Positions 1 through 64,000 are shown, numbered from the stretch's first letter. The stretch: 64,000 bases of DNA from an uncultured Verrucomicrobiae bacterium (GCA_963769025.1 CAVYKI010000009.1:1292015-1356014), one strand, 5' to 3'. Made by a program: numbers and translations. The notes: generated from the sequence alone by a model not told the origin.

Positions 1-998
1 TCGCCCGTGCCCCCGGTGTTCAGCTCCGGCATGCCTTTTCCGCGCAATTTGAAAACAGTCCCGCTCTGCGTGCCGGCGGGCACCTTCAGCGATGTCTCGC
101 CGTGCAGTGTCGGCACCTTGAGTTCCCCGCCGAGCGTCGCCATGGCGAAGCTGATCGGCAGGTCGCAAAAGAGATTAGATTCCTCGCGCTCGAAAATTTC
201 GTGCTCCTTGACGTGAATGACCACGTAGAGGTCTCCATTCTGCCCGCCGCGGATGCCGGCCTCTCCGTTTCCAGTGCTGCGCAAACGCGAGCCGTCCTCG
301 ATGCCCGGCGGGATCTTCAATTTGATGCGCGTGCTTTGCTCGGAGCGGCCTTCGCCGCGGCACTCGCCGCACGGCTTTTCCACCGTCTGCCCCGTTCCGC
401 GGCAGCGCGGGCATGTCTGAGAGACTTGGAAAAATCCGCGCGAACTCACGACCTGGCCGCGGCCGCCGCACGTCTGGCAGGTCACGACACGCGAGCCCTT
501 CTCCGCACCACTTCCATGGCAGGCCCCGCAGGCGCTCTGTTTCGATACCTCGATTTCCTTCTCCGCGCCGAACGCCGCTTCTTCGAGCGTGATCTGCATG
601 TCGTAGCGCAGGTCGCTGCCGCGCTGGCGGCTCTCGCGATCCTGCCGCCCGCCGCCTCCGCCGAAGAATTGCTCAAAAATCCCGCCTCCTCCGCCTCCTC
701 CGCCGAACACCTCGCGGAAAATATCCATCGGGTCATGGAATCCTCCCCCGCCCCGCGACGCACCACCTTGAGCAAATGCCGCATGCCCGTACCGGTCATA
801 CGCCGCGCGTTTGTCCGGATCGGAGAGCGCCTCGTAAGCCTCGCCGAGCTCCTTGAAATTGTCCTCCGCCTTGTGGTCGTTCGGATTCTTGTCCGGATGC
901 AGCTTCACCGCGAGTTTGCGGTACGCCTTCTTGATCTCCTCCGCGGGTGCCCCTTTGGCAACGCCGAGGATTTCGTAATAATCTCGTTTTTTCGACAT
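1..998 (-). CDS. dnaJ: Molecular chaperone DnaJ (3' end runs off the window)
   Basis: Manual translation from ATG at 998 gives [39 protein letters not shown] (J domain with HPD), a G/F-rich linker and four CxxCxGxG repeats. It is absent from the ORF track because no stop falls inside the window. Lies directly downstream of grpE. Confidence 0.96.
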
Positions 999-1012
999 TC
1001 GATGAGTCCCCT

Positions 1013-1546
1013 CTAGGCCGCAGGCGCGCCCTTGCTCACCACCACCATCGCGGCCCGCAGGAGCCGATCACGCAGACGGAATCCACGGCGCAGTTGCCGG
1101 ATCACATGCCCCTCCGGCGTCGAGGCGTCCTCCTCCTGGCTGACGGCCTCATGCAGGTTCGGGTCGAATTTCGCGCCCACCGCGTCGATGACCTCCACTC
1201 CGCTCCCGGTCATGAATTCGTTCAACTGCCGCTGGATCATCTCCATGCCCACGGCGATGGGCGACTTCGGATCGCCTTTGCGCACCTCCATCATGCCGAA
1301 TTCAAAATTATCCAGCACCGGCAGCAGCCGCTCCAGCACCACGGCCTGCGCGCGCTTGTAATCCTCGTCCCTCTCGCGGGCCACGCGCTTGCGGTAGTTG
1401 TCGAGTTCCGCCTGCGCACGCAGCGCGGCGTCCTTCCATTTTGCAATCTCGGCAGCCTGCGTGTTTTCAGCGCCATCCTCCGCGGCCTGCACTTCGGCTT
1501 CGATGGGTTCCGGTTTCTCTTCTGGCTCGGCCTTTGGTTTGCTCAT
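1013..1546 (-). CDS. grpE: Nucleotide exchange factor GrpE
   Basis: [31 protein letters not shown] and [16 protein letters not shown] motifs; adjacent to dnaJ. Confidence 0.96.
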
Positions 1547-2958
1547 TTTTTCAAGATGGTAATCAGGGTGATGTCGTCGTGTGGCGGATGGTCGCCGATG
1601 AACGTCTTCACGTCACTGGTGACGCGCTGCACAATGTCGGACGCGCCTTCGGATGCGCTCGCCTGGACAGAGCGAATCATCGCTTCCAACCCGAATTCGT
1701 CCCCGTTCCGGTCTTGCGCCTCGGTGACGCCGTCCGTGTAGAGGATCAGGCAGTCTCCAGGTTCGAGGACCAGGGAAAATTCGTTCGTCACCCTATTGAA
1801 TGCGCCCCCGCTGTCAATTCCCACCGCCATGCCGGGCGGGTTCACGCGCGTCACGCTCCTGTCCGCAACCCGGTACACCAGCGGAGCATCATGTCCGGCG
1901 CGCACGAGTTTTACCTCTTTGGTCCGCCGGTCGAGCACCACGTATGCCAAGGAGATGAACATGTCCTCCCGGATATCCGGGTAGAGTTGCGCGTTCAGCC
2001 GGTGGACGACCTCCGTCGGCGACGCCCCCTCTGTCGCGAGCAGCCTGAGGGCCGTCCGCGTCATCGCCATCATCAGAGCCGCGGGGATTCCTTTGCCCGA
2101 CACATCCGCGATCACCACGCCGCAGCGGTCCTCATCGAGCGAAATGTAGTCAAAGTAATCCCCGCTCACCCAGCGTGCCGGCAGGTTCGTTCCCGCGACA
2201 TCGAATCCCTCCACCACCGGCGGCTCACTCGGCAGGAGGATGCGCTGCACTTCCGTGGCGATGTTCAGATCCTTTTCGATCTGCCGCTTTTCCGCCGCCT
2301 CGTTGTGCAGGAATGCATCGAACAGCGAGAACGCGGACTGCTCCGCGAGCGCCTTGAACGTAGCGAAATTCTCCGGCCCGAACGGCTCGCTTTTCCCCAT
2401 CCGCGCCAGCGCGAGCACCCCGAGATTCTGCCCCGCATACACCAGCGGCGCGATGAATGCCGAGTTCACCCCGAATGTCCGCAGCCGCTCCAGCCGCGGG
2501 TCGGATGCCGGCAAAGACAGCACGATATTTTCCGCGAGCACCCGCCCGATCAGCCCCTCGCCGGCCTTCTCCGCCTGCAGCCGCATCTGCGCATGCAACG
2601 AAGTCGTCGCCGGCCCGTTCTGCTTCGGGAGTTCCACAAATGGCGGCGATCCCTTCGACACGTAGCTCGGCTGCAGGGCCGTGCCCTTCTTGTTCGTCAG
2701 GTAAAGTGCGCCGCCTTCCGCCTCCAGGATCCGCAATGCCCCCTCCACGATCAGCCCGTCCAGTTCCCCGAGATGCGAATCGTCCTTCAGCGCCTCACCG
2801 ATGCCGTGCAGGAAATCAAAAACACGCCGCTCCTCCGTCTGCACCTTCACCTTCTCCCGCACCAGCCCCTCCACCTGCCGCCGGTGCATGCGCGCCGCCA
2901 GCAGCGCCCATGTGGCGGTCGCGCCCAGCGCGGTCGAGAGAATGATTTCAGCCAGCAT
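1543..2958 (-). CDS. GAF-domain SpoIIE/RsbU-type PP2C serine phosphatase with N-terminal membrane anchor
   Basis: VSGDYFD, IADVSGKG, RAGH, LYTDGVTEA and HDDITL PP2C motifs; upstream GAF-like region; hydrophobic N-terminus from the likely ATG at 2958. Confidence 0.88.
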   Translation of the reverse strand: MLAEIILSTALGATATWALLAARMHRRQVEGLVREKVKVQTEERRVFDFLHGIGEALKDDSHLGELDGLIVEGALRILEAEGGALYLTNKKGTALQPSYVSKGSPPFVELPKQNGPATTSLHAQMRLQAEKAGEGLIGRVLAENIVLSLPASDPRLERLRTFGVNSAFIAPLVYAGQNLGVLALARMGKSEPFGPENFATFKALAEQSAFSLFDAFLHNEAAEKRQIEKDLNIATEVQRILLPSEPPVVEGFDVAGTNLPARWVSGDYFDYISLDEDRCGVVIADVSGKGIPAALMMAMTRTALRLLATEGASPTEVVHRLNAQLYPDIREDMFISLAYVVLDRRTKEVKLVRAGHDAPLVYRVADRSVTRVNPPGMAVGIDSGGAFNRVTNEFSLVLEPGDCLILYTDGVTEAQDRNGDEFGLEAMIRSVQASASEGASDIVQRVTSDVKTFIGDHPPHDDITLITILKK

Positions 2959-3186
2959 ATTTCGCGGGCGGGAAAGAGAGTCCCCAAGCGCCCCGCCTGC
3001 AAGCATTCGATTTTCCCGACGCGTGAGGCACGCGAACATTTCACCCACCTCGCGCCGGAGTGCGGCGTGGGATTTCCCGCAGCTCCCGAGGGAACGAGGC
3101 GGGCGTTCCTCCGGCCTCACTACACGGATCGGCGCGCGCCTCCCGCCGTCGGCGGCCAAAGGCGGGATTTTCGCTTCCGCGTTCCC

Positions 3187-4544
3187 CTACAGCCCCGCGA
3201 CCTCGCGCCCCTTCCGGTAGGCGCGTTTTACAAATGCGTTCGCCGCGTCCGTGTTCGTGAATTTCAGCGCGGCGGCGTCCCACGCGAGGGTCTGCTTCGG
3301 GTAACGCGTCGCGACGCTGCCGAGCAGGACGGCTTCCGTGAGCGGGCCGGAGTAGTCCCAGTTCGCGTCGGTCTTCTTGCGGTTGCCGATCACTGTCTCG
3401 AGAAACTGCATCCAGTGGTTCTCGCCTTCGACTTTCTCCACGTTGATTACCCCGGCTTTGTCATTGAATACGCGCGGTGCCTGGACGTGCGGGAGGATCA
3501 TCACGCCGCGCGTCCCGAGAAAGATGCTGCCCTGGTCCGGGAGCCCACGCTGCTTGTCGCCCTTGATGATATTCGCGGCCTCCTGCACAGCCTGCGGCGG
3601 ACGCTGGTCGCCATCGTACCACACGACGCGGACCGTCTTCTCCGCGGTGAACGGGGTGCCGGGAAAGGTGTAGTCGATGATGGCATCCGTGGCCCACGAG
3701 TGATCGTTCGGCTGCGGGCCGTCGCTGCGGATGCTGAGCGGCGCGGTGAGCGCGAGCGCCTTGAAGACCGGATCGTAAATGTGGCAGCCCATGTCGCCGA
3801 AGGTGCCGGTGCCGAAGTCGAGCCGCTTGCGCCAGTTGCCGGGGTGATACCAGCCGCCGCCGATGAACGGCCGCTCCGCCGCGACGCCGAGCCAGAGGTC
3901 CCAGTCGAGCCCCGCAGGCACGGGGTCGGTCTTCGTCGGCATTGCGCCGTTGTCGCCCCACTTCTTGCTGCTCCACGTGTGGACTTCCTTCACCTTGCCG
4001 ATGACACCATTCCTGATCGAGCCGGCACGCGGTGCGGTACTCGGAGCCGCTGTGAACCTGGATGCCCATCTGCGTGACGGAGCTTCTTCTCGCGCGCGAT
4101 CTCGGTCATGCGGCGGACTTCGTAAATGTCATGCGCGAGCGGCTTCTGGCCATAGACGTGCAGCCCGCGGTTCAGCGCGCTGACCCCGATGGGCGCGTGC
4201 ATGTGGTCCGGCGTGGAGACGTTCACGGTCTGGAGGTCCTTCTCCTTTTCGAGCAGCGTGCGGAAATCGGAGTAAATGCGCGCCTCGGGGAACCGCTTCC
4301 GGAATTCGACCGTCCGCTTTTCATCCACATCGCACCCGGCGACGATTTTCACCGCGGCGTGCTTCGAGATGGCGCCGACGTCGGACATGGCCATCCCTGC
4401 GCAGCCGAAGCTCGCGTGATGGATGACGGAATTCGGCGATTGAGCCATGAGTCCTCGCGTGACCCACGGGGCAATGGCGGCGCCAAGGGCGAGATCGCGG
4501 AGGAATGAACGGCGGGAACGGAGGAGGGAACGGTTGGGATTCAT
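3187..4544 (-). CDS. Tat-exported Gfo/Idh/MocA family oxidoreductase (frameshifted near 3990-4080)
   Basis: SRRSFL Tat motif, STPDHMHA and VYGQKPLA in ORF 3990..4661; LDWDLWLG and GTGTFGDMGCHIYD in ORF 3187..3993. Confidence 0.85.
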
Positions 4545-4661
4545 GATGGGGTTTGTCTGGGTGCTTCGGATTGAGCGCCAAGGCGCGGAGATATTGGAGA
4601 GATTCGCCGATGGATTGGGGAAACGTCGAGCCGGAGCGCGGAGGACCATCCTTGCGGGCAC

Positions 4662-6800
4662 TCACACCACCCACTCCGCCAGCGTGCTCTCGGCACTGGG
4701 GACGGCGAGTTCGATCGGCGAATTTTCCGGATAGCATTCGTGTTCGACGCCACCCACGAGGATCCTCACCTGAAACCGCACCTCGGCTCCGGCCGGCATG
4801 CCTATCTCCGAAAACGGCACGCTGAGCTCGACGATTTCCTCCACGGCAAACTCCCCGGCCGTCCGCGCCTTGCCGCCCGGCACCGACACGGTGACTTTGC
4901 CGAGAGCCCCGCGCTTGGCGACCGGCGTCTGCACGACCACTCCGTCCGGCTGCGAAAATGCAATGACAAGCGTGAATTCGCCCGCGCGCCTCAGGTCGAG
5001 GCGCAGGTGCAGCCGCTCCGCATCGCAGCCAAAGCGCAGCGTCCGGACAAAACGATCATCGCGGAACATCGCGCCCTGCTCGCTCCCCGCCACGTAGCGC
5101 CCCGCCCCGACCCACTCATAGAACGGTTCGATCCGTCCGTTGATCAGCGGCGTGATCTGCCGTCGCGGACGCGTGTAAAGCGGCGGCGCCTCCGTGCTCA
5201 GGACCGTGCGGTCGAGTTCCGGCGGGAAATTTTCGCCGCAGATGGAATAGACGTTCTTCAGGTGCTGCCGGAACAGTTCGTCGAACAGCACATCGCACTC
5301 CGTCGAGAAGTCCGGCCCGTACCACCAGAACCAGTCGCTGCCCTCGGCGGCGTACACTTCGCGGAGCGCTCCTTCGCGCTGCTCCGGCGTGAGCGATGGC
5401 AGCCTGCCCTCGAGAAAGCGCCGCGTGTCGCCGAGCAAATCCCACGCGCGGTTTTCCTCATCGTCGCCGATCCAGATGTCGAAGTTGCTGTAAATCCACG
5501 AGCCGCTGTGGAGCTTTTGCAGCGTCTTTTTCGGCGGGCAGCGCTGGAGGTAATTCTCGATCGTGCTGCTCCGGAGCTGCGTGCCGCCCTTTTCCAGGCC
5601 GCGATACACCTCGCGCAGGAAAGTCTCGCCACCGTCCTTGAACGTCTCCCACGCATTCTCGCCGTCGAGGATGATCGGGATCAGCCCGTTGTCGCGCGGG
5701 ATGTGATCCGCGATGTGCCGCATGTGCGAAAGCAGATGCTCGGCGGAATCGGCCGGCTCGCCACGCGACGCCATGAAGCCGACGAAATCGCTCAGCGGCT
5801 TTTCGCGGAACACCGCATTCACCGCCGCGCCCTCGTGCTCGACGCGCCAGCCCTGGAAAAGCTCGAGGTGATCGGCGTGAATGCCTTCACGCCGCAGCGA
5901 ATTGAAAAGGTTCTCCTCGTCCGAGCAGAAATACTGGATGCCGGCCTTTTCCATCAGCGGCACGAGTTCCGGCGCGATGCTCCCCTCGCTCGGCCACAGC
6001 CCGCGGGGCGCGCGGCCAAACATCCGCGTGTGTTGCTCGACCGCGAGCCGCAGATGCGCCTCCGCGTCCTGCGGCCAGTGGAAACGCCTCGGCAGCGCCC
6101 GGCCCGGCATGGCCCGCTCCGCAAAATCGCTGTCGTACACGAGCGGCAGGATCGGGTGAAAAAACGGCGTGGTCGTCAGCTCCGCCTGCCCGCGCGCCTC
6201 GGCGTCCGCGTAGAGCTGCGGGATGCCCGCGAGGATCTCCATGTGGATGTCCAGCACGCGCAGCTTTTCCTCCTCGGAAAATCCGCGGTCCTTGCGTTTC
6301 AGCGCACCGAGTTCGGGATACAGCCGCGCCGCCGTGAAGCCGCACCACGCGAGATTGTACCACGTCTGCAAATCGCGGAAATCCTCCGTGCTCCAGTGCC
6401 GCAGTTCGGCGCGCAGCCGGTCGCGCTGAAAGTTTGCGCCGCGTTTCGCATGCAGCTCCGCATAGCGCGGGAAGGGCCGGAGCAGGTTGTCGTGCTGGAT
6501 TTTGAAGAAGTGCTCGAGGATCGCGAGGCGCTCGTTTTCATCGAGGTCCGCCGCGGGCTTGCGCGACCAGTCCAGCCACAGGTCGCGGATGGTCCCCTGC
6601 ACCAGTTCCTCGATCTGCAGCATGAGCACCGGCGTGAGGTTGAAGTTCACGCGCACGCCCGGGAAGTCCGCGAGCACGCTGACCATGTCGAGGTAGCCCT
6701 TCACCGCGTGCAGCCGCACCCACGGCATCATCGCGACCCGCGACACCGGGTTCACGTAATACGGCTGATGCATGTGCCACAGAAAAACGACGTTTGCCAT
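4662..6800 (-). CDS. Glycoside hydrolase family 57 (amylopullulanase/alpha-amylase-like)
   Basis: GH57 motifs FLWHMHQPYY, GLWPSEG, ILDGENAWE and AEGSDWFWW. Confidence 0.9.
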   Translation of the reverse strand: MANVVFLWHMHQPYYVNPVSRVAMMPWVRLHAVKGYLDMVSVLADFPGVRVNFNLTPVLMLQIEELVQGTIRDLWLDWSRKPAADLDENERLAILEHFFKIQHDNLLRPFPRYAELHAKRGANFQRDRLRAELRHWSTEDFRDLQTWYNLAWCGFTAARLYPELGALKRKDRGFSEEEKLRVLDIHMEILAGIPQLYADAEARGQAELTTTPFFHPILPLVYDSDFAERAMPGRALPRRFHWPQDAEAHLRLAVEQHTRMFGRAPRGLWPSEGSIAPELVPLMEKAGIQYFCSDEENLFNSLRREGIHADHLELFQGWRVEHEGAAVNAVFREKPLSDFVGFMASRGEPADSAEHLLSHMRHIADHIPRDNGLIPIILDGENAWETFKDGGETFLREVYRGLEKGGTQLRSSTIENYLQRCPPKKTLQKLHSGSWIYSNFDIWIGDDEENRAWDLLGDTRRFLEGRLPSLTPEQREGALREVYAAEGSDWFWWYGPDFSTECDVLFDELFRQHLKNVYSICGENFPPELDRTVLSTEAPPLYTRPRRQITPLINGRIEPFYEWVGAGRYVAGSEQGAMFRDDRFVRTLRFGCDAERLHLRLDLRRAGEFTLVIAFSQPDGVVVQTPVAKRGALGKVTVSVPGGKARTAGEFAVEEIVELSVPFSEIGMPAGAEVRFQVRILVGGVEHECYPENSPIELAVPSAESTLAEWVV

Positions 6801-6845
6801 GGCGTGGAGCTAGCGCGGCGGCGGCGTGGCGCGCAACGAAAAGCG

Positions 6846-7478
6846 TCAGGGCCGCGGCGTGTCGTCCGGCGGCGGCCCGTCGAATTCCGGAAGCCCGAGC
6901 CGCCAGCGGATTCCTGCAAGCCGCAGGGCCAGCGTGACGAGCGTGCCCACGATGAGCGCCGCCGTGCCCCCCGGAATCCAATGCCGCAGCGCCACGAAAA
7001 ACCCGGCGCCGATCGCAGAGGCGGTCGCGTAAAGGTGAATCTCCCGGCGGAATACGAGCGGGATTTCGCTCATGAGCACATCGCGGCACATGCCGCCCGC
7101 GACACCGGTGATCACGCCCATCGCCACCGCGATCTGGGGTGCCACGTTGAATGCCATCGCCTTTTCCGCGCCGAGCACGGTGAAGAACGCCAGCGCGAGC
7201 GCGTCCGCAATCAACAGCACGGTGCGCGGCATCTCGCGGATTCGCGCGACGAAAAATGTGACGAGGCAGGCTGCGACCGCAGTGATCACAAAGCTCCCGT
7301 CCCGCACCCAGAAAATCGGACGTTCGCCGAGCACGAGGTCGCGGATCGTCCCTCCGCCGAATGCCGTCACAAGCGCGAGGACGAGCACCCCGAACAGATC
7401 CACGCGCTTGCCCCGCGCCGCGAGGGCGCCGGTGATCGCACCCACGGCGACCCCGAAATGTTCGAGCAGCGGTTGCAT
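6846..7478 (-). CDS. Trimeric intracellular cation channel (TRIC/YadS/UPF0126) family membrane protein
   Basis: Duplicated motifs TAFGGGTIRD and TGVAGGMCRD; highly hydrophobic. Confidence 0.88.
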   Translation of the reverse strand: MQPLLEHFGVAVGAITGALAARGKRVDLFGVLVLALVTAFGGGTIRDLVLGERPIFWVRDGSFVITAVAACLVTFFVARIREMPRTVLLIADALALAFFTVLGAEKAMAFNVAPQIAVAMGVITGVAGGMCRDVLMSEIPLVFRREIHLYATASAIGAGFFVALRHWIPGGTAALIVGTLVTLALRLAGIRWRLGLPEFDGPPPDDTPRP

Positions 7479-7498
7479 TTTCCGCGGCGCAGGCGCCG

Positions 7499-7999
7499 CT
7501 ACGCGAGCTTCAGCCGCGCGTCCTCGCCGAGGAGTTCATCGAGCGCGGACCAGTCCGCGTCGCTCGTCGCGAGAAATGCGTGGAGGTAGACCGCGACGAC
7601 CGCCGGGTCGTGCTTCTCCAGCAGCGTGTTCACGACTTCCGCGAGCTTCGCCTTTTCCGGCGCGGCCGGGAGATCCTCCACGGTGCCATGCTCGTCGTGC
7701 GCGATGCCGAGGCCGTCGAGGAAATCGCAGAGCAACTGCTTCTGCGTGCCGACCAGCCAGATCTGCAGCAGGTGCGCGGCGATGCCCTCGTTCTGCTTGC
7801 GCCCGCACGCGTCGCGCAGCCACGCGAAGCGCTCCGCCTTCGGCTTCCGCTCGACGAAGACCGGGCGCAGCTTGCGCTGCTTGCAGAGCGTGTCGATGGT
7901 CGCCTTCATCAGAGGCTTCTCGTTGTCGGTGATGTGGGAAAAGAGCTGCGCCGAGGCCGACGCCGGCATGTGTGCGAAAATTTCGTGAGTGGAATACAT
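7499..7999 (-). CDS. Conserved hypothetical protein
   Basis: C-terminal part of ORF 7499..8893 from MYSTHEIF (ATG 7999); has its own promoter-like element upstream; host-like codon use. Confidence 0.7.
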   Translation of the reverse strand: MYSTHEIFAHMPASASAQLFSHITDNEKPLMKATIDTLCKQRKLRPVFVERKPKAERFAWLRDACGRKQNEGIAAHLLQIWLVGTQKQLLCDFLDGLGIAHDEHGTVEDLPAAPEKAKLAEVVNTLLEKHDPAVVAVYLHAFLATSDADWSALDELLGEDARLKLA

Positions 8000-8010
8000 G
8001 AAGGTCGCGG

Positions 8011-8038
8011 AGCCTAGGGGGCGCGCGATGCGTGGCAA
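8011..8038 (-). promoter_or_regulatory. Putative sigma70-type promoter TTGCCA-N16-TAGGCT
   Basis: -35/-10-like hexamers 11 nt upstream of ATG 7999; pattern match only. Confidence 0.45.
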
Positions 8039-8049
8039 GCGCGCAGGAG

Positions 8050-8866
8050 CTACTTCGTCGGTGCGACCGGACGCCGCGTGAGCAGGTCGAGCACGTCGCC
8101 GGGATTCAGGAAAAAGTAGCGCCGTCCATCCGGCCCCGGACGTGAACTTGGAATCGTAGATCGCGACCTTGCTCGGCCCGACGACCCGCGCGCGGTCTCC
8201 CTGCACGATGATCGCCGTGCCTTCATCGATGCCGAAGCCGAGCAGCTCCGGATGCGCGGCGATGACCGGCAGCATGTCATCGAGCCTGCCTCGCGCGATC
8301 ACGTGCTGATCGATCGCGCAATTCTTCACGAGCGAAAAGCCCTCCTCGTGGCCTTTCGCCATCATGATCGTGTTTCCCTCCGGCGCGCCGCGGACCATGT
8401 AGCTGCCCTGGATCGTTGCGCCCGCCGAACTGCCGCCGACGACACCGCCGCGCGCGAGCACGCCATGGATTTCCTTCAGCGTGCGCGTGCCGAGATACGA
8501 ATCGGCGAGCCGCCACTGCCGGCCGCCATCAAGCCAGACCGCGTTCGCCTTCGTGAGCGGTTCGACGAAAGCGGCACTGTCCGCCACCGCGCGGTCGCGC
8601 GTGTGGACGACCGTCACGTGCTTCGCCCCGGCGCGGGTGAGAAAGGAACGCGCGACATACTTCTCGCCCCAGTCCTCGCCGACGTTGGCGGTCGGGATGA
8701 TGACGAAGTTCGCATCCACGCCGCCGGCGAGCCTGATGAATTCCGCCTGCGTCTCAGCGCCAAACTTCCCTCCCCCGTGGATGAGAAGCGAGCCGTTCGC
8801 AGGGCCGACCTTGGTCTCAGCCGTCACGGTGGCCGCTGCGAGCAGGAGGAGGATGAGGATGCGCAT
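8050..8866 (-). CDS. Secreted cyanophycinase / peptidase S51 family protein (frameshift near 8120-8140)
   Basis: Signal peptide MRILILLLLAAATVTA; LLIHGGG, IIPTA, GGSSAGA nucleophile motif, IDQHVIARGRL and GIDEGTA. The C-terminus (YFFLNPGDVLDL) is in ORF 8050..8280. Confidence 0.85.
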
Positions 8867-9013
8867 CGGCGCGAAGATTGGAGGGAACATCACTTTTCAA
8901 TAACCGCCCCAGCCGGAAAAGCAGAGCGCACAAATGGCGGCACACGGAACGCGAGCTGCCGCGCCTGCAATAGAGTCCTTGGCGAGTGCCCCATCCTGCG
9001 CCATTGGTCTCCC

Positions 9014-10096
9014 ATGTCGGTCACCACCGAAAAGCCAGCCATCCAGAGCCTCGATCCCGCAGAAATCGAGGCAGCCCTCGCCGTGCGCGGACAGCCGAAG
9101 TATCGCGCGACGCAGGTCCTCCGCTGGCTCTACGAAAAGCGCGTCACCGGCTTCGCCGGAATGAGCGACCTCCCCGCCGCACTGCGCGCGGATCTCGCCG
9201 AAGCCTTCACTTTTGTCCGCTTGGAAAATCTCCGCGTGCTCGGCAGCGAGGACACGACCCGGAAATACCTCTTCAAGCTCCCCGACGGCGCGCTCATCGA
9301 GACCGTGCTCATCCCCGCGTCGCCCGCGCTCTACGGCGAGACGAGCGACCGCCGCACGCTCTGCGTGAGCACGCAGGTCGGCTGCGCGTACGGGTGCAAG
9401 TTCTGCGCGAGCGGGCTCGACGGATTTTCGCGCAATCTCTCGCCCGGCGAAATCGCCGGCCAGCTCATCGAGGCCGAGCGCCTCGCCGGCGAACGCGTGA
9501 GCAACCTCGTCTTCATGGGCATGGGCGAGCCGCTCGCGAATTTCGCCAACCTCATGCGCGCGATCGACATCATCAATTCCCCGTGGGGCCTCGGCCTCGG
9601 CGCGCGCCACATCACCGTCTCCACGAGCGGCCTCGCCCCGCAGATCCGGCAGCTCGCCGACCAGCCGCGCCAGATCCGCCTCGCCATCTCGCTGCACGGC
9701 GCGACGGATGAAGTGCGCGGCCAGATCATGCCCGTGAACCGCAAATATCCGCTCGCCGAACTGCTCGACGCGTGCGCCTACCACGCGTCGAAAAAGAAGC
9801 AGCACATCACCTTCGAATACATCCTCATCGAGGGCATCAACGACGAACCCGCGCACGCCGCCGACCTCGCCCGCGTCGCGAAGCTCGTCCGCGCCAAGGT
9901 GAACTGCATCCCCTACAACGCCGTCGAAGGACTCCAGTGGAAACGCCCGAGCGAAGCGCGGCAGGATGCCTTCATGGAAGTCCTCGAACGCGCCCGCATC
10001 CCCGCCACGATCCGCCGCGAGAAGGGACACGACATCGCCGCAGCGTGTGGTCAGCTCCGCCGCCAGCAGGCCGCTCCGTCCGTTGCCAGCAATTGA
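9014..10096 (+). CDS. rlmN: 23S rRNA/tRNA m2A methyltransferase RlmN (radical SAM)
   Basis: LCVSTQVGCAYGCKFCASG, VFMGMGEP, ISLH and DIAAACGQL. Confidence 0.95.
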   Translation: MSVTTEKPAIQSLDPAEIEAALAVRGQPKYRATQVLRWLYEKRVTGFAGMSDLPAALRADLAEAFTFVRLENLRVLGSEDTTRKYLFKLPDGALIETVLIPASPALYGETSDRRTLCVSTQVGCAYGCKFCASGLDGFSRNLSPGEIAGQLIEAERLAGERVSNLVFMGMGEPLANFANLMRAIDIINSPWGLGLGARHITVSTSGLAPQIRQLADQPRQIRLAISLHGATDEVRGQIMPVNRKYPLAELLDACAYHASKKKQHITFEYILIEGINDEPAHAADLARVAKLVRAKVNCIPYNAVEGLQWKRPSEARQDAFMEVLERARIPATIRREKGHDIAAACGQLRRQQAAPSVASN

Positions 10097-10105
10097 GTCG
10101 CGGCG

Positions 10106-12901
10106 CTACTTCAGCGTCTTGATGAAAAGGATGAGCGATTCGATCTGCGAGTCGGTGAGGGCGCCGGCGTAGCTGGGCATGGCGTATTCGCCGCGCTCGT
10201 AGCCGGCGACGATTTTGGCGGAGGGATCGAGGATGGATTCGCGGAGGTAGGCGGCGTCCACGACGGCGTGGCCTTTCTTTTTCCCTGCGGTGAAGTAGTC
10301 GCGTTCGCTGCCGAACAGCCCCTTCCATGTGGGGCCGACGTGCGCCATGTCCTTCCCCTCCAGCGAATGGCACGCGGCGCAGCCGAACATCGTCGCGAGT
10401 CGGCGGCCTTCCTCGGGCGTCGCGGGCGCGGCGTTCTGCACCGTCGGGGCGCGGGGCGTGAGGTCCACGGTGATGTCGCCAAAGCCTTCGGACTGCGGGT
10501 CGAATTTCGCGAGTTCGTAAGGCGTGGTGTAGGCGTTGCCTTCGAAGCCCTGCAGGGCAGCCTCGCCGGAGCCGCCCGCATTTTCCCCGGTGTGAAGCTT
10601 GGGCGCTCTCGGCGAGAGCGCCCCACCTAGCGACCAGCCGATGCGGAGCTGCTGCACGGGCTTCATGCCGGACACGCCGACGAAGACACTCTTCCCGTCT
10701 TTCGAAAGATACGCGCTGCTCGCGGAGGGGAAGTCCTGGCCGGTGGTGCCGTCGGCTTTGTAGATGGCGGAGCCGTATTTGAACGTGCGCTTGTAGTGAA
10801 AGGTGGCGAGGGAGTAGCTCGCCGGGTCCGTCGCCTTCTTCGCGTCGAGCGGCACGTCGAAGCGGAGCAGCACGCCCTTGTCCATCGGCACGATTTCGCG
10901 CGGCAGGGTGGAAGGCGCTCCGGTGTAGCGCATGCGTGCGAGGCCGGCGATGCGCGTGGCGGTGGTGCCCCAGCCGACGATTTGGAAACCGGCGACGTAG
11001 AGCTGGCCGTCGGCGGGATTCACGGAGCCGTTGAGCGGCGGAAAGGCGAAGTCGCTCGTGACGCTGACGACGCCAGCCTGCGGTTTGGGCGTACGGTCAT
11101 TCAGCAGCACTCGGAAAATCTCGGGACGATTGAAGCCGATGTGGACGAGCGAGTCGTTGAGCGGGCCCATCTTCGCATCGAAGAGCCACACCTGCGAAAT
11201 GGCGGAAGCGTTCACCGCGTGCGGAATCCACACGAGCGGGTCGGCGATCGGCGCGGGATATTTCTCCTTCGGCTGCAGGTCGCTGAGGAAGCCGTAGAAC
11301 TGGCCGTCGCGCACGATGTGCAGCGGCGTGCTCGGGATGTACTGGCCCTCCTGGTCGGAGGCGGTGACGAGGCCGGTGCGGATGTTCACGCCGATGTTCG
11401 GCTGGCGGAAACCGTAGCCGAGCACGGTGGCCCGGCGTGCCGTCGGCGGAGATGCGGAGCACGCTGCCGTTGTGCTTGCCGAGCGTGGTCGCCTGCTGGC
11501 CGCCCTTCGCGATGACGAACTCGCCGCCGGGTGCGAGTTTCACGCCGCTGGGGAATTCGCGCATGTCGGCCGTCTGCGCGAAGGCGTTCGAGAACAGCTC
11601 GTGCACATCGGCCTCGCCGGTGCCGCGCGTGTCGCGCAGGCGCCAGATGCCGTTGCGGTCGAAGACAAAAATTTCGCTCGTCGCGAATCGCGAGCGACAT
11701 CGGCTCGTGGAGACCGGAGGCGAAGCGATTCCAGCGCACGGTGCCGCCTGTCTCGTTCAGATCCGCGGATGAACCACACATCGCCATCCACCGTCACGCC
11801 GACGCCGGTGCCGTCCTTGAGAAACTGGATGTCGCCGATGCGCACGTCGCGCTTCCACGGGTTGTCGAGCGGGAGCGCGATGTCGTCCACGACGTAGGCG
11901 TTGTCGGTGGAGGAGGACAATTTCACCTTGCTCGTGGCTTCCTGCGGCCAGCGCCGGGCCGGCGCGTCACGGGGAATCTCCCTCGGAGCGACGACGGGCG
12001 CCTTCCCGGAATCCGCGAGCGTGATGCAGAAACGCGCGGGCTCGCGGTGCTCCGGCACGCGGACGATCCACATCGCAGGGTCTTCCACAATTTCCGCCGT
12101 GTGCTGGGCGTGCGGCGTGCAGAGCGTGACGGATGCGACCACTTCCTCGACCGCGGCGTTGTTCTTCGCACCGACGATGAGCAGCAGCGGCTTTGCGCTC
12201 GCGCCGACCTCGATGTGACGCTCGATGATTGTCTGGTCGTCGCGCTCCGAGACGGTCGTCCATTCGCGCACCTCCGCGCCGCCCGCGGTGTATTCCAGAA
12301 CCACGCCGTCCTGCACGAGGCGCACGGCCTTGAATTTCCCCATCGCATCGGGAAGCGGTCCGCGGCCGACCTCCGCCGGGCTCGGCGCGGGCTCACGCGG
12401 GTCTTCGAGCACCGCGCGCTCTCCGGTCTGCCAACCGGGGTAGATGCCGTTTGAGAGCCACAATTTCCCGTCCGGCTGCGGCGCTGGAAATTGTCCGCCG
12501 GGCGTCTTGCGGCTGGAGTCGTGGTACGATCCCGGTGCGAGCGCCTTTGCCGTCACGCCCGGTCCGCGCCAAACGGCGGCGACGCGAAGCAGATCGGTAT
12601 CAAAGCACACCCAGCAGTCGTGCCCGAGATTCAGAACGATGCCGCGCGGCGTGAGATTGTTCGCGCCGACTCCCGCGTGGCGCGCATCGAGCACGGACGA
12701 GTAAAACGGGAAGTCCGGCTCGACCCACGCGACCCACGGAGACGGCGCTGCGGGCTTCTTTTCCTTCGGAGCAGCGGGCGCAAACGAAGCAGCGACGAAG
12801 AGGATCGCGAACGGGAGAATGTCGCAGGCGAGCACGCCCGCGAACAGTTTGCGACGGAGAAGGCACGCACGGCGTGAGAGCAAGGGGAACGCGAAGTTCA
12901 T
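10106..12901 (-). CDS. Large exported propeller-type protein with C-terminal c-type cytochrome (DUF6797-like; multiply frameshifted)
   Basis: Pieces in ORFs 11540..12937, 11386..11787, 11097..11606 and 10106..11425; FDTDLLRVAAVW, FASGLHEP, C-terminal CAACH heme motif and YLRESILDP...MPSY. Confidence 0.7.
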
Positions 12902-13038
12902 GCTCACATTGATGCCCCTTGCGCTTCCATTGCTCAAGATCGGCGATGCTGTGCTGCCTGCAGCAACACGAGCGCAACAGGCCTCGCCCTTCGAAGGTCG
13001 CCTACGAAATAACGCGGCCTATGAAAATGCTGCCAGCC

Positions 13039-13335
13039 CTACGGACCGGGAGGACGGCCACCGGGACGCGGCTTGCCTGGTGCCGGCTTGCCGGGGGCGG
13101 GCCTCCCGGGCGCCGCACCCGGTCCACGCACGATCGGCCCCGGCCTGCGAACAACGGGAACCTGCGGCGGCCTCCCGGGGATTCCCGGGCCGGGTCGATA
13201 GAGAGGTCGGACGGAAACAACCGGCCCGGGATGGCCACGATACGCCGGCCTTCCACCGGGATGCGGCGAAGGGGGAGGCAGACAGCCGGTGAGAGCGGTG
13301 CAGATGACGAGGCAGACAGGGACGAGCGGTTTCAT
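13039..13335 (-). CDS. Small Pro/Gly-rich putative lipoprotein
   Basis: Signal peptide with lipobox ALTGC followed by PG-rich low-complexity sequence. Confidence 0.55.
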   Translation of the reverse strand: MKPLVPVCLVICTALTGCLPPPSPHPGGRPAYRGHPGPVVSVRPLYRPGPGIPGRPPQVPVVRRPGPIVRGPGAAPGRPAPGKPAPGKPRPGGRPPGP

Positions 13336-13397
13336 GGGGTGTGGGATGCGCTATTAGCCCGCAGCGCGGGCGATTGCATTCAAAAAACAATCCGCGC

Positions 13398-14359
13398 TCA
13401 CTTCATCCGGTCGAAGTTCTTCTGCAAAATCTGCCAGTCGGCGAGACCCCCGACCTTCGCGCGGCTGTCGGCGATGAGCTTTGCTTCGTTCGCGTTCTTC
13501 GTCGGGCGGTTCACCTTGTAGAAAAGTGCCGAACAATCCCGGCCACGGGGCGTCGCACAGCTTGTAGGCGGCGTATTCGTCGGTCACGTCGTGCTCGGCG
13601 GGAATCTCGGGGAAGGTGCCGCCTTTGCGCGGGATCGCGGCGTCGAACGCGCCGGGGAAAAACTCGATGCACTCGCTGAGGCACTCGATGAACGAGAAGC
13701 CGTCGTGATCCATCGCCGCCTCCATGAGTCTTGAGCAGATGCGGGATATTGGTCGCCGTGCTGCGCGCGACGAAAGTGGCGCCGGCGCGATGGCCTGCTT
13801 CATCGGATTGATCGGGCGGTCGGTGCGTGCCGCCGATATCCGTCTTCGATTTGAAGCCGAGCGGCGATGTCGGCGAGGTCTGCTTTTTGGTGAGGCCATA
13901 GACGAAGTTGTCCATGACCACGTAGGTCATCTTCACGTTCTTGCGCGCGGTGTGCGTGAAGTGATTTCCGCCGATCGAAAATGCGTCGCCGTCGCCGCCG
14001 AAGACGAACACATGCAGGTCGGGACGCGAGAGCGAGACGCCGCTGGCAAACGCCAGCGCGCGCCCGTGGATGAAGTGCGCGCCGTGCGCCTGCACGAAAT
14101 ACGGGAAGCGCGACGAGCAGCCGATGCCCGCGACGGTGCAGATTTTCTCGTGCCAGATTTTCCGCTTCTCGATGAGCTTGTAGTAGAGCGCGAGGACGCT
14201 GAAGTCGCCGCAGCCGGGGCACCACGTCGGGTGGTCGGCGGCGGTCTCCTTTTTCGTGAGCGGCTTGCGGTCGGCGTCGGCGAGAGGCGCGGGCGCGGGC
14301 AGCGTGGCGGCGACGCCGGTGCGGGGGAGGGTTTCGTTGGGAATGGCGATGGTGCTCAT
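13398..14359 (-). CDS. korB: 2-oxoacid:ferredoxin oxidoreductase beta subunit (frameshifted)
   Basis: WCPGCGD, GIGCSSRFP, GGDGDAFSIGGNH TPP motif and DNFVYGLTKKQTSPT; C-terminus spread across frames to the stop at 13398. Confidence 0.9.
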
Positions 14360-14377
14360 ATCGGGAAAAGTGCGGGG

Positions 14378-16187
14378 TTACTTCGTGAGGGTGAGGGCGC
14401 GCGTGAGGATTTCCTTCACCTTCCACGGGAGGCCGTCGGTCTTGGTGACGCTCTGGATGCGCGGGTCGCAATAGCGCGCGCGGAGGATCGAGGCGAGCTG
14501 GCCGTGGCCGTAGAGGCCCTCGTCGTTGAGTCTCGCACGACGACGACGTGCGTGAAACCGCTGAAGATTTTTTCGAGCCCGTTCGGGCAGCGGGTTGAGG
14601 TACTTGATGTGCAGGCCGGAAACGGCCTCGCCCTGCAGGCGGCCGTGCTTCACGGCTTCCTCGATCGGGCCTTTGCTCGAGCCCCAGCCGACGAGCAGCA
14701 CGTGGCCCTCGGAGGCGCCGTAGATGTTCGGGACGGGCAGATCTCCGCGGCGAGCTTGCGGAGCTTGTTGCGGCGCTTCGCGTTCATCTGCGTGTGCAGC
14801 TTGCCGGAGCCGGTCGGGTGGCCGAGTTCGTCGTGTTCGAGGCCGGTGACGACAGGATATTTGCCGCTCGCGACGCGCGTGCCCGGCGCGACGTGGCGCG
14901 TGATGCCGTCGGGCGCGGAGAGGTCGTAGGGCTTGTGATCGGCGACGGGCGTGAAGTCCGGCGAGATGTCCTGGCAGACGTTCTGAAGATCGGGACAGGG
15001 GAACGCCTCGATGCGCGTGGCGATGCCCTGGTCGCTGAGGATGAGCACGGGCGTGCTGAATATTTGCGCGCGATGTTCACCGCCTCGATCGCCGTGTAGA
15101 AGCAGTCCTCCACGCTCGACGGCGCGAGCACCACGCGCGGGCTGTCGCCGTGGCCGCCGAAGCACGCGATGTTCAGGTCGCTCTGCTCGACGATTCGTCG
15201 GCATGCCGGTGCTGGGTCCGCCGCGCTGCACGTCGATGACCACGACCGGCATCTCCGCCATCGAGGCCCAGCCGAGCGCCTCGGTCTTCAGCGAAATGCC
15301 CGGCCCGCTCGAGCCGGTCACCGCGACGCGCCCGCCGTAGCTCGCCGCCGAGCGCCATCGAGATCGCCGCGATTTCATCCTCGGTCTGGACGAAAGTGCC
15401 GCCGTATTTCGGCAGCTCGCGCCGCAGCAGTTCCATGATGTCGCTCCACGGCGTGATCGGATAGCCCGCGCCGAAGCGCACGCCCGCGGCGATGATCCCG
15501 TAGGCCAGCGCCTCGTTGCCGCTCATCACCACCTGCGGCGCGCCCGGTGTGCTCGCGTGCTCAAATTGGAAGGACTCGCATCAGCCCCTGGATCTGATGC
15601 CCGTAGCCTGCGTTGAAACACGCGAGCGCATTTTTCACGATCGACGGATCCTTTCCGCCGAAGCGCTCCTCGATCAGCTTCGTGAGCTTCGGCACATTCA
15701 GGTCGAACATCCGCGCGATCAGCCCGAGCGCGTAAATGTTCTTCCCCTTGTCGCGCCCCGTCCCGCCGATCGCCTCGACCGTGAGCGACGAAATCGGCAC
15801 GCCGACATGATGATACGTGCCGAGCAGTTCCTCGTTCGGCTTCACGTGGTCGCAGTCGTAGAGCACGATGCCGCCGCGCTTCAGCGAGCTGATGTGGTTT
15901 GCGTAGCTGTGATCGTAAAAGCACAGCAGCACGTCCGCCTCGTCGCCCGCGCTGAGCACTTCGCCGGAGCCGATGCGCACCTGGAAAATGGACGGCCCGC
16001 CCGAGATGGTGGACGGGATGGTCATGAACGTCATCACCTCCTGCTCGCTGCGCCCCGCGAGCCGCGCGAGGAAGCCGCCGATGGCCTGGATGCCGTCCTG
16101 AGAATTGCCCGCGATGCGGATGACGCTTTCAGCAATCTTGGAAACTTGGGAACCGCTCGGAGTGGCGGCGGCAGTGGTGTCGCTCAT
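14378..16187 (-). CDS. korA: 2-oxoacid:acceptor oxidoreductase alpha subunit (gamma-alpha fusion; several frameshifts)
   Basis: [67 protein letters not shown] and VGWGSSKG in successive frames. Confidence 0.9.
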
Positions 16188-16215
16188 TGGATGTAGGAAG
16201 TGGAAAAGGGGCGTG

Positions 16216-16243
16216 AAAGTAGCAACCGCCGATTGCTGGTCAA
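16216..16243 (-). promoter_or_regulatory. Putative sigma70-type promoter TTGACC-N16-TACTTT for korAB
   Basis: Good -35/-10 match about 30 nt upstream of the korA start. Confidence 0.45.
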
Positions 16244-16317
16244 GACCGGCAGTACCGTGAAAGGGGATACAAAGACAACCGCCCCGCCACTGCCGGGCTT
16301 TGAGCATTCCCCCGGGA

Positions 16318-17784
16318 TTACGTGAGGACGTCGTTCACCACCTCGCCATGCACATCCGTGAGGCGGAAGTCGCGGCCTGCATAGCGGTAGGTGAATTTCT
16401 CGTGGTCGAAGCCGAGCAGCTTGAGAATCGTCGCATGCAGGTCGTGGACATGGACCGGCTTTTCCACGGCCTTGAAACCGAACTCATCGGTCGCGCCGTG
16501 GATGTGGCCGCCCTTCACGCCGCCGCCAGCCATCCAAAGCGTGAAGCCGTGGTGGTTGTGATCGCGGCCGTTTTTCACTCCGGCATTGTTTGAGCCGGGC
16601 GTGGAAATCTCGACGGTGGGCGTGCGGCCGAATTCACCGGAGCAGATGACGAGCGTGTCCTTGAGCATGTCGCGCTGCTTGAGGTCGGCGAGCAGCGCCG
16701 CGATGCCCTGGTCGCATTCGCCTGCGAGCTTGCGGTGATTCTTCTCGATCTCGTCGTGGCTGTCCCACGGCTGCCCGTCGCCGTGCCAGACTTGGACGAA
16801 ACGCACGCCTTTCTCCAGCAGCCGTCGCGCGATGAGGAACTGCTCGGCTTGCTTGCCCGTGCCGTACATCTCGCGAATGGCCGAGGGCTCGCGCGTGACG
16901 TCAAATGCATCGCTCGCGTCCATCTGCATGCGGTAGGCGAGTTCGAACGACTGGATGCGCGCCTCGAGTTGCGCGTCCTTCGCGCGCTTGGCGAGGTGCT
17001 CGGAGTTCAGGCGCTGGAGCAGGTCCAGTTGCGCCCGTTGCTCGGGCAAGGTCACGCGCTTGTTGTGAATGTTTTCGATCAGTTCCTCGATGGTCTGCTT
17101 GCGCGTGTCCACGTAGGTACCCTGGAAAATGCCGGGCAGGAATCCGCTCTGCCAGTTCTGCGATTCCTGGATCGGGTAGCCGGGACACAGCGAGACGAAG
17201 CCGGGGAGATTCTGGTTTTCCGTGCCGAGGCCGTAGGTGATCCACGAGCCCATGCTCGGGCGAGGCAGGCGCGAATCGCCGCAGTTCATCAGCAGCAGCG
17301 ACGGCTCGTGGTTAGGCACGTCCGCGCGCATCGAGCGGATGAAGCACATGTCGTCCACGTGCGCGGCGGTCTTGGCAAAAAGCTCGCTGACCTCGATTCC
17401 GGCCTTGCCGTATTTCTGGAAGGAGAACGGCGACTTGAATGCCGTCGTCGTCTTGCGCTCGGTCTGCAGCTTCGTCGGGATTTCCTTGCCGTGCCACTTG
17501 TCGAGCTCGGGCTTCGGATCGAACGTGTCCACCTGCGACGCGCCGCCATTCAGGAAAATGTGGATGACGCGCTTCGCCTTCGGCGCAAAGTGCCACGGCT
17601 TGCGCGCGGCGAGCGGGTTCGTGCTGGAAATCTGTTCCGCCGCGGATGCCCCGGCGGGACCGAAGATGCCGCTTTCACCAAAAAGACCGCCGAGCGCGAG
17701 CATGCCCATGCCCATCCCTGTCCTTCGCACGAAGTCGCGACGGGTGAGGAAAAGGTGATCGGTCGGTGTGGTGTGATGGCTCAT
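16318..17784 (-). CDS. DUF1501 domain protein (Tat substrate)
   Basis: TRRDFV Tat motif, AKRVIHIFLNGGASQVDTFDPKP, RRLLEKGVRFVQ, WDSH, GEFGRTP and GRDHN. Confidence 0.92.
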   Translation of the reverse strand: MSHHTTPTDHLFLTRRDFVRRTGMGMGMLALGGLFGESGIFGPAGASAAEQISSTNPLAARKPWHFAPKAKRVIHIFLNGGASQVDTFDPKPELDKWHGKEIPTKLQTERKTTTAFKSPFSFQKYGKAGIEVSELFAKTAAHVDDMCFIRSMRADVPNHEPSLLLMNCGDSRLPRPSMGSWITYGLGTENQNLPGFVSLCPGYPIQESQNWQSGFLPGIFQGTYVDTRKQTIEELIENIHNKRVTLPEQRAQLDLLQRLNSEHLAKRAKDAQLEARIQSFELAYRMQMDASDAFDVTREPSAIREMYGTGKQAEQFLIARRLLEKGVRFVQVWHGDGQPWDSHDEIEKNHRKLAGECDQGIAALLADLKQRDMLKDTLVICSGEFGRTPTVEISTPGSNNAGVKNGRDHNHHGFTLWMAGGGVKGGHIHGATDEFGFKAVEKPVHVHDLHATILKLLGFDHEKFTYRYAGRDFRLTDVHGEVVNDVLT

Positions 17785-17992
17785 CGGTTTCGCAGCAACA
17801 ATCCAGCCCCCAGCCGGGCCTTAGATGCCGCAAGGAAGCTAGGACGCCAATGCCGGGAAAGCAACGGAATCAGCACCGAACAGCGCGTACACGAAGTCTC
17901 GCGCCCACGGATGGAATGCAGCGCGGAAGCTGGCCCGCGCAAGTTCAGGCGAGTGCTCCGCCCGATGCTGATGGGATGCCGGTCGGACCGGA

Positions 17993-18430
17993 CTAGTAGC
18001 GGTCTCGGCCACCGCCGCCACCGCCGCCACCGCCGCCACCACCACCGCCGCCGTAGCCGCCACCGCCGCCACCGCCGCCACGATAGGGACGGCGTCCGCC
18101 GCCACCACCACCGCCGCCGCGATCTCCGTAACCGCCGCCACCTCCGCGAGGAGGGCCGTCAAAGGAACGGGGAGGACGATCTTCCTTGGGCCGGGCGATG
18201 TTCACCTGCAGCTTGCGTCCGTCCACTTCCTGGCCGTTGAGGACTTCGATCACTTTGTTGGCTTCCTCTTCAGAGGACATCGTGACGAATGCGAAGCCGC
18301 GCGAACGACCGGTCGCCCGGTCAAGCATGAGGCTGCATTCCGTGACGGTGCCGCAAGCGGCGCATGCTGATTCAATGGCTCCCTCGGTGGTGGTCCAGGC
18401 GAGGTTGCCGACAAACAATTTGTTGTTCAT
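17993..18430 (-). CDS. RRM (RNP) RNA-binding protein with Gly-rich tail
   Basis: RNP2 LFVGNL and RNP1 RGFAFVTM; Gly/Arg/Tyr-rich C-terminus encoded by GGY repeats. Confidence 0.95.
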   Translation of the reverse strand: MNNKLFVGNLAWTTTEGAIESACAACGTVTECSLMLDRATGRSRGFAFVTMSSEEEANKVIEVLNGQEVDGRKLQVNIARPKEDRPPRSFDGPPRGGGGGYGDRGGGGGGGGRRPYRGGGGGGGGYGGGGGGGGGGGGGGGRDRY

Positions 18431-18578
18431 GGATTACTGTTAACTGTGTTCTTGCCGCAGACCGACATGGCGACTCGGGGAGGCGCGCTGATTGACCGCT
18501 GGCATGACGCCAGAACCGCACAGTTGCGCTGTTCCGGCGGGGACCAATGGACTACCCGGCTGTCTAACGACGCGGCGG

Positions 18579-18607
18579 ACAGTGGGCGAAGGCCCGGGGG
18601 CTGGCAA
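18579..18607 (-). promoter_or_regulatory. Putative promoter TTGCCA-N17-CACTGT defining a ~145-nt leader of the RRM gene
   Basis: Pattern match; the -10 box is non-canonical. Confidence 0.35.
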
Positions 18608-18707
18608 GCACGAATCAGCAGTGTTGGAGGCCTGGGATTTCGCGGACCGAACGCCGCACCTAAAATTTTGCGGCACTCTGCTTCCAACCCGGCTATGGAT
18701 CTGCCCC

Positions 18708-19937
18708 ATGCTCGCCCGCCGTTCATTTCTCCGAACCCTCGCCGCCGCTGCGATCGTCCCGTCGCTCAGAAGCCAGGAAGTTGAGAAGCTCCCGCCGGTC
18801 CGCGCCATCACACGCGGGCCGAAATTCCACTGGTTCGCCTACTACGATAAATTCCAGTTTGACCCGACGGATCGCTTCGTCCTCGCGAATGAGGTGGATT
18901 TCGAAGGCCGCTCGCCAACACCGGATGACGTGATTCGCACCGGCATGGTGGATCTGCAGGACGGTGACAAATGGATCGAACTCGGCGAGTCGCGCGCATG
19001 GAATTGGCAGCAGGGCTGCATGCTCCAATGGGTGCCGGGCACGGCCTCGACCGTGATGTGGAATGACCGCGAGGGCGATCAGTTCGTCTGCCGCATCATG
19101 GACGTGAAGACCGGCAAACGCCGCACGATTCCGCATCCGATCTATGCGCTGAGCCCGGATGGAACCTCGGGCATTTCGCCGGACTTCCGCCGGCTGAACG
19201 ACACGCGCCCCGGCTACGGATACTGCGGTGTGCCGGACCCGAATCGCGACGTGCTCGCGCCGGAGGACGCGGGCATCTGGAAGACGGACATGGCGACGGG
19301 AAAGCAGACGCTGCTGCTTTCATTCGCGGAGGTCGCGAAGGTCGCGCAGCCGGGCGGATTTTCGAACGGCTCGAAGCACTGGTTCAATCACCTGCTCGTC
19401 GCGCCGGATGGAAAGCGCTTCACTTTCCTCCATCGATGGAAAGGCGAGGCCGAGGGGAAAAGCTGGAAGACGCGGCAGTTCACCGTGGGCGCGGACGGCA
19501 AGGACCTCCATCTGCTGAACCCGAGCGGCAAAGTCTCGCACTTTATCTGGCGCGACGCGACGCACATCCTCGCCTACGCCGGGTGGGACGAGCAGATCTG
19601 GCGCTTCCAGGTTTTCGAGGACAGGACCAACAAGGCCGAGGCGATCGACGGCATGCTGCCCGTGGACGGACACTGCACCTACCTGCCGGGCAACGAGTGG
19701 ATCCTGAACGACACGTATCCCGACAAGGAACGCAACCAGAAGCCGTATCTTTTCCATCTGCCGACCGGACGGCTGCACCTGCTCGGGAAGTTTCAGTCGC
19801 CAAAGGAATACACGGGCGAGTGGCGATGCGATACGCATCCACGCAGTTCGCGAAATGGAAAATTCGCGTGTATCGACAGCCCGCATGCCGGAGGGCGCCA
19901 GTTGCATCTCATCGACCTGCGCCCGATCACCGGCTGA
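18708..19937 (+). CDS. Tat-exported beta-propeller protein (TolB/oligogalacturonate-lyase-like), function unknown
   Basis: MLARRSFL Tat signal; AWNWQQG, WFNH, DGHCTY and RCDTHPR motifs. Confidence 0.7.
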   Translation: MLARRSFLRTLAAAAIVPSLRSQEVEKLPPVRAITRGPKFHWFAYYDKFQFDPTDRFVLANEVDFEGRSPTPDDVIRTGMVDLQDGDKWIELGESRAWNWQQGCMLQWVPGTASTVMWNDREGDQFVCRIMDVKTGKRRTIPHPIYALSPDGTSGISPDFRRLNDTRPGYGYCGVPDPNRDVLAPEDAGIWKTDMATGKQTLLLSFAEVAKVAQPGGFSNGSKHWFNHLLVAPDGKRFTFLHRWKGEAEGKSWKTRQFTVGADGKDLHLLNPSGKVSHFIWRDATHILAYAGWDEQIWRFQVFEDRTNKAEAIDGMLPVDGHCTYLPGNEWILNDTYPDKERNQKPYLFHLPTGRLHLLGKFQSPKEYTGEWRCDTHPRSSRNGKFACIDSPHAGGRQLHLIDLRPITG

Positions 19938-20068
19938 GGGGACGGATCATCACTTTTCCGCAGTGCGACGGCCGAAGCAGCCGGGCACGGCGGCGACGAC
20001 GATGCCGGATGAAAATCCATGCACCGGGATTTTCTCGCCTCATCCGCGGTGCCCGGCAAAGTGCGCGC

Positions 20069-21295
20069 ATGGCGGATTTTTTTCAGACTGGCGCGATCGC
20101 CACGCTGCACCGACTCGGACCGCCGAACGTCGCGCGGTTGGAGGCGGAGCTGTGCGCGCTCGCCCCGGCCGCGCCCATCGCGCTCGTGCTGCCGTGCCAC
20201 GTCCGCGAGTTTGGCACGCCGGCGCTGGAGCGGATTCTCGGTGAGTTGCAAGCCGTCGGCTACCTGCGGCAAATCGTCGTCGGGATCGATGGCGCGGACA
20301 CGGCGGCAAAATGGAACCGTGCTCGGAAAATCTTCAGCGTGCTGCCGCAAAAGCCGCTGTTGCTCTGGAACGACGGCCCGCGCTTTTCCCGCCTGCTGCG
20401 GACGCTGGCGCGCCACCGTCTCGGCGACGGCCCGCCAGGGAAAGGGCGCAACGTCTGGCTGTGCCTCGGCGCCGTCCTCGCCGACGGGAAGTCGCGCGTG
20501 ATCGCGCTGCACGACTGCGACATCGTGAACTACTCGCGCGAATTGCTCACGCGGCTCTGCTACCCGCTCGCGAATCCGGCGCTCGGTTTCGCTTTCTGCA
20601 AAGGCTACTACGCGCGCGTCTCGGACCGGCTGCACGGGCGTGTCACGCGGCTGCTGGTCGCGCCGCTGCTCCGGGCGATGCAGAACATCATCGGGCCGCA
20701 TCCTTTTCTTTCGTATCTCGAGGCTTTCCGCTACCCGCTCGCGGGCGAGGTGGCGCTGCACACGGATCACGCGCGCCGCCTGCGCGTCCCGCGCGACTGG
20801 GCGCTGGAGCTCGGCATCCTCGCCGAGACCTACCGCCATTGCGCGCCGCGTGCCGTGTGCCAGGCGGAGCTTTGCGACAACTACGATCACAAGCACCAGA
20901 GCCTCTCGCCGCGCGATCCTTCCCGCGGTCTCCACAAGGTGGCGCGCGAGGTCACGCTCGCATTCTTCCGCAGCATGAGCGGCGAGGGCGTGAAAATGGA
21001 CGCCAGCCTGCTCGACACGCTCCTCGCGGCTTACCAGCGTCATGCAGCCGGAGCCTTGCGCCTGTATTCCGCGGATGCGCTCATTAACTCCCTCGAATAC
21101 CCGCGCCGCGACGAGGAACTGGCGGTGGACACTTTTGTCCGCGCGATTCAGGAGGCGGCCCGCGCGTTCCTCCACGCACCAGCCGATTGCCCCGCCGCGC
21201 CGAGTTGGGACCGCGTGGAGGAGGAATTGCCCGATTTCCTGCCCTCGTTGCGCGAAGCCATCGCCTCGGATAACGCTTCACGCCGGAAGCAATGA
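20069..21295 (+). CDS. Glucosyl/mannosyl-3-phosphoglycerate synthase-like glycosyltransferase
   Basis: MADFFQTGAIATLH, GKGRNVW, LHDCDI, FCKGYYAR, GRVTRLLV, YPLAGE and YDHKHQ. Confidence 0.8.
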   Translation: MADFFQTGAIATLHRLGPPNVARLEAELCALAPAAPIALVLPCHVREFGTPALERILGELQAVGYLRQIVVGIDGADTAAKWNRARKIFSVLPQKPLLLWNDGPRFSRLLRTLARHRLGDGPPGKGRNVWLCLGAVLADGKSRVIALHDCDIVNYSRELLTRLCYPLANPALGFAFCKGYYARVSDRLHGRVTRLLVAPLLRAMQNIIGPHPFLSYLEAFRYPLAGEVALHTDHARRLRVPRDWALELGILAETYRHCAPRAVCQAELCDNYDHKHQSLSPRDPSRGLHKVAREVTLAFFRSMSGEGVKMDASLLDTLLAAYQRHAAGALRLYSADALINSLEYPRRDEELAVDTFVRAIQEAARAFLHAPADCPAAPSWDRVEEELPDFLPSLREAIASDNASRRKQ

Positions 21296-21383
21296 AACGG
21301 CCCGGGCCCAAGATTGCCCTTGACCATGCATGGCAGGCTCGCGATGTTCCGCGCCCTTTTCACCCGTAACCTTACCTAAATTT

Positions 21384-21650
21384 ATGAGCCGCGTTTGTGA
21401 CATCAATGGAACCAAAGCCCTGAAGGGCCGCAAAATTCACCGTCGCGGTCTCGCGAAGAAGAAAGGCGGCATCGGCCAGCACGTCACGCGACGTCGCGCC
21501 GCGTACTTTCTGCCGAACCTGAAGACCAAGCGCATCTGGGTGCCCGAGCTGAAGAAGTTCGTCACCGTGAAGCTCACCGCCCGCGCGCTGAAGACCGTGA
21601 CGAAGAACGGCGCCTACGCCACCCTGAAAAAGGCTGGCATCGTCGCCTAG
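21384..21650 (+). CDS. rpmB: 50S ribosomal protein L28
   Basis: MSRVCDING...RRGLAKKKGGIG...FLPNLKTKRIWVPE...ARALKT; probable short compensating indel pair near 21490-21510. Confidence 0.93.
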   Translation: MSRVCDINGTKALKGRKIHRRGLAKKKGGIGQHVTRRRAAYFLPNLKTKRIWVPELKKFVTVKLTARALKTVTKNGAYATLKKAGIVA

Positions 21651-21698
21651 CCGCCCGGTAGCTTCTTCCAAACCCTCCACCCAACCCAAAATCACCCT

Positions 21699-21903
21699 AT
21701 GGCATTCACCGTCGTCAGCAAAAAATCCGGCAAGACCTACCACCTCCACGCCCGCCAGCAGAAGCTGAAGGGTGGCCAGGAAGTGACCCTCTATTACTTC
21801 GGCGGCGAAGCCAAGGAAGGCGCGATCGACGCCCTCCCCGCCGGCATGGAAGTGATCGGAGAACGAGCGCACCGGCCTCCCGATGCTCCGCAAGAACAAG
21901 TAA
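21699..21903 (+). CDS. Small conserved hypothetical protein (~67 aa; one extra base near 21858)
   Basis: MAFTVVSKKSGKTYHLH...TLYYF...ALPAGMEVI; removing one G restores ENERTGLPMLRKNK followed by the TAA at 21901-21903. Confidence 0.7.
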
Positions 21904-21926
21904 GCCCAGCACGGTCATCCGCTTTT

Positions 21927-21973
21927 GAAACCTGGCGGCTGGGAGCTTGTCTCCGAGCCGCCAGTTTCATTTT
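21927..21973 (+). terminator. Stem-loop, putative intrinsic terminator
   Basis: CTGGCGGCT-GGGAG...CTCC-GAGCCGCCAG stem followed by TTTCATTTT. Confidence 0.55.
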
Positions 21974-21988
21974 CAACCCACACATTCC

Positions 21989-22948
21989 ATGAGCCAGAAA
22001 CGCATCCCCGTCACCATCCTCACCGGCTTCCTCGGCGCCGGGAAGACCACGCTGCTCAACTACATCCTCAAGCAGCAGCACGGCTACAAATTCGCCGTCA
22101 TCGTCAATGAAATCGGCAAGATCGGCATCGACGGCGCGCTCGTCGAAAAGACCGAGCGACGACATCCTCGAACTGAACAACGGCTGCCTCTGCTGCACGG
22201 TGCGCAAGGATCTCGTCAAGGGCGTGCAGAAGCTGCTCAAGACGCGGCGGCTTCGACTACCTGCTCATCGAGACCACCGGCATCGCCGATCCGCGGCCCG
22301 GTCGCGCAGACCTTCCTGAACATCCCGCAGCTCCAGCAGTACGTGCGGCTCGATTCGATCATCACCGTCGTGGATGCCGAGCAGATCGAGAAGCAGATGA
22401 AGGAGACCGAGACCGCGCGCGAGCAGATCGCGATGGCCGACTTCCTCCTGCTGAACAAGACCGACCTCGTGGACGAGGCGCAGCTCGCGAAAATCGAGGC
22501 GATCGTGCGCGAACTGAACCCGCACGCCGCGATCTTCCGCACCAACCAGTCGCAGGCGAACCTCAAGGAGCTGCTCGACATGAACGCCTTCGACCTCGAC
22601 CAGAAGCTCGAGCGTCGATCCCGAGTTCCTCGACGAGACTGCAGAACCGGCATCACCACGACATCAACAGCTTCTCGTTCACGTTCGACAAGCCGTTCAT
22701 CATCGAGAAGCTCGAGTTCTTCGTCCAGGAGCTCTCCGAGAAGGAGCAAAGTCTATCGCAGCAAAGGCTTCCTCAGCATCGCCGGCAATCCGCGCCGCGC
22801 CATCTTCCACGGCGTGAACAATCGCTTCACGCTCCTCTGGGATCGCCTCTGGGAAAAGGACGAGAAGCGCAGCAGCCAGCTCGTCTTCATCGGCAAAAAT
22901 CTCGACGAGGCAAAAATCCGCAAGTCGCTCGAAGGCTGCATCGCCTGA
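21989..22948 (+). CDS. COG0523/CobW family P-loop GTPase metallochaperone (frameshifted)
   Basis: [32 protein letters not shown] (alternate frame), [21 protein letters not shown] and SQLVFIGK. Confidence 0.9.
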
Positions 22949-22987
22949 GCATCGAGCGCGGGCGCGAGGGAATCGCAGCGCCTTCCG

Positions 22988-24473
22988 CTACGCGTACAGA
23001 CTCTCGATCGGCTGACCTTTCCCGTCCTGCGTCGTGTAAAATGGGCGCTCCTCGACGAGGTACGAGAGCTTCGGCGAGATGCCCATCGCCTTGTAGATCG
23101 TCGCGTGCAGATCGGTGATGCTCACGGGATCCTTGACCGTCGTGCACGGACGCTCGTCGGCGGTCTCGCCGTGGACGTGGCCGCGCTTCATGCCCCCGCC
23201 CCACAGCAGCACGAGCCCGCTTCGGTGAAGTGGCGGTGCATGCCGTAGAACTTGAGATCCTCGATCTTGTCCGGCACGCGCGCCTGCTCGCGCTGCTGGC
23301 TCTTCTCCTTCCCCTCGATGAGCATGTCGCGGGAAAACTCGCTCGCGAGCACGATGAGCGTGCGGTCCAGAAGCCCGCGCTCCTCGAGATCGAGGATCAG
23401 CTGCGCGATGGGCGCATCGATCATCTTCTTCATGTTCACGAGCCGCGTGTGGCCGTTCTCATGCGTGTCCCAGTTTAGGAACGGGATGTACTCCGTCGTC
23501 ACCTCGATGTATCGCGCGCCCGCCTCGGCGAGCCTCCGCGCAAGCAGGCAACCGAGACCGAACCGCCCAATCGTGCCCGCCTCGTAATCGCCGTCGCGGT
23601 TCTGCTTCGCGGAATTGATCTTCGTCGCGTCGAAGCCTGCGGGCACGTATTTCGCCACGTTCGACGGCGGCTCGAGCGACAGGTCGAATGCCTTCGCCGA
23701 CGGCGACGCGAGGAGACGGTGCGCATTGTCCATCGCACGCACGAAGCTCTCGCGCTGGAAAGTGCTGCCGTGCTGGCCGACGGGACTCGCCTCGAGCAGC
23801 CGCTTGTAAAACTTGTTCCGATCCTCGAAGCGCCCCGGCGTCATCCCCGCGGGCGGCCGCACCGCGGTCGGCGGCGTCCTGCGGGAAGGGAATGTTGAAC
23901 GGCCCGAATTCGCTCCCGAGAAATCCCGCGGTCGTGAATGCCTTCAGCTCCTCGCCTTCGCCGAGGTCGAACCGCTGGCCGATGTTGATGAACGCCGGCA
24001 TCGCCGGATCGCGCGGCCCGAGCGCCTTCGCCGATGAACGCGCCGAGGTGCGGCGCCGCCACGCTCTGCGGCGGCACGTAGCCCGTGTGCCAGTGGTACT
24101 GGTGCCGCGAGTGCAGGATGAAGCCGAGGTCCGCCGCCTGCGCCGTGCGGATGAGCGTGCCGCGGTCCATCACCGCCGCCATTTTTTCCAGCCCTGCGGA
24201 AAAGCGCACGCCATCCACCGCCGTCGGGATGCTCGGGAAAGTCGAGAGCACCGCCTTCGATTCCACGCCCTTCTCAAATGCCGTGTATCGCTTCGGATCG
24301 AACGTCTCCGTGTGCGCCATGCCGCCGGCCATCCACAGGACGATGATGCAGTCCGCGCGCGGCGCGATCTTTTCCAGCTCCTCAGCGGAAAGTCGCGGCT
24401 CGCGTGCGGCCAGCGCGCCGAGCGTGGCGGCGGATGCGGTCTTCAGGAAATCGCGGCGGTTCAGCGGGGACAT
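22988..24473 (-). CDS. DUF1501 domain protein (Tat substrate; frameshifted)
   Basis: NRRDFLK, LWMAGGMAHTETFDPK, LLARRLAEAGARYIEV, WDTH and ASEFSR. Confidence 0.88.
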
Positions 24474-24475
24474 GG

Positions 24476-27234
24476 TCAGTTGATGAGTTGAAATTCAGGG
24501 AGGTTCACGATGGCCCAGAGGAAATCGGCGACCACCTCGGCCTTCGGCTCAGCGCCGAAAAGCTCCGCGGCGATTTGCCTTTCCTCTGCGGCAGGCGGGC
24601 GGCTGAGCAACGTGCGGTACGCGTGGTCAACCCACGCCGCAGGATCCTTCGCGGCATCGGGCAGAAGTTTCGCCGCCGCCTTTTTCAACCGCGCGTCGAG
24701 CGTCGAGCCGTTGGTGAGTTCCAGCGCCTGGATCGTCGTCGCCGCCGTGAGGCGCTCGGGCGTGACGATCTCGCGGTTCGGGCGGTCGAGCGCCGCCTGC
24801 AACGGATCGGACGCGAGCAGCGGCGCGCGGATTCTCCCCGCATGCGCCGCGGTGCTCACGGCGGGCCGCAGGATCGGGCCAAAATCGATCGCGATGTTTG
24901 CGTAGTCCTTCCGCTTGATCGGCTCCAGCGAGGGCCCTTCATCCACCGGCGGCACGCCGAAGGGCAACTGCACCGCGGCCGGCCAGCCTTTGTCGTCGAG
25001 CTTCGGGTCGGACCACGTGCCATCCGGCGAGCGGAAGACGCGCCACTGGCTGTCCGTGCCGAGTTGCACCGGCGCGTGCTTTCCATCGAGCGTGATGCGC
25101 GTGTGAAAGGCCATGCCCGGCCTGCGATTGAGGTGGTTGATGGACTGCGGGTAGATCGCCCGCTCCGTCGTGTTCATGCCCTTGTCCGTGTGGCTCATGA
25201 CGCTGATGGAGATCACGTTGTCGCCCGGCTTCAGCATCGGCCCGATGTTGTAAATCTTCACGCGGCCATTGCGGAATCCGTCGTTCAGCACCGCCTTCGC
25301 CGTGCCGCCGTTCACGGAAAGATCGAACGCCTGGCTCGCGGCGAGCATCGCGTAGGCCTCGGTCGCGGGCTGCGCGAGTTTGAAGTGCCTTCGGAAAACC
25401 ACGCGATGCTTGTCCGCATCCGGCCGCACCTTCACCTCGCCGGGACCGCCGACCGCCTTTGCCGTTGCAGCGGCGGCCAGTTGCTCCTGCGCGCTCTTCA
25501 TTTTCTCCGCGGCCTTTGCGATTGACGCATTTGCGGCGGCAATCTGCTCCGGCCCGCCCGCGATCGCAGCCAACGCCTGCTTGTTCGCCGCATCGAGATC
25601 GCTGGCAGCCCACGCGATCCATCCTCGGGCCTTGTGCAGCGCCTCGCGCCGCGCGCCGAGATCGAGCGGTTCGTCCGTCCAGATCCAGCGCGGCATCGTC
25701 AGGCCGCCCGGCGAGATCGTCCGCGCCGAAATCAAACTCCAGCGAAGAGGGCAGCCGCGCCCAGTCGCCGGTGAGCGACGTCACCGCGTCGCTGAACTGC
25801 TCCGCCGTCATGCGCCGCGTGAGCGGGCCGCGGAAAACGAACGCAGCCTTTTCATCCTTCGGCCCCTCGACCGCCGGCATCGCGTAAGCCTGCGACGTGA
25901 GGATCACTTCGATCGTGTGTTTCAAATCCCAGCCATGCTCCACGAGATCCTCCGCGAGCCAGTCGAGCAGGTTGCTGTTCCATGCCGGCTTCTCCATGTC
26001 ATCCAGCGGCTCGACGAGCCCGCGCCCGAGGAGTTTCGCCCACAGGCGGTTCACGATCGTGCGCGAGAGCCGCCCATTCTTCGGATCGAGCATCAGGTCC
26101 GAGAGGCGCTTCATCCGCCCGCTGCGGTCGAGTGCGGCGTCGATGCTTCCGACTTCCGGGTAAAGGAATCGCACCTTCGCCATCTTTCCTTGCGGCTTGT
26201 CGCAGCGGACGAGTTCGAGCGCCTCGTCGGCATAGACCGCGGCCATCCCGAAGCCGTCGGAGAGCGCCCAGTCGTTCACGAAGCTGTCGTGGCACGACGC
26301 GCACTTGAGATTCACGCCGAGGAACACCTGCGACACGCTCTGCGCCGCCTGCATCGGACGCCGCATCGCGGCGTTCACGGTGCCGCGCCAGAGGATGCCG
26401 CTCGTGAAGCCTTCGCTCGCGTAATCCGGATTCACCAACTCTGCGACAAAGCGGTCATACGGCTTGTTCTCCCTGAGCGCCGAATGCAGCCAGCCGGTGA
26501 TTTGCTTGCGCCCGCCGTCGATGAAGCCCGTGCCCTTGTAGTCATTTCGCAGCAGGTCGTTCCAAAAAGTGAGCCAGTGATCCGCATAGCCGCGCTTGTC
26601 TCCCAGCAGCGAACGCACGAGCGCCGCGCGCTTGTCCGCGGCCGAGTCCTTTTCAAATGCCGCGAGCTGTTCCGCTGTCGGCAGCAGGCCGATCGTGTCG
26701 AGATACACGCGGCGCGCGAACACCGCATCCGCCACCGGCGGCACGGGCTTCACGCCACTTTCCGCGAGATACGCGGCCAGCAAACGGTCCACCGGATTTC
26801 CATCTCCGGCCGGCAGCTCCACTTTGCGCGGCGCGAGATTCCGCGGCGCGGGCTTTGCGAAACGTAAATCCATCCGGCCACATCGCGCCCTGGTCGATCC
26901 ACTTGCGCAACAACCCGACCTGCTCGGCAGTCCATCGCTTGCCCTTCTGCGGCATCACATTGTCCGGGTCCAGGCCGGCGACCAGCCCGACCGCGAGACT
27001 CTTCGCACTGTTCCCAAGTTCGATCGCCGGCCCCGTGTCGCCGCCCTTCAGAAACGACTCGCGCGTCTCCAGCGAAAACCCGCCGCTGTCCTTGCCCTTC
27101 GCGTGGCACTTCACGCACGCCGCCTCGAAAAGCGGCTGGATGTCCTTCGCAAAATCCACCGGGTGATTCGCAGGAGGCGGCAGTTCCGCGGCGATCGCGA
27201 AAGCTGGAAAAAGGAGGATTGCGAGGGGTTTCAT
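24476..27234 (-). CDS. Planctomycete cytochrome c + DUF1549/DUF1553 (PSD1-type) protein (frameshifted)
   Basis: VDFAKDIQPLFEAACVKCH, RRVYLDTIGLLP, CASCHD, IVNRLWAKLLGRGLV, QALELTN and C-terminal WAIVNLPEFQ. Confidence 0.85.
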
Positions 27235-27438
27235 TCGTTCTGGATAATTTCATCCATCTAAGACCGTTAGCAAGCCGCGCGCTACAACACCGGAGAATTG
27301 CGCCCCTTCGCCGAGGCACGCTCGATCAGTCGATGGAGCAACCAGCATCTGCGATATTTCCCGGCAATCGACGCTCTCGACCAACCCGTACCTCCGAGAT
27401 ACTCGACGGCCCTCGCCTTTCCCGTAAATCTCCGCGCA

Positions 27439-28827
27439 ATGCGCTTCCTCCTCGCTCTCCTGCTCATCGTCCTCGCGTCGTTCACCTCCGCCGCGGACAA
27501 GCCGAACTTCATCATCATTTTCGCCGACGACCTCGGGTATGGCGACCTCGGGTGCTACGGGCATCCGAGCATCCGCACGCCGAACCTGGACCGCATGGCG
27601 GCGGAGGGCGTGCGCTTCACGGATTTCTACTCGGCGGCGGAGGTCTGCACGCCGAGCCGCACGGCGCTGCTCACGGGGCGCTATCCGGTGCGGAGCGGGA
27701 TGGCGCATGGACAGTTCCGCGTGCTCAGGACGCAGTCCATGGGGCATTTGCCGGATGATGAAATCACCATCGCGGAGCTGCTGAAGAAGCAGGGCTACGC
27801 GACGGCCGCGGTGGGAAAATGGCATCTCGGCAACTGGATGAACAACCCGGCGGGGCACCCGATGAAGCACGGCTTCGACTACTACTACGGCCTCCCGCAC
27901 TCGAATGACATGAACCGTGTGCCCGGCGGGCCGAAGGGCGGGGACAACAGCGAAGACCCGGATCCGAAGTCATGGGAGGCGCCGCTCTTCGAGGGCGAGA
28001 AGCTCATCGAGCAGCCGGCTGACCAGACCACCCTCACGCGCCGTTACACGGAGCAGGCGGTGAAGTTCATCCGCGAGAAGAAATCGCAGCCGTTCTTCCT
28101 CTATGTCCCGCACACTTTTCCGCACACGCCGATCTTCGCGTCGGAGAATTTCCACGGAAAAAGTCCGCGCGGGCGCTACGGCGATGTCGTCGAGGAACTC
28201 GACTGGAGCGTGGGCCAGATCCTCGACACGCTGCGCAGCGAGGGGCTGGACAAGAATACGTTCGTCTTCTTCACGAGCGACAACGGCCCGTGGCTCATCC
28301 GCGGCCTCGCTGGCGGCACCGCCGGTCTGCTGCGCGACGGAAAGGGCAGCACTTGGGAAGGGGGAATGCGCGTGCCGGGCATCGCATGGTGGCCGGCCAA
28401 AATCCCCGCTGGGAAAGTGTGCCGCGAGATGGCGACGACGATGGATCTCATGCCGACCATCGCAATGTTTGCCGGCGCGGAGGCACCGAAGGATCGCGAC
28501 ATCGACGGAGTGGACATCGCGCCGCTGCTCACGAGCACCGGCACGGTGAAACGCGAGGTCTTCTGCTACTACCGCGGCACGGAGCTGTTCGCCGCGCGTC
28601 TCGGAAAATGGAAGGCGCACTTCATCACGCAGCCCGCTTACGGATCGCCGAAGCCCGAGCCGCACCACCCGCCGCTGCTCTTCAATCTCGAAGCCGACCC
28701 CGGCGAGTCCTTCAACGTCGCTGCCGATCATGCGGACGTGATCGAGAAAATCAAAGTTGCCGTCGAGAACCATAGGACCACGGTGAAGCCGGTGAAGAAC
28801 CAGCTGCTGGAGACCGTGTCGAAGTAG
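27439..28827 (+). CDS. Sulfatase (Cys-type arylsulfatase family)
   Basis: KPNFIIIFADDLGYGD, CTPSRTALLTGRY, GKWHLG and FTSDNG; signal peptide. Confidence 0.93.
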   Translation: MRFLLALLLIVLASFTSAADKPNFIIIFADDLGYGDLGCYGHPSIRTPNLDRMAAEGVRFTDFYSAAEVCTPSRTALLTGRYPVRSGMAHGQFRVLRTQSMGHLPDDEITIAELLKKQGYATAAVGKWHLGNWMNNPAGHPMKHGFDYYYGLPHSNDMNRVPGGPKGGDNSEDPDPKSWEAPLFEGEKLIEQPADQTTLTRRYTEQAVKFIREKKSQPFFLYVPHTFPHTPIFASENFHGKSPRGRYGDVVEELDWSVGQILDTLRSEGLDKNTFVFFTSDNGPWLIRGLAGGTAGLLRDGKGSTWEGGMRVPGIAWWPAKIPAGKVCREMATTMDLMPTIAMFAGAEAPKDRDIDGVDIAPLLTSTGTVKREVFCYYRGTELFAARLGKWKAHFITQPAYGSPKPEPHHPPLLFNLEADPGESFNVAADHADVIEKIKVAVENHRTTVKPVKNQLLETVSK

Positions 28828-28831
28828 CGCC

Positions 28832-28891
28832 GTAGTCACCGATCTCGGTGATTCCGGCCCAGCGGGGCCCGCTGGGCACTGGCACTGGCAC
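28832..28891. repeat. GTAG-headed double palindrome (REP/terminator-like)
   Basis: TCACCGA-TC-TCGGTGA and GCCCAGCGGG-G-CCCGCTGGGC, followed by GGCACT repeats. Confidence 0.45.
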
Positions 28892-28953
28892 GGGGAAAAT
28901 TTCGCCTGCTTTCCGCATCCGCCTATGCTGGTGATGCCCTGCACACTCCCGCC

Positions 28954-31900
28954 ATGCGACCCCTGATTGCCCTCCTGCTCACGACCGCCCTCGCCTATTC
29001 CGCCGACGAAGTGGACACGCCGAAGGCGCCGAAGAAGAACGACGATCGCACGCCGAAAGGCAACGCAGCGACGCAATCGCCGGAGAATGCGATGAAGTCC
29101 TTTGCCGTCGCGCCGGGGCTGAAAGTCGAGGTGTGGGCCGCCGAGCCGCTGCTCGAAAATGCCGTGGCATTTTCATTCGACGACAAGGGCCGCGCATTCG
29201 TCGCGGTGACGAATCGCCGCCGCACTTCCGTGCCGGACATCCGGAAATTTGAGGCGTGGCAGACCGAGAATCTCTCGCTGCGTACGGTCGAGGAACGCAT
29301 CGCCTTCATGAAGGCGAAGATGCCCGAGTCGCCGGTGAAAAAACCGAAGAAGCCCGAGGAGGATATCAACAAAGACGGGCAGCTCGACTGGCGCGACTGG
29401 GCGGTGGAGTCGGAGGAGATTCGCATCGTCGAGGCCAGCACGGGCGCGGGCGGCGCGGACAAGTCGCGCGTGCTCGCGAGCGGCTTCAACAATCTCGAAA
29501 CCGGCCTCGGCGCGGGCGTGCTCGCGATGCCGGATGCCGGCGCGGTTTTCACCTGCGCTCCCGACCTCTGGCGCATCGCGCCCGATGGCACGAAGACGAA
29601 GCTCGCGACGGGCTTTGGCGTCCATGTCGCGTACGGCGGGCACGACATGCACGGCGTGAAGATGGGGCCGGACGGCCGGATCTATTTCACCATCGCCGAC
29701 TGCGGCGCGCACGTTGTGTCCAAGGAAGGAAAAGTGATCGAGCATGCCCGACGCGGCGCGGTCTTCCGCTGCTGGCCGGATGGCGCCGGGCTCGAACTTT
29801 ACGCCTGGGGCCTGCGCAATCCGCAATCGCTCGCCTTCAACGACGTGGGCGACCTTTTCACCGGCGACAACAACGCGGACGGCGGCGACAAGGCGCGGTG
29901 GACTCACGTCGTCGAGGGCGCGGACTACGGCTGGCGCATCGGCTGGCAGTTCCTGCCAAAGCTCGGCGCATGGAACAGCGAGGGCATGTGGCACCTCGAC
30001 GTGGCGGAGACGAACGCCGCCATCCTGCCGCCCGTCGCGCACATCACGCACGGCCCCGCGGGCATCGCGTTTTATCCCGGCACCGGGCTGCCGGAAAAAT
30101 ATCGCGACCACTTTTTCGTCGCCGATTTCCCGGGCGGCGTGCGGCACTTCGCGCTGAAGCAAAAGGGCGCGAGCTACGAGGTGGACGGCATGGCCGGCGA
30201 CGATCCGATTTTGCAAAACAACTCGCCCGGCGAGATGCGCGGCAAGCTGCTGTGGAACCTGTATCCGAGCGACGTGCAGTTCCCGCCCGGCGGCGGCGTG
30301 TGCGTGCTCGACTGGGTGTATGGCTGGGAAAAAACCGGCAAGGGCCGCATCTACCGCGTGCACGATCCGGTCGTCGATGCGAGCGCGGCAGTGCAGGAGA
30401 CAAAGAGGCTGCTCGCCGAGGGGATGGAGAAGCGCACGCCGGAGGAACTCGCGAAGCTGCTCGGGCATGCGGACCAGCGCGTGCGCGTGACGGCGCAGTT
30501 TGCGCTCGTGGAGAAGGGCGAAGCGACCGCACTCGCGCAGGCAACACTCGCGGCGAACCCAAAGCTGATGCGCCTGCACGGCATCTGGGGTCTCGCGCAA
30601 CTCGCGCACACGAAGCCCGAAGTCGCGAAGACGCTCATGCCGCTCGCGATGGATCCCGATGCCGAGGTGCGCGCGCAGTGGGCGAAATTCGTCGGTGAGA
30701 CGCATTTGAAGGAGGAGACCGATTTGCTCATCCGCCTGCTCGGCGACAAGGAGCCGCGCGTGCGGTTCTTCGCCGCGCAGGCCATCGGTGGAATGAAGGT
30801 CCGGGCTGCCATCCCGGCGCTGTTTTCCGCGCTGAAGGAGAATGCGGACCGCGATCCCACCGTCCGTCATGCGCTGGTCTCGGCCTTGGCCTCCTGCGCG
30901 GACTTCGCGCAAATGGCGCCATTTCAATCGGACCCTTCGGAGTCTGTCCGCCTCGGGGCGCTCCTCGCGCTCCGCGGGACACGATGCATGGATGCGGCCA
31001 GATTCCTCAATGACAAGAGTCCGCGCCTCCGTCTCGAAGCAGCGCGGGCGATTCACGACACACCGATCTCCGGTGCGCTGCCGGCGTTGGCGGCATTGGA
31101 TTTGGACAAAGTGAGCACTGCGCCCACTCAAAGGGAACCGGCGAAGACCACCGACACTTCGAAGCAGAAGGACGCCAAGGCTCCCAAAAAATCGAACGAT
31201 GCGGCGCTTCACAAGTCTGAAGGGCCGATCACGCGCCGCGTCATCAATGCCAACTACCGCCTCGGCACCGCCGAGACTGCAAGGCGTCTCGCGACGATCT
31301 CCGCGAACAGCGCCATCGCAGAATCCGTGCGCCTCGATGCGCTCGAAGCACTCGCGCAGTGGCCGGTGAATCTCGGACGCGACCGCGTGCTCGGCATCGT
31401 CGTCCCGGGTGATGGGCAGCGGAATGCCGCGGAGGCTGCGGCGGCGCTCGCACCGCTCGTCGTCACGCTGCTCGGCGAGAACAACGACGCGATCCGCATT
31501 GCCACGCTGAACGCGGCGGGCGGGAACAAGCTCACGGCGGCGGCTGACACGATCACGATGCTCGCGACGAACTCGAATGCCTCGGGTGCCGTCCGCGCCG
31601 CCACGCTCGATGCGCTTGCGGCGATGGAGTCACCAAAACTCGGACCGCTCGTCACGGCGATGCTCGAATCCACCGACAAGACGCTCGCGGAGGGCGCCAG
31701 AAGGCTCGCGGGGAAAGTTTCCCCGGCGGCGGCGGTGAAGGCCAACGCAGCGGTTCTCGGCAAGGGCGGCATTCGCGAACAACAGCAGGCGCTCGCGACC
31801 ATCGCGGCGGAGACGGTCGCGGCGGCGGATGCCGTCATCGCGCAGCAACTCGATCTTCTGCTCGCGGGAAAAGTGAAGCAGGGACTGGTGCTCGATTTGC

Positions 31901-32433
31901 TCGAGGCGGCGGCACCGCGAAAGGATGCGGCGATTCAAAGGAAGCTCGCTGCATTTGAAGCCACGCGGAAGGCGGAGGATCCCCTCGCCCGGTGGCGCGA
32001 GTGCATCGAGGGCGGCGACTCGAAGGCGGGCAGAATCGTCTTCGCCGAGAAGGCCGAGGCCGCGTGCATGCGCTGCCACATGGTGAAGGGCGAAGGCGGC
32101 GATGTCGGGCCCGACCTCGCGGAGACTGGCAAGCAGTTCGGCCGCGAATACGTCCTGCGCAGCATCGTGGATCCGAATGCCGAAATCACGAAAGGCTACG
32201 ACAACGTGATGGTGACCCTGAAAAGCGGCGACATCACCGCGGGCCTGCTCAGCGCGGAGACGGCCGACGAACTCACGCTGAAGAATCCCGCCGATGCGAA
32301 ATTGCAGCGCGTGAGGAAGGCCGACGTGAAGGAGCGGGTGTCGCTCCCAAGCGCGATGCCGCCGGGAATGGGGGAGGTGCTCACGAAGCGCGAACTGCGC
32401 GACCTGGTGCAGTACCTTTCCGCGCTGAAGTGA
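28954..32433 (+). CDS. PVC-type heme-binding protein: propeller (sugar-dehydrogenase-like) + HEAT repeats + cytochrome c
   Basis: VEVWAAEP, GPDGRIYF, GLRNP, HEAT-like repeats (DAEVRAQ, EPRVRFFAA), CMRCH, VGPDL and SAMPPG. Confidence 0.85.
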   Translation: MRPLIALLLTTALAYSADEVDTPKAPKKNDDRTPKGNAATQSPENAMKSFAVAPGLKVEVWAAEPLLENAVAFSFDDKGRAFVAVTNRRRTSVPDIRKFEAWQTENLSLRTVEERIAFMKAKMPESPVKKPKKPEEDINKDGQLDWRDWAVESEEIRIVEASTGAGGADKSRVLASGFNNLETGLGAGVLAMPDAGAVFTCAPDLWRIAPDGTKTKLATGFGVHVAYGGHDMHGVKMGPDGRIYFTIADCGAHVVSKEGKVIEHARRGAVFRCWPDGAGLELYAWGLRNPQSLAFNDVGDLFTGDNNADGGDKARWTHVVEGADYGWRIGWQFLPKLGAWNSEGMWHLDVAETNAAILPPVAHITHGPAGIAFYPGTGLPEKYRDHFFVADFPGGVRHFALKQKGASYEVDGMAGDDPILQNNSPGEMRGKLLWNLYPSDVQFPPGGGVCVLDWVYGWEKTGKGRIYRVHDPVVDASAAVQETKRLLAEGMEKRTPEELAKLLGHADQRVRVTAQFALVEKGEATALAQATLAANPKLMRLHGIWGLAQLAHTKPEVAKTLMPLAMDPDAEVRAQWAKFVGETHLKEETDLLIRLLGDKEPRVRFFAAQAIGGMKVRAAIPALFSALKENADRDPTVRHALVSALASCADFAQMAPFQSDPSESVRLGALLALRGTRCMDAARFLNDKSPRLRLEAARAIHDTPISGALPALAALDLDKVSTAPTQREPAKTTDTSKQKDAKAPKKSNDAALHKSEGPITRRVINANYRLGTAETARRLATISANSAIAESVRLDALEALAQWPVNLGRDRVLGIVVPGDGQRNAAEAAAALAPLVVTLLGENNDAIRIATLNAAGGNKLTAAADTITMLATNSNASGAVRAATLDALAAMESPKLGPLVTAMLESTDKTLAEGARRLAGKVSPAAAVKANAAVLGKGGIREQQQALATIAAETVAAADAVIAQQLDLLLAGKVKQGLVLDLLEAAAPRKDAAIQRKLAAFEATRKAEDPLARWRECIEGGDSKAGRIVFAEKAEAACMRCHMVKGEGGDVGPDLAETGKQFGREYVLRSIVDPNAEITKGYDNVMVTLKSGDITAGLLSAETADELTLKNPADAKLQRVRKADVKERVSLPSAMPPGMGEVLTKRELRDLVQYLSALK

Positions 32434-32493
32434 CGCGGGCGGCGCGAGGTGGACGATTGACGCCCGCCGCGCCGTTTGCTTCCCTGCGCAGCC

Positions 32494-32670
32494 ATGAAGT
32501 TCCTCTTCCCCGCCATTGCCGTGTTCCTGATCGCCGGTTGCAATTCCAACATGGTCACGCATCGGAGGGATTTTTCGCCGCCGAAGAAAAAGGGCCCGTG
32601 GGAGGATTACCGCAAGGCGATCCGCAAAGGCGAGCAGCCCGAGGCTCCGAAGGAACTGAAGGACAGGTAG
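32494..32670 (+). CDS. Small putative lipoprotein
   Basis: MKFLFPAIAVFLIAGC lipobox. Confidence 0.6.
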   Translation: MKFLFPAIAVFLIAGCNSNMVTHRRDFSPPKKKGPWEDYRKAIRKGEQPEAPKELKDR

Positions 32671-32691
32671 CCTCTGCCCGGCATCCGGCGG

Positions 32692-33678
32692 ATGGGGCGC
32701 GAAATTTTCACCAAGCCGGAGCTGGCCGCACTCGCGGCGCTGCGTGCGCGATTTCTCGACGGTTCGAATGCAGGCGGCGGCTATTGGAAAAACGAGGCGG
32801 AGCTTGCGCTCTACGATGGGAGCTTTGGCGAGCGCATCGGGTGGAAATGGGATGCGGTGATCTCGGAGCTGAAGTTGCGCGGATGGCGCCCCGCGGCGAA
32901 GCACGTGGTGGACTGGGGCTGCGGCAGCGGCATCGCCGGCAGGCGGGTGCTCGATGCCTGGGATGGCTTTGAATCGCTGACGCTCACGGATGTCTCGATG
33001 AAGGCAATGCGGTTTGCCGAGGCGCGGGCGCGGGAGACATTTCCGGGGCTCGGCGTGCGAACGACGGCGAATGGAACGGCTGCGGTGGTGGGGTCGTTGC
33101 TGCTGGTCAGCCATGTGGTGAACGAGACGGATGAATCGGCGGCGCTCCGGCTCGTCACGGCGGCACGGCGCGCGTCGGAGATCATCTGGGTCGAGGCCGG
33201 CACGCATGCGGACAGCCGGAGGCTGATTTCCGTGCGCGAGGATTTGCGCGGGGAATTCGACATCGTCGCGCCATGCACGCACGCCGCGCGGTGCGGGATG
33301 CTCACGGCGGAAAACGCGGCGCACTGGTGTCACCATTTTGCAACCGTGCCGGCGGAAGCATCGCGCGACGCGCGCTGGGCCCAGTTCGGACGCGAACTGG
33401 GCATCGACATGCGCTCGCTGCCCTACAGCTTCCTCGTTCTCACGCGGCGGGACTCGGGTCCGGCGCATACGCCGGGCTTCTCGCGAATCATCGGACGGCC
33501 CCGCGACGAGAAGGGGTATTATGACGTGCTGAGCTGCAGCGAGGAGGGCGTCGAGGAACTCGTGCTCCAAAAGCGGGACGCGCCGGCACTTTCCAAGCAA
33601 CTGCGCAAAGGGCGCGCGGACCCCGTGCAGCGCTGGACGCGGGACGGGAGGCACATCACGGACGCGACGCCTCGGTAG
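32692..33678 (+). CDS. Rsm22/METTL17-like SAM-dependent methyltransferase
   Basis: VVDWGCGSG SAM motif, SHVVNE, VEAGT, APCTHAARC, WCHHF, YSFLVL and RIIGRP...LSC. Confidence 0.75.
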   Translation: MGREIFTKPELAALAALRARFLDGSNAGGGYWKNEAELALYDGSFGERIGWKWDAVISELKLRGWRPAAKHVVDWGCGSGIAGRRVLDAWDGFESLTLTDVSMKAMRFAEARARETFPGLGVRTTANGTAAVVGSLLLVSHVVNETDESAALRLVTAARRASEIIWVEAGTHADSRRLISVREDLRGEFDIVAPCTHAARCGMLTAENAAHWCHHFATVPAEASRDARWAQFGRELGIDMRSLPYSFLVLTRRDSGPAHTPGFSRIIGRPRDEKGYYDVLSCSEEGVEELVLQKRDAPALSKQLRKGRADPVQRWTRDGRHITDATPR

Positions 33679-33754
33679 TCCTCGGTGTTTTCCGGAAGCG
33701 CGGCAGAAATCGCACGGCTCTCGACACGGCGCGGCATCTGCATGATGGTGCGGG

Positions 33755-34895
33755 ATGTTCGTTGACCACATCCAGATTCACGCGCAGGCCGGCAGAGGCG
33801 GGCGCGGGACCGTTTCATTTCGCAGGGAAAAATTTGTACCGCGCGGAGGGCCGGATGGCGGCGATGGCGGACGCGGAGGGAGCGTGATCCTGCGACCGGA
33901 CCCGAACGTGGACAATCTCGTCGAGTTTCACTACCAGTCGAACCTGAAGGCGAAGAGCGGCGAGAATGGTGGCTCGAAGAATTGCACCGGGCGCGCTGCC
34001 GCGGACGCGATCTACAAGGTGCCGGTCGGGACGCTCGTGTATCGCATGCCGTTTGAACGCGCTGAACCGGGACCTGCACCTCGCAACACCACCTCGTTCC
34101 TGAACCTCGAAACGCTGACGGATGAGGAGGCCGCGAAGCTCGAATATCCGTCAGGCACCGCGCAGGAAAGTGGACCCGGAGGAGCTGGAACTCGTCGTGG
34201 ATCTCAAGATGCCGGGCGAGGATTTCGTGCTCTGCAAAGGCGGCGATGGAGGCAAGGGCAACGTGCATTTCAAGAGCAGCCGCAACCGCGTGCCGCGCGA
34301 GTTCACCGAAGGCACTGAGGGTGAGGAAGGCGTGTTTTACCTCGAACTGCGCAAGATCGCCGACGCCGGACTGGTCGGCTATCCGAACGCCGGAAAGAGC
34401 ACGCTGCTCACGCACATTTCCAACGCGCATCCGAAGATCGCTCCGTATCCCTTCACGACGCTGACGCCGCACATCGGCGTGGTGGATCTGGCGAACTACC
34501 GGCGCGTCACCGTCGCGGACATCCCAGGCCTCATCGAAGGTGCGAACGAGAATGTCGGGCTCGGCCATGATTTCCTGCGGCACATCGTGCGGTGCAAGCT
34601 GCTCATCTTCGTGCTCGACATGGCGGGCAGCGAAGGACGCGAGCCGCTCGAAGATTTGCAAAAGCTCCGCAAGGAACTCGACCTCTACGACCCGACCTTG
34701 AGCGAGCGTCCATGGATCGTCGTCGCGAACAAGATGGACCTCCCGGGTGCGAAAACGAAGCTCAAGCAATTCAAGACGCGCTACAAGAAGCTGGAGGTTT
34801 TCCCCGTGTGCGCGGAAAAATCCGAGGGCCTCGATGCGCTGACGGAAAGGCTCGGGGAGTTGATCCCTCACGAGGAGCCTGCAAGTGCGGAATAG
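33755..34895 (+). CDS. obgE: GTPase ObgE/CgtA (frameshift near 34150)
   Basis: MFVD, SFRREKFVPRGGPDGGDGG, GLVGYPNAGKSTLL, PFTT, DIPG and NKMD. Confidence 0.95.
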
Positions 34896-34949
34896 CGGTC
34901 CGCGCGTTCGTGCTGGAATTCTCGCAGTTCGCGGACATCTTTCCCGCCC

Positions 34950-35771
34950 ATGAGACTAGCCCTCCTCGCATTCACCACGCTCCTGGCAACCCAGACGGTC
35001 CGGGCAACCACGGCGTATGAAGCCCTGCGCATCCTCGGCAAACAGAAGAACGAAGCGCTTCTCGACAACATCATCGAGATGCGCGGCGACAAGGGCTCAC
35101 CGCAGCCCCGCGTGTGGAAAATCATCGTGAAGGACGCCACGGCACGCGGCGGCGCGAGGGAATTCTCCGTCCAGGGCACGCGCCTCACAGGCGAGCAGGC
35201 TGCGCAGACGACCGGCGCGCCGATGAACATGAGCCAGCTCAATCTCGACAGCGACGGCGTCCACACGGTCGCCGAGCGCGAGGCCAAAAAGGTCACCTTC
35301 TCCTACGACCACGCCAGCTACACGCTGCGCGCCGGGAGCAAGGGCGGATCGCCCGTTTGGGAAATCCGGCTCACCGACGAGAAGAGCGGCGGCGCAGCCT
35401 CGCTCCATATCGCTGCGACGACGGGAAATGTTCTCAGCTCCGAAGGCCTGGTGAATCATCCCAAGCCCGCGGCTGCAATTCCCGCTCCCGCTCCGCGCTA
35501 CCAGCCCGAACCCGAGCAGCGCGACCCGCGGCCCGCACCCCAGGGTGTCGCGCGACGCGTCGAACCCGACAACCCCGAGCCGAACCGGTTCTTCGACCGC
35601 CTCGGAAATCACATGTCGCGCCGCGGGCGCCAGATCGGCGACGCGTTCCACAATCTCTTCACAGGTGACAATCGCGACAGCGCGGGACCGCGCGATCCGC
35701 GTCCAGGCCCGCCGCCGCCGCGTGCGAATGACGACACGGACTACGTCCGCCCGAGCCGCGTCCGCGACTGA
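34950..35771 (+). CDS. Secreted hypothetical protein (PepSY-like region, Pro-rich C-terminus)
   Basis: Signal peptide; PVWEIRL...HIAATTGNVL resembles PepSY; low-complexity tail. Confidence 0.6.
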   Translation: MRLALLAFTTLLATQTVRATTAYEALRILGKQKNEALLDNIIEMRGDKGSPQPRVWKIIVKDATARGGAREFSVQGTRLTGEQAAQTTGAPMNMSQLNLDSDGVHTVAEREAKKVTFSYDHASYTLRAGSKGGSPVWEIRLTDEKSGGAASLHIAATTGNVLSSEGLVNHPKPAAAIPAPAPRYQPEPEQRDPRPAPQGVARRVEPDNPEPNRFFDRLGNHMSRRGRQIGDAFHNLFTGDNRDSAGPRDPRPGPPPPRANDDTDYVRPSRVRD

Positions 35772-35789
35772 GTCTTCACATTTCAAACT

Positions 35790-36278
35790 ATGCTCAGCAC
35801 GGTCATCGCCCTCGCCACGGCTGGCGTCGCGCTTCTCTTCCTCGAAGTGTTCCTCCCGGGAATCATCGCCGGCGTAATCGGCGGCATCCTGCTCATCGCC
35901 GCAGTCGTCACCGCCTACCGGGACCTCGGGCCTGCGGCCGGGAACATCACGCTTTTGGCCACGAGTGCGGCCACCGCCGTACTTTGGTGGTGGTGGGCGA
36001 CGAAATTCCAGCACACGCGCTTCGGCCGCAGGATGATGCTCGAAACCACGAGCACCGGCACCTCCCAGGCCGAGGGTCTCGCGCAACTGATCGGGCAGAC
36101 CGGAACCGCAGCCACTCCGCTGCGGCCCAGCGGGACGATCATCGTCGCGGGGACGCGCGTGGATGCGATCACCGGCGGTGAATTTCTCGAACCGGGAACG
36201 CCCGTGCGCATCATTCGCGCCGAGGGCTCCGGCGTCATCGTCCGCAGGCACGTCCAGCCCGATTCGGCAGCGGCGTAA
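35790..36278 (+). CDS. NfeD family membrane protein (short form)
   Basis: LFLEVFLPG transmembrane region; C-terminal OB fold with GTAATPLRPSG and VDAITGGEFL. Confidence 0.85.
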   Translation: MLSTVIALATAGVALLFLEVFLPGIIAGVIGGILLIAAVVTAYRDLGPAAGNITLLATSAATAVLWWWWATKFQHTRFGRRMMLETTSTGTSQAEGLAQLIGQTGTAATPLRPSGTIIVAGTRVDAITGGEFLEPGTPVRIIRAEGSGVIVRRHVQPDSAAA

Positions 36279-36444
36279 TCTGTCCTCCCTTCATCGCAGT
36301 CTCCCCTGCTCGCCAACGAGCACTACGGAGCACGATGTGAAGCGCGGCCTCAAAAGCGGAAGGCTTCCCCTTCCGGTTCCTTCGCGCAGAGGATAACCAG
36401 TCACCCGCGCAGCATGCCCGGCGGGCACGCCCGTAAGCGATCGT

Positions 36445-37898
36445 TCAACTGATAATCCCTTTCACCCGCTTCGCCGCGTCCACGCCAGTGAGCCGGAAAT
36501 CGAGCCCCTGCGAACGGACGGTGAGCCGCTCGTGATCGAGGCCGAGCTGATGCAGGATCGTCGCATGGATGTCGCGGACGTGGACGGGATTCTCGACGGC
36601 ACCGAAGCCGAACTCGTCGGTCTGGCCGTAAACCAGTCCAGGTTTGAATCCGCCGCCGGCGAACCACATCGTGAAGGCATCGATGTGATGATTGCGCCCG
36701 GTGGACTCGCGCACCTCCCCCATCGGCGTGCGTCCGAACTCGCCGCCCCAGATCACGATCGTGTTGTCCAGCAGGCCGCGCATTTTCAGGTCGCGCACGA
36801 GCGCCGCGCTGGCGCGGTCAACGTCGGCGGCCTTCATCGGCAGATGCTTCTCGAGATTCTCCGTGGGCCCGCCGTGGTGGTCCCAATTCGTGTCGTAGAG
36901 CTGCACGAAGCGCACGCCGCGCTCGACGAGGCGGCGGGCGAGCAGGCAATTCCGCGCGAAGCTGGTCTCCTTGCTGTCCTTGATGCCGTAAAGCTCGAGC
37001 GTCGCCTGCGTCTCGCCGCGGATGTCCATCAGCTCCGGCGCACTCGTCTGCATGCGGTAGGCCATCTCATAGGCGTTGATGCGTGTGGAAATTTCGTCGT
37101 CACCCGTCTCGACGAGCCGCTTGAGATTCAGCTCGCGCACCGCGTCCACAAGCTGCCGCTGCTGCGGGGCGGTGATGGACTGCGGCGTGGAAAGATTGAC
37201 GATGGGATCGCCCTGGTTGCGCAACGGCACTCCCTGGTACGTCGTCGGCAGCACTCCGCTTCCCCACAGCACCGCACCGCCACGCGGACCGCGCGGCCCG
37301 CTCTGCAGCACGACGAAGCCCGGCAGATTGTCGCATTCACTCCCGAGCCCGTAAGTGACCCATGCGCCCATGCTCGGCCTGCCGAAAAGCCCGCTGCCGG
37401 CATTCATGAAAAGTTTCGCCGGCGCGTGATTGAAAAGGTCCGCCTTGCAGGTCGTGAGGAGGCACATCTCGTCCGACGATCCCCGCCGTGTGCGGCAGGA
37501 GATCACTCACCCACGCGCCGGATTTTCCGTGCTGCTTGAAATGCGAATTTCGATGCGAGCAGGTTCGTCCGGTGGCTGCTGTCCATGAACGCGAACCGCT
37601 TGCCTTTCGTGTAGCTCTCGGGAATCGGCTTGCCGTTCAGCGCGGTGAGCTGCGGCTTGTGCTCGAAGAGATCAAGCTGCGACGGCCCGCCCGCCATGAA
37701 GAGGAAGATGACGTTCTTCGCCTTTGCCGGAAAATGCGTCGGCTTCGGTTCCAGCGGATTGCGCATTTTCACCGCGGGATTCGCCGCAAGTCCGCGCTCC
37801 TCCATCAGCGAGGCGAGCGCGATGGAGCCGACGCCCATCGAGCAGCGGCTGAAAAAGTGACGCCGCGTGATGTCGCGGAGGGCGTGTTCAGGATTCAT
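36445..37898 (-). CDS. DUF1501 domain protein (Tat substrate; frameshifts near 37470-37540)
   Basis: TRRHFF, AKNVIFLFMAGGPSQLDLF, LLARRLVERGVRFVQ, WDHH and GEFGRTP. Confidence 0.9.
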
Positions 37899-38608
37899 GG
37901 CAGTTCGCGGATTCGGATTTTCCGGAAGTGAATGGGCGAGCCTTCGCTTTCCAGGCAGAGAAACCCCTTCGCGGGGACACAGCCGGTGCCTCCCGAAACT
38001 TCCTCGCCATTCACCCACAGGCGGACTTCGCCGTTGATGGCGCGGATGTAGTAGTGGTTCCATTCGCCGTGCCCTTTCGCGAGATGCTTGCGCGGGAAGC
38101 TGCGGCTGCCATCAGGCGAGAGCGGCGGGAAAGGTTTCATTTTCACGCCGACCGGAAAGACATCGCCATTCGTCCCGAACCAGTCGGTCTTGCCCCCGCC
38201 CGCCTTGATTTTTTCAGTGTACCCGTGGTCGAGGACCTGGACCTCGATGCCCTGCGGCAGCCCCGGCTTTCCGGCGGCGGTGAGCTTTTCGATCGAAGCC
38301 GGCGTGGCCCAGATGAAGACGCCGCTGTTGCCCGCCGCCTTCTGATGGCTCCACTCCACGACCGCCTCGAAGTTCTGATATTCCTTCACCGTGCGCAGGA
38401 CACTGACCGGCTTCCCCGTGCATTGCAGCACGCCGTCCTTCCAGCTCCATGTGTCGTCGGCGCTGTTCACTTTTGTGAAATCCTCGGCGACGAGCGCCCG
38501 CCATCCCGGCTGGGTGTCGTCCATGAATGCACGCACGGGATCTTCCGCACGGAGGACGGCCACTTGGAGAAGAAGGACTGCAAGGAGGGTGAGGTGCGTG
38601 GTGTTCAT
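37895..38608 (-). CDS. DUF1080 (3-keto-disaccharide hydrolase-like) secreted protein
   Basis: WSWKDG, NFEAVVEW, GNSGVF, IEVQVLD, EWNHY and GFLCLESEGSPIHFRKIRIRELP. Confidence 0.88.
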   Translation of the reverse strand: MNTTHLTLLAVLLLQVAVLRAEDPVRAFMDDTQPGWRALVAEDFTKVNSADDTWSWKDGVLQCTGKPVSVLRTVKEYQNFEAVVEWSHQKAAGNSGVFIWATPASIEKLTAAGKPGLPQGIEVQVLDHGYTEKIKAGGGKTDWFGTNGDVFPVGVKMKPFPPLSPDGSRSFPRKHLAKGHGEWNHYYIRAINGEVRLWVNGEEVSGGTGCVPAKGFLCLESEGSPIHFRKIRIRELP

Positions 38609-38615
38609 TGGAGGG

Positions 38616-40986
38616 CTATTCTCGCGTGAGGGTTTCGTCGAGGTTCAGGAGCGCACGCGCGGCGTTGAGCGTGTCGAGTTTCTGGAGGATTGCGAGTTCC
38701 CCAGCCTTCGGCGCGCGGCTCGTGCAGCGGCGGAATGCGGCCTCCAGTCCGTCCTTGCGGATGATTTTCTCCAGCGCCGTCGCGAACTCGAAGAAGCCGG
38801 CTGTCGTTCATCAGCGTGAGCGCCTGGAGCGGCGTGTTGCTGCGGATGCGGCGCGTGCAGGAGCTGAAGCCGTCCGGCGCGTCGAAGACATTCAGCGACG
38901 GCGGCGGCGAGGCGCGATAGATGAATGTGTAGAGCCCGCGCCGGTACTTGTCCTCGCCCTTGCTCACGGTCCACGCGCGCTTCACCTGGCCCACGCCCAT
39001 CACGCCATCCGGGATCGGCGGATACACGGGCGGGCCGCCGAGCTTTTGCGAAAGGAGTCCGCTCGCGGAGAGCGCGACATCGCGCACGATCTCCGCGTCG
39101 AGACGCAGGCGCGTCTGCCGCGCGAGCAGGTAGTTCTCCGGATCCTTCTCGCGCAGGTCAGGTCGCTGCGCAGAACTCTGCCGGTAAGTGGCCGAGGTCA
39201 CGATGACCCGGTGCAGCTCCTTGAGGCTCCATTTTTTCGCGGCGAACTCCGTCGCGAGCCAGTCGAGCAGTTCGGGATGCGACGGCAGAGTGCCCTGCAT
39301 TCCGAAATCATTTTCCGTCTCGACGATGCCGCGCCCGAAATACTGCTGCCACACCCGGTTCACGATCACGCGCGCGGTGAGCGGATTTTTCGGGCTCATG
39401 ATCCAGCGCGCGAGATCCAGCCTCGTCGGCTGGGCATCCGTCGTTTCAAGGGCGTGCAGCACCGCCGGAGTGCCGGGAGTCACCTCATCCGCCGGTCGCG
39501 TGAAGTCGCCCTTGATGAAGACGGTCGTCTTCCGCGGCTTCGGCAGCTCTTTCATCACCATTGTCGTGGTCCCGCTGTTGAGGAGCGAATCGAGTTCGGT
39601 GTAGCGGTCATCGAGGATGCGGAACTCATCGCTGGGATTCACGATGACCGAAAAGAGCGTCCGCTTGTGCTCCAGCGTCCGCTTTGCCGCGGGTACTGCC
39701 AGCGCCTTCTTCACGCCGCCCGTGGTCGTTTTCCGAAACTCCGGCGTGAGCCCGGATTCCCAGGCCGCGATCTCGTCGTTCCGCCGCTCCAGCAGGGCGG
39801 CGAGTTTGCCCTCCACGTTCTTCAGCTCCGCGGTGAGCGCATTCACGTCCACCGTCGGATCGAGGACCTTCATCGTCGGCTCGTCCTGATTGTTCAAAAA
39901 CGCGAACAGGCGGTAATATTCCTTCTGCGCGATGGGATCGAACTTGTGATCGTGACACTGCGCACAGCCTACGCTCAGCCCGAGCCACACCGTCCCCGTC
40001 GTCGCCACGCGGTCGAACACGCTGTCGATGCGGAACTGCTCCTTGTCGATGCCGCCTTCCTGATTGATCTGCGTGTTGCGATGAAACCCCGTCGCGATCT
40101 TTTGCGCCTCGCTCGCATTCGGCAGCAGATCGCCCGCGAGCTGCTCGATGGTAAACTGATCGAACGGCATGTCCGCATTCAGCGCGCCGACGACCCAGTC
40201 GCGGAATTTCCAAATCTGCCGCGGTGCATCAATCGAGTAGCCGTTGCTGTCCGCATAGCGCGCCTGATCGAGCCACCAGCGCCCCCAGCGTTCGCCGTAG
40301 TGCGGACTCGCGAGCAGGCGATCCACGAGTGCGCGATACGCCCCCTCCGCGTCCTTCGCCGAAGCGTTCACAAACGCATCCACCTCCTCCGTGGTCGGCG
40401 GAAGCCCCGTGAGGTCGAGCGACACGCGGCGGATGCGCGTCGCCGCGTCGGCGAGCGGTGAAGGCGCGAGCTTTTCAATGGCCAGCCGGGCCTGGACAAA
40501 GCGGTCCACCGGATGTGAAGCGCCGGGAATCTCCGGTGGTGCGCTGCGCTTCGGCGGCTCGAATGCCCAGTGCCTCTCATATGTCGCTCCCTGCTCGATC
40601 CATCGCTTCAGCGTCTCCTTCTGTTCTGCCGTCAGCTTCTTCTTCGATTTCACCGGCGGCATCAGGTCGTCCTCGTCGTGCGTGTTGATGCGCTTCATCA
40701 CTTCGCTCTCGTCCGGCTTGCCGGGGACGATCGCCGCGTAGCCACCGAGATCCGCGACCGCAGCTTCGCGCACATCGAGCCGCAGCTTCGCCTCGCGGTG
40801 CTCCTCATCCGGGCCGTGGCAGTAGTAGCAGTTGTTCGAGAGGATCGGGCGGACGTGCGTGTTGAAGCTGACCTTGTCCGCCGCGGTGGCACCGGTCGCG
40901 GCGCCCGCGAAAGCGCAAGCTGCCATCGTGAGGAGCGTCCGCGCATTCAGGAGCACGGCGAATGAAGCTGGGGAACGGTTTGGCAT
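38616..40986 (-). CDS. Planctomycete cytochrome c + DUF1549/DUF1553 (PSD1-type) protein (frameshift near 38800)
   Basis: VSFNTHVRPILSNNCYYCHGPD, RRVSLDLTGLPP, HYGERWGRWWLD, CAQCHDHK and NTPLQAL. The true end LLNLDETLTRE-stop lies at 38616. Confidence 0.9.
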
Positions 40987-40993
40987 TTCAGAA

Positions 40994-42559
40994 CTACTGC
41001 GCCGCGGCTGCCTTTTTCTTTGCGCCTTTCGCTCCTTTGCGCACTTGGATCTCGACTGCATTTTTTTGCGCTTCACCGGGCGTGCTGCGTCCGTCGGCGA
41101 TGTATTTGTCCAGCAATCCGCCGAGACGCTTCACCATTTCCGGGTGCTCCGCGGCGACGTTCTTCTGCTCAGCATGATCCGAGGCCAAGTCGTAAAGCTG
41201 GTCCGAAGGCAGATCCTTTTCCTCGGCCGTGCCGGGCCTTGGCGCGCTCCATCCGCCGCTGCCGGCGCACAGGATGAGCTTCCAATTGCCCTCGCGGATC
41301 GCGAACGAGCCGTTGATCGAATGCGACACGAGCGCCGTGCGGCGCAGGCCGTCCGTGCCGAGCAGCACGGGAAGGAAACTCACGCTGTCCTCCGCTGCGC
41401 CCGCCGGGAGTTTCGCGCCAGTGACATCCGCCGCCGTCGCCATGAAGTCCGTGAGGCACACCGTCTGCCCGCTGCTCCCGCCGGCCTTCACTTTCCCCGG
41501 CCAGCTCACGATGAACGGCACCCGGTGCCCGCCTTCGAATATGTCCGCCTTGTGCCCGCGGAAACCCGCGCTCGGGTCATGCCCCTTCGCGCGCAGTTCG
41601 TCGAATTTCGCCTGCGGCGAGCAGCCGTTGTCGCTTGTGAAAATGAAGAGCGTGTTTCCGGCCGCGCCCGCCTTTTCCAGCGCGTCGAGCACCTGCCCGG
41701 TCGCCGCGTCCACCTGCATCACGAAGTCGCCGTACGCATTCAACCCGCTCTTCCCCTTCCACTCCGGCGACGGGTTGGTCGGCGTGTGCGGCGCATTCAG
41801 CGGCATGTACAGAAAGAACGGCTTCCCTGCTTTCGCAGCCTTCCCGATCCACTCCGACGCCTTCTCCACGAGCTTCGGCAGCACGTCCACCGCCTCGAAT
41901 CCCTCCGCAGCCGGCCCCTTCCTCGTCATGCCGCCATTTTCGCGATCCGTCATCATGGGAAAGGCCGCTTCCTTCGTTGGAACGGCCGTCACGCGATCGT
42001 TCTCGATGTACGTGTAAGGCACCATGTCGAGCGACGCCGCGATGCCGAAGTAGTAGTCGAACCCGACCGCATTCGGCCCGTTCGCGATGGGCTTCTTGAA
42101 ATCCACGCTCCACACCTGATCCGGCTTCTCGATGTTCAGCGCCTCGACCTGTTTCCCCTCGTGCTTTGCCCAATCCATCCCGAGGTGCCACTTGCCGACG
42201 CACGCCGTCGCGTAGCCGCTGTCCTTCAGCAGCTGAGCGACGGTGAGCCGCCCTTCCTCGATCAGCCGCGGACTCAGCCCACCGAGCACGCCGCTCTGGA
42301 GTTTTGTCCGCCAGTTGTAGCGCCCGGTGAGCAGCCCGTATCGCGTCGGAGTGCAGACGGCGGACGGCGTGTGAGCGTCGGTGAACTTCATGCCCGCCGC
42401 AGCGAGACGGTCCAGATTGGGCGTCGCGATTTTCCCCTCGGGATTGAAAGAGCGCACGTCGCCGATGCCGAGATCGTCGGCGAGTATGAAGACGATGTTC
42501 GGCCTGTCCGCAGCGGTGGCGACGGAGACGACGGCGAGAAGCAACGGGAGGAAGCGCAT
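40994..42559 (-). CDS. Arylsulfatase (Cys-type)
   Basis: RPNIVFILADDLG, CTPTRYGLLTGRY, GKWHLG and FTSDNG; signal peptide. Confidence 0.93.
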   Translation of the reverse strand: MRFLPLLLAVVSVATAADRPNIVFILADDLGIGDVRSFNPEGKIATPNLDRLAAAGMKFTDAHTPSAVCTPTRYGLLTGRYNWRTKLQSGVLGGLSPRLIEEGRLTVAQLLKDSGYATACVGKWHLGMDWAKHEGKQVEALNIEKPDQVWSVDFKKPIANGPNAVGFDYYFGIAASLDMVPYTYIENDRVTAVPTKEAAFPMMTDRENGGMTRKGPAAEGFEAVDVLPKLVEKASEWIGKAAKAGKPFFLYMPLNAPHTPTNPSPEWKGKSGLNAYGDFVMQVDAATGQVLDALEKAGAAGNTLFIFTSDNGCSPQAKFDELRAKGHDPSAGFRGHKADIFEGGHRVPFIVSWPGKVKAGGSSGQTVCLTDFMATAADVTGAKLPAGAAEDSVSFLPVLLGTDGLRRTALVSHSINGSFAIREGNWKLILCAGSGGWSAPRPGTAEEKDLPSDQLYDLASDHAEQKNVAAEHPEMVKRLGGLLDKYIADGRSTPGEAQKNAVEIQVRKGAKGAKKKAAAAQ

Positions 42560-42827
42560 CGCGCGACAATGCAATCGCCGCCGCGAAGTGCAAGCCGAGC
42601 CGCATCCGGACGCGTGCAGAAAAATACCTTTCCCCGTCACTCCAAGTGCTGCGCACGCCTGCACGTCGGAGCCGGCGCGAGCAGCTCCCCGCCAGACTGT
42701 ACGCTACACTGTTGCGCAGCCCGTTCCGTCTTCTCACCGGTGTCTCACATCCTTCATTTCAACTGCGGGACGTTTGTTCGAAACCGCAGTTGAATCCCGC
42801 CCCGCCAGCCGCTACCCATCCGCCGCG

Positions 42828-43544
42828 ATGGCCCCGACCGAGAAGATTGACACACTCCAGACGATCGAGATCGCCGAGGGCGTGCAGATCCAGCTCAAGC
42901 CGGCCGGGCCGTGCGTGCGGATGGCGGCATACACCCTGGACCTCATCTACTTTTTCGTCGCCCTGCTGATCCTCGGCATGGTCGTGAGCGTCGTCGGAAC
43001 ATACTTCGGCACGGGTGTCGGCCGCGGTTTCTACTCGCTCGCGTTTTTCCTGCTGAACTGGTTTTACTTCGTCTGGTACGAAGTGCGGCGCGGGGATTCG
43101 CCGGGGAAGAAGAGCATGGGGCTGAAAGTGGTCACCACGTCCGGCTCACCGCCGACGCTCGGCGCCTCCATGCTGCGAAATTTGCTGCGCTTCGCGGACT
43201 TCCTGCCGTTCGGATATCTGTTCGGCGTGGTCACGTGCCTCTCGAACCGCAACTTCCAGCGCATCGGCGATCTCGTGGCTGATACGCTCGTGGTCTATGC
43301 TGCCAAGCCGGACAAAAGCGAAAAGGCGCTGCTGCTGAAAACTCCCGTCACACCCCTCGCGCCGCGCGCCGTGCTCAGCCGCGAGGAGCAGTCCGCGCTC
43401 GTGCAATTCCTCGACCGCGCCGAGCTCTGGTCGCCATCGCGCAAGGAGGAGCTCGCCGACCACGTGCAGCCGCTGACCGGAGCGACCGGAAAGGAAGGCG
43501 TGAGCCGCACGCTCTCGATGGGCGCGTGGCTGCGTGACTCATGA
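42828..43544 (+). CDS. RDD family membrane protein
   Basis: RMAAYTLD, SPGKKSMGL, RNLLRFAD and QRIGDLVADTLVV. Confidence 0.9.
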   Translation: MAPTEKIDTLQTIEIAEGVQIQLKPAGPCVRMAAYTLDLIYFFVALLILGMVVSVVGTYFGTGVGRGFYSLAFFLLNWFYFVWYEVRRGDSPGKKSMGLKVVTTSGSPPTLGASMLRNLLRFADFLPFGYLFGVVTCLSNRNFQRIGDLVADTLVVYAAKPDKSEKALLLKTPVTPLAPRAVLSREEQSALVQFLDRAELWSPSRKEELADHVQPLTGATGKEGVSRTLSMGAWLRDS

Positions 43545-44506
43545 AGCGGAGCACCTTTGAAAAGACGAACGCGAAGGCGTGGGACGAGCTCGATCACATC
43601 GTCAGCGAAATCGAGAAGCGCCGCGAGTCGCCCGACGCCGCGCGCGTACCCGCGCTCCTCCGGCAGGTGTGCGGCGACCTCTCGCTCGCACAGCAGCGGA
43701 TGTACGGGAGGCGGCTGTGCGACCGGCTGAATGCGCTCGTCATCTCCACCTACGGCCTCATGCGCCGCGCGAGTGCGCGCAGCGGCGAGCGGGCGCTGAA
43801 ATTCGTCACGGCCACCTTTCCCAGCGCGCTGCGCGCGGAATGGCGGCTGTTCTGGCTGAACATGGCGCTCTTCTGGGTGCCGATGTTCGCCTTCATCGCG
43901 GCCGCGCATTTTGATCCCCGCTGGATTTTCGCGATCATCACGCCATCCATGCAGGCGGACATGGATCAGATGTACAGCGCCGCCGCGCCCATCGAGGCCA
44001 TGCGGACGAAGTACGGCAGCGATTTCATGATGTGGGCCTTCTACATCCAGAACAACGTGGGCATCGGCTTCCGCATCTTCGCCGGCGGCGTCCTGCTCAC
44101 GCTCGGCGCGATCTTTTTCATCGGCTACAACGGCCTGCTCATCGGCGCCACCACCGGCTACATCCACTACGCGGGCCACACGCAGAATTTCTACCGTTTC
44201 GTCGTCGGCCATTCGTCGCTGGAGCTCATCGGGCTCATCATCTGCGGCGTCGCCGGGATGCGGCTCGGGCTCGCGATTTTGAAACCCGGCCGCCTCACGC
44301 GCCGCGACGCCCTGCGCAGCGCCGGACACCGCGCGTTGCCGCTGCTCACCGGCGGCTCGCTGATGATTTTCCTGGCCGCGTTCGTCGAGGGATTCTGGTC
44401 CGCGTCGCACGCTCCGGCATGGGCGAAATACACGGCCGGCATCACGCTCTGGGTCCTGCTCACGCTCTACCTTTTGCTCGCCGGGAGGAAAGCGGATGCA
44501 ACTTGA
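43541..44506 (+). CDS. Stage II sporulation protein M (SpoIIM/DUF95) family membrane protein
   Basis: YIQNNVGIGF, YNGLLIG, HSSLEL and AAFVEGFWS; ATGA overlap with the RDD gene. Confidence 0.88.
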   Translation: MKRSTFEKTNAKAWDELDHIVSEIEKRRESPDAARVPALLRQVCGDLSLAQQRMYGRRLCDRLNALVISTYGLMRRASARSGERALKFVTATFPSALRAEWRLFWLNMALFWVPMFAFIAAAHFDPRWIFAIITPSMQADMDQMYSAAAPIEAMRTKYGSDFMMWAFYIQNNVGIGFRIFAGGVLLTLGAIFFIGYNGLLIGATTGYIHYAGHTQNFYRFVVGHSSLELIGLIICGVAGMRLGLAILKPGRLTRRDALRSAGHRALPLLTGGSLMIFLAAFVEGFWSASHAPAWAKYTAGITLWVLLTLYLLLAGRKADAT

Positions 44507-45961
44507 AGACCTCACTGCGGAGGTGCGTCCGCGCAGCCATTGGGAAGCCGTGGATCTCGGGTTTGCGCTCGTGCGCCGCCATTTTCCGAGGCTGCTCGCC
44601 TCATGGCTCCTGTGCGTCGGGCCGCTCTGGGCCGCATTGCTGCTCCTCACGCGCTGGGTTCCGCCGGGACTGATCATTTTTGTGATCTGGTGGCTGAAGC
44701 CCGTGTATGGCCGCGTGATTCTGTTCCACCTCAGCCGCGCGCTGTTCGGTGCGACGCCGAAACTGCGCGACACGCTTCGCGCGTGGCCGGGACTGCTCCT
44801 CTCGCACCTGCCGTTCGCGCTGATCGGAGGCCGCCTCAGCACGCAGCGCGGCCTGCTGCTGCCCGTGCAGATGCTCGAGGGTTTGAAAGGGCGCGCGCGC
44901 AAGGAACGCAGCAAGGTCATCGCGCGCCACTCGGGGAGCACCGCATCGTCGCTCCTGTTTTGCTGCGCGGGCTATGAGCTGTTTCTCGCCGGCGCGTTCG
45001 TGTCGCTGCTCCTCATGATGCTGCCGGAGACCGCGACCTCGGAACTTTTCGAGTCGCTTCTCGACCTCGGCATTCTGCGCAACGGCATCCCTCCCGCCCT
45101 GCTCTGGTTCGCACTCGGGAGCTGGCTCGCGGCGATGACGCTGGTGGAGATTTTCTATATCGGCGGCAGCTTCGGCCTCTACCTGAACTGCCGCACCCAC
45201 CTCGAAGGCTGGGACGTCGAACTCACCTTCCGCCGCATCGGCAGGCGGCTCGCAGGCGTCGCCACAGCACTCGCGCTGCTGCTCTGCCTGCCTGCATCCG
45301 GCGCGGTGAAACGCGAAGATTCCACCGCGGTCGAAAAGGAAAAGGCGGACGCCCGTGCCGAGATTTCCACGGTGCTCGCGCACGAGGATTTCAAGATTCA
45401 CAAAATCAAAGTCCGCGTGCCGAAGGGCGGTGAAACGAGTTCGGGCGGTTCCAACTTCGGCGGGATTTTCAATGTCATCGGCTACGCGATCTTCTGGGCC
45501 GTCGTCGCCTTCGCTGTCTGGAAGCTCGTCGAATTCATCATCCGCAACCGGCATTTGCTCAAGCAACGTGCGCGCAAGGACGCCGCACCCGTGCCCGTGG
45601 CGAAATCCGTGATGGGTCTCGACCTCACGCCCGATTCGCTGCCGGCCGATGTGGTCCGCGCTGCGCGGGAAAAATGGGAGGCAGGCGACTTTCACGGCGC
45701 GCTGAGCCTGCTCTACCGCGGAGCGCTGAGCTGGCTGCTCGTCCACGCCGCACTGCCGGTGCGCGACAGCGACACCGAGGGCGACTGCCTGCGCCACACG
45801 CAAAACCTCCCGGATGCACCGCCGCGCGGAGTTACTTCGAAAAGCTCACCGTGCAGTGGATCGCCGCGGCGTATGGAAACCGCGCACCCGCGGAACCAAT
45901 CATGCACGCGCTTTTCGACGACTGGCCCTTCGGCGCTCGCACCGGGAGGAAATCACCATGA
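44496..45961 (+). CDS. Membrane protein with C-terminal DUF4129 domain (frameshift near 45825)
   Basis: VRPRSHWEAVDLG, YLNCRTHLEGWDVE, ALSLLYRGAL, TEGDCL and W..AAYG in ORF 45674..45961. Confidence 0.8.
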
Positions 45962-47077
45962 CGGCGGTCCGGCACTTCCTGGCGATCATCGCGGCATTCG
46001 CGCTCCTCGGCTGCAGCGGCGAGGAGGTCGAGATCGAAACCGGCCACCGTGGAAAGGCGCGGCGCGATCCCTTCCTCGCCGCCGAGCGCTTCCTCGCGGA
46101 AAACGACTTCGACGTCTCCACGCACACGTGGCTCGGCGAAGGCCTGCCGGAAGGCGCGACGCTCATCGCCACCGCACAGTCCTTCGGCAACCGCGGCACG
46201 ACCGACACCGTCCTCGACTGGGTCTCGCGCGGCGGGAACCTGCTGCTGCTCCTCGATGGCGGCGAGACTTTCCGCGGCGACTGGGATCCCGACCGCCCTG
46301 ACCGCGGCACGCGCTCGCAGCCCGAGCGTGCGGAACTCCTGGAAAAGCTCGGCATCGACAAGGTCACGGGCGGCGGCGGCGAGCTGACGGCAAAGCTCGG
46401 CGACAGTTCCGCCCCGGTGAAGCATCCCCGCGCGCTTCACGTGGCAAAAGGACCGCGCGCCGGGCCGCATCGATATCACCGCCGCCGACGGAAACTCGCT
46501 TGCCCTCGCCAGTTTCCGCAGCGGCAACGGGCGCATCTCGATCGCCGCGCACGCCGAGCCGTTTCGCAACCGCCGCCTCGGCGACGGCGACAACGCGTGG
46601 CTGCTGCTCCGCCTCGTCGGCAACCCGCGCGACGGCGAAGTGTGGATCCTGAACGGCGTGAAGGTCTCCTTCTTTGCGATGCTCTGGGAACACGGCTGGA
46701 TGGCGATCATCGCCGCCGGCGCGCTGCTCGCGGCGTGGCTGTGGAAATACCTGCCGCGCTTCGGCCCGCTGCAGGCCGCGAAGGACACGGGCACGCGCGA
46801 TTTCGCCGAGCATCTCTCGCTCACCGGCGCATTTCTCTGGCGGCACCGCCAGCGCGCGCAGCTCATCGGGCCGCTGCGCGAAACGGTCACACGCGGCGCC
46901 GTCCGCCGCGGACTGCTGCGGAACGATCCCGAGTTTCCCGAAAAGCTCGCGGCCTTCGCGCAGATGGACGCGCTGCGTGTCCGCGCCGCGCTGCTCAGCG
47001 AGAACATCGGCGACCCGCGCACTTTTCTCCGCGCCATCCAGGACCTCCGCCAGCTCCACGACAAGGTCAGCGCCTGA
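45958..47077 (+). CDS. DUF4350 domain protein, putative lipoprotein (frameshift near 46430-46460)
   Basis: ALLGC lipobox, DPFLAAERFL, LDWVSRGGNLLL, FRN..LGDGDNA and RFGP. Confidence 0.75.
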
Positions 47078-47118
47078 CCGCAGCCCCCACTTTTCAAACT
47101 CCCGACACCGCACACACC

Positions 47119-48099
47119 ATGGAAACGAACACCGACGCCAATCCCCAGCAGCCATTCGAACACGCGACCGCGATCGTCGCCGCCATCCGCGCGGAGGTGA
47201 CGAAGGTCTTCGTCGGCCAGACCGCGATTCTCGACCAGGTGCTCGCCGCGTTCCTCGCGGGCGGCCACGTGCTGCTCGAGGGCAAGCCCGGCCTCGGCAA
47301 GACGCATCTCGTGCTCGCGCTCGCAAAGACGTTCGGCGGCAATTTCCGGCGCATCCAGTTCACGCCGGACCTCATGCCGAGCGACGTCACCGGCCACACG
47401 CTCTACGACATGGGCGCGCAGCAGTTCCGGCTGCGGCGCGGGCCGGTCTTCACGAATCTCCTGCTCGCCGACGAAATCAACCGCGCGCCCGCAAAGACAC
47501 AGGCCGCGCTGCTGGAGGTGATGCAGGAAGTGCAGGTGACCATCGACGGCGAGAGCCACGCGCTGCCGCCGCCATTCATGACGCTCGCGACGCAGAACCC
47601 CATCGAGCAGGAAGGCACGTATCCGCTGCCCGAGGCGCAGCTCGATCGGTTCCTCATGAAGGTGCTCATCGAGTATCCCGAAAAGGACGACGAGGAGCGC
47701 ATCGTCGGCGAACTGCTGAACGGCAGCGGCCTCCGCATCCCCGACCTTGCGCACGTCTGCACCGTCGAGGACATCCTCGCCGTGCAGCAGACCGTCGCCT
47801 CCACGCAGGTGATGCACGAGGTGATCGCCTACGCCGTGCGCCTCGTCCGCGCGACACGCGAGACGCAGGGCATCGCGCTGGGCGCCGGGACGCGCGGCGC
47901 GATCAGCCTCGTGCGCGTGGCAAAGTCGTTCGCCGTGATGCAGGGCCGCAACTTCGTGACGCCGGACGACATCAAGAGCGCCGCGCTCCCCGTGCTGCGG
48001 CATCGCATCGCCATCGCGCCGGAGCTCGCCATCAGCGGGCAGAATCTCGACGACATGCTCACGGCCATCATCAGCACCACCGAGGCGCCGCGCCGATGA
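47119..48099 (+). CDS. moxR: MoxR family AAA+ ATPase
   Basis: GHVLLEGKPGLGKT, RIQFTPDLMPSD, LLADEINR and ATQNPIEQEGTYPLPEAQLDRF. Confidence 0.96.
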   Translation: METNTDANPQQPFEHATAIVAAIRAEVTKVFVGQTAILDQVLAAFLAGGHVLLEGKPGLGKTHLVLALAKTFGGNFRRIQFTPDLMPSDVTGHTLYDMGAQQFRLRRGPVFTNLLLADEINRAPAKTQAALLEVMQEVQVTIDGESHALPPPFMTLATQNPIEQEGTYPLPEAQLDRFLMKVLIEYPEKDDEERIVGELLNGSGLRIPDLAHVCTVEDILAVQQTVASTQVMHEVIAYAVRLVRATRETQGIALGAGTRGAISLVRVAKSFAVMQGRNFVTPDDIKSAALPVLRHRIAIAPELAISGQNLDDMLTAIISTTEAPRR

Positions 48100-49400
48100 T
48101 TCCGACGCGGCGCACCATGCGGCTGCTGGCGTTCTGGGTCGTGCTGGGAATCGGCGCGTCCGTGTGGAGCCGTTTCAGCGTGCTGTGGCTCGGTGCCCTC
48201 GCGCTGCTCCTGCCCGCGATGCTCGTGGATGCGCTGCTGCTGTTCCGCCTGAAACCGATCACGGTGACGCGCAAGCTGCCCGGCCGTTTCGCCGTCGGCG
48301 TCGCGAGGGAAATTGCGGTCACGCTCAGGAATCCGAATGCGCGCGCGCTCGTGCTGGAGTTTTTCGAGGGCCTGCCGGAAACCATCGAAAGCGCGCAGCT
48401 CCCGTGGCGCGGCGACGTGCCGGGACACGGCTTCACCGAAGTGCGCTACGAGGTGACGCCGCTCGCGCGCGGGCCGTTCACTTTCACCGGCAGCCATCTG
48501 CGCGTGGAATCGCCGCTCGGCCTCTGGCAGCGCCGGCTGCGCTCCGGCGGGGCCGCGGAGGTGAAGGTGTATCCGAACTACGAACCCGTCGTCCGCTACA
48601 CGCTGCTCGCGATGAGCAATCGCCTGAGCCAGATGGGCATCGTCTCGAAGAACCGCGCGGGACAGAGCCGCGAATTCCATCAGCTCCGCGAATACATGGA
48701 CGGCGACGTCCTTTCGCAGGTGGACTGGAAGGCGACCGCGCGCAGCGGCCATCTCATCTCGCGCGAGTATCGCGAACAGCGCGACCAGACCATCGTCTTC
48801 ATGCTCGATTGCGGACGGCGGATGCGCGCCATCGACGGGGCGCTTCCGCAGTTCGACCACTGCCTGAACGCCGCGCTGCTGCTCAGCTACATCGCGCTGC
48901 GGCAGGGCGACCGCATCGGCGTGATGGGCTTTGGCGGCACGGAACGCTGGCTGCCGCCCGTGAAGGGCCAGCACTCGATGAGCACCGTCCTGAACCACCT
49001 CTACGACTACCGCAGCAGTTCCGCGTCGAGCGATTTCACCGAGGCCGCCGAGCGGCTCATGGCCGTGCAGCGCCGCCGCGCGCTCGTCGTGCTGCTCACG
49101 AATCTCCGCTCCGAGGACAGCGCGCACCTTCTCCCGCCGCTGCGGCTGCTGCGCCGCAGGCACCTCGTCGTCGTCGCCAGCATGCGCGAGCAAAATGTCA
49201 CCGACCGGCTCCGCGAACCCGTCGTGCGGTTCGAGGACGCGCTCTTCACCGCCGCCGGCCACGGGTATTTTGCGGAGCGGGAAAATTTCCTGGCAAACCT
49301 CCGCGACCACGGGGTGATGGCGCTCGACGAAACCGCCGCGAGCCTGCCCGCCGCGCTCGCAAACGCCTACCACGACATCAAGCGCCGCGGCGCGCTGTGA
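48096..49400 (+). CDS. DUF58 domain (vWA-like) protein
   Basis: EFHQLREY, VDWKATAR and LDCGRRM; ATGA overlap with moxR. Confidence 0.92.
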   Translation: MIPTRRTMRLLAFWVVLGIGASVWSRFSVLWLGALALLLPAMLVDALLLFRLKPITVTRKLPGRFAVGVAREIAVTLRNPNARALVLEFFEGLPETIESAQLPWRGDVPGHGFTEVRYEVTPLARGPFTFTGSHLRVESPLGLWQRRLRSGGAAEVKVYPNYEPVVRYTLLAMSNRLSQMGIVSKNRAGQSREFHQLREYMDGDVLSQVDWKATARSGHLISREYREQRDQTIVFMLDCGRRMRAIDGALPQFDHCLNAALLLSYIALRQGDRIGVMGFGGTERWLPPVKGQHSMSTVLNHLYDYRSSSASSDFTEAAERLMAVQRRRALVVLLTNLRSEDSAHLLPPLRLLRRRHLVVVASMREQNVTDRLREPVVRFEDALFTAAGHGYFAERENFLANLRDHGVMALDETAASLPAALANAYHDIKRRGAL

Positions 49401-49448
49401 GCTGCGCCGCGTGCGCTTGCATCCACCCTCTCCGGCGCATACGCCGGA

Positions 49449-50208
49449 ATGAGCCACCAACGCATGCCCCGAACCATCCGCTGCCTCCTCGTCATTCTCC
49501 CGCTCGCGCTTTTTGCCGGATGCGGGACAGTGTCGCCGTTGCCGGGAGGCAAGGTCAGCGTGAACCGCGACACATGGGGGCACCGCCCGGGCGCGCGCGG
49601 ATTTTCCACGGTCATCCTCGACGCCGGGCATGGCGGAAAGGATCAGGGCGCGACGAGCCGCGCACTGGGACTGAAGGAGAAGGACCTCGCGCTCGAAATG
49701 GTGAAGCGGGTCCGGAGCGAACTCAGCGGCAGCGTGCGCACGGTGCTGACGCGGAGTTCCGATGTGTTCGTGGAACTGGAAGATCGCGTCGCCATGGTCA
49801 ACCGCCGCAGCGACGCGATCCTCGTGAGCATCCACTTCAATTCCGGCCGTTCGAGGATCGCAGGGCCCGAGGTCTATTATTGGCGCGTGGACAGCTACTC
49901 GCTCGGCAAGCGCATCCAGGCCGCGCTTTCACGCGTCGCGCCGGATGAGAATGGCAACCGCGGCCTCGTCCGCCGCCGACTGCGCCTCACGCGCAATCCC
50001 GAGCTCGCCTGCGTGCTCGTCGAGTGCGGCTACCTCAGCAACCGCAGCGAGGCGCAACGCATCGCCGGTTCCTACTACCGTGCGCGCCTCGCCAAGGCGA
50101 TCGCCGGTGCGATTCTCGACTCAGCGTGCCGAGGGCGACGGAGGCGTCGGCACGCTGCCCAAGCCAATCTACGCCCCGCGGAGCAAATCCACCGACCGCC
50201 GCCAATAG
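49449..50208 (+). CDS. N-acetylmuramoyl-L-alanine amidase (Amidase_3), lipoprotein; C-terminal frameshift
   Basis: LFAGC lipobox, VILDAGHGG, EKDL, VSIHFN and LVECGYLSN. Confidence 0.9.
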
Positions 50209-50298
50209 CTGCGGAAGAGTGAGCGGATAGGGCTTTGCGTCCACTGCCGGATCGTCTAGGCAACCCGCCTGCGCAATCGCGAAGTCCGTTGCGCGCCG

Positions 50299-50856
50299 AT
50301 GCAAGCCGAAGTCTTTTTCATCTACCACAACGGAGAACAGCGGGGCCCCTTCACTGCGGCCCAGGTGAACCATTGGCACCGTTGCGGATTCATCGACGAC
50401 GACACGCTTTACTGGCGCGAGGGCCTGGAGCAATGGCAGCCGGTCGGGCAGATCGTCCTCCGCCGCAAACGCAGGAACCGCCTGCTTTTCTGGTTCATTC
50501 TCCTCGGCGCGCTCCTCGTCATCGCGCCGCTTGTCATGCTCTTCGGGCCGGTCACCGCGGATGCATGGCGTGAACTGACCAGCGGCGAACTTACCGAAGA
50601 GTCCGCGTGGTGGCGGGCCCGCGGCCTCGTCCGCGATCAGCTTCCGAAGGGCACGCAGGTCCGCTTCGATCCGTTCTCCACGGCACAGGTGACGCTGCAA
50701 GGCCGCGAAAGCGCGACCGTCATCCTCGGCGGCACGCTCACCCGCTCCGCCGGACCTTCCGAACATGGCGCCTGGCGCGTATTGCTCCGCTACGACGAGG
50801 GCCACGGCATTTGGGTTCCCGCGCCAAAGGCTGCCGCGTCGCCGCCTCCTCGGTGA
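50299..50856 (+). CDS. GYF_2 (DUF4339) domain membrane protein
   Basis: NGEQRGPF...TLYWREGLEQWQP followed by one transmembrane helix. Confidence 0.8.
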   Translation: MQAEVFFIYHNGEQRGPFTAAQVNHWHRCGFIDDDTLYWREGLEQWQPVGQIVLRRKRRNRLLFWFILLGALLVIAPLVMLFGPVTADAWRELTSGELTEESAWWRARGLVRDQLPKGTQVRFDPFSTAQVTLQGRESATVILGGTLTRSAGPSEHGAWRVLLRYDEGHGIWVPAPKAAASPPPR

Positions 50857-50912
50857 CCGCGGCACGGCGGCGCTTGCCATCGCTGTGCCGCCGCAGTCTA
50901 TTTCGCGCCCCC

Positions 50913-51770
50913 ATGAATCGCCTCCTCCTGCTCATCGCCCTCACCGCGACCGCCGCCGCCCAGCGCGTCGCAGTCCCCGCTGGCGCGAGTCTCGGCGAAA
51001 GTGAGGCGCAGAAAATCGAGGAGAAGATTGCGACCGTCCGCCGCGATCTTCTTTCCAAGTACGAAACGCAGCTCGGCGAGCTGCAGCTCGCCTTGCAAAA
51101 GCTCGCCGACCTCGAAGGCGCACTCGCGGTCCGCGACGAACGGACCCGGGTGCATACCGAGCAGACGCTCTCGGACAAGAACCTCGTCTCGGATCCGAAA
51201 TCGCTCCGCACACTCCAGCAGACCACGGTGTCCAAGATGAACGAGTTGGTCGCGGGCACCGTCGCGGAGTCGCTGCCAAAGCTCGTCGATCTCAAGAAGC
51301 AGCTCACGGTGGATGGCCGTCTCGACGACGCGTTTGCCGTGAAGCAGGCCATCGAACGCCTGCAGAATGCGAACGTGCCGATCGTCCGCGCCGACGCCGG
51401 CAGCATCGTCCCTGCCGAAATTCTCCTCCGCGCGTACAGCGCCGACCGGTCGCGCGCCGACAAGACCTACAAGGGCGTCCGCATCGCCGTGCGCGGCGTG
51501 AATGCGGGCTACAAGCTGGATCCCGACAATGGGAAAAATCTCCTCGTCTTCCTCACCGGCGGCACCTCCGCAGGCTGGGTGCAGTGCTCGTTCAGCCTCG
51601 CCCAGTGGCGCTACCGCGAAGACCGCTCCACCTCGGCGAGCGTCCTCGTCCTCATCCCGAAGGACGGCACCGAGGTGCGCATCGCAAAAGGCCAGCCGAT
51701 CGACATCCTCGGCGACTGCACCGGCTGGGATGAAATGGTGAAGCTGACGAAGTGCGACGTGCCGCGGTAG
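50913..51770 (+). CDS. Secreted protein, helical N-terminus + OB-fold (tRNA_anti-like) C-terminus
   Basis: Signal peptide; the LLRAY..D...ADKTYKG.RIAVRG pattern resembles the tRNA_anti-like family. Confidence 0.6.
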   Translation: MNRLLLLIALTATAAAQRVAVPAGASLGESEAQKIEEKIATVRRDLLSKYETQLGELQLALQKLADLEGALAVRDERTRVHTEQTLSDKNLVSDPKSLRTLQQTTVSKMNELVAGTVAESLPKLVDLKKQLTVDGRLDDAFAVKQAIERLQNANVPIVRADAGSIVPAEILLRAYSADRSRADKTYKGVRIAVRGVNAGYKLDPDNGKNLLVFLTGGTSAGWVQCSFSLAQWRYREDRSTSASVLVLIPKDGTEVRIAKGQPIDILGDCTGWDEMVKLTKCDVPR

Positions 51771-51779
51771 CGGCGAGGT

Positions 51780-52589
51780 TCAGCGAGGCGCCCGCACCGC
51801 ATCCCCGAGCGGCTTCACGAAGGCGGCGACCTTCTCCACCAGCTTCGGGTCGCTGCCAAATTCCGCGATGCGCTTCACGATCGCGCTGCCGACCACCACG
51901 GCATCCGCGGCAGCCGCGACCGCGCGCACCTGCTCCGGCGTACCGATTCCGAAGCCGACCGAGATGGGAAGCGGAGTCGTCCTTTTGATCTCCGCCACAC
52001 GCTCCGCGAGCCCGGCCACGACATCGCTCCGCTCGCCGGTCACACCTTCGCGCGACACGTAATAGATGAAGCCGCCCGCGTCCCGCGTGAGCAGCGCGAT
52101 GCGCTCGGGCGGCGTGGTCGGCGCGATGAGCCGGATCCGTTTCAGCGGCCCGTGCATGCGCAATTCCGGCGAGGCCTCATCCTCATCCGGCGGGAGGTCG
52201 AGAAAGAGCACGCCATCCACGCCTGCGGCCTCGGCGTCGGCGAGGAATGCATCGAACCCGTGGCGATAGACGGGATTCATGTAGGTGTAAAAGACGATTG
52301 GAATCTGGCTCTCCTTCCGGATGGCACGCACGCATTCGAGCACGCCGTTCAGCGTCGTGCCGCTGGCGAGCGCGCGAGCGCTTGCGAGCTGGTTTACCAC
52401 GCCGTCGGCGAGCGGGTCGCTGAAAGGGACTCCTAGCTCGATGATGTCCACGCCCGCGCGTTCGAGCGCCGGGACGAGCGCGCGCGTCGCGGCGAGATCC
52501 GGGTCTCCCGCACAAATGTAGGCGATGAACCCTGCGCGCCCCTCGGAGCGCAGCCGGGCAAAGGTGGAATCGATGCGGTTTTCGGACAT
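51780..52589 (-). CDS. trpA: Tryptophan synthase alpha chain
   Basis: YICAGDP, ELGVPFSDPLADG, GFIYYVSREGVTG, VGFGI and VVVGSA. Confidence 0.96.
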   Translation of the reverse strand: MSENRIDSTFARLRSEGRAGFIAYICAGDPDLAATRALVPALERAGVDIIELGVPFSDPLADGVVNQLASARALASGTTLNGVLECVRAIRKESQIPIVFYTYMNPVYRHGFDAFLADAEAAGVDGVLFLDLPPDEDEASPELRMHGPLKRIRLIAPTTPPERIALLTRDAGGFIYYVSREGVTGERSDVVAGLAERVAEIKRTTPLPISVGFGIGTPEQVRAVAAAADAVVVGSAIVKRIAEFGSDPKLVEKVAAFVKPLGDAVRAPR

Positions 52590-52712
52590 GAAAAGGGACG
52601 ACAGGATGGACAGGAACGCCTCGATTGACAGAAATTTCCCGTCGCGCCGCTTCCCCCGCGCCACGGGCAAAAGCCTGTTCATCGCCGCATTCCCGACTAA
52701 AGAAACCCACGC

Positions 52713-53369
52713 ATGCCGGCCGCACCGACGCTCAAAATCAACGAAGTCTATGAATCCATCCAGGGCGAGAGCACCTGGGCGGGCTGGCGCTGCGTCTTCG
52801 TGCGGCTGACGGCGTGCGACCTCCGCTGCACCTACTGCGACACGGAATACGCCTTCTACGAGGGCAAGAAGCGCACGCTCGATGACATCCTCGCCGAGGT
52901 GCTCGCATTCGACTGCCCGCTCGTCGAGATCACCGGCGGCGAACCGCTGCTGCAAAGGAACGTCCTCCCGCTCATGACCGCGCTTTGCGATGCGGGCAAG
53001 ACGGTGCTCATCGAGACCAGCGGCGCGCATGACATTTCCAAAATCGATCCCCGCGTGCATCGCATCATGGATCTCAAGACGCCCGGCAGCGGCGAGTGCG
53101 AGCGCAACCTGTGGAGCAACATCCCGCACCTCGAAAAGCGCGACGAGGTGAAGTTCGTCATCGGCTCGCGCGAGGACTACGAATGGTCCCGCACGCAGGT
53201 GCGCGAGCATGGCCTCGACGTGCGCTGCGCGAGCGTCCTCTTCTCGCCGATCTTCGGCCGCATCGAGCCGCGGCAGATCGTGGACTGGATCGTCGAGGAC
53301 AAGCTGCCCGTGCGTTTCCAGCTCCAGATGCACAAGTTCATCTGGGACCCGAAACAGAAGGGTGTCTGA
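52713..53369 (+). CDS. queE: 7-carboxy-7-deazaguanine synthase (radical SAM)
   Basis: SIQGES, CDLRCTYCDT, TGGEPL, IETSG and QLQMHK. Confidence 0.92.
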   Translation: MPAAPTLKINEVYESIQGESTWAGWRCVFVRLTACDLRCTYCDTEYAFYEGKKRTLDDILAEVLAFDCPLVEITGGEPLLQRNVLPLMTALCDAGKTVLIETSGAHDISKIDPRVHRIMDLKTPGSGECERNLWSNIPHLEKRDEVKFVIGSREDYEWSRTQVREHGLDVRCASVLFSPIFGRIEPRQIVDWIVEDKLPVRFQLQMHKFIWDPKQKGV

Positions 53370-53372
53370 GGA

Positions 53373-53459
53373 ATTGCGGATTGCAGATTGCGGATTGCGG
53401 ATTGAGTGTCCGCGCCCGGAATTCCCAACCCGCACGCCGCAATCCCAAAATCCGCCATC
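53373..53459. repeat. Heptamer tandem repeats (ATTGCGG)x4 with a degenerate inverted arm
   Basis: ATTGCGG ATTGCAG ATTGCGG ATTGCGG at 53373-53400; CCGCAAT-like units at about 53423-53459. Confidence 0.75.
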
Positions 53460-53822
53460 ATGAAGGTCCGCCTCACCAAAGACTTCCTCTTCGAAGCCGC
53501 GCAAACGCTCCCGTGCGCCCCCGAGGGCCACAAGTGCCGGAAGATGCACGGGCACAGCTTCAAGCTTGAGGTCTCAGTCGAGGGCGAGACGGATCCGAAG
53601 ACCGGCTGGTTCTACGACCATGCGGAAATGTCCCGCGCGATGAAGCCGCTGCTCGCCGTGCTCGACCACGGCTACCTGAACGAAATCCCAGGGCTCGAGA
53701 ATCCGACGATCGAAAACATGTGCGCGTGGTTCTGGCAGAAGCTCTCCCCGCAGCTCCCCGGCCTCGCGGAAATCGTGGTCCATGAAACCCCGAGCGCGCG
53801 CTGCTCCTACCGCGGCGGCTGA
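53460..53822 (+). CDS. queD: 6-carboxytetrahydropterin synthase
   Basis: FEAAQTLP, HKCRKMHGHSF, LDHGYLN, ENPTIEN and HETP. Confidence 0.93.
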   Translation: MKVRLTKDFLFEAAQTLPCAPEGHKCRKMHGHSFKLEVSVEGETDPKTGWFYDHAEMSRAMKPLLAVLDHGYLNEIPGLENPTIENMCAWFWQKLSPQLPGLAEIVVHETPSARCSYRGG

Positions 53823-53866
53823 TGAAACGCTTGGCAAGCCCCGCCCACCGGCTACTTTTCCACCCG

Positions 53867-54064
53867 ATGAAACGCCTCGCACTTTCCGCCGCCATCGCCG
53901 TCGCCGCACTGGGCATCGGCGCCTGTGAACGGCACTCCTCTGCCGACCTGCCCGAACATTACCTGCACAAATGGGACGCAAAGCCGGCGGCCGGAAAACA
54001 CGAGCCCGCAGCCCCGGCCCAAGACGAAAAGAAAAAGGCGCCCGCCGGGGAGCACAACGGTTAG
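53867..54064 (+). CDS. Small putative lipoprotein
   Basis: MKRLALSAAIAVAALGIGAC lipobox. Confidence 0.6.
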   Translation: MKRLALSAAIAVAALGIGACERHSSADLPEHYLHKWDAKPAAGKHEPAAPAQDEKKKAPAGEHNG

Positions 54065-54094
54065 CGCCGGGTCCGCGCTGATTCCCTGCATGCC

Positions 54095-54487
54095 ATGAAG
54101 CCGGAGCCACCACCGGGCTTCTGGCGCGCGCGGATGAGAAGCTTCGCCTGCGCCGGACGCGGCGTCGTCCTGCTCCTGCGGACGCAGGCAAATGCGCGCA
54201 TCCACCTGCTGGCCACCGTCGCGGTCATCGCCGCGGGCATCGCGTTTCACGTCACCCGCGGCGAATGGGCCCTGCTCGCCGTGGCCCTCGGCATCGTCTG
54301 GATCACCGAGGCCGCAAACACCGCGCTCGAACTCCTCGGCGACCGCATCACCCTGCAACACGACGAAACGATCCGCCGCGCCAAGGACGTCGCCGCCGGA
54401 GCCGTGCTCCTTGCCGCCATCACTGCCGCCGTCATCGGCATCCTCATCCTCGGCCCGTACGTGTGCGCCCTGCTGTGCCGTCCGTAG
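54095..54487 (+). CDS. dgkA: Diacylglycerol/undecaprenol kinase family protein
   Basis: NARIHL, EAANTALE and AKDVAAGAVL. Confidence 0.9.
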   Translation: MKPEPPPGFWRARMRSFACAGRGVVLLLRTQANARIHLLATVAVIAAGIAFHVTRGEWALLAVALGIVWITEAANTALELLGDRITLQHDETIRRAKDVAAGAVLLAAITAAVIGILILGPYVCALLCRP

Positions 54488-54493
54488 GCCGCG

Positions 54494-55429
54494 TCAGCGC
54501 CCCGGCCCCTCGGCGAGATACCACCCGTAGGTCTGGCGGATGCCTTCCTTCAGCGCGATGCGCGGCTTCCAGCCGAGCGCGAGCAGGCGCGTGCTGTCCA
54601 TGAGCTTGCGGGGCGTGCCGTCGGGTTTCGTGGTGTCGAAAGTGAGCGCGCCCTTGAAACCGACGACCTCGCAGATCGTCTCCGCGAGTTCGCGGATCGT
54701 CACATCGTCGCCGTAGCCGACGTTGATGAGCGCCGGGTCGTCGTGATTTTCCAAAAGGAAGCGGCAGGCCGCGGCGAGATCGTCCACGTGGAGGAATTCC
54801 CTCCGCGGCGTGCCCGTGCCCCACACGGTGACCTCCTTCGCACCCGCAAGCTTTGCCTCGTGGACTTTTCTCAGCAGCGCCGGAAGCACGTGCGAGTTGT
54901 TCAGATCGAAATTGTCCCCCGGCCCGTAGAGATTCGTCGGCATCGCGGAGATGAACTTTTTCCCGAACTCGCGGGCGTACGCCTGGCAGAGCTTGATGCC
55001 CGCGATCTTCGCGATGGCGTAGGCCTCGTTTGTCGGTTCGAGGGGGCCGGTGAGCAGCTCGCTCTCGGCGATCGGTTGCTTTGCGAATTTCGGGTAGATG
55101 CACGAGCTGCCGAGGAAGAGCAGCTTCTCCACGCCGAAGTCCGCCGCCGCCTCGATGACGTTGTTTTGGATCTGCAGGTTCCAGAGCAGGAACTCCACGG
55201 GGAAATCGTTGTTCGCCTTGATGCCGCCGACCTTCGCCGCGGCGACCGCCACTACACGCGGACGCTCCGCCTTGAAAAACACGCGCGTCGCCTCCCGGTC
55301 GCGGAGGTTCAGCTCCCGCGAGCGGCGCGTGAGCAGGGCGGTGTAGCCCGCGCGCTGGAGTTCGCGGAGGATGGCTCCCCCGGCGAGCCCGCCGTGGCCG
55401 GCTACGAAGATTCGGTCGCTTTTTTGCAT
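54494..55429 (-). CDS. fcl: GDP-L-fucose synthase
   Basis: IFVAGHGGLAG, AAKVGGI, LGSSCIYP, YAIAK, MPTNLYG and PDGTPRK. Confidence 0.95.
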   Translation of the reverse strand: MQKSDRIFVAGHGGLAGGAILRELQRAGYTALLTRRSRELNLRDREATRVFFKAERPRVVAVAAAKVGGIKANNDFPVEFLLWNLQIQNNVIEAAADFGVEKLLFLGSSCIYPKFAKQPIAESELLTGPLEPTNEAYAIAKIAGIKLCQAYAREFGKKFISAMPTNLYGPGDNFDLNNSHVLPALLRKVHEAKLAGAKEVTVWGTGTPRREFLHVDDLAAACRFLLENHDDPALINVGYGDDVTIRELAETICEVVGFKGALTFDTTKPDGTPRKLMDSTRLLALGWKPRIALKEGIRQTYGWYLAEGPGR

Positions 55430-55605
55430 CGTGCGCGAGCCTAGGCCGCCGCCCTCGGAAAAGAAAAGCCCGGCGCTGCGGACTGGCGGGCCGTCCAAGT
55501 TGGAAGTTGAACCCAAACCGGCGCCGTCCAATTCTCAGCCGCGATGCCCCTCCCCGACCTGAACACCTCCAGACACGCGGGCGGAATCTCCGGGGGACTT
55601 TAAGG

Positions 55606-56739
55606 ATGCGCGCGCTGCTTCTCGTTCTCGACAGCGTCGGCTGCGGCGGCGCACCGGATGCGGCGGCCTACGGCGATGAAGGCGCGGACACGCTCGGGCA
55701 CATCTACGGACGCACGCCGGGATTCGCCTTGCCCAATCTCGAACGTCTCGGCCTCGCAGCGATCCTGAATCGTGCGAATGCCCCCGCTCCCGAGGCATGC
55801 TGGGGCCGGATGCGCGAGCGCAGCGCCGGAAAGGACACGACGACCGGCCACTGGGAAATGGCGGGCGTCGTGCTCGAACAACCGTTCACGGTGTACGAGA
55901 AGTTCCCCGCCGAACTCATCCAGGCCATCGAACGCGAGGCTGGCGTGGAGTTCATCGGCAACTTTCCGCGCAGCGGCACCGCAGTGCTCGATGAACTCGG
56001 CCCCGAGCATCTGCGGACCGGCAAACCGATCCTCTACACGAGCGCCGACAGCGTGATGCAGATCGCCGCGCATGAATCCATCGTCCCCCTCCCCCGCCTC
56101 TACGAGCTCTGCAAGATCGCCCGCCGCCATTGCGACGCCGCACGCATCGGGCGGGTCATCGCGCGACCCTTCATCGGTGCGCCCGGCGCCTTCACACGCA
56201 CCGCCGGTCGCCACGACTACTCGATGCTCCCGCCTCGCACCGTGCTGAACGCGCTCGCTGATTCCGGCGCCACCGTCCACGGCGTCGGGAAGATCAGCGA
56301 CATCTTCGCCGGCAGCGGAATCACCGCGAGCACCCCGACCGCTTCGAATGCCGGGGGCATGTCCGCCATCCGGAGCCTGTGGCCATCCCTTGACGGCCTC
56401 CTCTTCGCAAACCTCGTGGACTTCGACATGCACTTCGGCCACCGCCGCAATGTCGCGGGCTACGCAAACGCGCTGGTCGAATTCGACCGCTGGCTCCCGA
56501 CCCTCCTCGCGGACGTGACACCCGACGACCTCGTCATCATCACCGCCGACCACGGCAACGATCCCACGTGGCGCGGCACCGACCACACGCGCGAGGAAGT
56601 CCCGCTGCTCGTCCTTCACGCCGGGAAATCCGCGCCCCTCGGGACGCGCACCTCCTTCGCCGACACCGCCGCGACGCTCGCGGAATTCTTCGCCCTCTCC
56701 GCATTGCCGGTCGGCATTTCCTTTCTTCCTCACCATTGA
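55606..56739 (+). CDS. deoB: Phosphopentomutase
   Basis: LVLDSVG, GKDTTTGHWE, YTSADSV, NLVDFD, TADHGNDP and TDHTRE. Confidence 0.95.
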   Translation: MRALLLVLDSVGCGGAPDAAAYGDEGADTLGHIYGRTPGFALPNLERLGLAAILNRANAPAPEACWGRMRERSAGKDTTTGHWEMAGVVLEQPFTVYEKFPAELIQAIEREAGVEFIGNFPRSGTAVLDELGPEHLRTGKPILYTSADSVMQIAAHESIVPLPRLYELCKIARRHCDAARIGRVIARPFIGAPGAFTRTAGRHDYSMLPPRTVLNALADSGATVHGVGKISDIFAGSGITASTPTASNAGGMSAIRSLWPSLDGLLFANLVDFDMHFGHRRNVAGYANALVEFDRWLPTLLADVTPDDLVIITADHGNDPTWRGTDHTREEVPLLVLHAGKSAPLGTRTSFADTAATLAEFFALSALPVGISFLPHH

Positions 56740-56741
56740 AA

Positions 56742-57974
56742 ATGCACATCCCCACGTTCATCGAGAAAAAGCGCGACGGGCACGAACTCAGCGCGGAGGA
56801 AATCGCGGAGTTCATCCGGGGCTACACGGCGGGCGACGTGCCGGACTACCAGGCGGCGGCCTGGGCGATGGCGGTCTATTTCAAAGGCATGACCGCCGCC
56901 GAGACCGGCGCCCTGACGCGGGCGATGATGCACAGCGGCGGCGTGCTGAAACACGCGGAGGGCTCCCCGCCAAAGGTGGACAAGCATTCGACCGGCGGCA
57001 TCGGCGACAAAGTCTCCCTCATCCTCGCGCCCCTGCTCGCATGCGACGACCTGTGGGTGCCGATGATCAGCGGGCGCGGGCTCGGCATCACCGGCGGGAC
57101 GCTCGACAAGCTCGAAAGCATCCCCGGCTTCCGCGTCGGCCTCAGCGAGGCGGAGACAGCCGCGCAGCTCCGGCGCATCGGCGTCGCCATGATCGGCCAG
57201 ACCGCGGACCTCTGCCCCGCCGACAAGAAGCTCTACGCGCTGCGCGACGTCACGGCGACGGTGCCGAGCATCCCCCTCATCGTCGCGAGCATCATGTCGA
57301 AGAAGCTCGCCGAGTCGCTCGACCGGCTCGTGCTCGATGTGAAGTTCGGCAGCGGCGCATTCATGCGGACCCGCGAGGACGCGGAGACGCTCTCCGCCGC
57401 GCTGTGCGCGGTCGGGAGGGAATGCGGCGTGCGGACCGACTCGCTGCTGACGCCGATGGATGAACCGCTCGGCCACACCGCCGGCAATGCGCTGGAGGTC
57501 TGGGAATCCGTCGAGACGCTGCAAGGCCGCGGCCCGCGCGATCTGGTCGGGCTCACGCTGGACCTCGCGGAGAAGGTGGCGAACGTCCCCCGCGCGCAGC
57601 TTGCCCGCTGGCTGGAGGACGGAACGGCGTGGCGCAAGTGGGTGCAGCTCGTCGAGGCGCAGGGAGGCCGTGCAGCCGACACCGAGCGCATCCTCGAGAT
57701 CCACCGCGCGCCTTTGCAAAAGGAAGTCTGCGCCCCGCAAGGCGGCAGGCTGGTGAAGATGGACGCCGAGGCGATCGGCCGCGCCTGCATCGCGCTGGGC
57801 GGCGGCCGGGCCAAGTCGAGTGATGCGATCGACTTCGCCGTCGGCGTCAGCCACGTGGCGAAGACAGGCACGGCGGTCAGCGCGGGTGAGCGCCTGCTCA
57901 CCATCCACGCGCGCGACGAGGACACGCTCGCGCAAGCCCTTGCCCTCGTGACCCCGGCGATCGCCATCCGGTAG
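56742..57974 (+). CDS. pdp: Pyrimidine-nucleoside / thymidine phosphorylase
   Basis: IEKKRDG, DKHSTGGIGDK, SGRGLGITGGTLDKLE, PADKKLYALRD and SIMSKKLA. Confidence 0.93.
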   Translation: MHIPTFIEKKRDGHELSAEEIAEFIRGYTAGDVPDYQAAAWAMAVYFKGMTAAETGALTRAMMHSGGVLKHAEGSPPKVDKHSTGGIGDKVSLILAPLLACDDLWVPMISGRGLGITGGTLDKLESIPGFRVGLSEAETAAQLRRIGVAMIGQTADLCPADKKLYALRDVTATVPSIPLIVASIMSKKLAESLDRLVLDVKFGSGAFMRTREDAETLSAALCAVGRECGVRTDSLLTPMDEPLGHTAGNALEVWESVETLQGRGPRDLVGLTLDLAEKVANVPRAQLARWLEDGTAWRKWVQLVEAQGGRAADTERILEIHRAPLQKEVCAPQGGRLVKMDAEAIGRACIALGGGRAKSSDAIDFAVGVSHVAKTGTAVSAGERLLTIHARDEDTLAQALALVTPAIAIR

Positions 57975-58073
57975 CCGCCGACGGAAGGAGGCGGGCCATT
58001 CCAAACCCCCGGCGCAATCCCCGCCGGGAAAACCCCATGAAGGATCAGCCCGCCTCCTTCCGTCGGTGGCTAC
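57971..58073. repeat. REPIN/MITE-like element with 26-bp terminal inverted repeats (GTAG...CTAC)
   Basis: GTAGCCGCCGACGGAAGGAGGCGGGC (57971-57996) versus GCCCGCCTCCTTCCGTCGGTGGCTAC (58048-58073); one mismatch. Confidence 0.85.
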
Positions 58074-58116
58074 GTCCGGGGCTCGATTTCCGCACGCGGC
58101 CTGCTACACGGGCCGG

Positions 58117-58833
58117 ATGCGTCTCCTTCTCGCCCTGCTTCTCGCGACCGCGCCACTGGCGGTTGCGGAGGAAAAGTCAGCCGCCGTGCGGCAGCTCATC
58201 CCGTGGCTGCTGGATGAGGAGGCTTCGCTGAAGGGCATCCTCTTTTCCGACGTCATCGGCGCGACCTCCGGCAGGAAGGTGCTCCCCATCGACCGGAAGG
58301 ACCCGGACACCGCACGCATCCTGGCCGCGCTCGGCAAGGTGCTCGACGGCGTGCTCGCGCAGATGAACCGCGCCGACAGCCCCGCCAAACAGCAGAAGCG
58401 GGTGAATGAGATGAGCAGACACTTCGAGGATGCGCTCGGGGCGGGCCTGAAGGCGTTGCCGGGATTCGAGTGCGGTTCCCCGAAGACGGCGTCGGGACAC
58501 CTCCAGCGCAGCGGCTACCCCGACCTGCGGCTCGTGGACAAGGCGACCGGACGCGTCCTCTACCTCGACCCGAAGCTCTACGCAAAGGGCAGCCGCCACA
58601 GTTCGCTGCGGACGTTCTATTTCACGCCGAAGCGCGAGACGAACAAGGTGAACGACGACGCGCACCACCTGATCGTCGGCTTCGAACACGAGAAGACCGG
58701 CGCGGAGGTGAACTTCACCCGCTGGGAACTCATCGACCTGAGCGGATTCCGGGTCCGCCTGAAGGCGGAGTTCCAGGGCAGCAACGCCGACATGTACCGC
58801 GAGGACGCCGTCGTCGGCGGAAGCGTGCGGTGA
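58117..58833 (+). CDS. Secreted protein with PD-(D/E)xK restriction-endonuclease-like motif
   Basis: Signal peptide MRLLLALLLATAPLAVA; E...GYPD-x14-DPK arrangement (FEDAL...SGYPDLRL...YLDPKLY). Confidence 0.65.
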   Translation: MRLLLALLLATAPLAVAEEKSAAVRQLIPWLLDEEASLKGILFSDVIGATSGRKVLPIDRKDPDTARILAALGKVLDGVLAQMNRADSPAKQQKRVNEMSRHFEDALGAGLKALPGFECGSPKTASGHLQRSGYPDLRLVDKATGRVLYLDPKLYAKGSRHSSLRTFYFTPKRETNKVNDDAHHLIVGFEHEKTGAEVNFTRWELIDLSGFRVRLKAEFQGSNADMYREDAVVGGSVR

Positions 58834-58936
58834 GGCATCACTTCGTCAGCGTCTTCTCCACCTCCACACACTTCCTTGAGGCGGTCTCGGTTCTCTTTTC
58901 ACCGAGGCGACGGCACCATGTCCTTCGTCTCCAAAA

Positions 58937-61900
58937 CTATTTCGCAGACAAAGCCGCACCCGCCTTGAGGCGTTCCCGCACGGCGGCAAAGCCGTCGTTC
59001 TCGATGTCCTTGATGCCTCTGGGCATGAGCACGTCACTGAGGAATCGAAGCATCAGCTCCGTGTGGTGGCAGAAGCCGGAAATCAATCTCATGTCATCGG
59101 CCGCCCCACCCCACATCGAAGGCTCCAATCCGGTTGTTTCACCTTCCAAGGCCCTCAGCTCGTCGCGCCAGTGGCGCACATGCTTAAGCCTTTGGCCGGT
59201 TGTCGAAATCGTCGCGTCCTCCAAGATTAGTGGGATGACCCTCTGGGTGAATTCGTCCTTGTCCTGAAGGCTGCGTTGGTAAACGTGGGAGAGTTCGCTC
59301 ATGCAATAGGTCGAGCCCAGATATTTCTCGCTGATCACGACGATCACTTGCGCACCCCGTCCAACCTCGCGCATGAACGTGGAAATCCAGTCGCCGGTGC
59401 GCACGGCGGTCTTGTCGCGGCGAACTTGGTAATCGGTTTCCAGAACGCGGCACAAACGTTCCACCATTGCCTCCTTCTCCCCGCCCCATGCATAGGAAAT
59501 ATGCACGATCGGCTTTTGTCCGGGCAGCAGCGGCGCGTCGGTAATTTGTAGTTTCTCGATGGGAGCCGCCTTTGCCTCCTCCTGGCTTTCCTTCACGCAG
59601 GATTCTCCGCCCTCCGGCAGAATGACGTTTGGCTTCCTTCCGAACTGAATGCCTGTGATCGCCTCTGTCAGCGTCGCACCCAGTTCCGCCGCCTGCGGTC
59701 CGCTGGTCTCGATCACGACCAGTCCCCGCGCCGGCTGGTTTTCCCTAGGCTCGGGGACAGACCGCACGCGGGCACGGCTGTGGGTCTTGCCATCGTAGAA
59801 GCAGCATCCATAGCGCCAGTAAACCGCCTTCGGCCCGGCGTGCTTCCCGATGGCGCAGAGGAACTGGCGAAGGACACCCTCGTGCAGAAAGCCGTATTCC
59901 AGCGTGGTCGTCCGAACCTCCACGCCAGCCGGCCAGAGCGCCTCGATCTGGCCGCAGACTTCGCCTTCCTCCGGCATCAGATCCGGAGCCGCGTAGTATT
60001 GGACCTTGTCATGGCTCTCGTGCAGCGGGAAGCAGATGGAGCAGCTCTCCATCATGGAGAGAATCACCGCCTGCTCATCCTTGCTGAACTGCCCACCCCA
60101 CACGACGCGATCGAGCAGTTCCGGCGTGAAAGTTCCGCCCTGCTGCCTGACCACGGGATATGCGCCATTACGGTCGAAGACACTGTAGATCGCCCGCAAC
60201 GCCCACTCCTGATCCAGCACGATCTCATTGCTGAAGAGGCCTTCCTTGTAAAACAGCACGCCGCTTCGGTGAAGGTAACTTAGTAGAACGGCGGGAACAG
60301 AACTGGCGTGATGATCCGCGCAGAGCCGGTTGAAGGCGTCCAGCGTGATGGTCTTTTTGGTCTTCGCTTCCTCCCGCAGGGTGTCCCGGACAGAAACCCA
60401 TTTCGCCGGGAGTCGGTAGTCACCGTGGTGTTCGTGCAGATGACGGGCGGCCTGCCGCATGATGGCGTCCAATAGCTCCATGCCATGCGGCTGCCTCGCG
60501 CTGCACCGGGTTTTTTCCAGCCAGAGGAAGCCGTGATCAGCCGCGGTGGCCGGTTCCCTTCGCTGGCTTTCAAAGTCACACTGCGACTGCACCACCACGA
60601 CGGTGGCATTTTCCCCGGCGAGTGAGCGGACATAGTCCAGCCAGTAGGTGAGCAGATGGTTCCGCATCGTCTGCCCGCTCTGCAGCTCCTGATAGATCCC
60701 TTCGTTTTCGAAATCGGGATTCCAAACGATCACGAAGATCGCCCTTCCCTCCAGGAACAGGGCGTGGGTGCCGTGGTAAATATCCTGCCCGCCAAAGTCC
60801 CAGAGACTGGCCTCCACGGCACCGGATCCTTCACCGGGAAGAAGCGGGAAGGTTCCCAACTGGACACCATGGGTTGTTGGAATCGTCGGATCGTATCCCA
60901 GTCCACGGAGCCGCCGGCAGATTTGGGTCTTGCCGATCCGCCCATTGCCGAGAACGAACACCTTGGCCTCCCGGTCACGGGCTTCTCCTGCTTCCAGATC
61001 ACTCCACCAGACGCGTACGCTCCGAAGACAGTCATTCCATCCGTTCTCAGACTGAACTTCAGGCGGCGCTCCCGCGATCGAATCCGTCTGGATGTCGCGC
61101 AGGCTGGGATATTCCGTGAGCACGAGAGTCGGGACAACGGTATCGGCGAGTTCATATGCAGAGAGATTTTGGAGGCAAGGCAAGGCGCGCAAAGTGGCCC
61201 ATCCCTGCTTCACGGGGCATTGACTGATCGCAAGCCTGCGTAGCATCCGCAATTCACCGAGCGGCGAGAGGTCGCTGACTTGGGTGCCGGAAACATCCAG
61301 CGCCTGCAACGAGCTGAGCTGAACCAGCGGCGAGAGGTCGCTGACTTGGGTGCCGGAAACATCCAGCGTGTGCAGCGAGCTGAGCCGAGCCAGCGGCGAG
61401 AGGTCGCAAACTTGGGTGCCGGAAACACCCAGCGTATGCAGCGAGCTAAGCTGAGCCAGCGGCAAGAGGTCGCTGACTTGGGTGTCGGAAAAATACAATG
61501 TCTGCAGCGAGACAAGCTGAGCCAGCGGCGAGAGGGCGCTGACTTGGGGGCCGGAAAAATACAATTTCTGCAGCGACCCGAGCTGAGCCAGCGGCGAGAG
61601 GTCGCTAACTTGGGGTTGAAAAGATACAGCGACTGCAGCGAGCCAAGCTGGGCCAGCAGCGAGAGGTCGCTGACTTGAGAATTGGAAACATCCAACGACT
61701 GCAGCGAGCCGAGCTGGGCCAGCGGCGAGAGGTCGCTGACTTGGGTGTCGGAAACATTCAGCTTGTGCAGCGAGCTGAGCCGAGCCAGCGGCGAGAGGTC
61801 GCTGACTTGGGTGCCGGAAACATTCAGCGTGTGCAGCGAGCTGAGCCGAGCCAGCGGCGAGAGGTCGCAAACTTGGGTGCCGGAAACACCCAGCGTATGC

Positions 61901-62223
61901 AGCGAGCTAAGCTGAGCCAGCGGCAAGAGGTCGCTGACTTGGGTGCCGGAAAGATTCAGCGTCTGCAGCGAGACAAGCTGAGCCAGCGGCGAGAGGTCGC
62001 TGACTTGGGGGCCGGAAAAAAACAATGTCTGCAGCGACCCGAGCTGAGCCAGCGGCGAGAGGTCGCTGACTTGGGAGCCGGAAACACTCAGCGTCTGCAG
62101 CGAGACAAGCTGAGCCAGCGGCGAGAGGTCGCTGACTTGGGGGCCGGGAAAATACAATGTCTGCAGCGACCCGAGCTGAGCCAGCGGCGAGAGGTCGCTG
62201 ACTTGGGTGCCGGAAACATTCAT
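58937..62223 (-). CDS. LRR-Roc GTPase-COR-TIR (Roco-TIR) protein; 1-nt frameshift near 61612 and 5' end replaced by an IS
   Basis: 22-aa LRRs (ORFs 61210..62223 and 58937..61870); Roc motifs GNGRIGKT, TTHG and WDFGGQ; COR-like LSYLHRSGVLFY...LDQEW; TIR motifs HISYAW, RRDK, VVISEKYLGSTYCMSEL and VIPL. Confidence 0.88.
61261..62222 (-). repeat. Tandem array of 15 x 66-bp repeats encoding LRRs
   Basis: The core GAGAGGTCGCTGACTTGGG, or a close variant, recurs on + at 61266, 61332, 61398, 61464, 61530, 61596, 61661 and on to 62189 (66-bp period, one 65-bp unit). Confidence 0.95.
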
Positions 62224-62947
62224 TCATTGGCCAGTTTGATGATGTGGAAGTGGTCGAAGACGATGGCCGCCCCTGGCAGGTGTTCGAGGATGGCGCTCCA
62301 GTAGGCGGCACTCATGTCGCAGGCCACCGCCTCCACGCGCGCCCTGGCCAGCCGCAGCCGCCGCCAGAACTTGCGCAGTGCATCCCCGCCGCGCCCCTTG
62401 GCCACCCAGAGGATGCGACCGGTGTCCAGATCGATGACCAGCGTGAGGAACTTCGCCTTTTTGCCCAGATGGATTTCATCAATGGCCAGCCGCCGGACCT
62501 CCCGCAGCGGGATGCGCGCATAGCGCCGCCGCAGGTCGGCCTTGACGATCTCCTTGACGGTGTCCCACCCCAGATGCGCCAGCGCCGCCACCTCCGAGAG
62601 CGTCATGAAACGGCTCAGCTCGCAGGCGAACTCCGCGAGCCCATGCGTGTAGTGCGCGTAGGCCGGGGCAAAAAGGGGGCCACCTCGAACCCATGCCCGC
62701 ACACCCGGCACTGGCAGCGCGGCACCTCAGCCACCAGCACCACTTCCTTGAGCCCAATGGGCACCGTGCGAATGCGCCGCCAACGCTTGCCACGCCGCAT
62801 CGCCGGTCCGGCCCCACACTTCGGGCAGACCAGCTCCTCCTCCTTCACCGCCAGATGAAACTCCACCCGCCCCTCCACGTACCCGGTCTTCACATATTCA
62901 TACCCTTCACGGACCCCAAACGCATGATACAAAAGGCTCTGGCTCAT
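62220..62947 (-). pseudogene. ISL3 transposase fragment in two frames
   Basis: Zinc finger CPKCG...CQCRVC (62615..62947); LAIDE, VIDLDTG, VACDMSAAY and IVFDHFH (62220..62711); the C-terminal half is missing. Confidence 0.88.
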
Positions 62948-63001
62948 CCCTCCCTTCTACCACTTCCCAACCCCTGTAAGCCATCACTCCCCGGATGAAC
63001 C
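62220..63001 (-). mobile_element. Truncated ISL3-family insertion sequence (5' half only)
   Basis: Left end GGTTCATCCGG at 63001; the transposase stops after FDHFHIIKLANE; no right end found. Confidence 0.85.
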
Positions 63002-63205
63002 TTTTTTGGCCCGTGCTTTGTTGGTTTTCTTACCCCGGCCCGAGCCGCTCTTCTTTCCTCCACCGTCCATTTTGTTCACGGTGGCCCACGCGCGGGCGGC
63101 AGCTTCTTTTTTTGGCACACCCCGATCTTCGTAGCCTTCCTCGATGTGCTCGGCTTGACGCTTCTGTTTGGCGGTGTAGCTGCGTTTGTCTCCTCTGGGT
63201 GTCAT
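62984..63205 (-). pseudogene. Small basic protein (PRGDK..Y..KQKRQAEHIE family, often annotated 'plasmid stabilization protein'), interrupted by ISL3
   Basis: Recognisable N-terminus ...RAWATVNK.DGGG; the last codons (GSSGE) are read from the IS end at 63001. Confidence 0.65.
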
Positions 63206-63363
63206 AAGAGCGGCTTTTCTGGTACCATCGCCCGGGACTCGTGCCCTGGACGTATTTCACGATCCAAAACGGCATGCACGATCGCGGCAAAACCGGACAG
63301 GGGACCCGCAAATCCTCCATTTGCATACGGCCAACAGAGCGCTGATTTCGATCCCGAAGCGCT

Positions 63364-63552
63364 ATGCCTGATGAAAAAGAGACGACACGAACTGGAGCGT
63401 CCAAACCTCGTGAGACCCGACATCTCGCCGAGCGGCAAAAGCGAGCACTCGACCTGCAAGCCGAGGCCGAGCACGCCAGCGGACGCGAGCGGGAAAAACT
63501 GACGAAGGAAAGCAAGCAGTTGGGAGAGAAGAAAAGCCCCCGACGTTCGTGA
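63364..63552 (+). CDS. Small charged hypothetical protein
   Basis: 62-aa hydrophilic ORF co-oriented with csbD; no motif recognised. Confidence 0.35.
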
Positions 63553-63613
63553 CGGGAGCATCGGCAAAGTTTCACCCATCCATCCCGCGCGCGAGTGGCG
63601 ATCCACGTTTGCT

Positions 63614-63799
63614 ATGAATAAACTCCAACTCAAAGGCTCTTGGAACGAGCTCAAAGGCAAGCTGAAGCAGAAATACGCTAACCTCACCGACGACGATCTC
63701 ACGTTCGCCGAAGGTAAGGACGACGAGTTGCTGGGACGCCTGCAAAAGAAGCTCGGCCGTACGAAGGACCAGATCCGCGACGAAATTGAGGCGCTGTAG
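63614..63799 (+). CDS. csbD: CsbD/YjbJ family general stress protein
   Basis: [23 protein letters not shown]...[15 protein letters not shown]. Confidence 0.93.
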
Positions 63800-64000
63800 T
63801 CTCGTCCATTCGTTTCGGAGCAGCGGCGCGGTCTCGCACGAGTCTGCGCCGCTTTCTTTTTATCACCTTTCATTCGGTTCCTTCCCGTAGGTCATGCAGG
63901 TTACAGCACTCGCCTTCTTCCCCTTCGCGCCACGGTTCGCGCTATTGGCGTCCACAGCTTTCGGACGAGTCCCGCAATGCGCATGAATGAACGAATTCCA

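Follow-up and report, generated by a model that had tools for sequence, protein, structure and literature searches.

An incomplete LRR-Roc-COR-TIR gene from an uncultured Verrucomicrobiae bacterium and its possible role as a GTPase-gated immune receptor

Gene organization and domain architecture

A gene on the minus strand of an uncultured Verrucomicrobiae bacterium, at positions 58937-62223 of the window (the whole 64,000-nucleotide stretch of DNA analyzed here), encodes a protein in which the domains LRR, Roc, COR-A, COR-B, a flexible or disordered linker and TIR follow each other from the N- to the C-terminus. On balance, we assign the locus to the Roco ("AP-GTPase") family, in its bacterial LRR-Roc-COR-TIR branch, with a protein that would act as a single-chain cytoplasmic sensor, switch and effector. 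The same architecture and exactly the same gene boundaries had been proposed in an earlier reading made without database searches (the sequence-only reading), and Pfam matches and translated motifs agree with it: LRR_4, Roc, COR-A and TIR_2 are found above their cut-offs and COR-B below. The gene is spread over two overlapping minus-strand ORFs in different frames, 61210..62223 (337 aa) and 58937..61870 (977 aa), of which the second encodes the TIR domain and ends at the stop codon at 58937-58939.

An AlphaFold2 (AF2) model of 887 aa (pLDDT 81.9) has as its best fold match the LRR-Roc-COR structure 6HLU (E 2e-31, 740 columns, TM 0.53), followed by LRRK1 and LRRK2. Searches of NCBIfam and PADLOC (PADLOC-DB v2.0.0) returned no family name for the protein. 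A Pfam search did not identify any STAND family at E values up to 0.01, and the central module is Roc-COR. The description of the protein as being like an NLR, but built around a GTPase, is appropriate: in its predicted working it is NLR-like, but it is not itself an NLR. For comparison within the family, we used alignments of 20 full-length relatives (A1) and of 56 TIR domains (A2).

The Roc-COR module

The Roc GTPase domain (60575..60964, minus strand) matches Pfam PF08477 with 55.2 bits (cut-off 27). Translation and the family alignment confirm the motifs reported for it earlier, namely the P-loop GNGRIGKT (60926-60949), TTHG with the switch I Thr, WDFGGQ (60785-60802) and an atypical SQCD at the G4 position (60575-60586). 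Two hallmarks of Roco proteins are present: a Roc G domain in which the P-loop, the switch I Thr and DxxGQ are intact, and a COR domain immediately C-terminal to it. Both the P-loop and WDFGGQ are present in all 77 of the P-loop-bearing relatives. At the G4 position, SQCD is the commonest sequence (27/77) and the form x-x-C-x is found in 69/77, xxC[D/E/A] being the norm of the family. None of the GTP-binding motifs is damaged, and the domain is predicted to be competent as a GTPase.

The COR region named in the sequence-only reading can be divided into COR-A (59978..60409, minus strand; Pfam PF16095, 87.6 bits, cut-off 35.3) and COR-B (59645..59902, minus strand), the latter sub-threshold by sequence (PF25497, 22.9 bits, cut-off 27) but supported by the 740-column fold alignment to 6HLU. 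When the Roc-COR sequence was compared to the PDB, the matches were Methanosarcina barkeri Roco2 (4WNR, 1.1e-20) and Chlorobium tepidum Roco (3DPU, 6HLU and 8R4B, 3.5e-20 to 4.2e-19). COR-B is followed by a predicted disordered linker of approximately 29 aa (59528..59614, minus strand; pLDDT <50, residues 663-691 of the 887-aa model) that leads into the TIR domain.

The TIR domain

The TIR domain and its C-terminal helical extension (58940..59506, minus strand) are recognized by Pfam TIR_2 (PF13676, 49 bits, cut-off 28) as well as by structure, with a pLDDT of 92.4 for the AF2 model. Foldseek matches of this model include SPARTA TIR-APAZ, RUN1, RPS4, L6, Roq1 and AbTir, with a TM-by-target of 0.58-0.72 for the plant TIRs. 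As the single sequence gave a marginal match in the PDB (Roq1, E 0.07), a profile of the 56 family TIR domains was used in its place, which identified Roq1 (5e-10) and RUN1 (1.8e-9), and also L6, RPV1, PdTIR and Cat1. The C-M-x-E-L motif of the family aligns to CLEEL of Roq1 and CLDEL of RUN1, with the Glu in register and at the place expected from the pattern S-x-x-C-x-x-E-L. This Glu (codon at 59294-59296, minus strand) is invariant in 56/56 family TIR domains and in register with plant TIR NADases, so that the earlier statement that the TIR keeps a Glu at the usual catalytic position is borne out; we take it to be the catalytic Glu (RUN1 E100). The title of one of the Foldseek hits, PDB 7S2Z, reads "E100A mutant ... 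bound to NAD".

A four-copy model of the TIR domain scored 0.45, compared to 0.00 for the best of three controls, although the use of four copies departs from the calibration and the model may have remembered TIR oligomers already solved. In these runs at least 51% of the contacts agree and the partner pLDDT is at least 74, for which the verdict of the tool is "supports, does not show". In the calibration, the mark for self-association was passed by 20/30 one-chain pairs and by 1/23 single-chain proteins. Of the PADLOC models, only bSEFIR matched the protein, and weakly so (3.9e-5, 21.6 bits, 72 TIR residues).

Plant TIRs and ThsB yield cyclase-type products. The fold and the Glu of the TIR domain would fit such products as well, and plant TIRs and AbTir are among the top structural matches. 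The TIR could thus be a signal generator or scaffold, comparable to ThsB or an animal TIR adaptor, with a cADPR-type nucleotide or recruitment activating an unlinked effector. We consider this quite unlikely, as no conserved receiver gene is found in 80 loci of relatives and, among the 140 nearest ORFs inspected, none of the ThsA-like (SIR2/SLOG) or SAVED type was seen. In Thoeris, by comparison, a TIR gene lies beside a ThsA-like effector. Moreover, in the accessible part of a published survey, the TIR shares its slot with the terminal effectors caspase, trypsin and GT4 (Kaur et al., PMC8195603).

The leucine-rich repeats

The N-terminal part of the protein is a regular, internalin-type LRR array (61232..62222, minus strand) of 15 units of 66 nt (22 aa), with the consensus NVSGTQVSDLSPLAQLSSLQTL over the 15 units. 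It is recognized by Pfam LRR_4 (114.5 and 64.4 bits, cut-off 27) and by Tandem Repeats Finder (61260-62219; period 66, 14.6 copies, 86% matches). Approximately three irregular repeats, a cap and a helix into Roc follow (60965..61231, minus strand), as seen in A1 and, for the AF2 model, in the strands that it places at residues 122-171; the count of 15 regular LRRs plus capping repeats given previously is therefore correct.

Variation between the units clusters at positions 1, 2, 4, 5, 17, 20 and 21. Within the array, 62 of the differences from the consensus codons are non-synonymous and 24 are synonymous; the invariant Leu positions 10, 13, 16, 19 and 22 hold 16/24 of the synonymous differences and 0/62 of the non-synonymous ones. 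The array contains an internal duplication of roughly three units, in which the units that begin at 61890 and at 61429 share 100% identity. No LRR DNA units were found elsewhere in the assembly, all 29 of 29 hits being on contig C9, at the LRR-Roc-COR-TIR locus. Among relatives, the length of the region N-terminal to the P-loop ranges from 49 to 745 residues. Both the number of LRRs and their exposed residues are highly variable.

The best NCBIfam hits of the protein are internalin LRR models, and relatives are named "internalin A" by JGI. Together with BtpA/TcpB, which is among the weak structural and profile matches of the TIR, these hits and names would fit a secreted or surface protein directed at a eukaryotic host, either an internalin-like adhesin or a TcpB/BtpA-like TIR effector. 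Such a role is very improbable. The internalin hits cover the LRRs only, with 83 bits against a cut-off of 1600, and the host bacteria are free-living, in soil and water. The full-length relatives in A1 show a hydrophilic, helical N-terminus with no hydrophobic leader, in accordance with the signal peptide not seen in the sequence-only reading. Finally, the central Roc-COR GTPase implies a nucleotide-dependent switch in the cytoplasm.

Distribution and genomic neighborhood

As stated in the sequence-only reading, the architecture occurs in other bacteria. The family is large: when species-representative genomes were searched by pattern, 581 of the 600 matches proved to be relatives. It is common in Acidobacteriota, Planctomycetota, Verrucomicrobiota, Sphaerotilus and cyanobacteria. 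Intact relatives are present in cultured strains, for example of Sphaerotilus (such as S. sulfidivorans), Rivihabitans (such as R. pingtungensis), Lysobacter hankyongensis and Aquaspirillum sp. LM1. Closer to the present genome, an orthologue including the TIR is found in 0/24 genomes of the same genus and 0/16 of the same order, the best match having 31% identity over Roc-COR only. A full-length relative is held by 1 of 72,556 plasmid records and by 0 of 50,697 phage records. The distribution is patchy, and the gene is accessory in character, in keeping with a GC content around it of approximately 0.60, compared to 0.643 for the genome.

No neighbor gene is conserved among the relatives, the commonest neighbor family occurring in 9/80 loci (1092 ORFs), and the LRR-Roc-COR-TIR gene is a stand-alone unit without a conserved partner. 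The neighbors of relatives are mostly housekeeping genes (dnaK/dnaJ, ligA, ruvA, ftsH, purM, mnmE, transporters). In the window, the gene is flanked by the remnant of an insertion sequence (IS) and by a convergent REase-like ORF downstream (58066..58833, plus strand), for which neither a Pfam hit nor a PDB sequence hit was obtained. An operon or partner gene was considered, and is ruled out by the convergent downstream gene, the IS debris upstream and the lack of a neighbor common to relatives.

The sequence-only reading had suggested defense-island enrichment of homologues as a check, and this was not observed: PADLOC hits were obtained for 12/140 of the nearest ORFs and for 8/129 ORFs at a distance of 6-10 kb, toward the locus edges (Fisher p = 0.49), in a coarse test of 35 of the 80 loci at 1e-8, with our own ORF caller and a database in which well-studied phyla are over-represented. 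Among the near hits, several are cross-hits to generic ATPases. Toxin-antitoxin (TA), mobile or conflict-type Pfam families are present among the four nearest ORFs in approximately 10/35 loci, a count made without a random-position control, and we therefore do not claim enrichment from it. The view of the gene as a one-gene sensor, switch and effector thus stands for its architecture and logic, which match a published prediction (PMC8195603, as far as its accessible part goes), whereas the expected enrichment near defense or mobile genes is absent in the coarse test.

The housekeeping neighborhoods and the lack of local PADLOC enrichment would suit a non-immune regulatory or cell-fate switch, such as stress- or kin-triggered death or metabolic signaling in bacteria of a multicellular type or of complex environments, with LRRs that bind a self or environmental ligand. 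The groups in which the family is common would suit it too, as such systems have been linked to a multicellular habit in these groups in the accessible parts of two surveys (Kaur et al., 2020, 2021; PMC7159879, PMC8195603). Nevertheless, the absence from 24/24 same-genus genomes, the variable LRR number and the swappable effector slot are a better fit to arms-race genes, and we regard a non-immune switch as unlikely.

Comparison with known systems

The closest known systems are the AP-GTPase systems of Kaur, Iyer, Burroughs and Aravind (eLife, 2021; PMC8195603, Fig. 6D), in which LRR, AP-GTPase and COR are combined with at least 24 C-terminal effector domains and which are predicted to be conflict ("counter-invader") systems. 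In the part of the paper accessible to us, the same architecture is described, TIR is explicitly listed as an effector, and the systems are single proteins with fast-evolving N-terminal LRRs, often present as several paralogues (PMC8195603). The present protein likewise has variable N-terminal LRRs, an AP-GTPase, COR and a listed effector (TIR). There is no difference in kind; on the evidence of that part, the published work is computational only, and the present copy is incomplete. The immune-receptor idea for the family has thus already been published as a prediction and is not new here. In line with the earlier remark that no established function is known, literature searches found no experiment on LRR-Roc-COR-TIR proteins, nor a tested function for any bacterial Roc-COR-TIR protein.

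The LRR-Roc-COR core is shared with C. tepidum Roco (6HLU, 3DPU, 8R4B) and M. barkeri Roco2 (4WNR), at an identity of only approximately 20%. In contrast to these proteins, the present one carries a TIR after COR on the linker, and in our reading of the PDB alignment the G4 sequence is NKID in M. barkeri Roco2 and SQCD here. LRRK2 and LRRK1 share LRR-Roc-COR with an atypical G4 (fold E 1e-17 to 1e-22, identity 14-18%), but have a kinase and WD40 as effector, in addition to ARM and ANK repeats, where the present protein has a TIR.

Plant TIR-NLRs (Roq1, RPP1) and bacterial STAND/NLR-like TIR proteins also combine an LRR sensor, an NTPase switch and a TIR in one chain. However, their switch is a STAND (NB-ARC/NACHT) ATPase rather than a Ras-like Roc-COR GTPase, and their domain order is reversed compared to the present protein, in which the LRRs are N-terminal and the TIR C-terminal.

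In Runella, a CHAT protease reportedly cleaves gasdermin, leading to cell death; this would be a Roco module on a death effector. The Runella system consists of two genes, with the protease acting on a separate gasdermin, in contrast to the fused TIR of the present protein. The gasdermin-activating protease is labelled Roc-COR-CHAT in a figure legend of the preprint (Johnson et al., 2021, bioRxiv 10.1101/2021.06.07.447441).

Proposed mechanism and implications

COR-B is the dimerization domain of C. tepidum Roco, and induced TIR proximity is the working model for the activation of plant TIR-NLRs and STAND-TIR proteins. LRR-Roc-COR-TIR proteins may be GTPase-gated bacterial innate immune receptors, NLR-like in build but with an LRRK2-type Roc-COR switch, in which the GTP/GDP state and release of the LRRs would gate TIR clustering and NAD+ consumption; we hold this to be plausible, but put it forward tentatively. 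At rest, the LRR arm would be folded onto Roc-COR, in the way seen for C. tepidum Roco without nucleotide, and the TIRs on their tethers would be kept apart. A ligand, most likely a protein of a phage or other invader, might bind the concave face of the LRRs, and this binding and the GTP state of Roc could together open the molecule. The TIR domains would then cluster, hydrolyze NAD+ and stop the infected cell. According to the accessible part of the structural report, C. tepidum Roco is a compact dimer when free of nucleotide and becomes an open monomer when GTP is bound, the LRR turning by approximately 135 degrees (PMC11052575). The step that couples the GTPase to the TIR is speculative, because a monomeric GTP-bound state is the opposite of TIR clustering.

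Were the family to work as immune receptors, coupling pathogen sensing to cell death could be the ancestral job of Roc-COR, the module from which DAPK and LRRK2 later arose, and the near-identical, block-duplicating 66-nt LRR cassettes could be a way of renewing specificity. Roco proteins have been studied chiefly for LRRK2 and Parkinson's disease. A Roc-COR fused to an enzyme with a simple readout, the loss of NAD+, would be tractable, and could show how ligand binding by LRRs and the GTPase cycle control an effector. The family could also serve to test the published prediction of immune receptors that parallel NLRs. The present copy adds little to this, because it is incomplete and lies in an error-rich metagenome assembly.

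The 5' end and the frame break

The native N-terminus is lost, as the sequence-only reading had pointed out. The LRR sequence begins at 62222, where it immediately adjoins position 779 of a 1288-bp ISL3-family element, of which the first 779 bp are present (62223..63001, minus strand). A terminal inverted repeat of this element lies at approximately 62979-63001, and its transposase ends prematurely, at profile position 92 of 240. The junction at 62222/62223 is 1.8 kb from the end of the contig, and the last 1 kb (63002..64000) matches, at 99.9% identity, an IS-free internal part of contig C6, so that the contig end is rearranged or mis-joined. Metagenome contigs from four runs include part of 60008-60913 as well as the IS (62223-63154); in 4/4 runs, the IS-bearing contigs part from the window exactly at 62222/62223. 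Among these contigs, none covers 60914-62222 and none spans the junction. A search by tblastn for the N-terminal piece in the whole, 83%-complete assembly, with the first 75 residues of seven full-length relatives, did not find it, the best hit for the N-terminal cap being a generic LRR-like match of 22 residues (E 0.013). The 5' truncation may reflect a genuine deletion associated with the IS, or it may be an artefact of the contig end.

The two frames of the gene meet at a run of four C residues (61612..61615, minus strand), where the sister units have five, and where the unit spacing is 131 instead of 132; the frame break is thus a one-base shortfall in the repeat register. Frame changes affect 35/90 gene copies in the assembly, with 70 changes in 36,454 aligned residues (0.64 per kb); dnaK is in two frames and purM in five pieces. 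At this rate approximately 2.1 frame changes are expected in the 3.29-kb gene. The break is therefore probably a sequencing or assembly indel, and with dnaK and purM being frame-split in the same assembly the case for a pseudogene is lowered.

It could still be that the copy is a dead relic, in which the 5' end and the promoter were lost to an IS-associated deletion and the frame to a real deletion of one base, so that no functional product would be made in this organism, whatever the role of the family. The joining of the LRRs to the middle of the ISL3 transposase gene, the divergence of the IS contigs at that very point, the missing N-terminal cap and the break in the assembled sequence would all be explained in this way. 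We consider it a serious possibility, though a somewhat doubtful one: assembly error alone would predict a single break in 3.3 kb, and the junction lies close to a contig end that duplicates another contig. Near-identical 66-nt tandem repeats are, moreover, a typical site of assembly failure. Also against a relic, downstream of the break all residues that are invariant in A1 and A2 are intact.

Domain organization of the Roco-TIR gene

The Roco gene is encoded on the minus strand of the window and is read as two overlapping ORFs, an N-terminal part of 337 aa (61210..62223) and a long ORF of 977 aa (58937..61870), whose joint extent matches exactly the interval 58937-62223 proposed in a sequence-only reading. 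LRR_4 repeats were found on both ORFs (Pfam), and the long ORF contains a Roc domain (residues 303-432; PF08477, 55.2 bits versus a cut-off of 27), a COR-A domain (residues 488-631; PF16095, 87.6 bits versus 35.3) and a C-terminal TIR_2 domain (residues 789-899; PF13676, 49 bits versus 28). A COR-B match (PF25497, 22.9 bits) stays below its cut-off of 27. Translation at the computed coordinates gives the Roc motifs GNGRIGKT, WDFGGQ and SQCD, and the TIR glutamate. The earlier description, which listed these motifs, 15 regular LRRs with capping repeats, a COR region and a C-terminal TIR with a retained Glu, is accurate for every checkable item. The GC content drops to ~0.60 over 58.5-62 kb, versus 0.643 for the genome.

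The LRR array has a tandem period of 66 nt (14.6 copies, 86% matches) and in register comprises 15 units of 22 residues with the consensus NVSGTQVSDLSPLAQLSSLQTL, followed by ~3 irregular repeats and a cap in the AF2 model. Mean DNA identity between units is 83%; the units starting at 61890 and 61429 are a 100% identical pair, and a three-unit block is present twice, seven units apart. Compared with the consensus codons there are 62 non-synonymous and 24 synonymous differences, which cluster at unit positions 1, 2, 4, 5, 17, 20, and 21, and the invariant Leu positions (10, 13, 16, 19, and 22) hold none of the non-synonymous and 16 of the synonymous ones. Judged from these counts rather than from a formal selection test, the pattern fits recent unit duplication and change at exposed positions, and repeat mis-assembly could contribute to it.

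Frame break and missing 5' end

A single interval of 131 (2 x 66 - 1) interrupts the otherwise constant 66-nt spacing of the LRR anchors. The missing base lies within the C4 run 61612-61615, which is C5 in the sister units, and this one-base shortfall shifts the frame and thereby gives the two ORFs. Residues invariant across relatives are all intact downstream of the break. To gauge indels in the assembly (GCA_963769025.1), 16 proteins from related loci were used as probes, and frame changes were found in 35 of the 90 matched gene copies (70 changes over 36,454 aligned residues, a rate of 0.64 per kb). As ~2.1 changes are expected for a gene of the Roco length at this rate, the Roco frameshift is most likely an error of an indel-rich assembly. 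Even essential genes are affected: dnaK (C10:441266-443199) is spread over two frames and purM (C9:915768-916720) is broken into five pieces. A gene of this genome should be called a "pseudogene" only with support from reads.

The loss of the native N-terminus, already suspected from the sequence, is borne out by LRR sequence that starts at 62222, where it abuts the interior of the transposase gene of an ISL3-family element (DDE_Tnp_ISL3 profile positions 1-92 of 240, Pfam). The IS remnant (62223-63001) represents the first 779 of the 1288 bp of the element, which has terminal repeats GGTTCATCCGGGGAGTGATGGCT and full copies at C9:416006-417293, on the contig of the window, and C2:422501-423773. 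Position 62223 is the exact point where IS-bearing metagenome contigs leave the window in all four runs compared, and 60914-62222 is not covered by any contig of those runs. The junction is 1.8 kb from the contig end, which is also the window end, and the rest of the assembly, which is 83% complete, yielded no family N-terminal cap. There are two readings of the 5' truncation: an IS-associated deletion that is real, or a mis-join at the contig end, within tandem repeats that are nearly identical. The terminal 1 kb (63002-64000) matches an internal, IS-free site at 99.9% (C6:638875-639875); strain heterogeneity combined with insertion of an IS could account for this, as could mis-joining at the contig end. 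The Roco copy in the window is incomplete, and lies in a low-accuracy assembly.

The transposase of the C9:416006-417293 copy is split between overlapping frames of 113 aa and 329 aa, and the remnant in the window has the identical split. Metagenome contigs are gap-free relative to the window in the ISL3 region, so this frameshift looks real; it may be programmed.

A widespread family with an accessory distribution

With the Roc-COR-TIR part as query, 940 proteins were retrieved at E <=0.001 among 7,999 scored candidates; TIR_2, Roc, and COR-A occur together in 118 of the best 120 matches listed, and the highest non-self identity is 57%. The expectation that the architecture occurs in other bacteria holds: at least 581 relatives are present among the 600 pattern matches listed from one-genome-per-species contigs, and the relatives listed come from Verrucomicrobiota, Acidobacteriota, Planctomycetota, Nitrospira, cyanobacteria, and many Proteobacteria. 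Their database names are "COR domain-containing protein", "leucine-rich repeat domain-containing protein" or "internalin A".

Among close relatives of the source organism the distribution is accessory. An orthologue including the TIR was found in 0 of 24 same-genus and 0 of 16 same-order genomes, where the best match has 31% identity over Roc-COR only. The source genome is one of Verrucomicrobiota, its deoA sharing as much as 85-86% identity with genomes labelled Chthoniobacteraceae. The family was matched by 0 of 50,697 phage records and by 13 of 72,556 plasmid records, one at full length. A second TIR and Roc protein of the source genome (L006:643-3192, minus strand; 849 aa), ~48 kb before the window start on C9, differs in layout, with TIR_2 (residues 9-129), a WD40 propeller and then Roc (468-586).

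Motifs were surveyed in 83 ORFs of the family, which come from 78 of the 80 loci. WDFGGQ is present in all 77 ORFs with a P-loop, and x-x-C-x at the G4 position in 69 of them, SQCD being the commonest form (27/77). The G4 form regarded initially as atypical is thus the family norm and not a sign of decay; in an alignment read by eye it pairs with NKID of M. barkeri Roco2. Between 49 and 745 residues (median 379, n=77) precede the P-loop.

Structural comparisons and proposed mechanism

The Roc-COR sequence has matches in M. barkeri Roco2 (4WNR, 1.1e-20) and in C. tepidum Roco (3DPU, 6HLU, 8R4B). The in-frame part (887 residues) was modelled with AF2 (pLDDT 81.9, pTM 0.61); the closest fold match of the model is 6HLU (E 2e-31, 740 columns, TM 0.53), with LRRK1 and LRRK2 next, and residues 663-691 are a predicted disordered linker ahead of the TIR.

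In an alignment of 56 TIR domains (the window and those 55 of the 80 loci that cover the TIR completely) the invariant residues are S, D, G, S, C, E, and W. Profile matches include Roq1 (5e-10), RUN1 (1.8e-9), L6, RPV1, PdTIR, and Cat1, and the family Glu is in register with that of CLEEL and CLDEL. The TIR model (AF2, pLDDT 92.4) matches the folds of SPARTA TIR-APAZ, RUN1, RPS4, L6, Roq1, and AbTir. Four TIR copies score 0.45 versus 0.00 for the best of three controls, in a four-copy setting unlike the calibration, where 20 of 30 proteins solved as same-chain pairs attained the self-association mark, versus 1 of 23 solved as single chains. The runs share at least 51% of contacts, with partner pLDDT of at least 74. 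This model supports, but does not show, self-binding, and solved TIR assemblies may be remembered by the predictor.

The architecture and the immune idea are already in print, in Kaur et al. (2021; PMC8195603), who call Roc the AP-GTPase; a 2026 preprint in that line of work again describes it as a switch in place of STAND NTPases (10.64898/2026.10.19.760177). Other sources label a Runella gasdermin protease Roc-COR-CHAT (10.1101/2021.06.07.447441), mention a red algal TPR-ROCO-TIR (PMC11378527), and describe C. tepidum Roco as a dimer, compact in the nucleotide-free state, that becomes an open monomer with GTP bound, its LRR having turned by ~135 degrees (PMC11052575). Full-text literature searches returned no paper in which the function of a bacterial Roc-COR-TIR protein was established by experiment, in line with the sequence-only reading.

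In the proposed mechanism, the LRR would be docked on Roc-COR in a closed resting state, and ligand binding by the LRR together with the GTP state would open the molecule. Opened molecules would allow the TIRs to cluster, and clustered TIRs would hydrolyze NAD+, leading to growth arrest. The step from opening to clustering is the weakest link, since GTP-bound C. tepidum Roco is monomeric. LRRK2 re-oligomerises on Rab29. Speculatively, open protomers behaving in the same way, or a multivalent ligand, would give clustering.

Gene neighborhood

Among 1,092 called ORFs clustered from 80 related loci, the commonest non-Roco neighbor families are an ABC ATPase (9 loci) and a histidine kinase (8 loci); with the commonest at only 9/80, the Roco family is without a conserved partner gene. 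For 35 loci, the four ORFs closest to the Roco gene (n=140) are mostly housekeeping or unannotated, and ~10 of these loci have toxin-antitoxin, mobile or conflict-type Pfam domains among them. PADLOC matches at 1e-8 were found for 12/140 near ORFs versus 8/129 far-edge ORFs of the same loci (Fisher p = 0.49), several of the 12 being generic ATPase cross-hits; enrichment near defense genes is therefore not supported by this coarse test. The interpretation as an LRR-driven, GTPase-controlled TIR receptor is partly supported: the parts and their order, the intact nucleotide-binding and TIR catalytic motifs, and the flexible tether speak for a sensor, switch, and effector in one protein, whereas the expected defense-gene enrichment was not seen in the coarse test.

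In the window, a REase-like ORF (58066..58833, plus strand, 255 aa) is convergent with and downstream of the Roco gene, followed by deoA and deoB; the upstream flank is the IS remnant. The ORF matches PADLOC REase_II (6.6e-25, profile positions 21-224 of 230), with no match in Pfam, nor in PDB by sequence, and no methyltransferase beside it. Its signal-peptide-like N-terminus, MRLLLALLLATAPLAVA, is odd for a restriction-enzyme-like protein.

In a Sphaerotilus MAG (L010:8586-14339), the Roco-TIR gene has PD-Lambda-2 A/B-like (HigB-like) genes on one side and a HipA-family kinase gene on the other, as though it had been inserted into, or next to, a defense cassette of the toxin-antitoxin type. 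In two alphaproteobacterial loci, an ORF of 135-141 aa directly downstream of the Roco-TIR gene (L050:12549-12956 and L059:13608-14033, both plus strand), from a 3-locus ORF cluster, is matched by PDC-M50A, a candidate family in PADLOC (1.5e-24 and 1.2e-26). The four nearest ORFs in a Gemmataceae MAG include, upstream, a TCAD9 and TPR-S protein (L019:5636-8119, plus strand), a component of "ternary conflict systems", separated from the Roco-TIR gene by a LysR-type regulator ORF (8212-9486).
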